Part shown: piece after piece, positions 1-64,000 of the stretch
Layout of the letters: every line of letters starts with the position of its first letter
How positions within the stretch are numbered: the stretch's first letter is position 1
Translations under genes and position numbers: made by a program
The notes under the pieces: model-generated
The model's database searches: none
What the model saw: only the letters and a program-made list of their open reading frames with translations
Told to the model about the DNA's origin: nothing
Assembly: GCA_024704765.1 (NCBI GenBank)
Contig: JAKMXF010000016.1
Coordinates: 34,292-98,291, forward strand
Length of the DNA: 64,000 nucleotides
Source: Oopsacas minuta
Lineage: Eukaryota; Animalia; Porifera
Reading direction: 5' to 3'

Positions 1-1236
1 GATCTTGTTTTAACTTAGGAGGCTTTTCTTTCTTTGGAGCCAAAGGACTGATACATTCATCACTTTCGGCCATATTCTATTTATTTAATTGTTAATTTGT
101 CGCTAGGGGAGTGAGGTGACGTATCAGAGTTAGATGCACTAAGAGGGCAATTTGGAAGCTAATTCCTGTCAGCGTTCCATGACCCGAACGGACAGATATA
201 ATTTCGGGTAGAATAGTGTCATGGAACGCTGACCGGTTTAATAGGACACTGAGATTTGTGTATTTAACCTCACTGTAAAAATGTATTACCACAGAAGTAT
301 AACACCATTATCTGAAGTTATTATCTACACAAATTTGTTGACTGTTTTACTAAACTTACACTCAATATTGTTATTACTAGCTATGGTAAACAATACATAC
401 TATTGAGTCACTATAGGATATACTTCACACTTTCACAACTAAAAGATGGGAGAATGTTATTTATTATCGTAACATAGCAACAAGTTGTCATATATGGAAT
501 GTGTAAATGGTACGGTTAAGCGAAGTAATTATTTATCATATTGATTTCTTATTTTAACACATTTTTGTGCATCAATAAAGTCTTTTTCATCGAAATTATC
601 ATTTCCAGCTTAAAAGTAATTTATCCCGCATTTACCCGCCTAATTTGCATTCTTCTATGTACATATTCACGCGCGTAAATTTAACTCACCTTTTTCTTCT
701 TAATTGAATCACACCACTATATTTCATCTCCTTTTTCGACCCCTTGCACGCTTGCATAATAAACACTTTTGGAATACCAAGTAAGTTCTCGTTACCCAAG
801 GGTCCAAACAAGTTTTCTTAAGAACTTCAATCAAAACTTATTTACAAAAACAAGACTGAGTATATATACACAAAATGCTAATATCAATAAATAACGACAA
901 ATAATCAGCCAACTTTCCAACTTCTTAGCTTTTGACACCTAAAAATATTATTAATTGAGCATTTGTAGTGAAATTTCCATATTGTTATTATTTAATTTAT
1001 CATATTTTCACACCTTTACAGAAGGTGATTAAATCGAAGTAATACTTGGACCAATTTTAGTGTAGCTCCTAAAGGGAGATGCCCGAATGGCATCGACGAT
1101 GAGCGACCTCCTTACATACGTCCACATGAATCATATTTCACACCTTTCTATGTACATCAAAAGACGCTATAGATTAGTTTTCAACATGTTGTCAAGGATC
1201 AGTGCCATTGTCCAATTTATGGTACCAATTTCAATA

Positions 1237-1731
1237 CAGTGAAACCTCTGGAATCGGGGCATGCGGGATACTGGGAAAATTTCTGACGCCCTGATTGTGG
1301 AAATTCCCCGATTCTAGATTTCAGTGTGGTATTGTGTCAAAATCACCATTTTTCGTATATATGTAGTCATATTATGTCACACTATTGTTTCGTATTGCTA
1401 GTCACACTGTAACGTTAAAATATTTAATTCTGCTACATATTTACCCTCAGAGGCGGATTGAGTTGATTTCTTGTTCACTTACGTAGCATTTATATTGTGT
1501 TTGATTCGATAGTTATTGCGAAAATAAGAATTTATTGAGTTGATTTCAGTATTGATGCCCCGATTGCGTAGGGATTTTAGTATTAGTTCTATGCAAGCTG
1601 AAAGAATTGGATTTTCAGGATTTCCCCGATTCCAGAGGTTCATTTGTATGGGAAATATTTTCGCGAAATTCAAGTGCCCCGATTTCAGAGGTTCCCCGAT
1701 TCCAGAGACCCCGATTCCAGAGGTTTCACTG
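1237..1731. mobile_element. Tc1/mariner-pogo-type MITE
   Basis: Perfect 23-bp TIR CAGTGAAACCTCTGGAATCGGGG (1237-1259) / CCCCGATTCCAGAGGTTTCACTG (1709-1731). TA on both sides; internal CCCCGATT repeats; no transposase ORF. Confidence 0.9.
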
Positions 1732-3055
1732 TATACGGAGGATAGCAATCTGAAATTAATATAGTACTCGCATTAACGCTAACGAATTCCTCAACGGTTA
1801 AGTAACTTACTTTCATGTTTTTTTCCTTCACTGGAATATGTAGGAATTTCGTCAGGGTAGAATGGTATGTTGGGGTCTCAGTCACCCTCACTTCAGTAAT
1901 TTCCTTACCTTTTTCTTGATCCTCTTTTGCATCATCAGATATCTCCCGATGACTGTTTAAAACCCAAAACGTACAGACGGTTACAACTTCCACGAAGTGT
2001 AGATTTCTATATTTTTGCATCGTCACGCATTTGTATAGAATTTCTAAGAGCCATGAGCCTTGTTCCTCACTCCTAAACGACACGTACCCTTCCGTTGTCG
2101 AGTAGATCATCAGGAAATCGCTCTGCTTCGTTGCGAATTGTATCGTTTCTTCTTCTTGCATGTCATCAACACCACTGAACGCTTCCTCACGTTTTTTTCC
2201 TCTGCATGCTTGTATAATGAACACCTTAGGAATGCCCATTAATCTGTGGTTTTGCGCCAAGATGTTGGCTAACGTTTGCACTGTTGTTTGGTTGTTAATA
2301 ACCGCCTCTTGTAGCTTTCCTTGCTTCCCACCGTGTGTAGCTATTGACACGAATACTACCGGGCAATTTTGCTTCACATTATCAGCAAACTCTTGTACTA
2401 TTTTCTCCATTCTCTCTACCTCTTTATAATTCTTATCCTCTACTACCTTTATTTCATTTATCTCCTCATAGTTCTTATCCTCTAGCTCCTCAGTTTCTTG
2501 CTTGCTTACTATTTTCCGTCCTTTCTCCGTTACTTTTGCATCTTCGGTAGTTTTTTCTTCTACTGGCAGTTGATTAAAATATGATTGACAGTCTATGCCA
2601 TAACATTTGTATATCCCTTTAAGATACTTTAAGTCCTCATCTGCTCCCTTCCTCTCTTTGTCCACCATTTTGCAGAAACGATCCTTTTTATTTTTCGAAT
2701 CATGAACCTTTATCCAGAAATCTTTGTTTACAATTATTATGCCTTCACCTCTACCCTTTTTTTCGAAAGGGTAGTTCAGTTCATCCTCACATTCTCTGCA
2801 AACTATAGAATGAATAAATGATAATTCAACATCACAATATTTTTTGGAATAGACAAAATCTATCCCCATAGAGTTAATGTTATTTCTACTGCATATGCTT
2901 TGTTCCCTTATCTCATTATCACTAGCATATTAAAACAGAAACAACTTACTTGGGCGAATGTGATACATCACTTCACCATCTTGCAGAGTTTTTCCCTTAA
3001 GATCCTTTGTTACTTCAGTGTATTTTGAAGTGTCTTCCGACGTGTCTACTGCCAT
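1685..3055 (-). CDS. Caspase (clan CD cysteine protease), short prodomain
   Basis: ORF 1685-2869 has RKGADED, SIATHGG (catalytic His), IIQACRG (catalytic Cys), SDFLMIYST and SFRSEEQGSWL. Probable first exon from ATG 3055 with a GTAAGT donor at 2949 (acceptor uncertain). A GTAAGT donor at 1810 suggests the true 3' end is spliced, with the ORF reading through into the MITE. Confidence 0.9.
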
Positions 3056-4296
3056 TCTTCAGAAATTTGCTAAAAACAGTTAGACATATATAACCATCAA
3101 GCATGCTTATGTTTAACAATACATATATTCTTACAGCTTATATTACTGAAACTTGTTCATTATTTGAGAATTTTGAATAATTCGTCAGAAATTATTTTTC
3201 TGATATCTACCTGATTCCACCAATTTGTTACGTATTGTATTTGTAAATTTGTGGAGCGAACCTGGAGCGCGCACCATCTTTGAAGGAGCGAACACACTGG
3301 AGCGGGGTCCTATTTAATTGCAAACAATTTACAAATTCATCGCTATTTCTGCATAAAATTCAATATTTTTGCTATAAAAATGGATACTGTGACACTTTTG
3401 TATAATTCACAATTTATTCAAATGGTTTGACGTTACACATTTAGTTAAATTCAATCCTAATTAATACAAATCTGATGTAAATCTGAAAGAATGAAAAAGG
3501 ACCGCGATTGGAGCGAGACGCGGAGCAAGACCGCGCTCCAAAAAATAAGAAGCGTTTAATGTTCTGTGTATTTGTAAAATTAGAATATCATGTCCTATTT
3601 ATGGAAATTCTATGATCTTCTAGATCTATCCCTGATACCCATCATGTACCATGTGATTATTTCACACCTTATCTCTATTTGCTAATTATTTGCAAATTCA
3701 AGAAAATTAGCATATTATTTACACAGAAATATGCTAACGATAATTTGCTAATTTCTGCAATAAGAGAGTATAGCTATTACTGATTGTCTTGCAATATTAT
3801 GTGTTACATTCATTGGAATTTTGTATTATATCTTTCTTCCAAAATTGCTAATTTATGCCAGAAATTTCTTAATAGAATAGTTATTTGATTATTGGGGAGG
3901 TAGTACTGATGTTGTGTAGCCTTAAGGACGCTTTCCACAAATAGTGTCAAAGCGTTTACCTTTCAGATTAAGTATGTATATGCTAAAGAATAAAATACAA
4001 AACAGTACAAGAAAATTATGTTCAAGTTACTTCTAATTCGTAGTGAATAAATGGGTCTTTAAGTGTTTCTTTGCCCCCCATAGAATGACTAAAATGTAAG
4101 ATCGAAAATCATTTAATGGTTAAACAGTCTTACAAACCTTCATTTGCCCCCCTTACATAAAATTCTGAAAGAAACCCTGCACCGTATAATTATACATATA
4201 TATATATATTGTATTTTCTTGAATAATCGCCGCCCTGAGGGGATAATCATTTCATTGCGCAACTGTGTTCCCCTTCCCTCTATCGATTTAAATGCT

Positions 4297-4297
<1 letters not shown>

Positions 4298-4343
<46 letters not shown>
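4298..4343. repeat. (ATT)n microsatellite
   Basis: About 15 uninterrupted TAT/ATT units. Confidence 0.95.
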
Positions 4344-4809
4344 GTTCACAGTAACCCAACTAACTTCTCAGACTGTATTAACCTCAATACAATCACCATC
4401 ATTAGTTGTTGGTTGTACAGTTTGAATTACTTAATACTGTATCATCAGATCATGTATATATTCCATCTCCATCTATATCATTCAATCCTATCCAAAGTTA
4501 TTACTCATGATAATTGTGTATAAGTAATTATTCTCTCTCTCAGTAATACTAGTCAAGTCACCACCCCATACAGCACAACTAGATTGAGCATCTAACCAGT
4601 TGATTCAATCACTCACTTCATATAATCGATAACATGATCCTTTTAGATGAGATCACATCCTTGGGAGTTAAATATTCACAAATATTGAAGCTATAACTTG
4701 AGAATCAGTATTTCTTGAAAATAATGGAATTGAAGTTATACTTGTATTTCTCAGTTTTTCCCCCTTTTAGCATGTATTATCTTCAGGCGTTATGTTTCGT
4801 GTTTAATTG

Positions 4810-4965
4810 TAAAACCCTACAATCTGATTGAGCCAAATACAGAGGTGTCAATAGGTGTGAAAAATTTCAAATGTCAGGTGCACAACTAGATAGTACTTCG
4901 AGTACACATGCCAAATTTGGTGCCTTAATATTTAAGGTATGAACAGCAGAGCGAAAAATGTATAT
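4810..4965 (+). repeat. Dispersed ~150-200 bp repeat family (AATCTGATT...AGGTGTGAA...AAATTTGGTG...GAACAGCAGAGC), copy 1
   Basis: Alignable by eye with copies at ~10865-11010 (-), ~32030-32195 (+) and ~36870-37005 (-). Confidence 0.75.
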
Positions 4966-5672
4966 ACACTAAGTCAACCATTTTATAACTGAGCCACAAT
5001 AGTTTAGTCGGCACAGTAAAATTGGATAATTACTTTTCTTTTCACAAACATTCTTATTCTAATCAACTCTATAATGAGGTAGGTAACTATGTAGGAGATT
5101 TCGGTGATTCTCAAAGCAGATTACTTTATGCAATTTTACATACTTCAAAATTGAGTCATTTATGATCCAGTTCATAGACTTCTATAACTCAACTGTCTTG
5201 CAAAATGGAAATACTTTGTGGAAGATATCCCCGGTTTGTTGATTCGTCTCTACTCATTTTACCATTTCATGCTGTTCAGCTACTATTAGACAGTTTAATT
5301 TATCCAAATAGTTGGGGGTTGTCTTATCCATGAACTTCATAATTCAATTTTAAGCTATTTCATTACATTCCAGAATCACTCGCACTCTTGCATTGGAATT
5401 ATAGTGGGTATATTTCTGCTGTAATAATGTGGATCATAATATCTTATTACACATATTTTGTAGATTAAGATAATCTACAAAATTGGGAAAGAATTACTAG
5501 AGATGGTATCTGTGTGTGAACCTAACACACGGATACCATGCCAAACTCTTCTAATATCAAATTTCAAACCATTAATGTATTGCAATGTACTCCAAGGACA
5601 TATCAAATTGTATTACTATATAATGAAATGAGTATATATTTGCATAAATTTGAATCTAAGCTGTAAAGAAAT

Positions 5673-8600
5673 ATGAAATCTTTCAGTTATAAAATTGGTT
5701 TATTCCTAGCTATAATTGGCTTATTGGTTCGAATCAAATCAGGTAAGTATTTAGAAATTATCTACGAATATTAGTAATGTATTTGACTTTTAGTTAACAT
5801 GAATAATCAGTTAATTATTCACATATTTGAATGTATTTGTTTCAAGCTCACATTCTAGAACTCTCATTTACATTCGATGATACTAACTTCGCTTACTTCA
5901 CGCTCCCGGGAAATTTTATCAATTGGCCGGAAGCTGAAGCAAGCTGCATAAATTGGGGAGGATATCTTGCTACAATCAAGTCAGAACAAGTGGATAGCTT
6001 ATTGTACTATACTCCAGAAGATATACAGATACATTTTGGATGTTTTTTAGGTCTGAATGATATGGAGAATGAAGCTGGTACTATTGCTAGTGCATTTGTA
6101 TGGGTAGATGGTAGTAACAGTAGTTATAGAAAGTTTGGTAATACTCCTGGCACGGACATATATCCATCGGATCAGATCCAGATGACAATAATGATTGTGT
6201 TAGGTTCAGGTACAAGAGTGGGACTGTGATATCAAACGGATGAATAAATGGACCTTGTGCCCTAGGTAGAAACTGTTACTTCTGCAATAAACCTGGTGAG
6301 TTATTAATAATGAATAATTTGTATGAATACGTTAGAATGCAAATATCTTAACTCTATATTACTGTAGTATAGTAGAGTCTCTGAATAACAGATACGTTGG
6401 AGACATCTCTTCTGTCCGCTTCATTCTGTTCCAGGAGGTTTGTCTGTTGTAGAGGGATTGCCCGTTTTGGGAGAGTCCACTGTATTAGTGAATAATAGCA
6501 ATTACATAGGTGTATGAGGAAGGTCAAATGGGTATTAGCAACAAGTAGAATGTTGAATGAATTATTGAGGGACTTTATCTCCGTAACTTCATTTGAGTTA
6601 AATTAATTAATACACGTCACTGTAAACTTTGACTAATAAATAGTCAAATTTCATTTTACAAATACCTTGTATATCACGTAGCTATACTATCGTACAGTTT
6701 TTGTGGATCAGCTGTTCTATGTTCGAGGAAAGGTCATTTTTCGGAGTAATCAAAGTCACCTTTTGGAATGAGGGTATGGGGTTTTGTATTGCAAAAAAGC
6801 TGTACTATACTATTAGCTCAGCTATATATCAAGAATCTCTTCATTTTATATATTTTTCAGCAACACCCAGTGCATGTGATCTGATCTATAATGAATCTTG
6901 CTATCGATTATATGAAGTGAGTGATGGAATCAACTGGTTAGATGCTCAATCTAGTTGTGCTGTATTGGGTGGTGACTTGACTAGTATTACTGAGAGAGAG
7001 AATAATTACTTATACACAATTATCCCTGATGCAGTGAGTAATTGCTGGATAGGATTGAATGATAGAGATACCAATAATGGATCATACACATGGATTGATA
7101 ATTCAACATCTAATTTTACAAACTGGGCAGGTAGTACACCGAGTGCTGGCGATGAAGATTGTGTAGACATAACAAGATCTGGAGCTGGTAATTGGGAAAC
7201 TGTGGACTGTGAAACAACAACGATAAATGCTTTTCTATGTAAAAGATCTTCAGACGTAACAACAGGTCAGTACATATTCATACTACTTCCTTGGACAATA
7301 TTTATGTCAATCATATTTAGATACCAGTTTTGGTGTACTTATCAATGAAGGTTTAGACTTTCAATCTATGAGTGGGAACAGATTCTTGTACGAATCTTTG
7401 ACGTTAGCGTGTGGAGGAGACGAGGGTAATGCAATTATATGGAAATTTTCAGAAAAATTCAGATTTATCAAATAGTGAAGAGCTTACAGCCACATATAAT
7501 AGCACACAAACTGGATTCAGTTGGTTAAACATATATAATACTAGACAAGGTTATTATCAGTGTCAAATAGACGATACAAACAGTTGTACAATTGGATTGT
7601 TCAATCAAACTACAACAAGTAAGTGATAGAATATATCATATAATCATTTACTTGCTAATGTCTCCTTTAGTTGCTATTCCAGGGACTACATACACATATA
7701 CAGTAGGTATAGACAGAGAGGATGTATTACTGCTCTGTGATCCTATGGATAGTAATTATAGCTTGAGTAGCTTGATATGGAGTATAGGAGGAGGAGACAC
7801 ATTGAACAATCCTATAAATATCTTTGAGTAGAGCAGTAACTCAACTGAACAGCCTAGTAATCAATGGACTTGTGATAGTAACGGGATTGCGATCCAGTTG
7901 AATACAGTAAATATATATAGTAAGTGTATATTCCTAATACATAATCATTCTTTGGAAGCCCACAATTTGAAAATTTTTCAGTGTGTTTGTTCACTTATCT
8001 CACATTCAAATGCTCCTATAGCTCCAATGATTACAGTATCTACATCTATATCATATCAACAACACACTACTTTATACCCTGGTGTCAATAATATTTCACT
8101 TCAGATTAGTGTAAGAAATTTCTCCATCTCAACAAATCTACAAGGCAGATGGATACTTCCAAACAACACGAATTCTTCGTCTCAAACTATATCTTATGGA
8201 ACTCTTGATTATGAATACTTTGGACTGTATCAATTCTATACCATGACTTGGGATGGAATTGAAGTGCTTGCGATTCAGGCAGATTTAATTCGAAATGGTG
8301 AGTTCGAAAACGAAATTCTCCACCTGAGTTAACCATATGATATATTAGATGACATTAATTTTAGGTTATTTTGTGACAAGTACAGTTTCAACTTCATCGA
8401 CTGCCATCCAGAATGATTCAACCATTGTACTGAAAGAAGCTACTACAATGATAGAGTGCTCAATTTCAAACTTAGGAGATAGTATACAATGGTATTATAA
8501 GGCTACGAAGGATGATATGGAAATGAACAGAAATTCATCATCAACATTCTCAATTGAAACTGGGATTAGTAGTTTGACTGTGAATTCAATGAAACCGGTT

Positions 8601-10727
8601 ACAATAGCTGTGTGATCGATTCAGATATGGTGTACGCATTCTTTGTAGTGAATACAGATTCTATAGGTAACTCTTAAGTAAATTGACTTATAGGCATTTA
8701 AATTACTCAATATTGTATTTCTAGTTGAAATATCAAGCTTTGATAACCCTTCTCAACAAGTTGATTATATCCTGGGTTCAACCATCTCAATGCTCTATTA
8801 CTCAGATGATATCATCGCAGATAGTGATATCCTTTGGACAACAGACGATGCAGAAGACGGTGATATATTGACGTATAGTGCTGAGTATCAAAATCCAGTC
8901 CTCTTGATTGTAGTATTCAACGACGTGGGAGCCGGTATACATACAGTGAGTTGTTTCTACAGGATGAGTCCAGTAACACTGTTGGGTAGCGTACAGCTAT
9001 CTCTCAAAGGTAAATTGCTTGTTTCGGGTGTCCAACGTCCGCACACATCAGTATATTCTTCAAATTTCAATGGTAGTATTACAATTACATAATCTCTAGA
9101 TACTACAACAATAACAGTCAGCTATGAAGAATTTAGTATGTCATTTAGTGATGTAAACAATCCAATGTTTCCATCTCCACAAGAAATCAGTATAATATTG
9201 GGAACAAAAATATTTCACTCACCTGCAGCCTACCTGAATGTGTTTGGATAATTCCAGGTGGATCAACTATTACCATATCGACCTACATTATATCAGAGTT
9301 AACCTTTGCCAATAGTGGAAACTTTTCGTTGATGCGTGTGACTAGCACTGGAGTCAGCTATACAACAGCTCATGTATTTATACGTGTTTTAATTCCTACT
9401 ACACAATCTCCTGATCCTACTACACAATCTTCTGATCCTACTACACAATCTTCTGATCCTACTACACAATCTCCTGAAGCTATATCACCATTAATATTAC
9501 CCATAATTGTGGTAATAATTGTAATTGTAATAGCTGTAGTTTTGATAATTATTGCGATACTCTCTCTGGTGCTCTGCTGTAGAACGCTGCGAAAAAAATA
9601 CTCAAGAATTGCGTAAAAAACCAGATCCTTCCGATTCTCCAAGTAGGGAACCTAGGTATAAACCTGAAGAGCCTGTAATACAACATACACCATCAGATGA
9701 GTATATTGATCTCTCAGCTATCGAACGTCCTTTGTATAATACTATAGATGAAGAGATGGTTACGTATGGGGGATATTATTCAAATGAGATTTACGACTAT
9801 AATCTAAATGAAAATAACAGTGAATATGTTGATGTCAACAACAACGTTGATGATCAAACTTATAATGCAATTGGAAATTATAAGAGGTCCAATTCTAAAT
9901 TTATTGCTACAAAGAACTTTCCTGCAACATGTCAATTGTTTGTGGAATCTGGAATGGGAGCTAATTCATTATTTTCTGTTGAATCCCAAAATTTGAATAA
10001 GGATACTAATAGCATTGCGCAGCCTGACTGTACTGAAGCTTTGAAAAGGCAAAATGTGCCCAAAACCTCAATCAATAACATGCCATTTGATGAGAATAGA
10101 GTCTTGCTTTCTTCACCACATTTTGACTGCAATTATATCAATGCAAGTTATATAAATGAAAGCAAATTCATTGCAGCTATTCATCCAACTAAAGACAGTT
10201 ATCAAGATTTCTTACAAATGATATATCAAACTGAGGCTAGTATGGTCGTTATGTTGACTACGAGAAAAGATAAAGCAAAAATCGTCAATGGATATTCTAA
10301 TTATGTTTGTTATTGGCCTAAAAAGGATACACCTTTGAACTGTAAACCTTTCGTTTCTAAGTTGATTGCCTCGACAGAAACAACAGCCTTCGTGAAACAA
10401 GAAATCTCGTTGAAGAATAGTATAGAAGGAAAGGATCATTTGTTCACTCACTGTATATCTCCTGTATGGAATGAGGATGGTACTGTTGGTGAAATTTCAT
10501 GCATCATAGCACTATTAATCCGGATTATGAAACAATCACAAGAGACTCCATCTAAGCCAATTATAATACATTGTGATGATGGCATTGCTAAGACTGGCAT
10601 TGTTCTGACGACGATAAATTCTGTGAAAGAAATGACTACGGAGAAGTCGATTAATATCTTCAATACTGTTAAGAACTTGCGTAGACAAAGGATGAACATG
10701 GTCCCTACCTTGGTAAGCTTTTATTGA
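5673..10727 (+). pseudogene. Multi-exon receptor: signal peptide, 2 C-type lectin domains, several Ig-like domains, PTTQSPD repeat stalk, TM, Tyr-rich juxtamembrane region, degenerate PTP domain
   Basis: Signal exon 5673-5742 (MKSFSYKIGLFLAIIGLLVRIKS). CTLD exons ~5859-6295 and ~6861-7266 (WIGLND, DCV, W..VDC). Ig-like exons ~7321-9400. TM 9490-9575. PTP motifs YINASYI, MIYQTEASMVVMLT, YWP, HCDDGIAKTG. Lesions: frameshifts ~6170, ~7452, ~8590, ~9225, ~9595; in-frame TGA 6241 and TAG 7829. Confidence 0.8.
9396..9478 (+). repeat. Coding 21-bp tandem repeat (4 x PTTQS[P/S]D), mucin-like stalk
   Basis: CCTACTACACAATCT(C/T)CTGAT repeated four times just before the TM segment. Confidence 0.9.
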
Positions 10728-10864
10728 TTTTAATGCAGCTATTATAACGAGTTAAGTTTCTAGAAATTCGCTACAGTCAAGTTCGTTTTTGGCGAATGTC
10801 ATATTTCTGCCATGCAAAATACCCAAAATTCGCCTGTTTATACATTTTACTGTGCTGACTAGTT

Positions 10865-11010
10865 ACATTTATATGTTTCCGCTCTGCTGTTCACACCTTT
10901 AGAGATTAAGACACCAAAATGACATTTGTAGAATTTTTAATGTGTATATTTTCACACCTTCTGACACTCTGTATTTTAGCCTAATCAGATTGTAGGGTTT
11001 TACAATTAGG
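10865..11010 (-). repeat. Dispersed repeat family, copy 2
   Basis: Reverse complement of the 4810-4965 motifs (GCTCTGCTGTTCACACCTTT, TTTTCACACCTT, AATCAGATTGTAGGGTTTTACAATT). Confidence 0.7.
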
Positions 11011-13194
11011 CATAAATGCATAAAATTAGTTCTGATGGAGTGTTTGTAATTATTTAGTACTGTAATGTATTTGTATTAATGTAGACTGTAATTCTATTGT
11101 TCAGGATAATGTATATACACTGATTTATCATATGATTAATCATATTTCACAGCTTTTGGTGAACATTTCAGAATTATTTTAGAGATTAGCTTCCACTTGT
11201 TAAATTGGGATAAACATGGACGTAGAATTGGCTTGTATTATATAATTGCAATTGTTGTTTGTCTGTCTGATTGTTCGTTGGCACGGAAAGGATTTATGGA
11301 ATGTCGTATCAAATTCGAATTTCTCAATCATGAGATGTCACATAACTATGTAATTATCGTGTTTATCAAGAAGGTAAACAGAGTTAAATACAACTTGAGT
11401 AAATATATCAAATAATACTAAATCTGATTTCACAAATTTGAATTAATCATATGTATATTTATCGTTGTTTCTGATTATAAAGTAAATATATAATGGAAGA
11501 GCCAAATATTCATACGGCTATACATAGGTATTGTTACGCTGAATCCGAATTTCGCATTTTCAGTTTATCACATGGAAATCTATTGTTGCTTTTATGAATA
11601 TTTAATAAACAAATAGTTGGAGTATTAATTAATTAATTCATTTTGCAATTATATACCTTGCTAATTTCGAGGCACGAGTGTCGAGTACCTTGCAAATACA
11701 AAATCATCGCAAGCCGCATAGCGCCAGCAAACGAAGCTTGTATCTATGAATATTTGGATGTATTTTTCGATATGGATTGGATTATAAATGGAAAGTATCG
11801 ATTGCTGAAGTCTCTATTTTAATTTGCTCAACATTTTAGATTGGATTAGCACCCATCCATTCTATTTATTATTTGAATACAGGAATGGGCGATGTCGGAG
11901 GAGGCGATAGGATTTGCATGCCTTTACAGATATCAAATTAACTCAAATGCTAACAGGAGTAATTGCTCTAATACTTTTAATATTTTGTGATATGTGTCTT
12001 TGTCTGGTTATCGATCTTTTATATGAAAATCATACAGGTCAGTTGCAACAGGCTAGATTAACCTCCCCACACAGTTTAACCCCAGGTATAATCTGGGCTG
12101 GGACAGATTATACTCCCTGCCTTTATTCTGTCATGTGCAAAAGTGTGGGCCATCTGGTATCATCTGTGTATTCATAAAGCCCACCATACAGGATATAACG
12201 ATGATATGTTGCGTTTTCATGCAACGTGTATGATGGTTTTATGAATACATAGATGACATCAGACACACCACTTTGACTCTCATAACTTCATAACCCTTCC
12301 ACAGATTATCCTGAAAATTTCATTCACAACTACAGTATCTCAAGTATAGCTTTCCGTTAATTTATTTATTAACACTTAACACTGAAAACCACGTGACAGT
12401 GACTTTGCAAAAATTCCCAATTTTTACTATTGTTGACTGTGACGTGTTTTTAGTGCTAAGTGTTAATATCGGTGAGTTTTAATAACTTTCCCTGAGAGAT
12501 TATTCCTGTATTTACATATCTTAAGGGATAGTATTTAAGCTAGATGTGTGTAGGTGTAGAATACTCTGCTCCTATATTTATATAATCACATTGTAACACA
12601 ATTTATGTGATTATATCTTCTAATCCTAAATAACCTCTCAAACCCAAGCACGTTCCTGATAACAGTCATAGTTTTGTCTGATTCTAACTAGAATCTTCAG
12701 TTCAAAGTTCAAACTATAATTCAAAATCTCAGGAGTTTCGATGCTTTCAAATTATTTTCCCAAATTCAGAAACCACCTTCTCATTTGTAAGAATGATTTT
12801 CAGACGCGTGGATCCCTACACTTGTCACAAAGCCATTAAACCTATAATGGTATACATATACGTATATTATTCTAGTACTTAGATGGAAACAAAACATATT
12901 GTAGGAACGTTTTGCGAAGATATCTATTCTTGCTTGTATTTTCTGTTCTCTTTGCATGACCAGAAACATTTATTAAAATTATGCGTATACAAAATCTGAA
13001 TTAACGTTTGGGGCCCCTCTGGACATCAGGGCCAAGGTTCAATGAACCACCTGAACCGTTTTGATTGCGCCACGGATTTGACTGTATAGTTCTGTCCGTC
13101 AATTATAAACTTGTATTTTGTATGAATTTCCCTGCTAATAGACGAACATCACTGTAGTAAAATTTATGTAAATATATTCCATATAATCTATATA

Positions 13195-13545
13195 ATGAAA
13201 TGACAATTGTTGTCTGTTTGTTTGTTTGTTTGTTTGTTTGTTTGTTTGTTTGTTTGTTTGTTTGTTTGTTTATTTGTCCGTTGTCAAGGAAAGGATTTAC
13301 GATATGCAATTTGAAATTGTTGCATATGTATTTATCGTGTTTATCAAGGAAGTGAAAAGAAATCAATAAAACTTCACTTTTATATTAATTATATGTTGTT
13401 TTATGAATATAAAATAAACAAATTAGAAATAAATCTATATTATATACTCAAAGGTGCCGTCAATTTCGAGAATAATGGACACCTTGAGGCGCAATGCGCC
13501 GAGTTCATCGCGAAGCGACGAGCCAAAGGCTCGTTATTATGTAAA
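13195..13545 (+). mobile_element. (GTTT)n-containing interspersed repeat (Helentron/HINE-like, tentative)
   Basis: (GTTT)n followed by GTCCGTTGTCAAGGAAAGGATTTA and a GAGTTCATCGCGAAGCGACGAGC tail. Copies at ~26890-27660 (interrupted) and ~57865-58390; degenerate copies ~11230-11760 and ~20660-20740 (-). The superfamily is inferred only from the microsatellite core. Confidence 0.65.
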
Positions 13546-14283
13546 TTTTGTGATATCTATGAAAATATTGGTTGCAGTTTAAGGCTGTCCGTTCTTGGGA
13601 GATAAATTTGCATTAAGACACGCCATTCGAGCCAGTTCCCTGTCCGTTTTTCGGAATTCGGAGTTGTCCGCTCCTCGAAGACTGCTTAAGTATTATATGC
13701 TTGGCAAATTCAATCCGTGCCACGAAGTTTGTCAGTAGTAGGGGGTTGTCCGCTTCTCGGAGTGTCCGTTTTGGGAGATTCCACTGTACCATGAATCAGA
13801 GCTATTAAGTATACGAATAGTAACTAATCAGAGAATTTGGTAAACATTATTTGTCTTGAAAACAGATGGAGGTTAGTTGTCAGTATTTGTACTCTTGTTA
13901 TCGTGAAGTTGTTCGTTCAGTGTTACATTTACTTATTACAACATTCCATCTTTTAGACCAAGGGTACTCAAACGGCGATCCTCGTAGCATTTGCTCCTAT
14001 TTTGGATTATTCTGTCCTCCAAGAAACCGTATATTAATTTGTGAAGAAATACTAAGCTTTTAACCTTATTTCTACAGTATTGTCATAACTCTTCTATTCT
14101 AGTAAATATAATGTGAGTATAACAGTTATCTTCAGTATATCAGTAATTACTAAGGATGTATGATGTATTAGGATAAGTAAATTGACATAAAGTCATACAG
14201 GAACACGGTACTGTTATGAGCTAATTATTATACCTCACAAGGTGTCTTTAGTAATGTCTGTTAGTAGGTTTAGGTTAGCTATA

Positions 14284-17260
14284 CACAGTGGGCATTTTTG
14301 GGGGGTGAAATGGAAATAGGAAAACCATGCAAGATAGAGATATATAATGCATTATTAGCCAATAGGAAATTACCCCTGAGAAAACGATTTCTTCATAAAA
14401 AAAAAATCTAGGTCATCTCATTAAAAAGTTATGACGTCATTGACACCTTTCATATTATCATAAATTATAGTTTTTGAGCTTAAAATTCAGTTACTAGACG
14501 CGATAGAAAGCTTATTTTGGATCATAGACACACATTTAACATACCCACATTTTAATAGTATCTTATGCTTCCATCTATTTCAATCATTATTTATTAGCAA
14601 GTTAATTGTGAGAAAAGAATTTCTTGGTCTGGAGGTTCAGAAGAGTGTGTTTTCTTGCTTGCTTTAGTAAATTTTCTATACACATTGAGGACAGGATCAC
14701 TATTACACATCAGTCGTATAAAGATATCTCGAGTATTCAGAGAAAACGACATTTTTCGGGCAAGGTGTTCGCGATACCTTCGAACGAGTTTGTTTGAAAC
14801 TTCAACTGCTTCTTCAGAGAAGACTTTAAGTCCATGGCTATTGTTACAAGTTCTAATGAGTTCTGAAGAATGGGCTAGCAATTTATGCAAGGTTGGACTG
14901 ATGTTTGCCAAGGGAACCTGATTACAATGTATTCGTATGTGTCCTTGCAAAGAATATCCAGTCTTTCAGTGTTTATCTCTCGGTCGCTGTTGTAAATACG
15001 CAAACATACTGAAAGGTTAGTGTGGATGACCTTTATATTTTCATGGTATTCTGTTGGTATCAAGGAACAAACCCAGTAAAGAAATTGGTTTTTGTCCAAG
15101 AAACAATTTCGAGCAACATTGCCAGTTGATGTAGTGCCACCATCACTGCTGGGTTGATCAATCTTCATACCAGTCTTTTCCATCAATAAGCCTGAAACAA
15201 ACTTCATTGAGTTTTTTATGCCTAAGGATGATGGTGACCACTTCCTTGCACCTGATTGCAGATGATAAACGAGGGTCATAAACCATCTGAAGATGCACAA
15301 ATATGAATGTAATGGAGAAGAGCAAATTATATCGATGTCGGAAATAGGTTGGTGAGTCAATCCAAGACGGTCATTGGAACTTAGAGATAGAAATTCTACT
15401 TCATTCACACTTTGAAACAGTTCTTTAGCCGATGTTATTGAACGATTAATAGGAAAACCATCTCGTATAAGTTCGACATCATGCAGTTGTTTGAAAGTCG
15501 CAGTACAGAGTTGGCAGTGAGCACCACCGGCTCCAGATAGAATTCCTGCCATTTTTCCATCGAACATGGTCCTGAGCAGTTTTATCCTCACAAGTCCTTG
15601 CGAGAGTGGTATCCCATTTTCTTCCATGTCTGCTACGTAAGGATTGATATAAGTATCCATTAGATGACGTACATTTTCGCTATTTTCTTTGGCAGCTAGT
15701 AAAGTGACTGGGCGAATCTGAAATTGTGAGTTGGGCCTTTCGTTTTCCCAAATAAGTTTGTTTGCCTGTCGTGAATAGCGAGAGGTTTGAAAGCAAAGAG
15801 AATGAAATTTTTGGAACCAATATCTGGTGACTCTTGAATCTGATTATAAACTTGATGGGATCCAGATCCATCCAAACCATCTGTTGCAGAAAATGTCAAC
15901 GGGAATTCAAATTCAGAATCTGTGGGAAGTGATTCGAGTAGGCGGGAAATTGTCTGTTTGATGATAGAGATGTAAGATATCCCTACTCCCATAGGTGCAT
16001 CAGACACATTGCGGATAAAAATGAATTCCTTCTCCAGAGTAATATCTGCTCGATACTGGGAAATTAGCTCATACTTAGGGAATAGTACATTGTCTGACTT
16101 ACAAAGTCTCCTCAATTCAATGTACTTTCGCTTACCTATTTCCAGTTGCCCTAGGAGGAACGTAGACTTAGCGATTGAGATGTGTGTCTTTATATTGCCT
16201 TGAAATGTGCCCTTGCTGACTATTTCCAGACAGAAGGAACTGGTGGAGTAATCTCCTGAAGAAGATGAGACAAATTGCAGAGCCATGGCTGCCATCGTTT
16301 TGCTATCCACGTTCTCACTAGCTGCTAAGCTTTTAATCAGGGCTAAAAGAGGTTCCAGACGTACCCTTTGTCCTTTAATCGTTAATTCTAGGAGTGGTTT
16401 CCTGATAGCCTTTGCATGAACATGATTAGGAGTACAAATATCACCTTCAGACGATAACCGCCTCTTCTCTGCCAATGTTGAATTGTCAAAGAATATCATA
16501 TCATCCCATGTATTTAGGTCGTTTCTTTTACGAAATATCTCTCTATCACCCTTCAACTCAACGAATTTGTATCGGATACAACTATAATATTTATCATCAA
16601 GTTGCTGACTATCCATAAATACGATTGTTGCATCTCTGACAGATTTACGTGAGGATAGAAAGCCAAAAGCTTCCTTGTTATTCATAATGCTAATATTTCA
16701 TAGGGAAATTTTACATTAAAGTTACACCCATTCAAATGAATGTTTGATACTTTGGGCGCCCTCCGGCGGGTCTAAACTATTATATTTTTTGAATGTATTA
16801 TTATAACCTACATTTTAAGACCAGTGAGAGTTCACGCAACGAAACGCCACAACAAGTTTCAGCATAAAATATCCTGTGGACGCCGAAAAAAATGTCCTAA
16901 ATAGTCATCGCGTTTTATCTAGTTTTAGAATAGAAAGTTAGAAACCAAACGACATTTCAAGATGTAAATTAGATACTTGAAATATAAATGTTTCATTATT
17001 GTAAAGGAATTCTTTCTTCTTAGTTGCAAGTGCTAAAAATATAACTATGAAACTTGATCGATTTTGATATACCACACAACAGAAATTCCAATTACAAGAA
17101 GCCGCAAATATTCATCACCATAACAACCAATTTACTTGTTGAATCAGAATGAAATTACTAATTTCTAGGTTTGAAACGATTGTGAATTCAATGATAAAAA
17201 GGAAATACAATTCTGAGGGGGTAAAAATTTCATGCTATTTCCAGCAAAAAGCCCACTGTG
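14284..17260 (-). mobile_element. Full-length Transib / RAG1-like DNA transposon (2977 bp)
   Basis: Both ends begin CACAGTGGGC (14284-14293; reverse complement at 17251-17260). 5-bp TSD CTATA at 14279-14283 and 17261-17265. Internal Transib/RAG1-type transposase; empty-site paralog at ~23830-23995. Confidence 0.95.
14594..16685 (-). pseudogene. Transib/RAG1-like transposase (~697 aa reconstructed), two 1-bp frameshifts
   Basis: Joining three ORFs (frameshifts at ~15760 and ~14908) gives RKPLLELTIKGQRVRL (NBD-like), TDGLDGSGS (D, 15870-15872), WENERPNSQFQIRPV, MFDGK (D, 15559-15561), HCQLC, SPLHSYL, STGNVAR, HKLLAH, SEEAVEVSNK (E, 14801-14803) and RLMCNSDP. Confidence 0.92.
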
Positions 17261-17679
17261 CTATAGGTAGGAGCAGTTATACTATTAGAATGTTTGTCTA
17301 ATTTGTTTGTATTTCTATTTACTATTTACTCAGTATTGCCTTAGCATTATTCTATAGTCTTGAACAGTACTATCCCATTTTGACCGGATTAACTGGTGGA
17401 GTCTACTGTATTTCATTTTTGCTGTATAACAATACTAGATACTTTCCTAAGGTGTGAAATGATTAATATTGATCTGACTGAACCCTGACTAACTGGATCG
17501 TCTCAAATGGAACTAAGTTTAGTGATATATGCTAACAGCTACTATTTTCCGTTTTCTCTTAACAGCTTAGCTGTTTCCATTCCTGTAACTATTCGATATG
17601 TAATAATTCAATTATCATTACTCAGGTTACTCTTATTTATATAATAATTCTATTCAACAAAACATACGTAGATTGTATA

Positions 17680-19117
17680 ATGGCAGAGAAGATAACAGAC
17701 TCAGAAGGGAGAGAGGACCTGGTCTACATAAAGACAGAGAATGGTAGCTACAGAGGCTGGAGGGTTGATTTATTGGTAGAGAACTTATCAAGCAAAATGG
17801 AACTGAAACTATTATTATGTAGCTCCTGTAAAGGAATGTTAAGAGATGCTTGTCTCTATGAAGAAGAATTGAGGTGTGGTGTCTGCATTCCTGAGGGTGT
17901 AGCATGGCAACCAGTAAAGATGAACCGTGAAATTGTCTCCGATAAAATGGTAGTTTATTTGTTGTTATTTACAAATGTTTGTTTGTGTCTACAGATGAGT
18001 TATTTATTTGTAGATTAGTTGTCCCCTAAAGAAGAGAGGGTGTGAATGGAGTGACACAGTGACTTCAGCAATACACCACCTGGAAGAATGTGAGTTCTTT
18101 CCTGTACTGTGTCCTCTGGGTTGTGTCTGTCTAGATGGAGAGAGGAAGGGGAAAGTTCTGAAACTAGAGAAGAGACTGGTTCCAGAACACCAGAGAGACT
18201 CGTGTCCCTTAAGAGAACTTGTGTGTGAATTCTGTATGAATAAAGTGAAGGCTTGTGAGATGAATCCTCATTTGGAGGACTGTGGGCATTTTCCAGTTCC
18301 TTGTCCTAATGGATGTGTGAAAGAAGGAGAGGAAGTGACCAAACAAATGAAGAGGAGAGATGTTCCTGTCCATCTAGCTGACCTGTGTCCTCTACAGAAA
18401 GTAGAGTGTCCTTATTGGATCTATGGATGTAGAGAGGAGATGGAGAGGAAAGAGATGGATCTTCATGAAAGAGAATTCATGCACATTCACTTCAGATTAT
18501 CCATGACTGATATGAAACAGAAACAAATTCAAACATCTCAAGAATTGGATAGAGCAACTGAGAGAATAATATTCTTAGAAAATGAAAGTAAAACAAAAGA
18601 GCTATCAAAAGTTAATTCAGAACTGAAATCAATTATAGAAGTACTCTCTTCTTATACACCTCTGCCTTTATCTACAGGACAATTGGAATGGAAGATTAAA
18701 GGTGTTAAACAGAAGATAGAAAACAAAGAGTATACTTACAGTGATCCATTCTATGTAGGTTTATATAAGTGTCAGGGCTGTATTGAATGGAATTGGTTAA
18801 ATTTAGGTAGAGCATATGTTTACATTTGCATTATGAAAGGAGGTTATGATGATAAACTACACTGGCCTATCAGATACAAATATACGTTTATTCTACTCAA
18901 TCACATTAACAGTAATAATAATTATGAAATCACTAAGCAAGTAACTAAGGAAGATTTGGAGAATTTTGCTGATCGCTTCAAGAGACCTACTCAGCTGAGA
19001 AATGAAGGTTTAGGAACTTATTCATTCATTTCAAACACTGAAATATTAGAAGCTAAATATTGTAAAGAAGACAGCATAACTCTTCTAATTAAAATAGAAT
19101 TGTTACCATCATTATAA
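17680..19117 (+). CDS. TNF receptor-associated factor (TRAF)-like, copy 1; 2 exons
   Basis: Exon 17680-17949, 64-nt GT-AG intron 17950-18013, exon 18014-19117 in frame. Degenerate RING, TRAF zinc fingers (CPLGC...H...CP), coiled coil and MATH domain (WKIKG, YSDPFY, LHWP, F.RP). Confidence 0.92.
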
Positions 19118-19849
19118 CTTTATTTGTATTTTTGTTTACTCCTTACTCATACTGTATTTTCCTGAACATTAGTATATTGATTATTTCCATTATTCATAAC
19201 TAACACAGATTATTTCTTTTCTAAATATTCTATAGTCTATTAAATACTTTCAACAGTTTTCTTAATTTGTAACTTTGAAGCTCCGTTTTGGCCCGATTAA
19301 CCTGTGTGTCTATTTCATTTTTGCTGTATAACATTTCTGTATTCATCACTTCTACTCCTATTGATATCATTATATCCCAATTTGTTTCTACAATACTTGT
19401 CTCCTGTCACTAACTTAATAATCAACAACGGAATAATTAACAAACAAGTAAACAGCATTGTCATACTCATATCTCAATGGAATGAAACCATCTTTGAAGT
19501 GGCCAGCTGGCGAGTATTTCTCATAACAGCTATTTAGTCATATTTCTGCCACAATTCTTGTAATTTCATTTTCCACAAAAAACTCCCGCCCGAACAGAGA
19601 TTAATTCACGCCTTTTTCTCCTGAATTAGAAATCCAGAAAACGGACGATGCGATTAAACAGAGCGTATAAAATATGCCATATAAGGGCCTTGGTTATGAG
19701 AATGAATGTGCTTAAGGAATGTGAGAACCACGCGAGTATTAGGTGAGTGGGATTTGCTAATTTCTCACATTGTATAGCTAGAACATTTTCGTTATTTATC
19801 CTCAGGACATCTAGGGGGCCTCTCTGTCTGGTTGATGCTTGTCAATACC

Positions 19850-20110
19850 TACAATTATTTCCATTCCTGAGTCAATCCGGGGCCTGTCTCTCTGTCGCGT
19901 CCTTCTCAATCATTAGGTTAGGTATACCGGCGGTTACAGCTGCTGCCATCCCTCCGTTCCATCGAATCGAGTGATTATCTCCATCGCTCGGTCGCACAAT
20001 TGGTCTGTTAGTGTCACCATGAAATATCATGAACCCAGGGGTCTGCTACCCATCCTATTCCTGTCTCCTGCTGGAGGACAATCTGAAACTAATTGCAATT
20101 ATTTCCTTAA
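19850..20110 (-). mobile_element. Tyrosine-recombinase remnant (DIRS/Ngaro/Crypton-like)
   Basis: Minus-strand HSIR-x-GGMAAAVTAGIPNLMIEK resembles YR box II (HSFRIGAATAAAAAG.P...I); upstream CP..A...RMGSRP. Heavily decayed. Confidence 0.45.
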
Positions 20111-20791
20111 AAGGAATTTTCCAGAGAGAATGTGTATCGAGAATTATGTCAGAGCTAGGTGGTGGAATGTGGCGTCTGTTTGTGTCCCGCCTCTTCTGAT
20201 GCAAATGGTTACTCTCCACCCAGTCAGGATTGTTAAGAAAGGAAATACTTTAATTTGTAAGTAACCTAACACTTCTCATAGTTCTTATAGAGATAGCCTT
20301 GCTAGGATACCAGATAGCTCACAAGGAATTTGGCCTTCCCAGTGAATGGCACAAGAATTCCTTTCTTAAAAATACAAGAGAGTCTATTTTCTTATAAATA
20401 TTCTAATCATAAAATAATCTCAGCGCCACATGCATTACAACCATCTAAGAGACACTTAATCTCATTATCCTATTGGCTAACAGATTCAGCTCAGGATCTA
20501 ATTTATTTTGACCTTCAATTCTGATTTATTTGTTACTAGGTGGCAGATTAGTTGCTATGGTAACGTGATTCCCATGACCTTGTTAACACCTCAGGAAGTA
20601 TATCCATTTAACATATTTGTGTATATTTTCACACCTTTTGTTGTATACTTAATATGAGCCTTTGTCTCGTCGCTTCGCGATGAGCTACCCGCATTGCGCC
20701 TCGAGGGAGCCATTATTCTCCTAATGGACAGCACCTTTGAGTATTATAATATAAATATTTAGAACAATTGAATTCACAAATATACATAAAT

Positions 20792-21243
20792 GGGGAATGC
20801 TGAATCTGTCCTACGATTATTCTAAGTTCGGAATCTTTCCTACGGTAAATTAGATTCCATTGAAATGTCTATATTGTGAGTTGTGATGGATCGTTGGATT
20901 TTTTTGTTTTAGAAAGATTGTGTAGATTTTTTAGAAATTAAAGAAATTAAAGGAAGCATTGGCGTTAAAAAGAAGATATTTATAGAAATTAAGAGATAAT
21001 TATAGGAAAAATGATGTGATAGCACTTTGTATATTATTAATTTTATACGGATAGGATTGGGAGGGGATTAGGGATTTAGTTCACTACCTTATGGGTTTGG
21101 GAGTTTTCATTTGTGTTCGTTATAAAGCTACCTAGGGACAGGAATGTGGACATTATACTAATCATTAAGTATTTTATCTATTATATTATTAGGAAAATTA
21201 GGACAGATTCTGGTAATATAGTTGTACAGAATCAGGCGACTCC
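20792..21243. mobile_element. Foldback-type TIR element with central GGGGATTAGGGATTT motif
   Basis: Imperfect inverted ends GGGGAATGCTGAATCTG / CAGAATCAGGCGACTCC. The central core is shared with 40276-40809, 55897-56523 and ~53420-53490. Confidence 0.55.
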
Positions 21244-21799
21244 AAACAAACATACATACAAACAGACGAAGGGATTCCTGACCTGTCTGCTGGTTGCTAG
21301 GTAATAATATACAACTTAAATGTTACGATAATTACAATCTAGTAATTAGCTAATTGGTTCGATAATCTTACCACGACGTAGCAACGTAGCTCAGCATTAG
21401 GAATGTTCAATTTCAATCGTGATACTTTTCAGGAAATTTATGTCATAATAGCCACATATTATTGTACACATGGAATTTTAGGAATAGTGTCATGTTATTT
21501 CCAAATATGCAATGATTTGGTGAACAAACCACTTTTGACACTCAGTAGACTTTAAATGAATACAACTTAACGGCTACAAGGTGTGAATTAATGATGGGGA
21601 TCATTCGCCATATTTGATTTCTTATTTCTAGTCAAATAGAGAGACACATTTCAAGAATATTTCTCCTTTAAATAGGAGGGACTAATAACTAGCAGTACTT
21701 CGTATCTTTTCTGTCATTCAACTACGAGCAACCTACTACTTCAGTGATACCATTTGCATACTTTTGTCGGTCTGGGCCCTCTGGAGCTTTGGTAGAGTA

Positions 21800-22085
21800 C
21801 ATGAAAATATTTTCTGCATGCCAAACACGCATACACGTTGTTATTGGTGAGAGAAATTGAACTTAAAATTTCAAAATCTAAATCTAAAACAGCTCTGTCG
21901 ATTGTGTCGAGGTAAAGACACCTAATCGTGTCACTTGATGTGTTTGGTTCCAGCTTGTCATTAGTTTCAGTTCCGGAATGGGGGTGGGCTCGTTTAGAGC
22001 TTGGCTCATCGCTTTCAGAGGGTTCAGCGCCACTATTCGAGCCACTTTTCGTGATGTTTATGGCAATTGTGTCTTCATTTATGGC
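21800..22085 (-). pseudogene. USP39: USP39/Sad1 N-terminal (zf-UBP) fragment
   Basis: CLYLDTIDRAVLDLDFEILSSISLTNNNVYACLACRKYF matches the USP39 motif CPYLDTINRSVLDFDFEKLCSISLS..N.YACLVCGKYF. The sequence stops after this; no USP catalytic domain follows. Confidence 0.75.
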
Positions 22086-22274
22086 AGTAGTGGGAAACCT
22101 AGTTCCTAGAGTGTCACGTTTAGATATAATAATGCTGGAATTTGATTGGTTACAATTGAGTAATTGAAAATGTAAATTGTAACTAATTAAGCATCCACTA
22201 TGCCACAATTCTCCAAATTTCCATTTAGTATATTTCATATTGTATAATTTATTTACTGATATCATAAAGATATA

Positions 22275-23534
22275 TTATAAACATGAAAATATTCGTAAAC
22301 AATAATCACTATGCAAATACACAAGTACTAAATTTAGATCTTTCGTTAGAACTAATCCTTGCCCTAATCCTAGCGGGTAGGTTAACCTTTCATCTTGTCT
22401 TCCTATTTCTATAGTATGAATGAGAGTTCCTTCTTTATTGAATATCTTCACTTTACCAAACATGTAATCACTGATAATTATATTCTTTGCTGAGTCTATA
22501 CAGAAGAAATGGGAATCACAAACATCCCTCTGTCTACCCATAGACACCAGAGAACGGAGTCTCTCTCCCGCGTGAGATAGCACCAGTATACAGGGATTGT
22601 CAACACAGAGCACGTAGACCTCATCAGCTGTCAGTTTGATGTCACGGGGGTACTTAATTGGCTGTTCAGTGAGGTTTCGTATGGATTGTAGAGAGCTGTT
22701 GAGGATCTGGATTCTGTGGTTACAGTAATCTGTCACGTATACGTCTCCGTTAGTAGAGACAGCGAGGTTATGAGGATCGTTAAACTGTCCTATCTGAGAT
22801 CCTCTAGTCCCTAGCTCAGCGATCAGAGGGTAGCTAGTCTCTATTTTGAAGAGGAACACTGCATGTACTCGTGTATCTGTGACGTATACATTATCCACAT
22901 GTATAGCTATACCGTATGGATGGTGCATATCCATGTGGTTAAAGCTGTCTAGGTAGTCTCCTCCATCTGTAAAGATGGAAATACGTGCTTGTGGGCCGGA
23001 TAAGCTTGGTACCCCCTCTGTAACAAAAATCCTGTTGGTATTGTAGTCAATAACTACAGCTCGAGGATCATTCAACTCTCCATGAGCTGTCCCTCTCTTC
23101 ACAACAGCTACTACCTCTCTCATAGCTTGGTAATTGTGTATGATTGGTACCTCCTCCTCTAGAACCTCTCCCAGTTCTGCAATCAACTGCTCTAGGTGTT
23201 CGGATTGGTTCCTGAATACAATATGGGTCTCAGGCTGGTGTGCATTAACCTCTGCTAATTTTAGCTCTATATCAGCTAGAATTCTCTCCTGCAGCTCTTG
23301 GAGTTCATTAATTTGGAGACGACGCTCCGTATCGGCCTTTATCCCGACCAGTTCCTCAAACTTTTTAATTCGGGCTGATCTCCTCGCTGCCTTTTCGTCA
23401 CGTAGTTCGTGGTACCTGTTTAGGAGAGCTGCCCGTCTCTGGTTGAGGCGATAAACAATCCGATCGACTAGGTCATTGATTTTTGTCTCGATAGGGTCTA
23501 CGGGAGCAATTACTGGGGCGTTATAATGTGCTAT
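22275..23534 (-). CDS. Coiled-coil + NHL-repeat protein, copy 1 (start codon uncertain)
   Basis: Open frame of 420 codons from ATA 23534. N-terminal coiled coil, then NHL repeats (LNDPRAVVID, HPYGIAIH, FNDPHNLAV..NGDVYVTDYCNHRIQIL, YPRDIKL). No ATG until well inside the frame. Confidence 0.8.
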   Translation of the reverse strand: MAHYNAPVIAPVDPIETKINDLVDRIVYRLNQRRAALLNRYHELRDEKAARRSARIKKFEELVGIKADTERRLQINELQELQERILADIELKLAEVNAHQPETHIVFRNQSEHLEQLIAELGEVLEEEVPIIHNYQAMREVVAVVKRGTAHGELNDPRAVVIDYNTNRIFVTEGVPSLSGPQARISIFTDGGDYLDSFNHMDMHHPYGIAIHVDNVYVTDTRVHAVFLFKIETSYPLIAELGTRGSQIGQFNDPHNLAVSTNGDVYVTDYCNHRIQILNSSLQSIRNLTEQPIKYPRDIKLTADEVYVLCVDNPCILVLSHAGERLRSLVSMGRQRDVCDSHFFCIDSAKNIIISDYMFGKVKIFNKEGTLIHTIEIGRQDERLTYPLGLGQGLVLTKDLNLVLVYLHSDYCLRIFSCL

Positions 23535-23829
23535 TTGTTGTTATTTATTTCTAAAAGTATGAAAAAAGAAAAACAGTTAGTGAGTTATTATAAACAAATA
23601 TTCTGGTGTCTTATATTAGCAGAGCTGTCTTATAACTACAGACAACTTCTGTTATATCTAAGCTAAAGGGACCACTTAGATATAACCGATGGAATATATG
23701 TTACATTGACGGTTTTGTACCATATTTGTACATTTTCACACTTCGATATAAGCGGGGAGGGAGCACTAGCTGGCGGTATGGCGGCGGACGCGAAGTATGT
23801 AATAATACTCCGGTTAAGCGTGTTCAAGA

Positions 23830-23995
23830 CTAAAGTAATACTAAGTAAATAGTAAATAGTAAATAGAAATAACAACAAATTAGACAAACATTCTAATAGT
23901 ATAACTGCTCCTATTTATAGCTAACCTAAACCTACTAACAAACATTACTAAAGACACCTTGTGAGGTATACTAATTAGCTCATAACAAGCCTCCC
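23830..23995 (-). repeat. Uninterrupted paralog (empty site) of the repeat hosting the Transib element
   Basis: The reverse complement reads ...GTAGGTTTAGGTTAG CTATA AATAGGAGCAGTTATACTATTAG..., i.e. 14210-14283 joined to 17266-17345 with a single CTATA (TATAG at 23916-23920). Confidence 0.9.
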
Positions 23996-24295
23996 TACAT
24001 CCACCACTGGATTAGCGGGTATTTCAATATCAGTTAATCATATTTTCACACCTTTTTAACTATAGCAAAATGAATGATATGGAGAATATCAGAATAGTTG
24101 CTCAATTCCTCTACGAGCACAATAATATAACCAACTTAAAGCCATTTTAAAATGAAAGTGGCACTGAATTTGTGGCAGAAAGTATAGCCCACAAAACGGG
24201 AGAATTGGACCTAATTTTGGACGAGCATTGCCTCCAAAAAATCAAATATAATCATCTTTGACCCTATTTGATCGATTCCCCAAAGGTGACAAGCT

Positions 24296-24700
24296 GTGAC
24301 ACATTCCACCATCTCGTATTTGTGGCGCATCGAAGATATGACGTGTGGTAAGAATGTAATTGTATCGTGTTTTAAGACAAGATGGCACACTTTTGTGACA
24401 GCCTCAGATGCTCTCTTATATAAAGTAAATTTAGGCGGGGAAATAGATAAAGTAGCAGCCGACATTTTAGCCACAATTGATAAAGAAATGCCACTAAATG
24501 AGCCACTTGCTAAGTCATTAACACCTATACCAACCACTTACAATATAGACAAAGGCACCATTTTAAGTATAGATATGCATTCATGCCACCGAGACATAAT
24601 TGTGTCGAGTTCAATGGATAGAAGTGTCGCGATTTGTGACACATCGCTTTACCCAGAAGACACAGATCTGATCAAACAAAATTCAGAGATGAAATATGTG
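24296..24700 (+). pseudogene. WD40-repeat gene fragment
   Basis: ILSIDMHSCHRDIIVSSSMDRSVAICD fits a WD40 repeat. Stops upstream, possible donor GTAGGT at ~24700, no other exons seen. Confidence 0.4.
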
Positions 24701-25169
24701 GTAGGTCGGAACTTAATGTGTACCTTGGTTCTATATACCACTTACGACACAATTTCAAAAAAGTTTCCAAGCGACACATAAAGGCGCCATCGAGGGTATA
24801 GCATTTGCCCGCCCCAAAAAGATTTGCTGGCTACTTGCTGTCGCATCGCTTCTTTGTACCATTGCATAATTGTTTCGATTATATCAAAGGAATCGCATTG
24901 GGGAAGAATTCTTGCTTCCATTCTAAGATATCTTTTGGTTTTTGGCTCAATATTTTATGAATTTCGCAATGCAGCTCTGAAAGATATGTTTCTGATTGAA
25001 TACTACAAATTATCGATGGTTTCATTGGGTTTAATTGTCAATTATCTTTTCTTCAATGTTTGGAATTCTTACCACTTCCTCTACATTTAAGAGTTGTGAT
25101 TTAGGTGTAAAGTCGTCCGTTCCAAAATTATATAATCACTATGCTTTTCCTATAATAAACTTTTCCTGA

Positions 25170-25480
25170 AGTTCTGCCATCAATTTTTGTTGGTGAATTA
25201 TTTTCCATTATCTGGTATTATCTGAGTAGGTAAACCTTTGCTACAATATACAGAGAAAACACCCCTCGCAACTTCAGTAGCTTCTTTGTTTCTTTATTTT
25301 CTCGTTTCAACCAATTTTGTGAAATGATCCACCATCCTAAGAATGTATTGGTGTCCATTTGACATGATCAAAGGTCCAGTCAGATCTATCCTTACACGAT
25401 ACCACGGCATAGCAATTACAGGTAGGGGCTTAATTGGGCGTTTGAGTGAATAAGTATTGAGACTGCACCGTTCACAATTT
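25170..25480 (-). mobile_element. Retroviral-type integrase remnant (Gypsy/Ginger-like)
   Basis: CERC...RPIKPLPV...PWYRVRIDLTGPL..SNGHQYIL..VDHFTK...*...A.EVA.......GLPTQII.DNG*FTN; rve motifs with in-frame stops. Confidence 0.8.
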
Positions 25481-26316
25481 ATTCAATGTATTTATGATTA
25501 AAAGGCCGTATAAAGTTTGTTATTCAATTAGTGCTCCGTATTGTAGGAGGACTATTGGTACCAAAATGTATTATAATCTGGTACAAATGGTCCCCCTTAG
25601 TTAATGTATACGATTTTAAGCGAAAGGTAAGGGAAAACCAAATAAATAGAAATGAAGCCATATTGAATTGTTATTAACAAGGGCTTCGGAATTAAGAGGA
25701 GACCATTTACCAGAACAATACCACTCTATAATTGCTCAGTACGAATTAACAAATCTATTTCATATTGAGAGGGAAGTGTTATAGTTAATAATGGAAAATT
25801 GGGAGGGAATCCGCATTTCCCATAACCCTGTATGAAACCCTGTCAGTGGAATGAATTGAGACGATATTCAGAATCGATTTCTGTAAATTTCTAACTTATT
25901 CTGTGTGAACTTAATCTATAATACTTTAGTGTACCATTCCCCGCCAAGGATAATAGCCAATATGAATATTTTAAAATTTTGAATATTATCAATAAGCAGT
26001 TTAGTATTAGAATGCGATTCTTTAGAATATGAATTAGTTTGACCAAGAAATCGGTTCGTATATAGTCTCAATCCATTCCACTGACAAAGATGAGTGTTTT
26101 GAAACTTTAAACATAAGGTGATCATTTTCCAACCAAAATGATGTCAGCGACGCTGTGAAAAGGGACCCAAGTTCCTAACCTGTATGACGCCCCTGAGAAG
26201 TGGAGTATTTCCACATTGGGTGCAGAGTCTTGCATATACACTCCACTCTGGAGGTAATACTGTATACGCTATGCCTATTTTATTATCTCTATTCTCCCAA
26301 TAACTATTAGCCACAA

Positions 26317-26685
26317 ATGACGTCATACAAAGAGACATTTCTTATCCTAATCTTGTTCCTACTTGTTATATGTCTAGGAATAGGCTATTTTGATAAAGTA
26401 CATAAATGTAATGAATTGGGGGAAATAACTTCAATGGAGAAAGTTCTGATAGTTGATGGATTGGAAATTGAAAGTAATATCAGCAAAGAGGAATTATCCA
26501 TGAAATTATGTGAAGAAGAGATACAGGAAAAACGTAATTACATTGATAAATGCATTAGCAATAATGAATTACAGAAAAAGAATATCCCTGAACTAACAGA
26601 TAAAGAAGAACATAGAGAAAGTCCTGAGGATACACCTTTGATACAATTGATCGATGGTAAGTTGATAGCAGAGTCCTGTCATTAA
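26317..26685 (+). CDS. Orphan 122-aa protein with N-terminal signal/TM anchor and E/K-rich body
   Basis: ATG in an A-rich context; hydrophobic FLILILFLLVICLGIGYF; coding-like composition; no family recognised. Confidence 0.5.
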   Translation: MTSYKETFLILILFLLVICLGIGYFDKVHKCNELGEITSMEKVLIVDGLEIESNISKEELSMKLCEEEIQEKRNYIDKCISNNELQKKNIPELTDKEEHRESPEDTPLIQLIDGKLIAESCH

Positions 26686-26979
26686 TGCAGACTGACCTGC
26701 TCAGACCGGAGCAGAATTTTCCAGGACAGGTTAATCGCAAACGATTTCAACTTTCATATTTATTCTGCTATAATAAGTGGATGAAGAGACACTTTATATA
26801 ATTCACAATTTATTCAAATGGTTTCACATTATTTAGTAATTTCCCGGATATACAATGGATAATTCAATCCTGGTTACTGAAATACGAATATCTTTTATTA
26901 ATTCTCAATTGTTTGTTTGTTTGTCCGTTGTCAAGGAAAGGATTTATAGGTATGCAATTTTGAAATTATCGCATAATTA

Positions 26980-27493
26980 CACTCCCTGGCCAATAGTATT
27001 GGAACACTCTACCACAATTGACACAAGGCACAAAATATGTATCTACTTCAGTTGCATAGGGTGAAGATAATTTAAAACATCTATGAACTTATTTCAATCA
27101 TTACTTTTATCATTACAATCGCCTTTTTCTGATATATTTTCGGACTATTCAATACGTATATTCTCGCAATGTGCTACATACCACATGTGTCATTAATGCT
27201 ATGGTGCAGGGCCGTAGCCAGAGCGTAGTGATAAGAGGGGCTTGTATACTTAAGATTTTTATATCTATTTTTTGGGGTAGGCCCATACCCAAACTCTCAA
27301 GCTACTTTGGGGGAAGGTAAAATTATGTATAGTCAATTTGACATATTCACAAAGATTTCCTTGGTTTAACTAATATTTAAGATCTAAGATAGTAAAGATC
27401 AATATAGCTTAGCAAAAATTTACGGGGTGGTTAAATTTGCTAGGGGGGGGCTCAGCCCTGCTATGGTGTTCCAATACTTTTGGCCAGGGAGTG
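26980..27493. mobile_element. Tc1-type MITE inserted into the (GTTT)n repeat
   Basis: TIR CACTCCCTGGCCAATAGTATTGGAACAC / GTGTTCCAATACTTTTGGCCAGGGAGTG with TA duplication. The flanks rejoin as CATAAT-TA-TGTATTT, as in the uninterrupted copy near 58010. Confidence 0.9.
27207..27460. mobile_element. hAT-type MITE nested in the Tc1 MITE
   Basis: Ends CAGGG...CCCTG with perfect 8-bp TSD CTATGGTG (27199-27206 and 27461-27468). Confidence 0.85.
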
Positions 27494-28141
27494 TATGTAT
27501 TTATCGTGTTTATCAAGGAAGTAAATAGAATTCAATAAAACTTCACTAAATATATCGAACATACTGAATCCAATTTTCACACTTTTGGATTAATCATACG
27601 TGAAGTTATTGTTGTTTTTATTAATATAAAGTAAACAAATTAGCCAAATCTCAAAATATACATACAGGCTCTGTCAACCTTGTAATAACCACCACCGGGA
27701 ATATTCCTCCTGGGACGTTGGATTAAATTGGTTTTGGTATATTTTCCAGGGCTGTCTTAACTCCACATTCCTCCCCTGTGAATATGTACCCAAAAATTAA
27801 TTAAGCTATTCACTTATAATTCTATTTCAAATAGGTTTACAGCAAATACTAAAGTTTGGACAAGTAAAGTTGGATGAATGCTATCAGGAAAGGTAATTTA
27901 CATAAATTACAATATTCTACTCATTTCTAATGTTATATACCTACAATAGAATCTCAGTAATCTGGATAATAAGAACAAATATTTACACAAAATACGGTCC
28001 TTGTAGGGCGTTCCCAGGATTGGGCATACCAGGGACCAACCCGGCCTGAAATTTCGAATCCGGACAAATCCCCCGTTTGCCTTCCTCCCCTTGAGACCGT
28101 CACTGGTCCCTACAATTGTTTTTCAATTGATATTGCATGTT

Positions 28142-28764
28142 ACAATATACTGTATACTCTACACAATATACTGTATACTCTTCACAATATACTGTATACT
28201 CGACACAATATACTGTATACTCTACACAATAGACTCTATACTCTACACAATATACTCTATACTCTACACAATATACTCTATACTCGACACAATATACTGT
28301 ATACTCTACACAATAGACTCTATACTCTACACAATATACTGTATACTCTACACAATATACTGTATACTCTACACAATATACTGTATACTCGACACAATAT
28401 ACTGTATACTCTACACAATATACTGTATACTCTACACAATATACTGTATACTCTACACAATATACTGTATACTCGACACAATATACTGTCTCTTATACAC
28501 ATCTACACAATATACTGTATACTCTACACAATATACTGTATACTCTACACAATATACTGTATACTCGACACAATATACTGTATACTCTACACAATATACT
28601 GTATACTCTACACAATATACTGTATACTCTACACAATATACTGTATACTCGACACAATATACTGTATACTCTACACAATATACTGTATACTCTACACAAT
28701 ATACTGTATACTCTACACAATATACTCTGTACTCTACACAATATACTCTGTACTCTACACAATA
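28142..28764. repeat. 21-bp minisatellite, ~29-30 units
   Basis: Unit TACACAATATACTGTATACTC with minor variants. It explains the spurious ILYTIYC/YSTQYTV/ILCRVYS ORFs. Confidence 0.97.
28486..28504 (+). other. Tn5 mosaic end / Nextera adapter sequence (probable assembly artefact)
   Basis: Exact 19-mer CTGTCTCTTATACACATCT at the point where the minisatellite phase shifts. Confidence 0.9.
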
Positions 28765-29628
28765 TAGTGGTTACACGCGCTAATTATTGCATAATAATTA
28801 ATTAACAAACATAGCTACATGTTGTTGTAATTGGAATTTGAAAAATTTGCGGAATTGGAACTATTGAGCAATTTTTGCCATTGAATTATCCTGCTTCAAA
28901 CCCTCTAATCTGATAGGTCAATACATTTTGAGGCCAATCTCAGAGCGTTTTTGAGATATCGCTTAGATCTTAGATTTGTTCCCAGATTTATCATACTACC
29001 AAATTACAAGTCTCTAGCTCTTACCAGTTCTTTAATTAATTCCTAACAAAAACAGTTTTACTTATGACTCTATTATCGTTAAGTTATATCCGGTCAGAAC
29101 AGTCCCCTGTAACTGGAAAATTTGTCCTATCGGGGCTGGATTCGGTTAGCCAGTTAACCGATGCTATCTCCAGTTCACTGCTAGGGAAATATACCTGCTT
29201 AACCGAATAGTGTCATTTCTACCAATTTATTCTGTGTTCTGCTAGTTATGTATTTATGAGATGTCACATTTTAGTTAGTTATTCTCGAAATTCTATCATT
29301 TTGTAAGATACAATCGTACATGAATGCATATATAATAGCTATGTATTGATATCTTCAATTTGTGTAACAAAACTTCATTGATTGTATTTAATTCTGATTG
29401 CATTGGTTAACCAACTCATCCCTGGTCCTATAAACCATTTTCCATTGAATTTTGGTGTAAATTGGTCCAGGAAGTTTCTCGTATTAGTGTCCAGGCTTCC
29501 AGGAGAGTGTTTGTTCGTATGCCAGACTACCTTCTGATTGTTTGATAGCTAGTTCAGGTCTTGGTCTGGATATCCCTTTAAAATTGCATATCAAACAACT
29601 TGACGAATGTCCGTTTATCATATATTGT

Positions 29629-31348
29629 ATGTTCAATAGAATTACACTAAAGAGCACGTATAAAGATTGTTATCATAAAGATACAGTGAGTCGTGAAGAC
29701 ACGAGTATATTCAGAAACGGTAGTTCAGTGAATAAGATAAAGAACTTCATTGTATTCTTAGGATATCCTCGGAGTGGAGGTAGTATTGTAGGAGCTGTAT
29801 TAGACGCTCATCCACACGTAGTTCTATCTAACGAATTCAATCCTGTAATGAGATGGACAAAATCTGAAAGAGGGACAATAGCTAAATTTAATAGATTTGA
29901 ATTGTTTAGAAATATTAAGAACGCTGCTTGGTCTGATTTACATAACAATGGTGGTACCAGGAGTAAGACATTTAACTGGAAGTACTATACACTGGATATA
30001 CCAGGATTATTTCAAGGAGAATACAAGGATTACATACAAATAATTGGAGATAAACGTAAGGACATTATTTCTATATTTACTGATTCTTTCTAGGATGTAT
30101 GTAACAAAGAAGAGCCTTTCTTACTGTATTTCTCATCAATATCTTTGTTCGGATATTGAGTGAGAAATACTGTGTTGTGTTGTGTTGTGATTACATGTTC
30201 GAATGATAGATACAGCCAATTCAGTAAGATATAATTACAGACAAATAAATTGTATCATTGCAGACAAATACAGTCCATTAACATTTAATTCATTGGCGTT
30301 CTGTGGTAGCTATGGTGTTGCTACCTGGAATAACGAGCATCTCTTGCTCGCAGTGCACGATTGCAAACACTCTGTGTTCGCATGTAACTCGGCACTTGGT
30401 GGCTTGATGTTTTTATAAGAACTAATATTACACATGACTTGAGAATGCGAATTTTGATTCAGTGTACTAAATTTGCACATATATCGTCTCAAAAATTTGT
30501 TTACTAAATATTCATAACATCAAATACATAGTTTTTATTGAATTCTGACTTCTCAGTATTGAGAATTCAAATTTGAATTAGCATTCCATAAATCCTTTCC
30601 TTGACAACAAATATACAGACAGAACTATCATTTGTAATCTTATAACGACGAATCGATAAAACGACTAACTTTTCTTGCCCAGAAATACTCAGCAGTATAT
30701 GAAACTACATCGGATATAGCGACAAATCAGATATAGCGACCATTTTTGCCTGCCCAAACGAGTGTCGTTAAATCCAATGTTTATTGTGGTTAGTTTGTTC
30801 CCAGTAATAAAGATACTATCCTTTTAGAAGACAACCATCTAGTTGACTATGATACAGGAAATGATGACTCAAAGAGCTTTATTCAACTACTTGAGAGATT
30901 CAAAGATTTCGTTGGCTATCAGGTGAAATTCTTTCACACTGTACGCAATCCTTACGATAATATAGCAACAGTTCTTCTCTATAGACTTAGTTCACGGAAT
31001 CAGGTAATCAAGTCTGGTAAAACTATCAACAGGCCTGATATTTTAGTATCAGTTATTAAGCAACAGTTTGTCCTCTACGAGAAAATACAAAGATATTTAG
31101 AATATTTTGGAGATAGAGTTCTGACTCTCTATCATGAAGACTTGATATCAAATCCTACAATATACATACAACGGATGTGTAATCATATGGAGATTTATTG
31201 TGGGGAAGATTATGTAGAGAAAGTATCTAAAAGTGTATTCTCCAAAGCTACGGAGAGTAGACATAGTGTTGTGTGGAATCAGGATGCTAAGACTAAGGTC
31301 GAATCTGCTATTCAAAAATATTCATTTCTTAACAGATACAAATTTTAA
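29629..31348 (+). CDS. Sulfotransferase-family protein; at least 2 exons
   Basis: FIVFLGYPRSGGSIVGAVLDAHP (5'-PSB loop). Intron 30056-30827 joins in frame (GDKQ). Exon 2 has TVRNPYD (3'-PB motif) and YHEDLISNP. The 5' start is uncertain. Confidence 0.8.
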
Positions 31349-32029
31349 TATTAATTATTCACAATTTTTATTGTGTGTCCATTCTGTAGAGTGAATTTCT
31401 TTAGTCTGTTTTTGTGATTTATTATCATTTTTATGTCTGTTTTGTGGTTTGTTTCTAATGCACAATGATCATCTTACTACCATCATATACTTATCAGAGT
31501 GTACCATGGGATCCACTTTAATACTCATCATATGTTAACCGAATACTTCCGGGAAAATGTGTGATTTTATGACGTCAAAAAGGTGCTAAAATCTCGTTTA
31601 TGGTGTAAAGAGGGACGTAGAATTCTAATTAACATATTTTAATGTCTAACAAGATTAGTAAAATTCAATTTTATCTTTCTTTGCTAAAATGAATATTTAG
31701 TAGAATAATATAATTTCGATAATCAACTAAAATTGATTTGGTAATATTTAAGGCTGCACAGACTGATTTGAGAATATTCTAGAACTTTACCAAAATTGTG
31801 TTTTCATTCCGCAACCTATTTCACAAGTGGAAGCTAATTTCTAGGATAATTTTTAACTATTAACCGAAAGCTGTGAAAATATGATTAATCATATGATAAA
31901 TCAGTGTATTACATTTAATAGAATGTATTAACCAACAGAATTACAGTCTCCATCAATACAAATACATTACAGAGCTAATTAAATTACAAACACTCCATCA
32001 AAACTAATTTTATTCATTTATGACTAATT

Positions 32030-32195
32030 GTAAAACTTTACAATCTGATTGGGCTAAAATACAGGTGTCAAAAGGTGTTAAAATATACACATTAGAAGTT
32101 TCCAAATGTCAGGTGCATAACTAGATGCCACTACAAGTATACATACCAAATTTGGTGACTTAATCTCTAAAGGTGTGAACAGCAGAGCCAAATTA
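32030..32195 (+). repeat. Dispersed repeat family, copy 3
   Basis: Shares ACAATCTGATTG, AAATGTCAGGTGCA, CCAAATTTGGTG and GAACAGCAGAGC with 4810-4965. Confidence 0.75.
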
Positions 32196-32379
32196 GAGGA
32201 AGAAAGGTATCCATTTGATTGATCCCATGGTATCAAATAGTACCCTGAATAACTCAGAAAATGTATAAACACACAAATCACTATAATTGGGAAATAAACA
32301 ACAAATAATAATAATAAGAATAAACAATGAGACAGGAGTAGTAGCTAAATGAGGATCATGATTCGAACAATTAGCTGCA

Positions 32380-32520
32380 AGATCATTAGCTCTGTAGAGT
32401 GAGACTGTATCATCGTATCTATCCGCTACTATTACGTATTCTTAACCACAATTATACCAGCTGGTGTATCTAATTGAAGATGTCTAACTCCACCTCTGTC
32501 AACACCAGATGCTACAGGGA
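32380..32520 (-). pseudogene. Possible NHL-repeat remnant
   Basis: Minus-strand LDTPAGIIVVKNT**VADRYDDTVSLY resembles an NHL repeat with stops. Confidence 0.3.
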
Positions 32521-34207
32521 TGTTCCTCTCTTCTTTAGGTGGAGCTATCTAGATGGGATCGTCACGGGTGGTGATACCAGATGAAGGAATGTCTATTCTG
32601 TTGTCGTAATAGTGACAGATCCTTCTTTGTATCAAATCATATGGATCATCAATTTGGAGATAAGGGATACCTCAAGGCGCAAAGCTCAGAGAGCTCGTGT
32701 ATTGTATATTCTATAGGATAGCATTATGGTAGTATTATACATAGCATAATATATAATTATAATATACCCATAACATTATACACAGAATCAGATATAAGTA
32801 GTAGATTAGTTATTTATTATTTGCTTTACAAACTTTTACTACAAATTCTTCATAAAAAACTTACAGGTAAGTTGGCTTCTTTGCCTTGGTGTCTACCCAG
32901 CACCTTATTATACAAAAATGAGTTTAATTATTGCTTCCCTTCTTTGTTACACAATTTAATTCCTACAGAATTTGGTTTGGATTGACAACGACCATCTTAT
33001 TGTCACAGCTCTGTAATAAGCCTTTTTGAATGGCTACCTTTCTTCTCCATTATGTTTACATAATACCATTCCCTTGGCAGCGTTGTAATTACCGCATTTC
33101 ATTAGCCTACCAAGGCAGATGTTCTGAATAAGCAAGCTATCTGGAAGAAATACGCTGTTATCACAGTGTTAGATTGTTACGTCACTTACATCTGTATTCA
33201 TCGGACTGAAATTATGTTTGTCCCAGACTCCTTTAGAGAAGGACTGGAACGTTGCAATCTCGGGGTTTTTAATTTGAGTCTAGGAAGCTCCAATTAAAAA
33301 ATTGAAAAAGTATTAGAACCTATATTTAACCTGTGTTATGGGCCAGACACAACCAAGAAGCTTAAATTAAGAGTACTGGCCACACTTCCCCTTTGACCTT
33401 AGGCAGATATGAACTTCCTGTTTTCAACGGGGTTTCCCCACTTGAGCGAAACGATGTCAAAATGAGACTCGAATAAAAGGGTGCTTTTTGGTGTTAAAAT
33501 AATACACATTTTGGTATCATAGATCAATTTCGTATAAATGGGAACTTTTTCACGTAAAGAACATTATTTCATCAAATGGCATCTCAGTACGAAACAACAA
33601 AAAGTGTCCTGCGTTAAGTTTTGAAGGTCATTCTTATAGATTTGACAAATTAGTGTCGGCCAATACTTAGAAACGATGGCGTTGTCGCACTTGAGATTGC
33701 AATGGCTGCATCTATAGTATGAATGGTCAGGGGATCAGTGATATTCAAATTAGAACTCCCATAAGCTTTGGAATATCTATTGAGTAGAACGAAGAACAAA
33801 TAATAATCTGGAAGGTTGACATTTAAGATCAAATAGAGCGATTGGAAAGGCACACGCAAATATCTATGAATTTGTGTGAAACTCATTAGAGAGCAAGGAT
33901 GTACAGAAACGCTATTAGCTTAAATAAATATCGGAAATATAAAGGCTTATTCCAAAAATATACAATACAGCAAATCAACGAAAATATTAGAAACCTTACT
34001 TTATCTTCTAACTTGGGACAGAAGAGTGCTGATAATATTGGACAACCAACAAATATATTCTCTGTGGGTAGTTAATATTCTTATATTTTCATTTATGTAC
34101 TTGTTTTGAATCTTATCAAAATAATTCAGTTTTTTATCTGTCAAATAATTGGGTTAATGGTTTCACTCAAGTGGGGACAAATCGGTAAACATAAACAGTT
34201 CAAGACA

Positions 34208-36600
34208 CATTCCCACTCGCCTATAATCGCGTGGTTCTCACATTCCTTAAACACATTCTCGTAACCAAGGCCCTTATATGGCATTTTTAATCGCATCGTC
34301 CGTTTTCTGGATTCCCAATTACGGAGAAAAAGGTGTTAATTAATCTCTGTTTAGGCGGGAGTCTTGTGGAAAATGAAATTATAAGAATTGTGGCAGAAGT
34401 ATGATAAAATAGCTGTTATGAGAAATACACGCCAGCTGGCCACTTAGAGATGGTTTCATCCATGGAGATATGAGTATTACAATGCTGTGTTACTTGTTTG
34501 TTAATTATTTCGTTGTTGATTATTACATTGGTGACGAAAGACAAGTATAGTAATAACAAATTGGGGTATAATGATATTAATAGGAGTAGAAGGGATGTAT
34601 ACAGGAGATAGTTCATTTCACACATTAAGAAAGTATCTAGAATGTTATACAGCAAAAATGAAAAAGACACCAGTTAATCGGGTCACGAAACGAAGTTTCG
34701 AATTTACAAATTAAGAAAATTCCTTACACTAGAAAGTATTTAATAGACTATAGAATATTTAGAAAAAGAAATAATCTGTGTTATTTATAAATAATGGAAA
34801 TAATCAATATACTAATGTTCAGGAAAATACATTATGAGTAAGGAGTAAACAAAAATACAAATAAAGTTATAATGCTGGTAACAATTCTATTTTAATTAGA
34901 AGAGTTATGCTGTCTTCTTTACAATATTTAGCTTCTAATATTTCAGTGTTTGAAATGAATGAATCAGTTCCATAACCTCTATTTCTTAGCTGAGTAGGTC
35001 TCTTGAATTTATAAGGAAAAGACTCCAAATCTTCCTTAGTTATTTGATTAGTGTATTCATAATTATTATTACTGTTAATGTGATTGAGTAGAATTAACGT
35101 ATATTTGTATCTGATAGGCCAGTGTAGTTTATCATCATAACCTCCTTTCATAATATGAATGGAAACAAATGCTTTACCTAAATTTAACCAATTACATTCA
35201 ATACAGCCCTGACACTTGTATAAACCTACATAGAATGGATCACTGTAAGTATACTCTTCGTTTTCTATCTTCTGTTTAACACCTTTAATCTTCCATTCCA
35301 ATTGTCCTGTAGATAGAGGCAGAGGTGTGTAAGAAGAGAGTACTTCTATAATTGATTTCAGTTCTGAATTAACTTTTGATAGCTCTTTTGTTTTACTTTC
35401 ACTTTCATTTTCTAAGAATATTATTCTCTCAGTTGCTCTATCCAATTCTTGAGATGTCTGAATTTGTTTCTGTTTCATATCAGTCATGGATAATCTGAAG
35501 TGAATGTGCATGAATTCTCTTTCATGAAGATCCATCTCTTTCCTCTCCATCTCCTCTCTACATCCATAGATCCAATAAGGACACTCTACTTTCTGTAGAG
35601 GACACAGGTCAGCTAGATGGACAGGAACATCTCTCCTCTTCATTTGTCTGGTCACTTCCTCTCCTTCCCTCACACATTCATTCGGACAAGGAACTGGAAA
35701 TTGCTCACAGCCCTCCAAATGAGGATTCATCTCACAAGCCTTCACTTTATTCAGACAGAATTCACACACAAGTTCTCTTAAGGGACACGAGTCTCTCTGG
35801 TGTTCTGGAATCCGTCTCTTCTCCAGCTTCATAACTTTCCCTCTCCTCTCTCCTTCTAAACAGACACACCCCAGAGGACACAGTACAGGAAGGAACTCAC
35901 ATTCCTCTAGGTGGTGTATTGCTGAAGTCACTGTGTCACTCCATTCACACCCTCTCTTCTTTAGGGGACAACTAATCTACAAATAAATAACTCATCTGTA
36001 GACACAAACAAACATTTGTAAATAACAACAAATAAACTACCATTTTATCGGAGACTATTTCACGGTTCATCTTTACTGGTTGCCATGCTACACCCTCAGG
36101 AATGCACACACCACACCTCAATTCTTCTTCATAGAGACAAGCATCTCTTAACAATCCATTACATAAGGCACATACTAATAGTTTCAGTTCCATTTTGCTG
36201 GATAAGTTATCTACCAACAAATCAACCCTCCATCCTCTGTAGCTACCATCCTCTGTCTTTATGTAGACCAAGTCCTCTCTCCCTTCTGAGTCTGTTATCT
36301 TCTCTGCCATTATACAATCTACGTATGTTTGTTGAATAGAATTATTATATAAATAAGAGTAACCCGAGTAATGATAATTGAATTATTACATATGGAATAG
36401 TTACAGGAATGGAAACAGCTAAGCTGTTAAGAGAAAACGGAAAATAGTAGCTGTTAGCATATATCACTAAACTAAATTCTATTTCTCTATCTCATCACTA
36501 TAGGAGACGATACGGTTAGTCAGGGTTCAGTCAGATCAATATTACTCGTTTCACACCTTAGGAAAGTATCTATAAATGATAATTATACAGCAAAAATGAA
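34208..36600 (-). repeat. Inverted segmental duplicate of ~17410-19755 (TRAF unit with flanks)
   Basis: Promoter, exons, intron and ~650 bp of 3' flank align in reverse complement with copy 1. Confidence 0.9.
34867..36310 (-). CDS. TRAF-like, copy 2; 2 exons
   Basis: Exon 36310-36041, 64-nt intron 36040-35977, exon 35976-34867. Same domains as copy 1; open frame. Confidence 0.92.
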
Positions 36601-36869
36601 ATAGACACACAGGGTAGTCGGGTCAAAACGGAGCTTCGAAGTTTCAAATTCAGAAAACTGTTAAAAGGATTTAATAGACTATAGAATATTTAGAAAAAGA
36701 AATAATCTGTGTTAGTTATAAATAATGGAAATAATCAATAATTGCTAATTGAGTGAGAAATACTATAGTGCTTGACCTACGACTATGTCTATTTTATCAT
36801 CTCCATATAATATATATTTATTAAGTGTGTTAGATTCAATTCTAATTTTACTGTGCCAGACAAATATAT

Positions 36870-37005
36870 ATATTTTCGCTCTACTGTTCACACCTTTCGA
36901 GACTTCTACCTGACATTTGAATACTTTTCTAATATGTGTATCTTCACACCTTTTGACCTCTGTATATTAACCCAATCAGATTGTAGGGTTATACAATTGT
37001 ACATA
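36870..37005 (-). repeat. Dispersed repeat family, copy 4
   Basis: CGCTCTACTGTTCACACCTTT, ACCTGACATTTG and CCAATCAGATTGTAGGGTT shared with the other copies. Confidence 0.7.
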
Positions 37006-37469
37006 ATAGTTTTGAATTAGTTCTGGTGGAGTTTAATACAGTAATACTTATCGAATGTATTACGTAACATTAATTGGAAGAGAGATGTATTGATACACAT
37101 TTATAATATAATTTCAATAATCCACTAATATTCATTTTTTGGTAATTTTAAGTCAGTACAGACGGTGATTTGAGAGTTTTATGTCAAACTTCAAATTATT
37201 CCTATAAGTACATAGACTTACCCTCTATATGAGTGGTTCCAACTTGGGATTGCAGTTATGGAAAGGTTCACAGAATGTGTAAAATTGGCCATGGGTGGAA
37301 TAGAGTGCACTACTAGCATATTAGTTTGGTAATGTTGGAAAAATATAAATTGGTGCATTGTTCAGCTATCTATATACACATAAAACAACAACAACAACAA
37401 CAACAACAACAAATCACGTGCTACATACTCTATTTACAACTAAAACCAGCTAAATTCTCATATTCCTGT

Positions 37470-40080
37470 TCAGTAAAATGTTAATCGGGAATCTGATAGT
37501 AATGACACCTCAACATACTCATCTCTAATTGGAATTATAGATGCCATAGGTTCGTATTTGTAATCTGTCTGGTGTCGAGAGGGTAAGGTGTGAATATCTG
37601 ACAGCTGTATATATTCTTTACTAGGTGTTACATTCTCTAGTTTAGGCGGGGAATTATCTTGTTTTGTATATTCATGTTTGTTTACCTTCCTTCTCTTCAA
37701 CACCAATATTATGATCAGAAAAACAATAATGATGATTAGCAATATTAATATGAGGACACCAGCAATAAGACCAATCATCCCATAGAGAGTAGATGGCTTA
37801 GATATCAGCTGATTATGAATATAGTATATTTGTGTGTTGTTATTAGTATTGTTTAATCTATTCATTACCTCTACTGTAATGGTGTAATGGAATGTGTATG
37901 ATACATCTGTGAGATAATATTCTGTCATATTTGTAGTTATATCTTTATGCTGAATAGACTCATTCACACTATACACGGATATTATGTACATCTCATTAGC
38001 TAGCTGAGGGTAAGAGGTCTCCCAGACCAATCTAACACCTCTACTAGAAGGTATTATAGTATGTAGATTGACTACTTCCTGAGTGTATATGTCTAGAGGA
38101 AATATATATGTACATAAATATATAGGAAGGATAGCTACAAATTCGAATGGTTAAATATGGCAGTCATTATTAGGGGGGGGGTCAATTCTTTGACAAAATA
38201 TCTTGCAAGATCTACTAATGTACTCAGGGTACAAATTCAAAGCCAATTGGATAGGTACATTTAAGAATATTCCAGAATGAGAATCAGCCACTCAAATGGT
38301 AAATATAACTAACCTTCAACTCTCAAATCAGCTGTTTGTTCACCTAATACTAATCCTGTATCTGTCTGTACAGAACATTTATGAGTAATATTTCCTTTCA
38401 TCAATTCCAATAGGATACTTGCTTGGTTACCAATCAGACTTATAAGAATGCTATCAGTACTAACATCAATCAATGTAATAGTTATATTATCAGTAGAGTC
38501 TGTAATACAAGTAATTGTGACGTCATCATATCCTACAAACACTGTATTGTAATTTGGTGTATAGGACAGATGTATGGATACTGAAGGAAGAGGAGGTGTT
38601 GTTGTTGTTGTTGTTGTTGTTGTTGTGATAAGTGTGATAGTGGGTGAAGTTACAGGAGGTGTTGAAACTGTTGTTGTTACTGTTGCCGTTGTTATATTTG
38701 TTGTTGCATTTGTTGGTATTATTGGTATTGTCGGTGTTGTTAGTGTTGTCGGTGTTGTTAGTGTTGTCGGTGGTGGTGTTTGTGTTGTTGTTTGTGTTGT
38801 AGTACTAGACTGAGTAGTTGTGATTGTTGTAACAGCAACTAAGACAAAGCAAACATCAACATCTGTATATATCGCTATAACTACAAGCTCTAACTAGTCA
38901 TTAGTACTAAGCTGATAATTATCACTTATCAATGATAATAAGATGGTACAATGGATCCTCTCTCATTGTCCGCTTCGAACCCCATTGCCCATTGGTGGAG
39001 AATTAGAGAGGACACACTGTATATAATAAAGAGAATGAGTAAGGATCTGAGTGAAACAGGTCACGATACTATATGGTACAAGAGTACACAGTGTAGTCTC
39101 CCAAAACGGACAACACCTTTACGACGGACAAGCTCGTGGAACGAAATAAGTTAATAATACATGTAAAGAATAAACAATCAATCTCTGAGAAGCGGACATC
39201 TCACCTACAAAGGAGAATATCTAATCTCAAATGTGTCTGTTATTGGGAGACTCCACTGTACTTATATGAGTTACCATACTATGCTTACCTCCTGGTACAA
39301 TATCTAGTGTGATTATAATAAAGAATCTACCAAACACGCCTCTAGCACATTTAAATTTATGAGGATCATTTCCTGTAGTGTTGGTTATTGTAAATGTTGT
39401 GGTAGGATTAGTAGTTGGTGGTGTTATCCCAGTTGGAATACTCATGAACCCTGTACTAACTTCACATGTAATAATAACATCAGTATTAACAGGAATAGAT
39501 ATTGTATAATAATCACCAGAGGATAACGAGTATAGAGAAGTAGATCCAGAATACTCTACTGTGAAGTTAGCTATATCTGTATACAAATAATTAAAGTCAA
39601 TGTTATCATATTTGTAACTACAATGTGTGCGCTCTCCTGAATATCACTTTCTTACCTTTCAGTGTAAGCACCATGTCTCCTATACTGTTTCCACCAGAGT
39701 AACACCCAATACTATATGTACCAATACTCTTAACAACCCCATAGAACTCATATGCATTAATTTGATTAGTATATTCCACATTGTTATATCTCCAGATTAA
39801 TCCATCAGCTGATCCTCCATTTAAACACCTGTACTCCAGCTGTTGACTGTCTATATCAGCTGTGTATGCAAATGAAGTACTTGCTGATCGTATGTCAACA
39901 TCAATAACAGGTTCTGTAAACAAAGATGTACGTTAAATCATATACACAAAGGGGCTCTGGTAGGATTGGACCTAGCGACGTATCTGAGACTACCCATAAA
40001 CAATAATGACAACATATCTCACCTGCACGACAATATATTAGAGTAAACACAAGCGTACACCAAAAGGAAAAGAAATACAT
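37470..40080 (-). CDS. Type I IgSF receptor: SP-Ig-Ig-mucin stalk-Ig-FN3-TM-Tyr-motif tail; 5 exons
   Basis: Exons 40080-40023 (MYFFSFWCTLVFTLIYCRA), 39913-39656, 39576-39289, 38838-38314 and 38092-37470. All four introns are GT-AG phase 1 and join in frame. Thr-rich stalk; TM GLIAGVLILILLIIIIVFLIIILVL followed by KRRK. Confidence 0.8.
39089..39258. mobile_element. pogo/Tigger-like MITE in IgSF intron
   Basis: TIR CAGTGTAGTCTCCCAAAACGGACA / TGTCTGTTATTGGGAGACTCCACTG-TA. Related ends at ~6465-6483 and ~13765-13788. Confidence 0.7.
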
Positions 40081-40275
40081 TCAATCCTCAATTAGTCTAA
40101 ATGAAAATTTGTGTTTAGCTAATAAATATTACTATAATAACTCCAGAATTCAAATCCTGAAGCTAGCTCTTGTATTATAACTGAGTTACTATTTGTTATA
40201 TATGCACCCTCCAAATTGAGTATTTGAAGAATGCTCAATTTGGGTGGTGCATATATAATGCATGTAACATAATAT

Positions 40276-40809
40276 GGGGTGCCTACATTAGGTCGAATTA
40301 CGGTGTTGGCATTAGGTCGAATTTACTATGTATACATTAGGTCGAATTCTATTTCAGTGAAGTCATCGATAGAGCGAATGAATAGTAGCTATGAATATCT
40401 CTTTCTTAAGGCTAATTCATATTTTGAGAAACACTGAATGCTTCCTTAAATTTCTAAAAAACCTGCACAAACGTTTTGAAAACAAAAAATCCAGCGATCC
40501 CCCATTTTGCAAACTTTTCTAATAATTAATCCAACAAAGGTCCATCCAAACACAAAATTAACACGGACTCCACATCCCCGCCCCTAGGTAGCTTAATAAC
40601 GAGTACAAGTGAAAACTCCCAGACCGATAAGGTAGTGAACAAAATCCCTAATCCCCTCCCAATGGTACGGGTTTATAATTAATACAATAAAATGTCCTAT
40701 CACGTCCTCGTTTTCATAAATCCATTTTCTATATCGATCTATCGACAACATAGCTAAAATAAATTCGATCTATCACAACACACGGAATTCGATCTAATGC
40801 AGCGCCCCC
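40276..40809. mobile_element. Foldback-type TIR element
   Basis: GGGGTGCCTACATTAGGTCGAATT / AATTCGATCTAATGCAGCGCCCC with tandem ATTAGGTCGAATT subterminal repeats. Core AAATCCCTAATCCCCT at ~40642. Confidence 0.7.
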
Positions 40810-41115
40810 AATAGTGTCAGTATAATTTGATTCTACAAATAATAATATGCATAACATTGTAAATAACAACAAAACACCCTTCATACTCTGTAATACATAC
40901 ATTGTACAGACAGAGCTTATATAGCTATGAAACTAGATACTTCCAATATAACATAAATACATGGTTTAATATGGAACTATAAAATAGGATAATTAAGCTT
41001 ATCGAATTCACACTTAATTTCATTCTTAAATAGACTAAATAATTAATCTTACAATCATTCACAAATACAAATATCAATAACTATATTTATAGTAGATATT
41101 ACTGGCCTTATAAGG

Positions 41116-41475
41116 CAGGGTATCTTAACCGAGGGTCAATGGACCCCCAAGGGGTCCATAGGTGTCCCTAGGGGGTCCATACCGTGCAAATTAGCCATGT
41201 AATTTGCAAACTTTGCATTCTTTTTAGATAAAAAATATTTTTTCTCGCAATTATCATTACATACTAATCCTCAATCATACACATTTTACTAATATACTAA
41301 TTAACTAGTAATTCAAAACACCCTAGTTTTTCTTCAGAATTATCATGCGAGAGAATAATAAAATTGTGCCAACTTAACGCCTTATTTAGTTTTGTACAGT
41401 TTCTGGACAGGGGTCCATAACTTTCACCAGATCTTCATAGGGGGTCCTTCACTTCAAAATGGTTAAGAACCCCTG
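41116..41475. mobile_element. hAT-type MITE
   Basis: TIR CAGGGTATCTTAACC / GGTTAAGAACCCCTG; perfect 8-bp TSD TTATAAGG (41108-41115, 41476-41483). Confidence 0.92.
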
Positions 41476-41978
41476 TTATAAGGAGTTAATTCCTCTCATT
41501 TGGGAGGTGTTAGTTTCATAATAGAGAACTCTTTCAACAGCTGATACCATTTCTGATATTCCTCCTATAGGAATAGAATTAACTAATACAATAATTAAAA
41601 TCATTAAAATACAGTCTGTCCCTTTTTCGCTGTTGTTGGTGATAGCACTAAAGACATTCCAAAAGTGGGACAGTTTAGCAATTGTTATCGTTATGTTTAT
41701 TTTAATGCTGAAACAAACACGGCTTCTGTTAGAGAGACGTTTCTTGGATTCATTCCAGAGAAAATCAACCTGCTGGATGGGTGACTGATATGATTCTAAA
41801 CGACATCAAGGAAGCTGGGATAGATATCTCCAAATACCGAGGAGAGGTGGAATGCTAACATATCCTAAATGAGGACTCCTTACCCGAGGGTCATAAGTCT
41901 AGCGGGAATTAATTAATATATAAAAGAGTGAAATGTGATGATTTAATTACAAACATATATGTAAACACAACAATATAA

Positions 41979-43144
41979 TTAATATATATTTATTACATTA
42001 TCATCATTACTAGCACAAATAGTATCAAAGTTATTATTAACAACTATTCCTGTAGGATTATTATATTTAATTTTGTGTATCAGCTGTCCATCTTTAGTAA
42101 ATATATTTATTGAATTTCCCCTAACATCGCTAATTATAATATTATTATACAAATCAAAACACAGAAACATAAATGCTTCTCCATTTTCTAATTTTATGAA
42201 ACTTTTCAACAAATCACCTGATTTAGAGAATATGTGAATATTATTCATCTCATTATTGTCTGCTACAAATATCATGCTATTATTTATTTTGACGTCACGT
42301 GGAGTTCTGAGTTTGTCTTTTCCTATTTCTCTAATATATTCTAAATCAGAGCTGAATACTACAATTCTATTTTTAAATGAATCTGCAACTAACACTTCTC
42401 TATTTATGTCAGTTGTTAGACCAAGAGGGGCACTACCACCTTCCTTAACACTCTTAATTAATTTGCATTTTGTTTTAGAGAATTTAAATACAGTGCAAAC
42501 TATCCAATTACTTATAAACACCCATTCGTTATGTAATGCTATACCGTGTGGAGAATATAGCTGCCCCTTACCAAATTCATGAATGAACTTACCCTCTGTA
42601 GAGATGATCTGTATTCTATTATTGAGTGTATCTGCTATATAGATCTTATCTCCATCTAGAGCTAGTCCATGAGGGAAATACAGCTCTCCTTTCTTACTGC
42701 CCTTACTATCAATCCTTCTGATGGGCTCGGTCTTGTTTCTGTATGGTACAGCTATATCCTGAATAGACCCCAACTTCTCCAGCTGTTTTAGGAGAGAGTC
42801 TAGACCCTCAGTATTGAGGGAAGGGATTGGGATAGGTGTTTTATTTTCGTGTTTCTGTATTTCAGCTCTTGTTTGTCTCATCTGTTCTTCTTGTAACTTT
42901 ACTACTTCGTTCTGTTGAATACTAGTTTCCATTAATTGTTGGATTATCTTCTCCAGGTCTGATACTTGTTTCTTTCTTGTATTCTCCTTCCTTAGATAGT
43001 TCTGCTTGATATCGAACAGCTGGACAAGCAGCTGATCTTTCCTCACTGTAGCAATCCTAATTATCTTATCGACGTGGAATAGATCATCTGTTCCGCTAGA
43101 TCGAAATGGTTGGTAGGAATTTCATCTGGGTATTTGGTGGCTAT
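41979..43144 (-). pseudogene. Coiled-coil + NHL-repeat protein, copy 2 (probable 5' frameshift)
   Basis: ORF 41979-43046 with NHL repeats (LYFPHGLALDG.KIYIADT.NNRIQI, LYSPHGIAL, LRTPRDVKI). The upstream frame ATA-ATKYPDEIPTNHFDLAEQMIYST joins only through a 1-bp shift at ~43071. Confidence 0.75.
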
Positions 43145-44029
43145 TTGTTTGTTATTCTGTTTATGATTTGTTTCATTCACAGACTGTATTTATACAAGTT
43201 TGTAGGTTAATTATTCAGGTGTTAAGTGGTGAAATAGGAAGTTACAACTAATCCAATTTCCTTGAACTTTACCACGAGACTATTGTCTCACAGAATTATG
43301 GATGTATTAGGTCAGATAGCTTTCAACATGTAAATTTGTTCCAGTTATAACTACCCACAGTCCTGTATAGAATTAGTTGCTATGCTGTATTAGTTGTCAG
43401 TTTCAATTTGTGATCCTAATCATTACTTATAGAGTTTCTTTTAAGCCCTCTGAAGCTAATCTCAATAAATAATGAACATATGGCCTCTTAGAAAACTTGT
43501 TTCAGCTCACATTTAATCCACCTGAACATCCACTTTGGTGGGCGGTTTAATATTTTTTCATTGATTTGATTCAAAAAATATTTTCTAATTACTAAAGTCA
43601 AATTTGCTATGCTAATATTCTAGAATATGAAAAAGATACTTCAAGTGTACTCTTGCCAGTTTATACACCTTATAGTTGAAATACATTTAGTAAATAATGA
43701 CAATATAAGTGCGGTAGCCAAATCAGATGTGGGCGGTGGAGTTTAAACATGTTTCCTACTAACAGTGGTTTTATCATGATAGATACTGTCTTCATGCAAT
43801 AGCATTAAGTAATTGTTGTATATGATATTTATATTTTAACAATACGAACTGCTGAAGGCAGAAGTTGGTGTACTTAAGAGACTTTCTCATATGAATATAC
43901 TCAATTACTTCTGCTCGTGTCTGAGAGTTAACATATTCATGGAGTTTGTAGCTGGAGGATATGTAACTCTGACTGCTTAACGCGTGAGAATATTTGAATA
44001 GAGATTATACTTATATATTTTGTGTGCTA

Positions 44030-44113
44030 CAGTAGACTCCGCTTAATAGAACCACCGGTTAATCGGATCAGAATAGTTTGCTCCCGATATGACATTATTA
44101 AGCGGAGTCTACT
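44030..44113. mobile_element. Mini pogo-like MITE
   Basis: TIR CAGTAGACTCCGCTTAATA / TATTAAGCGGAGTCTACT; TA on the left. Confidence 0.75.
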
Positions 44114-44565
44114 CCCTTTATTGCATTTTGTTGTTATTCAACTGAACGAAAATATATATGTGTAGTTAAGTTTCTGATTATATTTCAAACAGCTCTATTC
44201 TATATCTCTATAGTAAGTTAATTATAAATGATATAATCACATAAAATGTGTTAGAAATGTGATTATATAATTATAGGAGCAGAGTATTCTACACCTACAC
44301 ACATCTAGCTTAAATAATATCTCTTAAGATATGTAAATAGGGAATAATCTCTCAGAGAAAGTTATTAAAGCTCACCGATATTGAACACTGTCTCACGGAT
44401 TGTTTAGGCGCCAGATTAGTACATACAGTGAACTCTATCTATTGGGTAGTGCTTGGTAGTCGGTCTCATTAATTAGAGTATATCAATGAATTTCTCAAGG
44501 TATATGTACTGGGGGAAAATACTCACTTTGTTATTGTATGTTCGGCAACAATTAATAATCACAAT

Positions 44566-45014
44566 CAGACTTACCAACCCTTCGTTGATAATTCCCTGGA
44601 TTGAAATCTTAAAATCCCTGGATCATTTTACTTCTCACTTATAAACCAGTTTGGAAGTCACCATTATGGAGTTGTTGGGAGATAATTCGTAGAGATTATT
44701 TGCATAGACATATCGGAGATATTATATAACTCAACAAGAACCCGTACGTCTGAGAAGGAGCTTGTAACTCCCGAACTAAAGATCCAGGGAAATATCTGGA
44801 TCTTTTTTTAGGTTATATATAATCCAGTTCTGAAGAATAACTTATTGATTGTTATGTAACACTTATAGTTATTGACATCGTAGTTGAAAATTCACAATTT
44901 ACCCGGCCGATACAAACTTTCGAATCCCTGGATTCTCCAGTAAATCCCTGGATTCCTGGATCAGAGGTCAAATCCCGGGGTAATCCAGGGATCCCTGGAG
45001 GGTTGGCAAGTCTG
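44566..45014. mobile_element. hAT-like MITE without matching TSD
   Basis: TIR CAGACTTACCAACCCT / AGGGTTGGCAAGTCTG with repeated ATCCCTGGAT motifs. The flanks ATCACAAT and CATGACCT differ. Confidence 0.7.
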
Positions 45015-45052
45015 CATGACCTACTGACCCATCTGACCCATTTGCAACTCTG
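45015..45052 (-). mobile_element. Orphan terminus of the GACCCAT-repeat hAT family
   Basis: CATGACCTACTGACCCATCTGACCCATTTGCAACTCTG matches the element end at 61244-61298. It is followed by the 8-mer GCCGCTAC. Confidence 0.85.
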
Positions 45053-45347
45053 GCCGCTACACATGTTATTACCAACATTGTTGCAAAAAGTAGCTTATGC
45101 CAGTAAACCTGAGCTTGTACCTATAATGGAACTAAGTGGAGTGGGACAAGGAAGAGCTAGACAGCTGATACAAGCTGGTTACATAAGTGTTAAGGAAATC
45201 GCACGAACTGAACCCCTAGAGCTAGTCAATAAGCTGAAACAATTAAACATCAAACAAGCAAAGCAGATAATAGCATCAGTTAAGCTTGTACTTCAGGAAA
45301 AAGCTGAGGCTCTTAGAGAGGAGGCAGATGAACTAATAAGTCTATAG
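45053..45347 (+). pseudogene. HELQ: HELQ C-terminal piece (3' fragment)
   Basis: PLHMLLPTLLQKVAYASKPELVPIMELSGVGQGRARQLIQAGY...QAKQIIASVKLVLQEKAEALREEADEL* matches the HELQ C-terminus ([26 protein letters not shown]...QAKQIVSSAKMLLHEKAEALQEEVEEL). Confidence 0.88.
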
Positions 45348-45489
45348 TGTATGATCACTGTTATGCTGAGTATTATCCCTTTCCGTTTACTCTAATTAAT
45401 CCAATATTGATTAGTCGTATATACCAAATGTGTACTTGTAAACACTTTCAAAAGATTGCGTTTTATGCCAAATCTCAGTCGCTAAGTTA

Positions 45490-48100
45490 CAAACTAAGTG
45501 AGTTTGGGTTTAAGTGCTGATTTTAACAGTTTATACTCATCTGATTCTAGATCTTCCGTCTTCTAACCGTTTCCATCTACATATAGGAAATTGTAGAAGA
45601 TATCTACTGCAGCAGCCATTTTGGTACAGTAGCTGTCTTGTTTGGATTTGCTTTTCTGTAATTCTGCAAGAAACATTGGTTAAATACAACAGAACTGGGT
45701 TAGTACATAAAGCATACTTGTCAAGTGCTAGCCATTTCGTAATCCATGCATTACTCGGAATTCTACAAGAAATGCATGGATGAATTACTGAAAATAGAGT
45801 TTTTTCTTCAAAAATAGCCAGAGATTACCATTTATGGATATAGCACTTGAAAATCCAGCTTTTTGCAATACTATCCCTGGAAATTATTATGTGAATGGTT
45901 GTATGTATTTGTAAGTTCAACAATATATTAAAATGATTGTATTTTCTATTCATAGCTACAAACCAGCACAAATCTTTACAATTTCATGCCACATACACTC
46001 CAATTGCAACTGAAAATCCTCCTGCCATAGAGTTGTCCAAGCTCCTTCCAGGTTATTAGCCATCCAATTCATTAATACATCAATGGCATCATCAATCGAC
46101 TCTCCTAACGGTTTTTTGCATAAAATCATTGGAATATATTTTAAACTGTTTCGTGAGAGCTATTACAATCGCCCTTAATATTAAACTTTTATCTTTTTCA
46201 ATGCTGCAACGGATTTCTCGAGTATTTCCTCCATTCTTCTGCTAGAACTTTGTTATCTTCTGATTCTTGGATTAATTCTTCCCAATTCAAGCTTTGAGGA
46301 ATCTCTCTCATATATTCCAATATTACCTGAAAACAACGTATACATTATGCTTCGGTTAATCTGGCCTCAATGTGACCCTATTAAGCCGAGTCTACGGTAT
46401 TAATATAAGCAACACTATCAAAAATACATTAGCAATTTATACTGACGTATAGTCGGACGCTAATTATAAGAAAATATTTATACATCTTACCTGTGTATTG
46501 TTTATGCTCACGCAACTGTTCTCGTTGAGCTCAAAGATTGCTTGAGATTTCTTATCCTTCTTGTCCAGATCACCTATCATAATCTTAATCATCTGGGAAC
46601 TGTAGAATTTACCAATATCACAGATCATTTTCATAACCTTTGCTATAGAAAATAGAATTACAGTAAGTAATCTGTTGAAATATGTTTCCCATGAATAGAG
46701 AGCTAGAATGATATCCAATTAGTTACCTATAATGCGTGATCCCTCTTCTTCATGATTCCAGCTCAATTGTCTATTGAACTGATAGCACTGCTCAAAGCAA
46801 ATCGCGATATCAATAGCAGATGACGTAACTTAAATTCTGTTGTTGTCTTGTATTATTACTTCACGCGTATCAATCTCTCTTGCTCGTTTCACAGTTCCTA
46901 GATAGTATTATTTATGTAATGGGATCGATGGAGCCAGCAAACTCCCACAAAGAGAACACGGATATGTCAAAATCAACGCTTATCTGAAATTGTGCAAATA
47001 TGCTGCAAATCCATCAAAGTAACATATATTTTCATCGGTTATATCAAACTCTGCTTATATAGGAGTATTTATCGCTTTCCCCCTGAGCTTCGATAAAACT
47101 GAAATTTGAATGGATTGGCAGATATTCAAGTACATGTACAATCTCACCTATAGAAATATTTCTGGCTGCATCCATCCAACTGAGTACATAAGGCTTAAAC
47201 CAGACTTGATAATCCTCAAAGATGTATTTCTTTGCTTTCATTACTTCATTGATAATGTGCTCTTTGAATTGACAAATATCTTTAACATGCTCGTGTAACT
47301 AATGGATCAGGAAGCTGAATTTACAATACAATTACATAGACCTTAATAAATATCAGATTTACTGACCTTTAGTATTAGAATAGCTAAAGTGAATTGCTTC
47401 CTTGTATTCTCTTCAGTCATCTTCTTGTCTTCTTTAGAGATTTGCTCAAAGTATCCTTTGAAAGTAGATGAACTGAGCAGACCAGAAACTTCTTGAGAAA
47501 CAATTCCATCCAGAATCTGATATGTAATATCGAAGTAACTTATTCCAGTCTGTTCAAAAGCATGAAGAGGAGAATATAGTATTTACAAACCGTCGTAGGT
47601 AAATTGATAGTGGTAAGGAAAGATTGGAAGTTGTTAAGTAAGGTTAGAAATGGTCAAGCCTGCCCCATAGAGTTGTACAGGTGAAGGCACAAAGTAGCAA
47701 GGCATTTCCCTAGCGTTCCCGGCCCGTTCCACAGGCCTTGAGTTACATGAAATCACACAGTACGCCTGTATCAAGACAATTATCCAATAACTAACCTGTG
47801 GATACAACAAATGTATTGTAATTAAATCCTGTGCTACCTCAGCACATAGATTAGTTAGTGTAGTAATCCTGATAGTATGAGTTGATTCATCAACTGTTGT
47901 AGTTAACTGTAAAGGCTGTGAATTAGCATTAAGGACTTGATATCAGCTGTGTATGTCTTCCTTTAAGTTTGGCTCAATTTCAAGGTCCAATTCTAAGTTT
48001 GTATCAACTCTCTCTAAATGAATTATTAAATTAATAAGCTGCAGCAAGTACTTGTTATATAATGTACAAATAGAGAGATTTCCTGTATGCTTTGCACGTA
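45490..48100 (-). pseudogene. UNC13D/BAIAP3-like (Munc13 homology domains), decayed multi-exon
   Basis: YQVWFKPYVLSWMDAAR and SSAIDIAICFEQ...RQLSWNHEEE (MHD1-like); DAIDVLMNWMANNL...W (MHD2-like). In-frame stops in several exons; extent approximate. Confidence 0.65.
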
Positions 48101-49351
48101 CTAATAACTGTACTGAGTATAGACACAGCATTGAAATCACTAGACATAGTATTCCTTATATTTTCCGTAAACGGTGCAGAGCCAAAATTTAATAGATTTT
48201 ACCATCAGGTGTGCACTGAGTAGCAGGGCTTAGATTTGACTCAATGCGATATTTTTACAATACATTTTCCCATTGAAGTTGTATTAACTTATCGAATTTT
48301 CCAAATTCCATTAGGTGTTTAAATCTATAGAAAAAATTTCTGTATAATTTTCCGCATATTTTGCAATACAAATCAAAAATTGAAATTTCCATAACTTTGT
48401 ATTATAATTATTTACCTATTTTTTTGAGGAAATTAACGTTGTAGTAATAGTTTGTATAACTTCTTTGAGTATGAATTGTCCTGTGTTAGAGTTTGGAGGG
48501 AATAATATTCTACTCTGCTTCAAGAGAGATATTTCATGATTAAAGATTTCTTCAATATTCTCTACTACTCCTTAGTTACGTCATCAGTTAATGATGTGTG
48601 TTGTGTCTCCCAATTTGTAATTATTTCTTCAAGATATCCTATATGCAGGAATAATGCACTGTTTGATATAGGAATATAATGATTCGCATTGTTTTCTTTA
48701 TAGAGATCCCAAGGTATTTATGGATACAACTGTTCTCATCGATAGATATCTTTCAACAAATCACAATTGTAGTCCATCCTACTCATTGAGAAATATCAAA
48801 ACAGAAGAGATGAAGAAATGAATTCACAAGTTTGTGAACAGCTGTTTTCTTCACTTCGAAGAATTGCTACTCAGATCGATTACATGCGTCTTAAATATGT
48901 ATTTTACACCACAAGATATTTCCTATACACTCTGATTCTGAGGGTTTACCCTTCCTGGAGGCTGTTGAGGTGGTGAAATCTAAAACATGATGGTACTTAG
49001 ATTGGAAGGAAATTAACAATAAATTACAAGATAAATTGCTTTGTAGCCGTGTGATAGTAAGTAAAAAAGTGGCAAGTCATATCAAGGAAGTAATAGAAAT
49101 GTCATGGCAGAAATATCCATGGTTATGGTTATACAAGGTAGTTGTTCTGTCATACAACACAGCACTAATGTATTTCACATCTTCAATGTCACAAGTTTGG
49201 GATGAAGGAAATATTATTCTATAGTTTGATATTAATAGTAATTTCTATCTATGACACACTTCAAAAGTCATTGCTTTATTACTAGAAAGCAATAAACCCA
49301 AAACATTATGCATTCCATAAGTTATTGTATTAGAGTGTATGTGTGTGCTTA

Positions 49352-49560
49352 CTAAATGGGATAATTAGTACAATACTGATATACGATGTATTCTGGTAAC
49401 GAAGATCCATGAGGGCTACATTGAGGACAGGAAAAGTACTCAACATCATTGGTGTCATCGATTAGTCCTACACATGGTTTAGGTAACCACTGGTGACATT
49501 TCGAACACTCAATCATGTTACTAGGCGCAAATTCTGGCAGGTTACAGAGACCATTGACTG
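49352..49560 (-). other. Isolated PHD-finger-like remnant
   Basis: CNLPE...MIECSKCHQWLPKPCVG...FSCPQC (His replaced). The surrounding sequence is decayed; possibly transposon-derived. Confidence 0.55.
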
Positions 49561-50781
49561 ACAGAAGGTATGCCCACACGTATGATCAATATCCAATTCA
49601 TTCAAATATCAGAATATGCCAATGAATGAAATAGAGGAATGTAAGTTACAACTATGAATTACATCATGTAATACTCGAGTATTGAATTAAATTAATAGAT
49701 TTATTAACGCTTACGAATAGTTATAATAATTAGCCAAATAAATCCAATAAAAATACAAAAATTCGTATTAGTGGATAGAAATAACCAGAGGGGGATCTGT
49801 TGCGTGAGATTTAAACTCATATATTGTAAAGGATCAGTAGCGTGCGATATTTACTAAAAATCGTAAAATATTCCAAACAGCACAAAAAGTCAATATTTAA
49901 CAAATTTTATTTACATTTAATGACAAAGCTAAAGTATTTCTGAAAATTAAACTCTGAAATTCATGAAAACATAGTTTTGAGAAAATCGAAGAAATATAAT
50001 AAAGTAAAGGATTTTGCAGAAATTATTGAAGGTTTAGGAGTGATTATTTCCAGTAATCTTAGACACCCAATGTGGGAAGTATTGTCACATTTTGGTAAAT
50101 GTTAAGTTCCCATATTTGTAAAATATATTCACCTACATGTATATTGAATTAATACGAAAATGATAGTTTAATACATACATTTTCTATTATTTTCTAAAAC
50201 ACACTAAAAGTTCAATTTTGTTGAGATGGGATCCTTCTGTTCCTGCTTTAGAGGTACTGAGAGGACGGTTGAAGAAGAATCGCTAATATACTCTTGTGCG
50301 AGGCAACCCTCGTACCATGTAGACGATACCCTTATGGGCGTCGCGGATGCTTTACTTCATATAAGACGCTGAATGAGGCCACAATACACTGTAAAGTGCA
50401 TGGGCCTCCACCGGCTGAGAATTTCCCTAATATTCTGTATTATATTTAGCCTATATGTTTTAGTGTTTTAGCTTTTTAGTAACTATAGATTTTAGCATAT
50501 TATCTGTACCTTCGAAACTTGTATATTGTTTCAATTATCTTTTCAACATTTGATAACATAACTCAGCATGAGATAATAATAGAGGTTATAGGGCATATAT
50601 AAGAGTTGGGATAATAATTCAATATTTTTGTTGTGTTTCTTCACGGCTGGAGGAGTCATCAGTTAAGTTGCCATTCGCTTAAGACACCACACAATTTTGA
50701 TTGATTAAAAAATTATCAAACAAAAGGTGTTCTTTTGGCATTCTTTCCCTTCTTTGATGCCTTCTTATCAGTTACCTTGTT

Positions 50782-51273
50782 GTTATGCTGTATTTGACGT
50801 ACCAGTGTTGTGAAACACTCTATCCACATTGAAATGAAATTAAGCTGATGTTTCTATGTATTACCCCCACAGCATGGAGGCGATTGTCTCTCCCTCGTTA
50901 GAGGAGATCCTCCTAGATTCGGACAGATCTATCTTGTTGCCTACAACCAAGAATGGGATGGATAGATTCACTTATCTCTTGATGTCTTTTTGTATTTCCC
51001 TGATTTCCTGCAGATTGAATCTATCTATGACAGAGAACACCAACAGATAGCCGTCACATTGATGGTAGAACTCTTCCCGAATAATTCCACACTCATCAGT
51101 TCCTGCTGTATCCAGGATCTGTAAGATGTATAAACTGTCCTTCACTCTAGCCGGAGCCTCGTATACCTCCTCTATCGTAGGAGTATATCCACACACGAAT
51201 TCAGTAAAATGAGACATGTCTTACCAACAGCACCTACTCCTAACATGAGGATTTTGATCTGTTCCCTCTTCAT
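50782..51273 (-). pseudogene. Intronless Ras-family small GTPase pseudogene
   Basis: G1 GVGAVGKT, G2 YTPTIEE, G3 DTAGTDE, G4 VGNKID, G5 ETSA. Frameshift after G1 (~51205) and at least three in-frame stops. Confidence 0.88.
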
Positions 51274-51945
51274 TTTCATTCACTATTCTGTTGAATAATT
51301 ATATTATTTAGCAACACTCATTTATAACTTTTCTAGGATTTAAACCATTACAAAATGCTGCAGTCAATAAACTAGAAATTTCCTTTCGTTTTGATTAAAC
51401 AATACAAATACTCTTTCAAGTCAATTGAAGGATAATATTCGTAGTATCAATCTAGATATAACATTCATTTATTTTAGCAAACCATCAAACATATTTTCAA
51501 AATTTTCAAAATTTTGTTATTTAGTAAGCCATAACATTAAATTTCGAATTTTGTATAAGAATAACCTTACTCAGTTTGACAGTGCCAAATACTCGATTTG
51601 GACAAAGAACCACAATAATAGCTATCCCAATAAGGATTAAGAATGAAAGAAGAATAGTTGTATCTTGGAGAGGTGTCTAAAGGGGTCTGTTCAGGTGTCT
51701 ATAGGCAAAATTAAATAAATCGACCCTTGCTAGCGTAGCAACTAGATGTGACATAGGAATTTGAAAATAGCTACATACGTAGTTAATACAACAATTAACT
51801 TGAGTGAATGACTTATTAATTAATGACACATTCAATGATTAGATACAGCAAGCCTTATGAATAATAATTATATATTAATTAGTTTCGAAGTAATTTCGTG
51901 TATTAAGTAATGCGAGAAATATGGAAATTTAAAGAAAACAAATTA

Positions 51946-52776
51946 CTACAAAGTTATAACTTCAATTTTAGGAATGTGTATTATATAACTCACATTTCCG
52001 ATAGAAGATATCAGTAAAGATTCTGGGATAATTGGGGAGCATAGTAACTGTTGTTGTTGTTGATCCCATTCAATAGCTTCTAAAGCCCATTCAAAATAGT
52101 TTGCGCTGTTTTTGGGATCCCACAAAAATATTTGGGAATCCGAAAAAGACAAGGGAGAGCTATTAGCGGTTTGATATTCAGTTTTAACCGTGTGTGTGGG
52201 AGAAGGGATACAATCTGAAACTAACATAGCATTCTCGCCTTTATATATATGGCGTTGGCCAATGCTTATTCCTTCTGTCCAGTCGATCTCATCACTATTT
52301 GATCCGGCTTCTAGTACTGAAGATTGTCGTGGAAACCAAACAGAAGGATAGGAACTAACAGAATGGTTCACTCCAGTATCTACATGTGGTTCTGGTAACT
52401 TACTAGCAACAACGATATTAGGAATGTGTTGAATATTTGAAGGAGAATCCTCTATTATTGAACTATGTGTAAGTGATGGTAATGAATTCTTAGTGATCAG
52501 ATCAGTTGTATTTCTAGAACCAACTGAAACTGAATTTAAAGATGGTGTTTGAAAATCTCTAGGATCAATTAGATATCTATCTCTCAATTCAATGCTAACG
52601 ATCGGTACACAAATATTTACATCTGTGTCTGTGTCTGTCTGTATCTTGGTCATTCTCATTGTGAGAACAGAGAGCAAGTACACGTATAACCTGGGTTCTC
52701 CTAGTTTATGATTCGGGTAGGATTCGTGACTACTAGATCCCTGTACTTCTGATGGCATACTGCTTTTATCGCTCAC
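51946..52776 (-). CDS. Ser/Pro-rich 276-aa ORF, unknown (may be an exon of a larger gene)
   Basis: Long open frame for AT-rich DNA, but no recognisable domain. Confidence 0.35.
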   Translation of the reverse strand: MSDKSSMPSEVQGSSSHESYPNHKLGEPRLYVYLLSVLTMRMTKIQTDTDTDVNICVPIVSIELRDRYLIDPRDFQTPSLNSVSVGSRNTTDLITKNSLPSLTHSSIIEDSPSNIQHIPNIVVASKLPEPHVDTGVNHSVSSYPSVWFPRQSSVLEAGSNSDEIDWTEGISIGQRHIYKGENAMLVSDCIPSPTHTVKTEYQTANSSPLSFSDSQIFLWDPKNSANYFEWALEAIEWDQQQQQLLCSPIIPESLLISSIGNVSYIIHIPKIEVITL

Positions 52777-53769
52777 TATAGAATATGGAAATGTAGGTAT
52801 ACATGTAAATCAGGAGAAATAGAGAGAAGATTATAGCAGTACATTAGCAAATTGATGGGAAGTAGATACAAGAATGTCTTGCCTACTATGGCGTAACCTC
52901 TACAAACGGCCCAAAATACTACTCAGCTCCCCATTCTTGCTAAATTCCACAGTTCATTTGTATGGGACGAGGTACCATGAATTCGCTCTATATATTTCTC
53001 TCCGTTTCCACGTTTGTGGAGGTTTCACTGCAATAGGAGGGAAAATTTGCTTTCGGGAGGTTTTTGGAAGACAACAATCAACATAAACACGAAAAGGCGA
53101 GACAATTGGCATAGTTACATCAATTGTATCATGGTTTGTGCGAAGGAAAATTAAAAAAAAGAACTGTAGAGGATAAATACATGTGGAATGGAATTGAGTT
53201 GAGGTACATGCATTTGTTCGGATTATATGATTGTCATGAGTCAGAATTTTCTGAATTGTAACAAGTTCGAATCGATTTTGGTCTATTGAAACAAGTACGA
53301 GTCGATTTCCGACTGTTGTCACAAGTCAGAATGGATTTTCTGACTGTTGTCAAAGTTTTACAACAAAAAATCCATGATCCGCCATTCTGCAGACTTTACT
53401 AACAATTAGTCCAATAAAAGTCCATCCAAACACAAAATTACCATGAAGTTCACATCCCGCCCCTAGGTAGCTTAATAACGAGTAATGGCTGGATATAATA
53501 CTATGGGTAGTAGTTATATTTGGAGTAACTAATTAGTATTAAGCTTTCTATCTACAACTTTAACTACAAATCTACAATATAACAAGTACTGCTACAAAAG
53601 AAACACCAAAGCAGAAGTATGATACTAATTATAGGTTACTGATAACTATCAAAACAGTTAGACAACTGGATATTGTTTCCTTATTTCCATGATAAGGTTG
53701 GAGAAACTACCTCGTCCATATTCTTTCTGCCAACAAACTTCAGATAAGTGAGTATCTAAAAGTATGGGG

Positions 53770-54600
53770 TTAGTAGTCATGCAATTCCTCAGCCGTTTCT
53801 TCGCACCACCCCATATACTCTCAGCTGTTTGTGTATGTACGCCTGTAGTAGGGTCAACAAAATTGAAACTATGGTTGACGGTGAGATGCTGAAACTTGCA
53901 GCAGGGATAGAATTATACGAAGCCCATTCGTCAGAAAGTATGGTAGTGCCCGGAAGAATATATCTCTGGATGAGAGGGATTGATGTTGCAGCCAACCTGT
54001 CTTGAACAGGTGTCATAAAGGTATCCTTTGTTTCTCTATCTATCCCTCCAAATACACATTGACCTGATAGCATACGACCTCTTGAATACTTTCGATGTCC
54101 AAACTTTGATTCATCTATTTCTACAATATGCCCAGGCCCTCCAATTGGTTGAGGATTGACTAAAAATTCTTCAACACATAGGTCTCTGAGGGAGTTCTAC
54201 CAGTCTGTTATAGTAGGCTCTCCCCACCCAGATTCTTGTTGATTCGAAATGACTGATAAATTCTGTAAAGAAGCCTCTATCTTTACGATCACAATTATTC
54301 CTATGATAGAAATTGAGTATATTCGGCCAGTTTAGTACCCCTTTTACTTTCTAGTACTTGACATACAGAAAAATCATAGTTTGACCCTGAATCTGTGTAA
54401 GTACTCCAAAATGGTGTTCAAATGGATTATTTTGCATAAAAGATGATAATACATAAGAGAATCCACATTCTCCAGTCATATATTCTACAAGTTTTGGTAG
54501 AGCAATGCTTGAAACTATCTTGTACAGAAAATAACTCTTGTTGTCAGATGGACGATGCTAATTACATCAACCATATTCCAAACTTCTCATTCTTGGGGGA
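53770..54600 (-). mobile_element. Merlin (IS1595/IS1016-like) transposase remnant
   Basis: DW*NSLRDLC...IGGPGHIVEIDESKFGHRKYSRGR...VFGGIDR...LPGTTILSDEWASY, then frameshifted TVNHS.NFVDPTTGVHTQTAESIW. Termini not resolved. Confidence 0.85.
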
Positions 54601-55699
54601 TCTCCACGTCACATTATTTAGTGTTTATGTCATCGAAACTATAGACGATGAATTTCCTCTGCTCTTCTTTTGTAGGAGGACTACCCTACAGTACCAGTGA
54701 TGATGAGTTCATTTTTCATTTTTTCGTTTTGTAATTAACGCAATACATTTTATATACAGCTGATTTTAACTGTAATTTTCGCAGCTAACTTCTACCTCTA
54801 ATTATTTCTTAATCCTTCATGCAGTTCTGTAGTTATGAATATTCAAGTTCTCGAATCAATCATAATTCCATCTTTAATCGCCTATTTATTCACAAAATAT
54901 ATTTAGAAAATATGAAAACAATTATTATTTCGATAAGGACATATAAATAATATCCTGGTTTATCATCCCCGCCCATTTAATCTCCCTCCTCGGCAATTTT
55001 ATTATTTTATTACATATCTTCATTTAATACTTATAATCGCAGATGAACATCTTCGAAACAAGCTAATTATTTAACACTAGCGCCCTTCGCTTGCTAGGTC
55101 GCTGAGCAGTGTGGCTAATCATGTGATTTTTCGAAAATCCAAAAAAGGTGGCAATGGCATCATAATTTTGTCAGGCGTGAATTTTCGTCCAAGACTCAAA
55201 CCTGTCCGAGTCAGGCCCAAATACCCCTCGCTGCATGGCACATTCACCAGAATTTCATTTTACATTTAAAGCATAGAAAGATAGTTTGAGTGTTTTATGT
55301 GAACTGCGAATTATAATTCTCTCATATAATTGTACAATAATTCAGATTATAGAGAGGAAGTGAATATTAGTTTCCCATATACAGTGTAAGCTTAATACGA
55401 ACACCAACGTACCGTCCGTATGGATAAAATTTATTCGCCTTTCCAGAGTTCATAAATCGGAGTAATATCCATTGAGTACGATTGTAGGGACCTGATTATG
55501 TACGAATATTCTTAGTCTAATAAGAAATTCGTATTAACGAGATAGTTTAAATAAATTAGTAAAATGACGCTAAGCAAAAAATAAAAATAAAAATAAAATG
55601 TCGCCCCCGCTGCTATTCTATTTCGCAGAAAAAGATGGATGAGAAACAAGTAATGTATTCTACATGGCCTTATGTATAATTATTGTTAATATATTCTTA

Positions 55700-57790
55700 A
55701 GAATAGACAATACTAACCTGTGTACTGATAAGCTGCAGTTTATAAGAGTCAACCTCTGATTGAAGATTAAGTATTTTCTTTTGAGATTCTTCCAGAAGAT
55801 TCTGGAACCTTCCTTCTAGCTCCTTATCTCGTTGTAATCTTAATCTGCTATCTTCTCTGTTCCTACCCCTCTCTCCTTTCTCTCGCATCTGTATACTTTG
55901 ATCGAAATTTATGTAGAACTTTGATCAAATTTTCTTATGTCGAACTTTGACCGAATGATGAAAAAGGCAAATTTTGATCAAAGTTCTACTAAAATGTCTC
56001 CAGTCGAACTTTGATCGAAAAATTGTAGAACTTTGATCGAAAAATGGAGAAAATACAACAAAAAAATCCAACGATACGCCATTTTACAAAGATTACTAAT
56101 AATCAATCCAACATAACTCCATCCAATCATAAAATTAGCATACATCTCACAATAACTTTATATTTCATTAGTTAGAAAGAGTACCATTGTGAGGGGATTA
56201 GGGATTTATTTCGCTACCTTATGGCTCTGGGAGTATTTATTCGTGTTCGTTATTAGCTACTAAAGGACGGGAGTGTGGAATTTATGCTAATTTTATGATT
56301 GAATGGAGTTTTTGGATTGATTATTATTAATCTTCGCAAAATGGCGTATCGTTGGATTTTTTGTTGTATTTCTCCATTATCGATCAAAGTTCTACAATTT
56401 TTCGATCAAAGTTTGACTGGAGACATTTTAGTAGAACTTTGATCAAAATTCGCCTTCTTCATCATTCGATCAAAGTTCAACATAAGAAAATTGATCAAAG
56501 TCCTACATAAAATTCGATTCAAATATACACATCCTTTCTCTCTCAGGAGAGCAGAGTTCTTCTCTTTCAATTCTCTCACTTTATCTTCCCACTTATTTTT
56601 ATCAGCTAATTTATCCTGTAGCTCATTCGTAGCTGAGGTATACTCTTTGATAAGTTTGGCTACTTCTTTCTTCAATGAGCCATTCTCTTTATCAACAGTT
56701 ACGTTCAATTGATAAAGATTCTCGTGATTATTCTTCCAGGCCCTCACTTCCCCTAATTTTGTTTGTATCTCTTCTCTCAGTTTTACATTTGCCAGTTCAG
56801 TTTTCATATTTAAGATTAAGGCATCTATCTGTCCCTTTTGCTCCAATTCCTCTCGTGACTTTCTAAAGTTATATCTAATGAACCATGGATAAATATTCTA
56901 TAATCACTCGGTTTGAAGGATCATACCTGTTGTTACTGATGGCTTTATTCTAGGAGGGAGAGGGTGCTCCTGTGGAGGAGAATTTAAGGCAACTGATACT
57001 CTCTCTTCATGTCTCGATAGTGTACTCTTGAATACAGGAGGAGATTCACCCGGGCTTGATAGGTACTTTTCTTCTCTGAATTCTGAAAATTGAAAGTAAA
57101 TGAAAATTAATCACATAACAGCTGACTATAAGAATTGTATTATTTCATTTATGATAATTTCTCCTGAATTAATCACCGCTAATACTCACTAATCAACCAA
57201 ATAAAGCTCTAATTAAATACCAGATGTTTGAAACTATGATTACGAATTCACCTAAAAGGTGTGAATATCTACACATTAGAAAATATACATGGCAAATATT
57301 GGATGAGAATTTATCAAGGTGTGAACATGAATAGGAAACATAGGGGCCGAACGAGTATAATTCCCAAGGGAGTGGGAGCATTATGTAATTGTGTGGCTAA
57401 TAATTCTCTTGATAAAAGCAAACAATATACTATATACAATTATACATTAATTTTGACTATGATTAATAGGGTCACATCGGGATCACACATTTATACCCGT
57501 TTTAGTGGAGCTATTCAATACACTAAAGTGATTATAAGGAAATCACGAGGGGGACAGCCCCCTGTGCCTAGTTTGTCCCCTCTCCCGTGCCGAGTTTTGC
57601 AGCAGCAGGTGCTCCATAACCAGCTTCTGTACCTTCAGTGACGGAAGGTCAGAACTGTTGGAAGCAGTACCGGAGGCCCTTGATTTGGGTGTGGTGTAGG
57701 GTTGGGAGGGAGACCCAGGAGTATCTGAGTCTGAACATTTGCGTTTACGAGTTGATGGGAAAATAGTGTTGCTAGGGGTGGGGTAACATC
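55700..57790 (-). pseudogene. Fragments of an unidentified coiled-coil gene, interrupted by a foldback element
   Basis: E/K-rich frames 56530-56860 and 55715-55890 flank the insertion. Ser/Pro-rich exon-like pieces at ~56920-57085 and ~57640-57760 (RKRK motif). Confidence 0.4.
55897..56523. mobile_element. Foldback element with ~250-bp inverted arms
   Basis: 55897-56150 is the reverse complement of ~56270-56523. Arms are built of GAACTTTGATC repeats; candidate TSD TATAC on both sides; core GAGGGGATTAGGGATTT at 56191. Confidence 0.85.
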
Positions 57791-57864
57791 ATGTGATGAT
57801 TTGAAAGCGTGGTGAAACGACAGTGAAAATTATATAGGAATTAGACAACAATAAATACATCTAT

Positions 57865-58390
57865 ATTTGTAAATCTCAATTGTTGTTTGTTTGTTTGTTT
57901 ATTGTTTGTTTGTTTGTTTGTTTGTTTGTTTGTTTATTTGTTTGTTTATTGTCTGTTTGTTTGTCCGTTGTCAAGACAAGGATTTACGGTATGCAATTTT
58001 TAAATTGTCGCATAATTATGTATTTGTTGTGTTGAATTCAAAGAAGTAAATAAAATTCAATAAAACTTCACTAAATATAGCGAACATGATGAATCCGATT
58101 TTCACACTTTTGGATTAATCATATATAAATTTATTGTTGTTTTTATGAAAATAAAGTAAACAAATTAGCCAAATCTCAAAATTTGGGTAGATACGTCCCT
58201 CAACGGCTAAAAAGGGGCTTGATCATAAAAATACTTCAATAACATATATGTCATATCCGTATGTTTGTGAATTACATTGTGTTAAATATATCTATATTAA
58301 AATACTCAAACGGGCCGTCATTTGGAGAAAAATGGATACCGTGAGGCGCAATGCATCGAGTTCATCGCGAAGCGACGAGCTAAAGGCTCC
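57865..58390 (+). mobile_element. Most complete copy of the (GTTT)n interspersed repeat
   Basis: Colinear with 13195-13545 and 26890-27660. Confidence 0.7.
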
Positions 58391-58431
58391 TATATAAATT
58401 TGACACACATGCACATATAATTAATATATGT

Positions 58432-58500
58432 TATAGTCAGAGGGGCCGGATGGATTACGGATTGGATTATGATTTGGAGTCATCCGCCCCTCTGACTATA
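58432..58500. repeat. Short palindromic element (~20-bp stem)
   Basis: TATAGTCAGAGGGG(C)CGGATG ... CATCCGCCCCTCTGACTATA. Confidence 0.75.
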
Positions 58501-60224
58501 GTGGGGTATCTCTAATTGTACAGATTCCCTAATCATCCACCTGCCAAAATATGAGTACTATGTGTACAATACAGTAAGTTTAAGAAATTTGTTACCCTAC
58601 TTAGAATTCAGAATATTCACACAAAAAAATATTTGAAATAGTCATAAACTGAATATTTGCATGAGTATTGAGTTTTCATTATACAAAACTCTGAGTCAAG
58701 TAAAGCACAGTCAAACCCGACTTTCCTAACTCTGTATAGTTCTTTCTAATGAATTTTACTATTACAGTAATACTCCATGTAATTCAGCTACAAAGGTGTA
58801 AACAAAGTTGATAATATAGGAAAATAGAAATGGAATTTCTTGGTCTAGCGTGGAGGTATTAAATATGACTTTAGTAATATTTTATGAATCAAACTAATTT
58901 CCCCTGACACTTAACAAAATTCAATTATTCTACATCTTATGGGCCGACACCAGCTGTCCAATACAAAATATGTGAAAGCATAAGAAGAAATAAAATATAC
59001 TCTATACATGTATGTATGCCCAGAATTGATTATAGAAACTGGAAGGCCCCAGGACGGATTTTCTGAACACAGATGTATATTGACCCGGCACGGACAAGTC
59101 CGATTCTTGGATTAAAATTCACACCTAAGACGGAAGTATGATAAATCACATGATTGGGCAATGTCAGCCAATATAGGTGTTAGATAGTGGGAATTAAAAC
59201 CACAGGTACCCGATAGTGATAATGAAATACTGCCCGACCTCATGCTTAGATGGATTCATCTGCCGAAACAGCAATATATTAATAGTGGGCTGAAAGATAG
59301 CCAGAAGCGGCACAAGGGAGGGCCAGGGGCATGCGCCCCACCTCATTAAGGTAAGCATGCCCCAGCTTAATAACCTGTACCCCAACTGTGACGTAATTGT
59401 GCCCTACCAGTAACGGCTGGCTAACTCCGCAACTGAGGATAGTTCACACGATAATTGTTAGTATACGTAAGTCTGTACCTTGAACAGATACTGTCAAAGA
59501 GCTAATGTTATGTTGAGACGAACTATGCTCATTCTGTGAGCCCTGTGAGAGGATAGGAGGATATACAGGCTGATTATTGGAACATGCTTGTGTTGTGAAA
59601 CTAACGCTGTGATTGGTAATAGAGGGAGGATGAATGGAGCTCGCGGTCATTACAGAAATAGACCTCTGGGGGAGAGAGGAGGGATCGTACAGTGGTCTGG
59701 CGTTCTGTAGCTTCTCGTAATGTTGAGTTATTGCCAGTGGTCTGTGATTGTGGCTTTGTGTCCTGCTCCATTTTATGTAAAATACTAATTTTGCTGAAAA
59801 ATGCATGTTTTAACTATTGTTCCATGGGTGGCAAGAATAGCTCCAGATCAATAGTTGGGCCTGGGGTAATAAGTTTCAAATTTTTCTGGGGTTAAACCCC
59901 CTGGTCCCCCTTACTGTCTCTCGCTCTTGGCTGCCCTTAGACTCCCAAATTTCAACCCCCTCCCCAGAAAAAAATCCTGTACGAAACCCTGAACTTTATA
60001 ATCTCTGAATAGATTTATTCAAGTTACAATAAACACTTACATTGAATACCACAGAAGTAGCTGTACAGTGAGTCTGTACATGAAAGAAAAATAAGTATTA
60101 TTCCAAGACGTCCAAGATATTCGTATAATGCACACACTGTTCACGTGGTCCTGCGTAATAGGGACGAGGGGCGGCATTTTATTTTTATTTTTTGCTAAGC
60201 CTAATTTTACTAATTTGTAGCTGT

Positions 60225-60635
60225 GAAATGTAGAATCTCCTTGATTTGTGGAAGCAGAATAAACTTAGGTTTCCATTATTATCAATAATTGCCATGAGAC
60301 TATTGGTAATTCAGGCATCCTCATCCGAAAGCGAGAGACACTTTAGTGCCTTTACTGCTCGGCATATCGTAACATCTCAATGGAATGCAATGTTGCCAGA
60401 AACTATCGAAGCTCTCTCTGTTGTGTTGGAAAGATATAAGAACAACTTGATTTAATTATTGTGTTAGACTAAATACTTACATTATACTTGTTCCTAATAA
60501 TGAAATACATAATGGGTCAGAATGGGTAAGAAAATAATAAATGGGTCATGACCCATGGGTCAATGGGTCATGGGTCACTACTTCGATGGGTCACATGGGT
60601 CATGGGTCACTTCATGTGACCCATTTGCAGCTCTG
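60225..60635 (+). mobile_element. hAT element A: 3' part with dimerisation-domain remnant
   Basis: WKQNKLRFPLLSIIAMRLLVIQASSSESERHFS...LPETIEAL (hATC). ATGGGTC repeats; terminus CATTTGCAGCTCTG followed by ATTCAGAT. Confidence 0.88.
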
Positions 60636-60742
60636 ATTCAGATGCAGTAGAGGTTTCATACAAAGCTTACTATCTTCGAGTGCTGCTCGCTGTTCTTGTC
60701 TAATCAGATTCTCTGAAGAGATACAGCACTTATGGCCGCTAC
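60636..60742 (+). pseudogene. HELQ: HELQ middle piece
   Basis: FRCSRGFIQSLLSSSAARCSCLIRFSEEIQHLWPL matches HELQ [33 protein letters not shown]. It joins seamlessly to 45053 through the shared GCCGCTAC. Confidence 0.88.
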
Positions 60743-61298
60743 CAGAGCTGCAAATGGGTCACATGAAGTGACCCATGACCCATTTATTATTTCCTGACCC
60801 ATTCTGACCCATTATGTATTTCATTATTAGGAACAAGTATAATGTAAGTATTTAGTCTAACACAATAATTAAATCAAGTTGTTCTTATATCTTTCCAACA
60901 CAACAGAGAGAGCTTCGATAGTTTCTGGCAACATTGCATTCCATTGAGATGTTACGATATGCCGAGCATTAAAAGGCACTAAAGTGTCTCTCGCTTTCGG
61001 ATGAGGATGCCTGAATTACCAATAGTCTCATGGCAATTATTGATAATAATGGAAACTTAAGTTATTCTGCTTCCACAAATCAAGAAGATTAAAACTCTTA
61101 CTTGTAGTATTCCAAACATTTAGTATAATGACCATCTCTATTAACTCTATTTAGAAGGTTTTCTAATTGACAAATAACTCTTTTAAGCCTACATTGTATA
61201 TAAATACAATTTTGATGGGTCATGACCCATTAACGCATGACCCATGACCCACTGACCCATCATAAAAAAGTGACCCATCTGACCCATTTGCAGCACTG
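60743..61298 (-). mobile_element. hAT element B (same family as A, inverted)
   Basis: 60743-61085 is the reverse complement of A; the other terminus is GACCCATTTGCAGCACTG at 61281-61298. Its flanks GCCGCTAC and ATCTGAAT do not match each other. Confidence 0.88.
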
Positions 61299-61317
61299 AT
61301 CTGAATTCTTCCGCTAC

Positions 61318-61880
61318 CAGAGATGGAACCGGTCAGCTTTTTCATGACCTCACCCGACCGGCCGACTGGTAGCTTTGACTATGCACTGCCTGGCCGAAAG
61401 TATTGGAACACCCTGCCACTTGTGACACAAGTGGCACACGGCGAGAATATGTTGAATATTCTGTGGATATTGCAGAAAGTAGAAAATCTCTTTTCTTCAA
61501 GGTTGATGAATTAATATTTATTATAAAATGTATGAAATAATTTTCAATAATTTGTCTATAACTAATGTGGCATTTATATTGGTGCTATGTGCTAATTGTA
61601 GCTCTGGCGTTCGAATACTTTGGCCAGGCAGTATATAATGGATGATTATACACATAAATCCTATTTAATACAGAAATGTAGAAAAGATAGAAATATTGAA
61701 ATGTAGACTAATAAAGAAATTTTGAATATATAGAATATGTACGGAATTTTACGGCCAAAGTCCGTTTAACGCTGCCTCCTTTAGCACAACTAGATCAAAT
61801 TCAGACTGCCCATATTCAGAAATTATGACCGGCCGGTCGAGATCTTCGACCGGTACCCGACCCGACCGGTTCCATCTCTG
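61318..61880. mobile_element. hAT MITE C
   Basis: TIR CAGAGATGGAACCGGTC / GACCGGTTCCATCTCTG; TSD TCCGCTAC / TTCGCTAC (7 of 8). Confidence 0.88.
61384..61633. mobile_element. Tc1-type MITE nested in hAT C (same TIR family as 26980-27493)
   Basis: CACTGCCTGGCCGAAAGTATTGGAACAC / GTTCGAATACTTTGGCCAGGCAGT. Confidence 0.8.
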
Positions 61881-62344
61881 TTCGCTACCTTACATACAGT
61901 TTCACCTTCTCCTCCTGACACTATATGACACAGCACACTTAGCTCCCTCTATAGGCGTTGAAAGCAAGTCTCTTCCGATATTTTATTTACTTTATATTCA
62001 TAATAACAACAATGCATTTGCATATGAGAATCTTGAAATGCGAAATTGGAATCTATCCACCTAGTTGTGTACTTTACTCATATTACCCATTCACTAAGTT
62101 CTGTTCCGCTAATACTATAATACTAACCGGACTAACAAACACACAGCAATCGAGATTTAATAATATATTTGTAGATGTTTTCTAATCTAACATTAATTAC
62201 AATTCACAGCTTTTTGCAAATTAATCAAAATCAGCTAGAGGTTTCATTTCAACTTCTAGTAAGGAGTAATCGAGTAAGGGAATTATAATTTTGATATTTT
62301 CAAATCTATATTTATAATATTGGAAAAATATTTATCTGATCCAG

Positions 62345-63149
62345 GATCCCATAATCAGTCGGGTCCAGTGCATTGTGGCATTTACTCGGGGGTAGGGATT
62401 GAGTCTCCTGTATTCGATCAAGTGAGGGAACGGATATACTCAGAGGTAGCCTCTCTGGTAAAACAGAATGAAACAGTCCCTACTACATGCTAGAGCTTAT
62501 TCGTGTAGCTCAATCACGCAATACTGATTATCTGAGAGAATCTGGTCTGAGTTCTCTGAAGCGTGTGATTAAAGATTTTCAAAATCCTGATCTGCTCGAT
62601 GCTCAAGGCTTCTCTGCTATTCCACAACTTCCCCCCACCCCTTCATCTTTCATACCTTCTACACAAGTGTCAGAGAGACTGCAGGTGGCGAGGAGACAAG
62701 AGACCGTGTACTCTCCCACCAAGAATTTTCCCCTCAGACACTGCCCGAACACGAACCTGTTCGGATCAAGTGAGAACGTTGATGAGCGAAGTGTCTCTCA
62801 AGCTTATCAGGTGTCTGAAGCCGTAGACTATATCCACCCTCTAGTTGGCAAACCTGAAGACTTTGAGGCAATACACATAGCTGTTTCTGGTGAAGATGAG
62901 AGTGACATCTCAGAGGTCACTTCCCATCTGAGTGAGGGTGATGTATCTCCATGGAACAAACGATTTCATGAAGTTGAGAATTATATCATTGCTTTTTTGT
63001 ACAAACACAATGATGAAAGTTTTAAGCCTAGACTCCTGGAAACGATACATCAAGGTATACTTTTGCTGGTGTCACAGTTATTCCCTCAGGAAATGGTGTT
63101 ACGTGTCCAGAGTACGCTAGGTAGAGATTTGAATGACATTCTTTCCTAG
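62345..63149 (+). pseudogene. PCM1: PCM1-like C-terminal region with frameshift
   Basis: VRERIYSEVASLVKQNETVP (shift at ~62475) YYMLELIRVAQSRNTDYLRE matches PCM1 LRDTIYSEVATLISQNESRPHFLIELFHELQLLNTDYLRQ. Later FLYKHNDE resembles the PCM1_C domain; stops follow at 63147. Confidence 0.65.
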
Positions 63150-63557
63150 AGACCAGCTCTGTGTGAGCTGAGTTATCTCAGAGAATACTCTGATTACATC
63201 TAGGTAACGACGCATCATGAAGTAACAGAATCCCATATTGTATAGTAGATTGATTGCACTTAGGGGAATAGTCATCCTTGTAAGGGTTTGATGTGTAATG
63301 CGAATATTCTTCACAGAGGGTAAACCCTCGTGAAAATCTCCCAGCTGTGTGTGAAGCTTCAGTAGTGCAAATAGACTGAAGTAGCCGAGGTCCCTGTAGA
63401 GAGGCTGTCTCCCGTACTTATTTCCAGCCTAGAAAATGTTAAGTAAAATAGAGAATGAAATAATGAAATGAGTGAACTTTGTATATGAAATCTACAAAAT
63501 AAAGTGCCATAATTAGAAGTAAAAGGAGAGAGCGCTAGATCCAATAGCATAAGATGT

Positions 63558-63744
63558 ACAGCTAACGCTCTATATCGAAGCTCAAGGTACAGCGATGTTT
63601 ACTTCGATAGCGGAGTTCGATATAAATGAATAACTTATGGAATTTTATCTTACTTTGACGGTTTTGGACCATATTTGTTTTCAGACTTCGCTATCAGCGG
63701 GTATTCGATATATCCGTGTTTGACATAACGTGAGTTAACTGTAT
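63558..63744. mobile_element. pogo/Tigger-like MITE remnant
   Basis: TACAGCTAACGCTC ... GTGAGTTAACTGTA ends with internal TTCGATAT repeats. Confidence 0.55.
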
Positions 63745-64000
63745 TAGAGAGGTTATGGAACAATAAATAGATAAATACTTACCTCTTTAGCTACTTCTGG
63801 ATCTTTCGTCTTATGATATGCCTACAGCTGTTCATTTATATTAGAGAATTTAATGAGAGTATTGAGTGCATTCAATACTAGCTCAACCGTCCAGAGGTTG
63901 TCTGAGTCTCGTAGCAGTTGTCTCTCTTTGAGGGAACGCTTTTTCACCTGAGAGCGCCAAATCAAATAGCTTTCATGATGCTTGAGGAATCCGTTAATGA

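What the first reader, a model, noticed from the sequence alone, without database searches (positions are those of the whole stretch)
45015..62170. HELQ gene shattered into permuted and inverted pieces, every junction marked by a hAT end and a swapped 8-bp TSD
Seen: the HELQ coding order L-M-R now reads R (+, 45053-45347) ... 15 kb ... M (+, 60636-60742) ... L (-, 61299 upward). GCCGCTAC ends M next to hAT B and begins R next to an orphan hAT end. ATTCAGAT begins M next to hAT A and, as its reverse complement, abuts the other end of B at 61299-61306. Rejoining through these 8-mers restores ...VAEEFRCSRGFIQ...EIQHLWPLHMLLP... in frame. Inference: two inverted hAT insertions 107 bp apart, recombination between them, then a ~15-kb inversion. 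Ac/Ds-style alternative transposition is another route. This is a base-resolved record of transposon-driven genome rearrangement.
Basis: partly seen in the sequence, partly recalled or inferred. Interest (0 to 1): 0.8.

Follow-up and report, generated by a model that had tools for sequence, protein, structure and literature searches.

The report
Helicase pseudogene fragment rearranged by transposons
A 0.6-kb dead copy of the tail of a DNA-repair helicase gene (the real gene is intact elsewhere) took three small transposon insertions, and two inverted hAT copies then flipped the 107 bases between them. This is a clean but ordinary case of transposon-driven rearrangement.

Summary

- **Not the HELQ gene.** An intact, intronless 942-codon HELQ/Hel308-type gene lies on contig C133. 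The window holds a ~0.6-kb duplicated fragment covering its last ~148 codons.
- **Empty-site copy.** A sister fragment on C209 is uninterrupted and has each target 8-mer once.
- **Pre-flip copy.** A second sister copy on C10 is 97-99% identical to the window. It has L-[hAT B]-M-[hAT A] in the original order and orientation, with ATTCAGAT on both sides of B.
- **The flip.** The window differs from C10 by a turn of the 107-bp piece M. The crossover lies within the last ~70 bp of the two inverted hAT ends. Variants shared by both arms within each contig show gene conversion between them. This is the known exchanged-TSD mark of ectopic recombination.
- **The 15.6-kb displacement of R.** This comes from an older internal break of hAT A, shared with C10. 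An inversion fits, but neither breakpoint carries a signature, so it is not demonstrated.

The scan has already noted other swapped-TSD hAT pairs on other DNA of this genome, probably the glass sponge Oopsacas minuta, and I found one more on C321.

The parts
44566..45014 (.). Unclassified 449-bp TIR element (MITE-C, TIR CAGACTTRCCAACCCTYC). Its right end abuts the hAT remnant at junction J2. Its flanks ATCACAAT / CATGACCT do not match.
   Evidence: other genomic copies share the same ends
45015..45052 (+). Orphan 5' terminus of hAT A. The 38 bp correspond to the last ~56 bp of B minus an 18-bp slip.
   Evidence: (D2)
45053..45060 (+). TSD copy GCCGCTAC from the hAT A insertion, R side
   Evidence: a single copy in C133 and one (GACGCTAC, one base different) in C209
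45053..45513 (+). Piece R: the last 97 codons plus stop (to 45347) and 3'UTR-homologous sequence of the helicase fragment. The HhH domain is recognisable.
   Evidence: 88% identical to C133, 94% to C209
60234..60635 (+). hAT A: only the 3' arm survives (~348 B-equivalent positions). It is truncated internally at junction J1 (60233/60234) and contains a remnant of the hAT dimerisation domain (60231-60419).
   Evidence: (I1, I3, I5, I8)
60636..60742 (+). Piece M, 107 bp (35 codons), bounded by ATTCAGAT (60636-43) and GCCGCTAC (60735-42). It is inverted relative to L. C10 has it in the other orientation.
60743..61298 (-). hAT B: a complete 556-bp internally deleted hAT. Here it is flanked by GCCGCTAC / ATCTGAAT. 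In C10 it is flanked by ATTCAGAT on both sides.
61299..61317 (-). Piece L2 (VAEEFR), with the reverse-complement TSD copy ATCTGAAT at 61299-306
61318..61880 (.). MITE2: a 563-bp TIR element (CAGAGATGGAACCGGTC...) with an 8-bp TSD. In helicase-strand orientation the TSD is GTAGCGGA / GTAGCGAA here and perfect in C10. The element is absent from C209 and C133.
61881..61933 (-). Piece L1: the start of homology to the helicase gene (…IVSGGEGETVCK). Everything beyond 61933 is unrelated flank shared with C10 and C209.

Best explanation
The window holds a ~0.6-kb duplicated 3' fragment of an intronless HELQ/Hel308-type helicase gene. It is a pseudogene fragment; the working gene is intact on contig C133. 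After the copy was made, three non-autonomous TIR elements inserted into it, each with an 8-bp duplication: MITE2 (GTAGCGGA), hAT B (ATTCAGAT) and hAT A (GCCGCTAC). A and B lie head-to-head, 107 bp apart.

Step 1 is older and is shared with the sister copy on C10. hAT A was broken internally about 348 bp from its 3' end. Its 5' tip, its TSD and piece R now lie 15.6 kb away in the opposite orientation. The simplest account is an inversion with one breakpoint inside A. This step is inferred.

Step 2 happened after C10 and C16 diverged by about 2%. Homologous exchange or template switching between the last ~70 bp of the two inverted hAT 3' ends turned the 107-bp piece M around. That left each hAT end next to the other element's 8-mer. 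The state before the flip (C10) and after it (the window) are both observed; the mechanism is inferred from them. Nothing suggests a function. It is a neutral scar in a repeat-rich contig end.
For: - The intact 942-aa ORF on C133 has DEAD, Helicase_C, HTH_61, POLQ_helical and HhH domains, and matches the POLQ helicase domain and Hel308 among solved structures.
- Homology of the window to C133 is limited to C133:322880-323702.
- C209 carries L-M-R uninterrupted, with the same non-helicase upstream flank as the window and C10. That makes it the empty site for all three insertions.
- C10:7486-12462 equals the reverse complement of window 57477-62397 at 97-98.7% identity. In C10, M has the orientation of L, and B has ATTCAGAT on both sides.
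- The family is a true hAT. Seven of ten other copies have perfect 8-bp TSDs. Dimer_Tnp_hAT hits lie in the long copies and in arm A.
- A-type and B-type diagnostic sites (a 22-bp indel about 70 bp in, and sites further in) stay with the same outer flank in both contigs. This places the exchange in the terminal ~70 bp.
- Three central sites are shared by both arms within a contig but differ between contigs, which indicates gene conversion between the arms.
- The same exchanged-TSD pattern occurs at C321:733208-735500.
- The pattern is the published mark of ectopic recombination between inverted transposon copies (PMC2775673).
Against: - Both the orientation of M and the 15-kb linkage therefore rest on the assembly alone.
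- If the genome is Oopsacas minuta, the assembly is a hybrid SPAdes build (k up to 99) made from different adults.
- A crossover confined to ~70 bp, of which 41 bp are exactly identical, is short for homologous recombination.
- J1 and J2 carry no TSD or repeat signature. About 150 bp of A is missing. MITE-C at J2 has unmatched flanks.
- C10 shares only 2.8 kb beyond J1 and has no R at all. The inversion model for R is therefore untested.
Confidence: 0.7

Rival explanations
1. Assembly artefact. The assembler chose the orientation of M, or mis-joined contig C16 between R and M. In reality the copy looks like C10, or R sits elsewhere.
For: The presumed assembly is a de Bruijn hybrid with k up to 99, scaffolded and gap-filled, from several individuals. 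The two hAT arms share a 171-bp exact inverted stretch, which is longer than k. Both C10 and C16 end within a few kb of the shared segment. An earlier follow-up on another swapped-TSD hAT pair in this genome raised the same worry. No read check was possible.
Against: The exact inverted identity next to M is only 41 bp, shorter than both k and the read length. The link from M and its 8-mers to the type-diagnostic 22-bp indel ~70 bp inside the arm is therefore at k-mer and read level. Seen from M, A-type and B-type ends are exchanged between C10 and C16, however the 171-bp repeat is resolved. At least one real terminal exchange remains. The e2-TSD-R junction is likewise local.
Confidence: 0.15
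2. Transposase-made inversion (hybrid-element insertion or alternative transposition). One hAT at GCCGCTAC inserted a sister-chromatid copy into ATTCAGAT 107 bp away and inverted M in a single step. C10 would then be the derived state.
For: This model gives the same TSD pattern as recombination (PMC2775673; my own derivation). A and B are close relatives, 1.4-3.2% apart. hAT elements tend to move locally (established knowledge of Ac). The exchange maps near the termini.
Against: The model predicts identical copies, but A and B differ by type-specific indels kept in both contigs. A flip by recombination is still needed to explain why both states exist. Reversed-ends transposition would lose the inter-element segment and create a new TSD, and neither is seen. 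The breaks that displace R lie inside A, not at its termini.
Confidence: 0.1
3. R was not inverted. It belongs to a further, inverted duplicate of the whole L-B-M-A-R block, most of which has since been deleted.
For: The block is already present at least twice (C10 and C16), while only one e2-TSD-R junction exists in the assembly. The region is a patchwork of segmental copies. One example is 45510-48648, which matches C319:2099-5246 at 93-94%.
Against: Within C16, L, M and R each occur once and complement each other exactly through the two 8-mers. That is more economical as a rearrangement of a single copy.
Confidence: 0.2
4. One reading: the functional HELQ gene itself was shattered.
For: The pieces translate in frame to the helicase C-terminus.
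Against: An intact 942-codon gene lies on C133. The window shares only ~620 bp with it, and the upstream flank is unrelated.
Confidence: 0.02

Closest known systems
Inversions made by ectopic recombination between inverted transposon copies, e.g. Galileo in Drosophila buzzatii, inversion 2z3 (PMC2775673)
   Same: Two copies in opposite orientation, exchanged TSDs, a single target copy in the unrearranged sequence, and evidence of exchange between the copies.
   Different: The scale is 107 bp rather than megabases. The superfamily is hAT rather than P. The setting is a pseudogene fragment. The parental two-insertion state is actually observed, on C10. The crossover lies in the terminal ~70 bp rather than the middle of the element.
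Ac/Ds alternative (reversed-ends) transposition in maize (bioRxiv 10.1101/2021.03.08.434479 and the work cited there)
   Same: hAT superfamily, 8-bp TSDs at rearrangement junctions, and two nearby elements.
   Different: Reversed-ends transposition uses a 5' and a 3' end that face each other, loses the inter-element segment and makes a new TSD at the target. Here two 3' ends face each other, the segment is kept with both old 8-mers intact, and no new TSD exists.
Spacer inversion in quasi-palindromes by template switching between closely spaced inverted repeats (from my own knowledge of bacterial and yeast work; not looked up here)
   Same: ~400-bp inverted arms with a 107-bp spacer, inversion of the spacer, and gene conversion between the arms.
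   Different: There is no experimental system here, and the mechanism cannot be told apart from crossover using sequence alone.
Other swapped-TSD hAT pairs noted by this scan in the same genome (s1-242595, s1-266772, s1-277139), plus C321:733208-735500 found here
   Same: The same signature in the same genome. The C321 pair belongs to the same hAT family.
   Different: Those inverted segments are 1.2-3.6 kb. This locus adds a sister copy in the unflipped state and a third, displaced piece.

Membership tests
hAT superfamily transposon (elements A and B) | 8-bp target-site duplication | tested here: met
   Seven of ten other genomic copies have perfect 8-bp TSDs and one has 7/8. B in C10 has ATTCAGAT on both sides. 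The two ends of A carry GCCGCTAC.
hAT superfamily transposon (elements A and B) | Short terminal inverted repeats | tested here: met
   CAGAGCTGCAAATGGGTC... at both ends, followed by subterminal GACCCAT repeats.
hAT superfamily transposon (elements A and B) | Transposase with the hAT C-terminal dimerisation domain in autonomous relatives | tested here: met
   The best PF05699 hits in the genome lie inside the long copies of this family, such as C310:1125689, C323:26028 (648-aa open frame) and C296:269697. Hits also lie in arm A (window 60231-60419) and in C10:9506-9691. A full transposase was not inspected.
Inversion by ectopic recombination between inverted TE copies | Two homologous copies in opposite orientation flanking the inverted segment | tested here: met
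   Inverted arms 60234-60635 and 60743-61090, 98-99% alike.
Inversion by ectopic recombination between inverted TE copies | Exchanged TSDs, with a single target copy in unrearranged sequence | tested here: met
   Empty sites are on C133 and C209. The two-insertion parental state is on C10.
Inversion by ectopic recombination between inverted TE copies | Chimeric copies after the exchange | tested here: inconclusive
   The exchange window is the terminal ~70 bp. The only candidate marker there is a 7-bp indel in C10_A, and a 39-bp deletion in C16_B removes the reciprocal site.
Inversion by ectopic recombination between inverted TE copies | Inverted orientation physically real (spanning molecules) | not testable with these tools
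Alternative (reversed-ends) hAT transposition | New TSD at the breakpoints and loss of the inter-element segment | tested here: not met
   M is retained with both original 8-mers. J1 and J2 have no matching 8-mers.
Functional HELQ/Hel308 gene at this locus | Helicase core (DEAD, Helicase_C) plus winged-helix, ratchet and HhH domains in one reading frame | tested here: not met
   Only the last ~148 codons are present, in three pieces. The full set of domains is on C133.

The most novel reading that the evidence does not exclude
Closely spaced head-to-head hAT pairs in this glass-sponge genome are recurrent flip-flop switches. The exchange is focused at the transposon termini, possibly helped by transposase binding or by hairpin formation at the GACCCAT-rich ends. 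Both orientations would then coexist as polymorphisms, which would make hAT pairs a systematic source of small inversions in this lineage.
Probability: 0.15. Interest if true: 0.55.

Novelty: new member of a known kind. Interest (0 to 1): 0.3.

Why it matters
This is a tidy, base-resolved example in which three states survive in one assembly: the empty site (C209, C133), the two-insertion parent (C10) and the flipped product (the window). Usually only the product is seen. It also shows that inverted hAT copies in a hexactinellid sponge interact through both gene conversion and exchange, and that they do so at several loci. It has no bearing on HELQ function, because the gene is intact elsewhere. 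The mechanism class has been textbook knowledge since the Drosophila and maize work.

Tried and rejected
- **More genome loci.** The long hAT copies, C319 and the left end of the C321 pair could only be seen as hit tables or pattern hits.
- **Second MITE-C copy.** I looked for one that could have mediated the 15-kb inversion. There is none in the window or in the held contigs.
- **TSD for MITE-C.** I tested whether the inversion model restores one. It does not: ATCACAAT on one side against the CTACATTT the model predicts.
- **Sequence left of J1.** I tested whether 59400-60233 is the interior of the long hAT type. It is not; it matches other repeat families.
- **Different paralogs.** I considered that M (99% to C133) and R (88% to C133) come from different paralogs. 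I rejected this because the contiguous copy on C209 shows the same unevenness, about 6% divergence in M against about 12% in R (my count from the sequences; one search gives 89.8% identity for the whole exon). The window pieces are 96% (M) and 94% (R) identical to C209.
- **C10 and C16 as simple haplotigs.** They share only about 5.7 kb plus dispersed repeats.
- **Relatedness of A and B.** Pairwise distances within the family were not decisive.
Full report
**What is in the sequence.**
- A 38-bp hAT terminus (45015-45052) is followed by GCCGCTAC and a 97-codon open frame that ends at 45347.
- About 15.6 kb to the right, the terminus of a truncated hAT (A, 60234-60635) is followed by ATTCAGAT.
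- Then comes a 107-bp coding piece (M) that ends in GCCGCTAC.
- Then a complete 556-bp hAT (B, 60743-61298).
- Then ATCTGAAT and, on the minus strand, the piece L.

GCCGCTAC occurs nowhere else in the window on either strand, against 0.2 expected per strand. The translations join in frame.

L is split again by a 563-bp TIR element with its own 8-bp duplication (61318-61880). The orphan hAT end abuts another 449-bp MITE (44566-45014).

**This is not the gene.**
The window is G000:C16:34292-98291 and ends at the contig end. The genome has three further copies of these pieces.
- Contig C133 carries an uninterrupted, intronless 942-codon ORF (C133:320501-323329). It has DEAD, Helicase_C, HTH_61, POLQ_helical and HhH domains. 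Among solved structures it matches the POLQ helicase domain and archaeal Hel308.
- The window shares only C133:322880-323702 with it, minus a 200-bp indel. That is the last ~148 codons plus some 3' sequence.
- Upstream of 61933 the window continues with unrelated sequence. C209 and C10 share that sequence; C133 does not.

So C16, C10 and C209 hold copies of one duplicated 3' fragment, a pseudogene fragment. The neighbourhood is a patchwork:
- eIF3L/Paf67 fragments at 63120-63998;
- an IS1595-like transposase remnant;
- a Ras fragment;
- a repeated 220-codon ORF;
- a 3.1-kb block paralogous to C319.

**The three states.**
- C209 carries L-M-R uninterrupted, with one copy of each target 8-mer. 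It is the empty site for MITE2, B and A.
- C10:7486-12462 is the reverse complement of window 57477-62397 at 97-98.7% identity.
- On C10 the order is L1-[MITE2]-L2-ATTCAGAT-[B]-ATTCAGAT-M-GCCGCTAC-[A...], all in one orientation. This is the parental state with two insertions and proper TSDs.
- The window differs from C10 only in that M is turned around together with its two 8-mers.

**The elements are true hATs.**
- Seven of ten other copies have perfect 8-bp TSDs.
- The family has short (~0.5-0.6 kb) members and long (~2.5 kb and more) members.
- The best Dimer_Tnp_hAT hits in the whole genome fall in the long members, some within open frames of 648 aa and more. Hits also fall in arm A itself.
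- The arms facing M are therefore the 3' (transposase C-terminal) ends of both elements.

**Where the exchange happened.**
I aligned the four arms.
- Sites that distinguish A from B in both contigs stay attached to the same outer flank in C10 and C16. These are a 22-bp indel about 70 bp from the terminus, two substitutions at about 112-115, and three sites at about 375-404. The exchange that turned M must therefore lie in the terminal ~70 bp.
- Three sites in the central part are shared by both arms within a contig but differ between contigs. This indicates gene conversion between the inverted arms after C10 and C16 separated.
- Exchanged TSDs between inverted copies, with single-copy targets in unrearranged DNA, are the published mark of ectopic recombination (PMC2775673).
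- The hybrid-element-insertion alternative gives the same TSD pattern but predicts identical copies. It would still need a later flip to explain why both states coexist.
- Reversed-ends transposition predicts loss of the inter-element segment and a new TSD. Neither is seen.

**Could it be an assembly choice?**
- The assembly statistics are 365 contigs, 61.46 Mb and a window GC of ~35%. These fit the published Oopsacas minuta genome. An earlier follow-up note of this scan calls the genome a glass sponge. I did not verify the identity by sequence.
- That assembly is a hybrid SPAdes build (k up to 99) from Illumina and corrected PacBio reads of different adults, followed by SSPACE, pilon and GapFiller.
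- The exact inverted identity next to M is 41 bp (I5), shorter than k and the read length. The link from M and its 8-mer to the diagnostic 22-bp indel is therefore local.
- A 171-bp exact inverted stretch further in could have been resolved either way. Under any resolution, A-type and B-type termini are exchanged relative to M between C10 and C16, so at least one real terminal exchange remains.

**The displaced piece R.**
- GCCGCTAC next to the 5' tip of a hAT at 45052/45053, and GCCGCTAC next to the 3' terminus of a hAT beside M, show a single insertion (A) between M and R. The ends of that insertion are no longer joined.
- The real breaks are inside A. J1 lies at 60233/60234, about 348 positions from the 3' end and 8 bp short of the deletion junction typical of the short family members. 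J2 lies at 45014/45015, 38 bp from the 5' tip.
- J1 and the 2.8 kb beyond it are shared with C10, so this event is older than the flip.
- An inversion of 45015-60233 would explain the orientation. Against that, about 150 bp of A is missing, neither junction has a repeat or TSD signature, MITE-C at J2 has unmatched flanks, C10 diverges at 57477 and contains no R, and the 15-kb linkage depends on the contig.
- I give the inversion model a little under even odds. The alternative is a remnant of a further inverted duplicate.

**Recurrence.**
- On C321 two inverted copies of the same family, 1.2 kb apart, have flanks ATTTGAGT/ATCCCATA and ACTCAAAT/TATGGGAT. That is the same exchanged pattern.
- The scan's notes list further swapped-TSD hAT pairs on other pieces of this genome.

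**Verdict.**
- The 'shattered HELQ gene' framing is wrong.
- The 15-kb inversion is plausible but unproven.
- The kind of event is well known. Interest is modest.

Noticed in passing
G000:C321:733208-735500 (partly in L040:255-2004): A second inverted pair of the same hAT family, 1.2 kb apart, has exchanged 8-bp flanks: ATTTGAGT...ATCCCATA and ACTCAAAT...TATGGGAT.
   Followed up: partly
window 61318-61880 vs C10:8006-8568: MITE2 differs at 1 of 563 positions between C16 and C10, whereas hAT B and the L flank differ by about 1.7-1.8%. This may reflect recent conversion of this stretch, or chance.
   Followed up: no
window 63120-63428 and 63825-63998, minus strand: Two exon-like pieces match eIF3L (Pfam Paf67, profile positions 43-194 of 397). 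They end in a stop and unrelated sequence, so this is probably another gene fragment. The contig ends at 64000.
   Followed up: partly
window 62487-63149, plus strand: A 220-codon ORF with no Pfam match belongs to a repeat family with about ten copies at 77-98% identity (C10, C246, C363, C302, C332, C55...).
   Followed up: partly
window 53485-54669: A 1.2-kb repeat carries an IS1595/ISXO2-like (Merlin-type) DDE transposase remnant (53792-54073). Copies at 97-98% identity lie on C10, and the neighbouring block 54668-55441 has the opposite relative orientation on C10.
   Followed up: partly
window 50975-51217, minus strand: An 81-codon open piece matches the Ras family (Pfam PF00071). It is either an isolated fragment or an exon.
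   Followed up: no
L013:502-3330 (G000:C133:320501-323329): The HELQ/Hel308-type gene of this genome is a single 942-codon exon. Relative to the fragment copies it has a 200-bp indel just after the stop codon.
   Followed up: partly
G000:C296:269697, C323:26028, C310:1125689 (hit tables only): Long members of the hAT family have open frames of 144-1198 aa around the dimerisation domain. They are candidate autonomous elements and could not be fetched.
   Followed up: no
C10:12700-12900 (L014): Read by eye, there is a mariner-like transposase N-terminus just beyond the point where C10 and C16 stop being homologous. This was not tested with a tool.
   Followed up: no
window 55553-55607 and 60168-60216: About 50-bp inverted matches lie 4.6 kb apart, and the right one ends 17 bp from junction J1. 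They are the terminal sequence of a multi-copy repeat family.
   Followed up: partly
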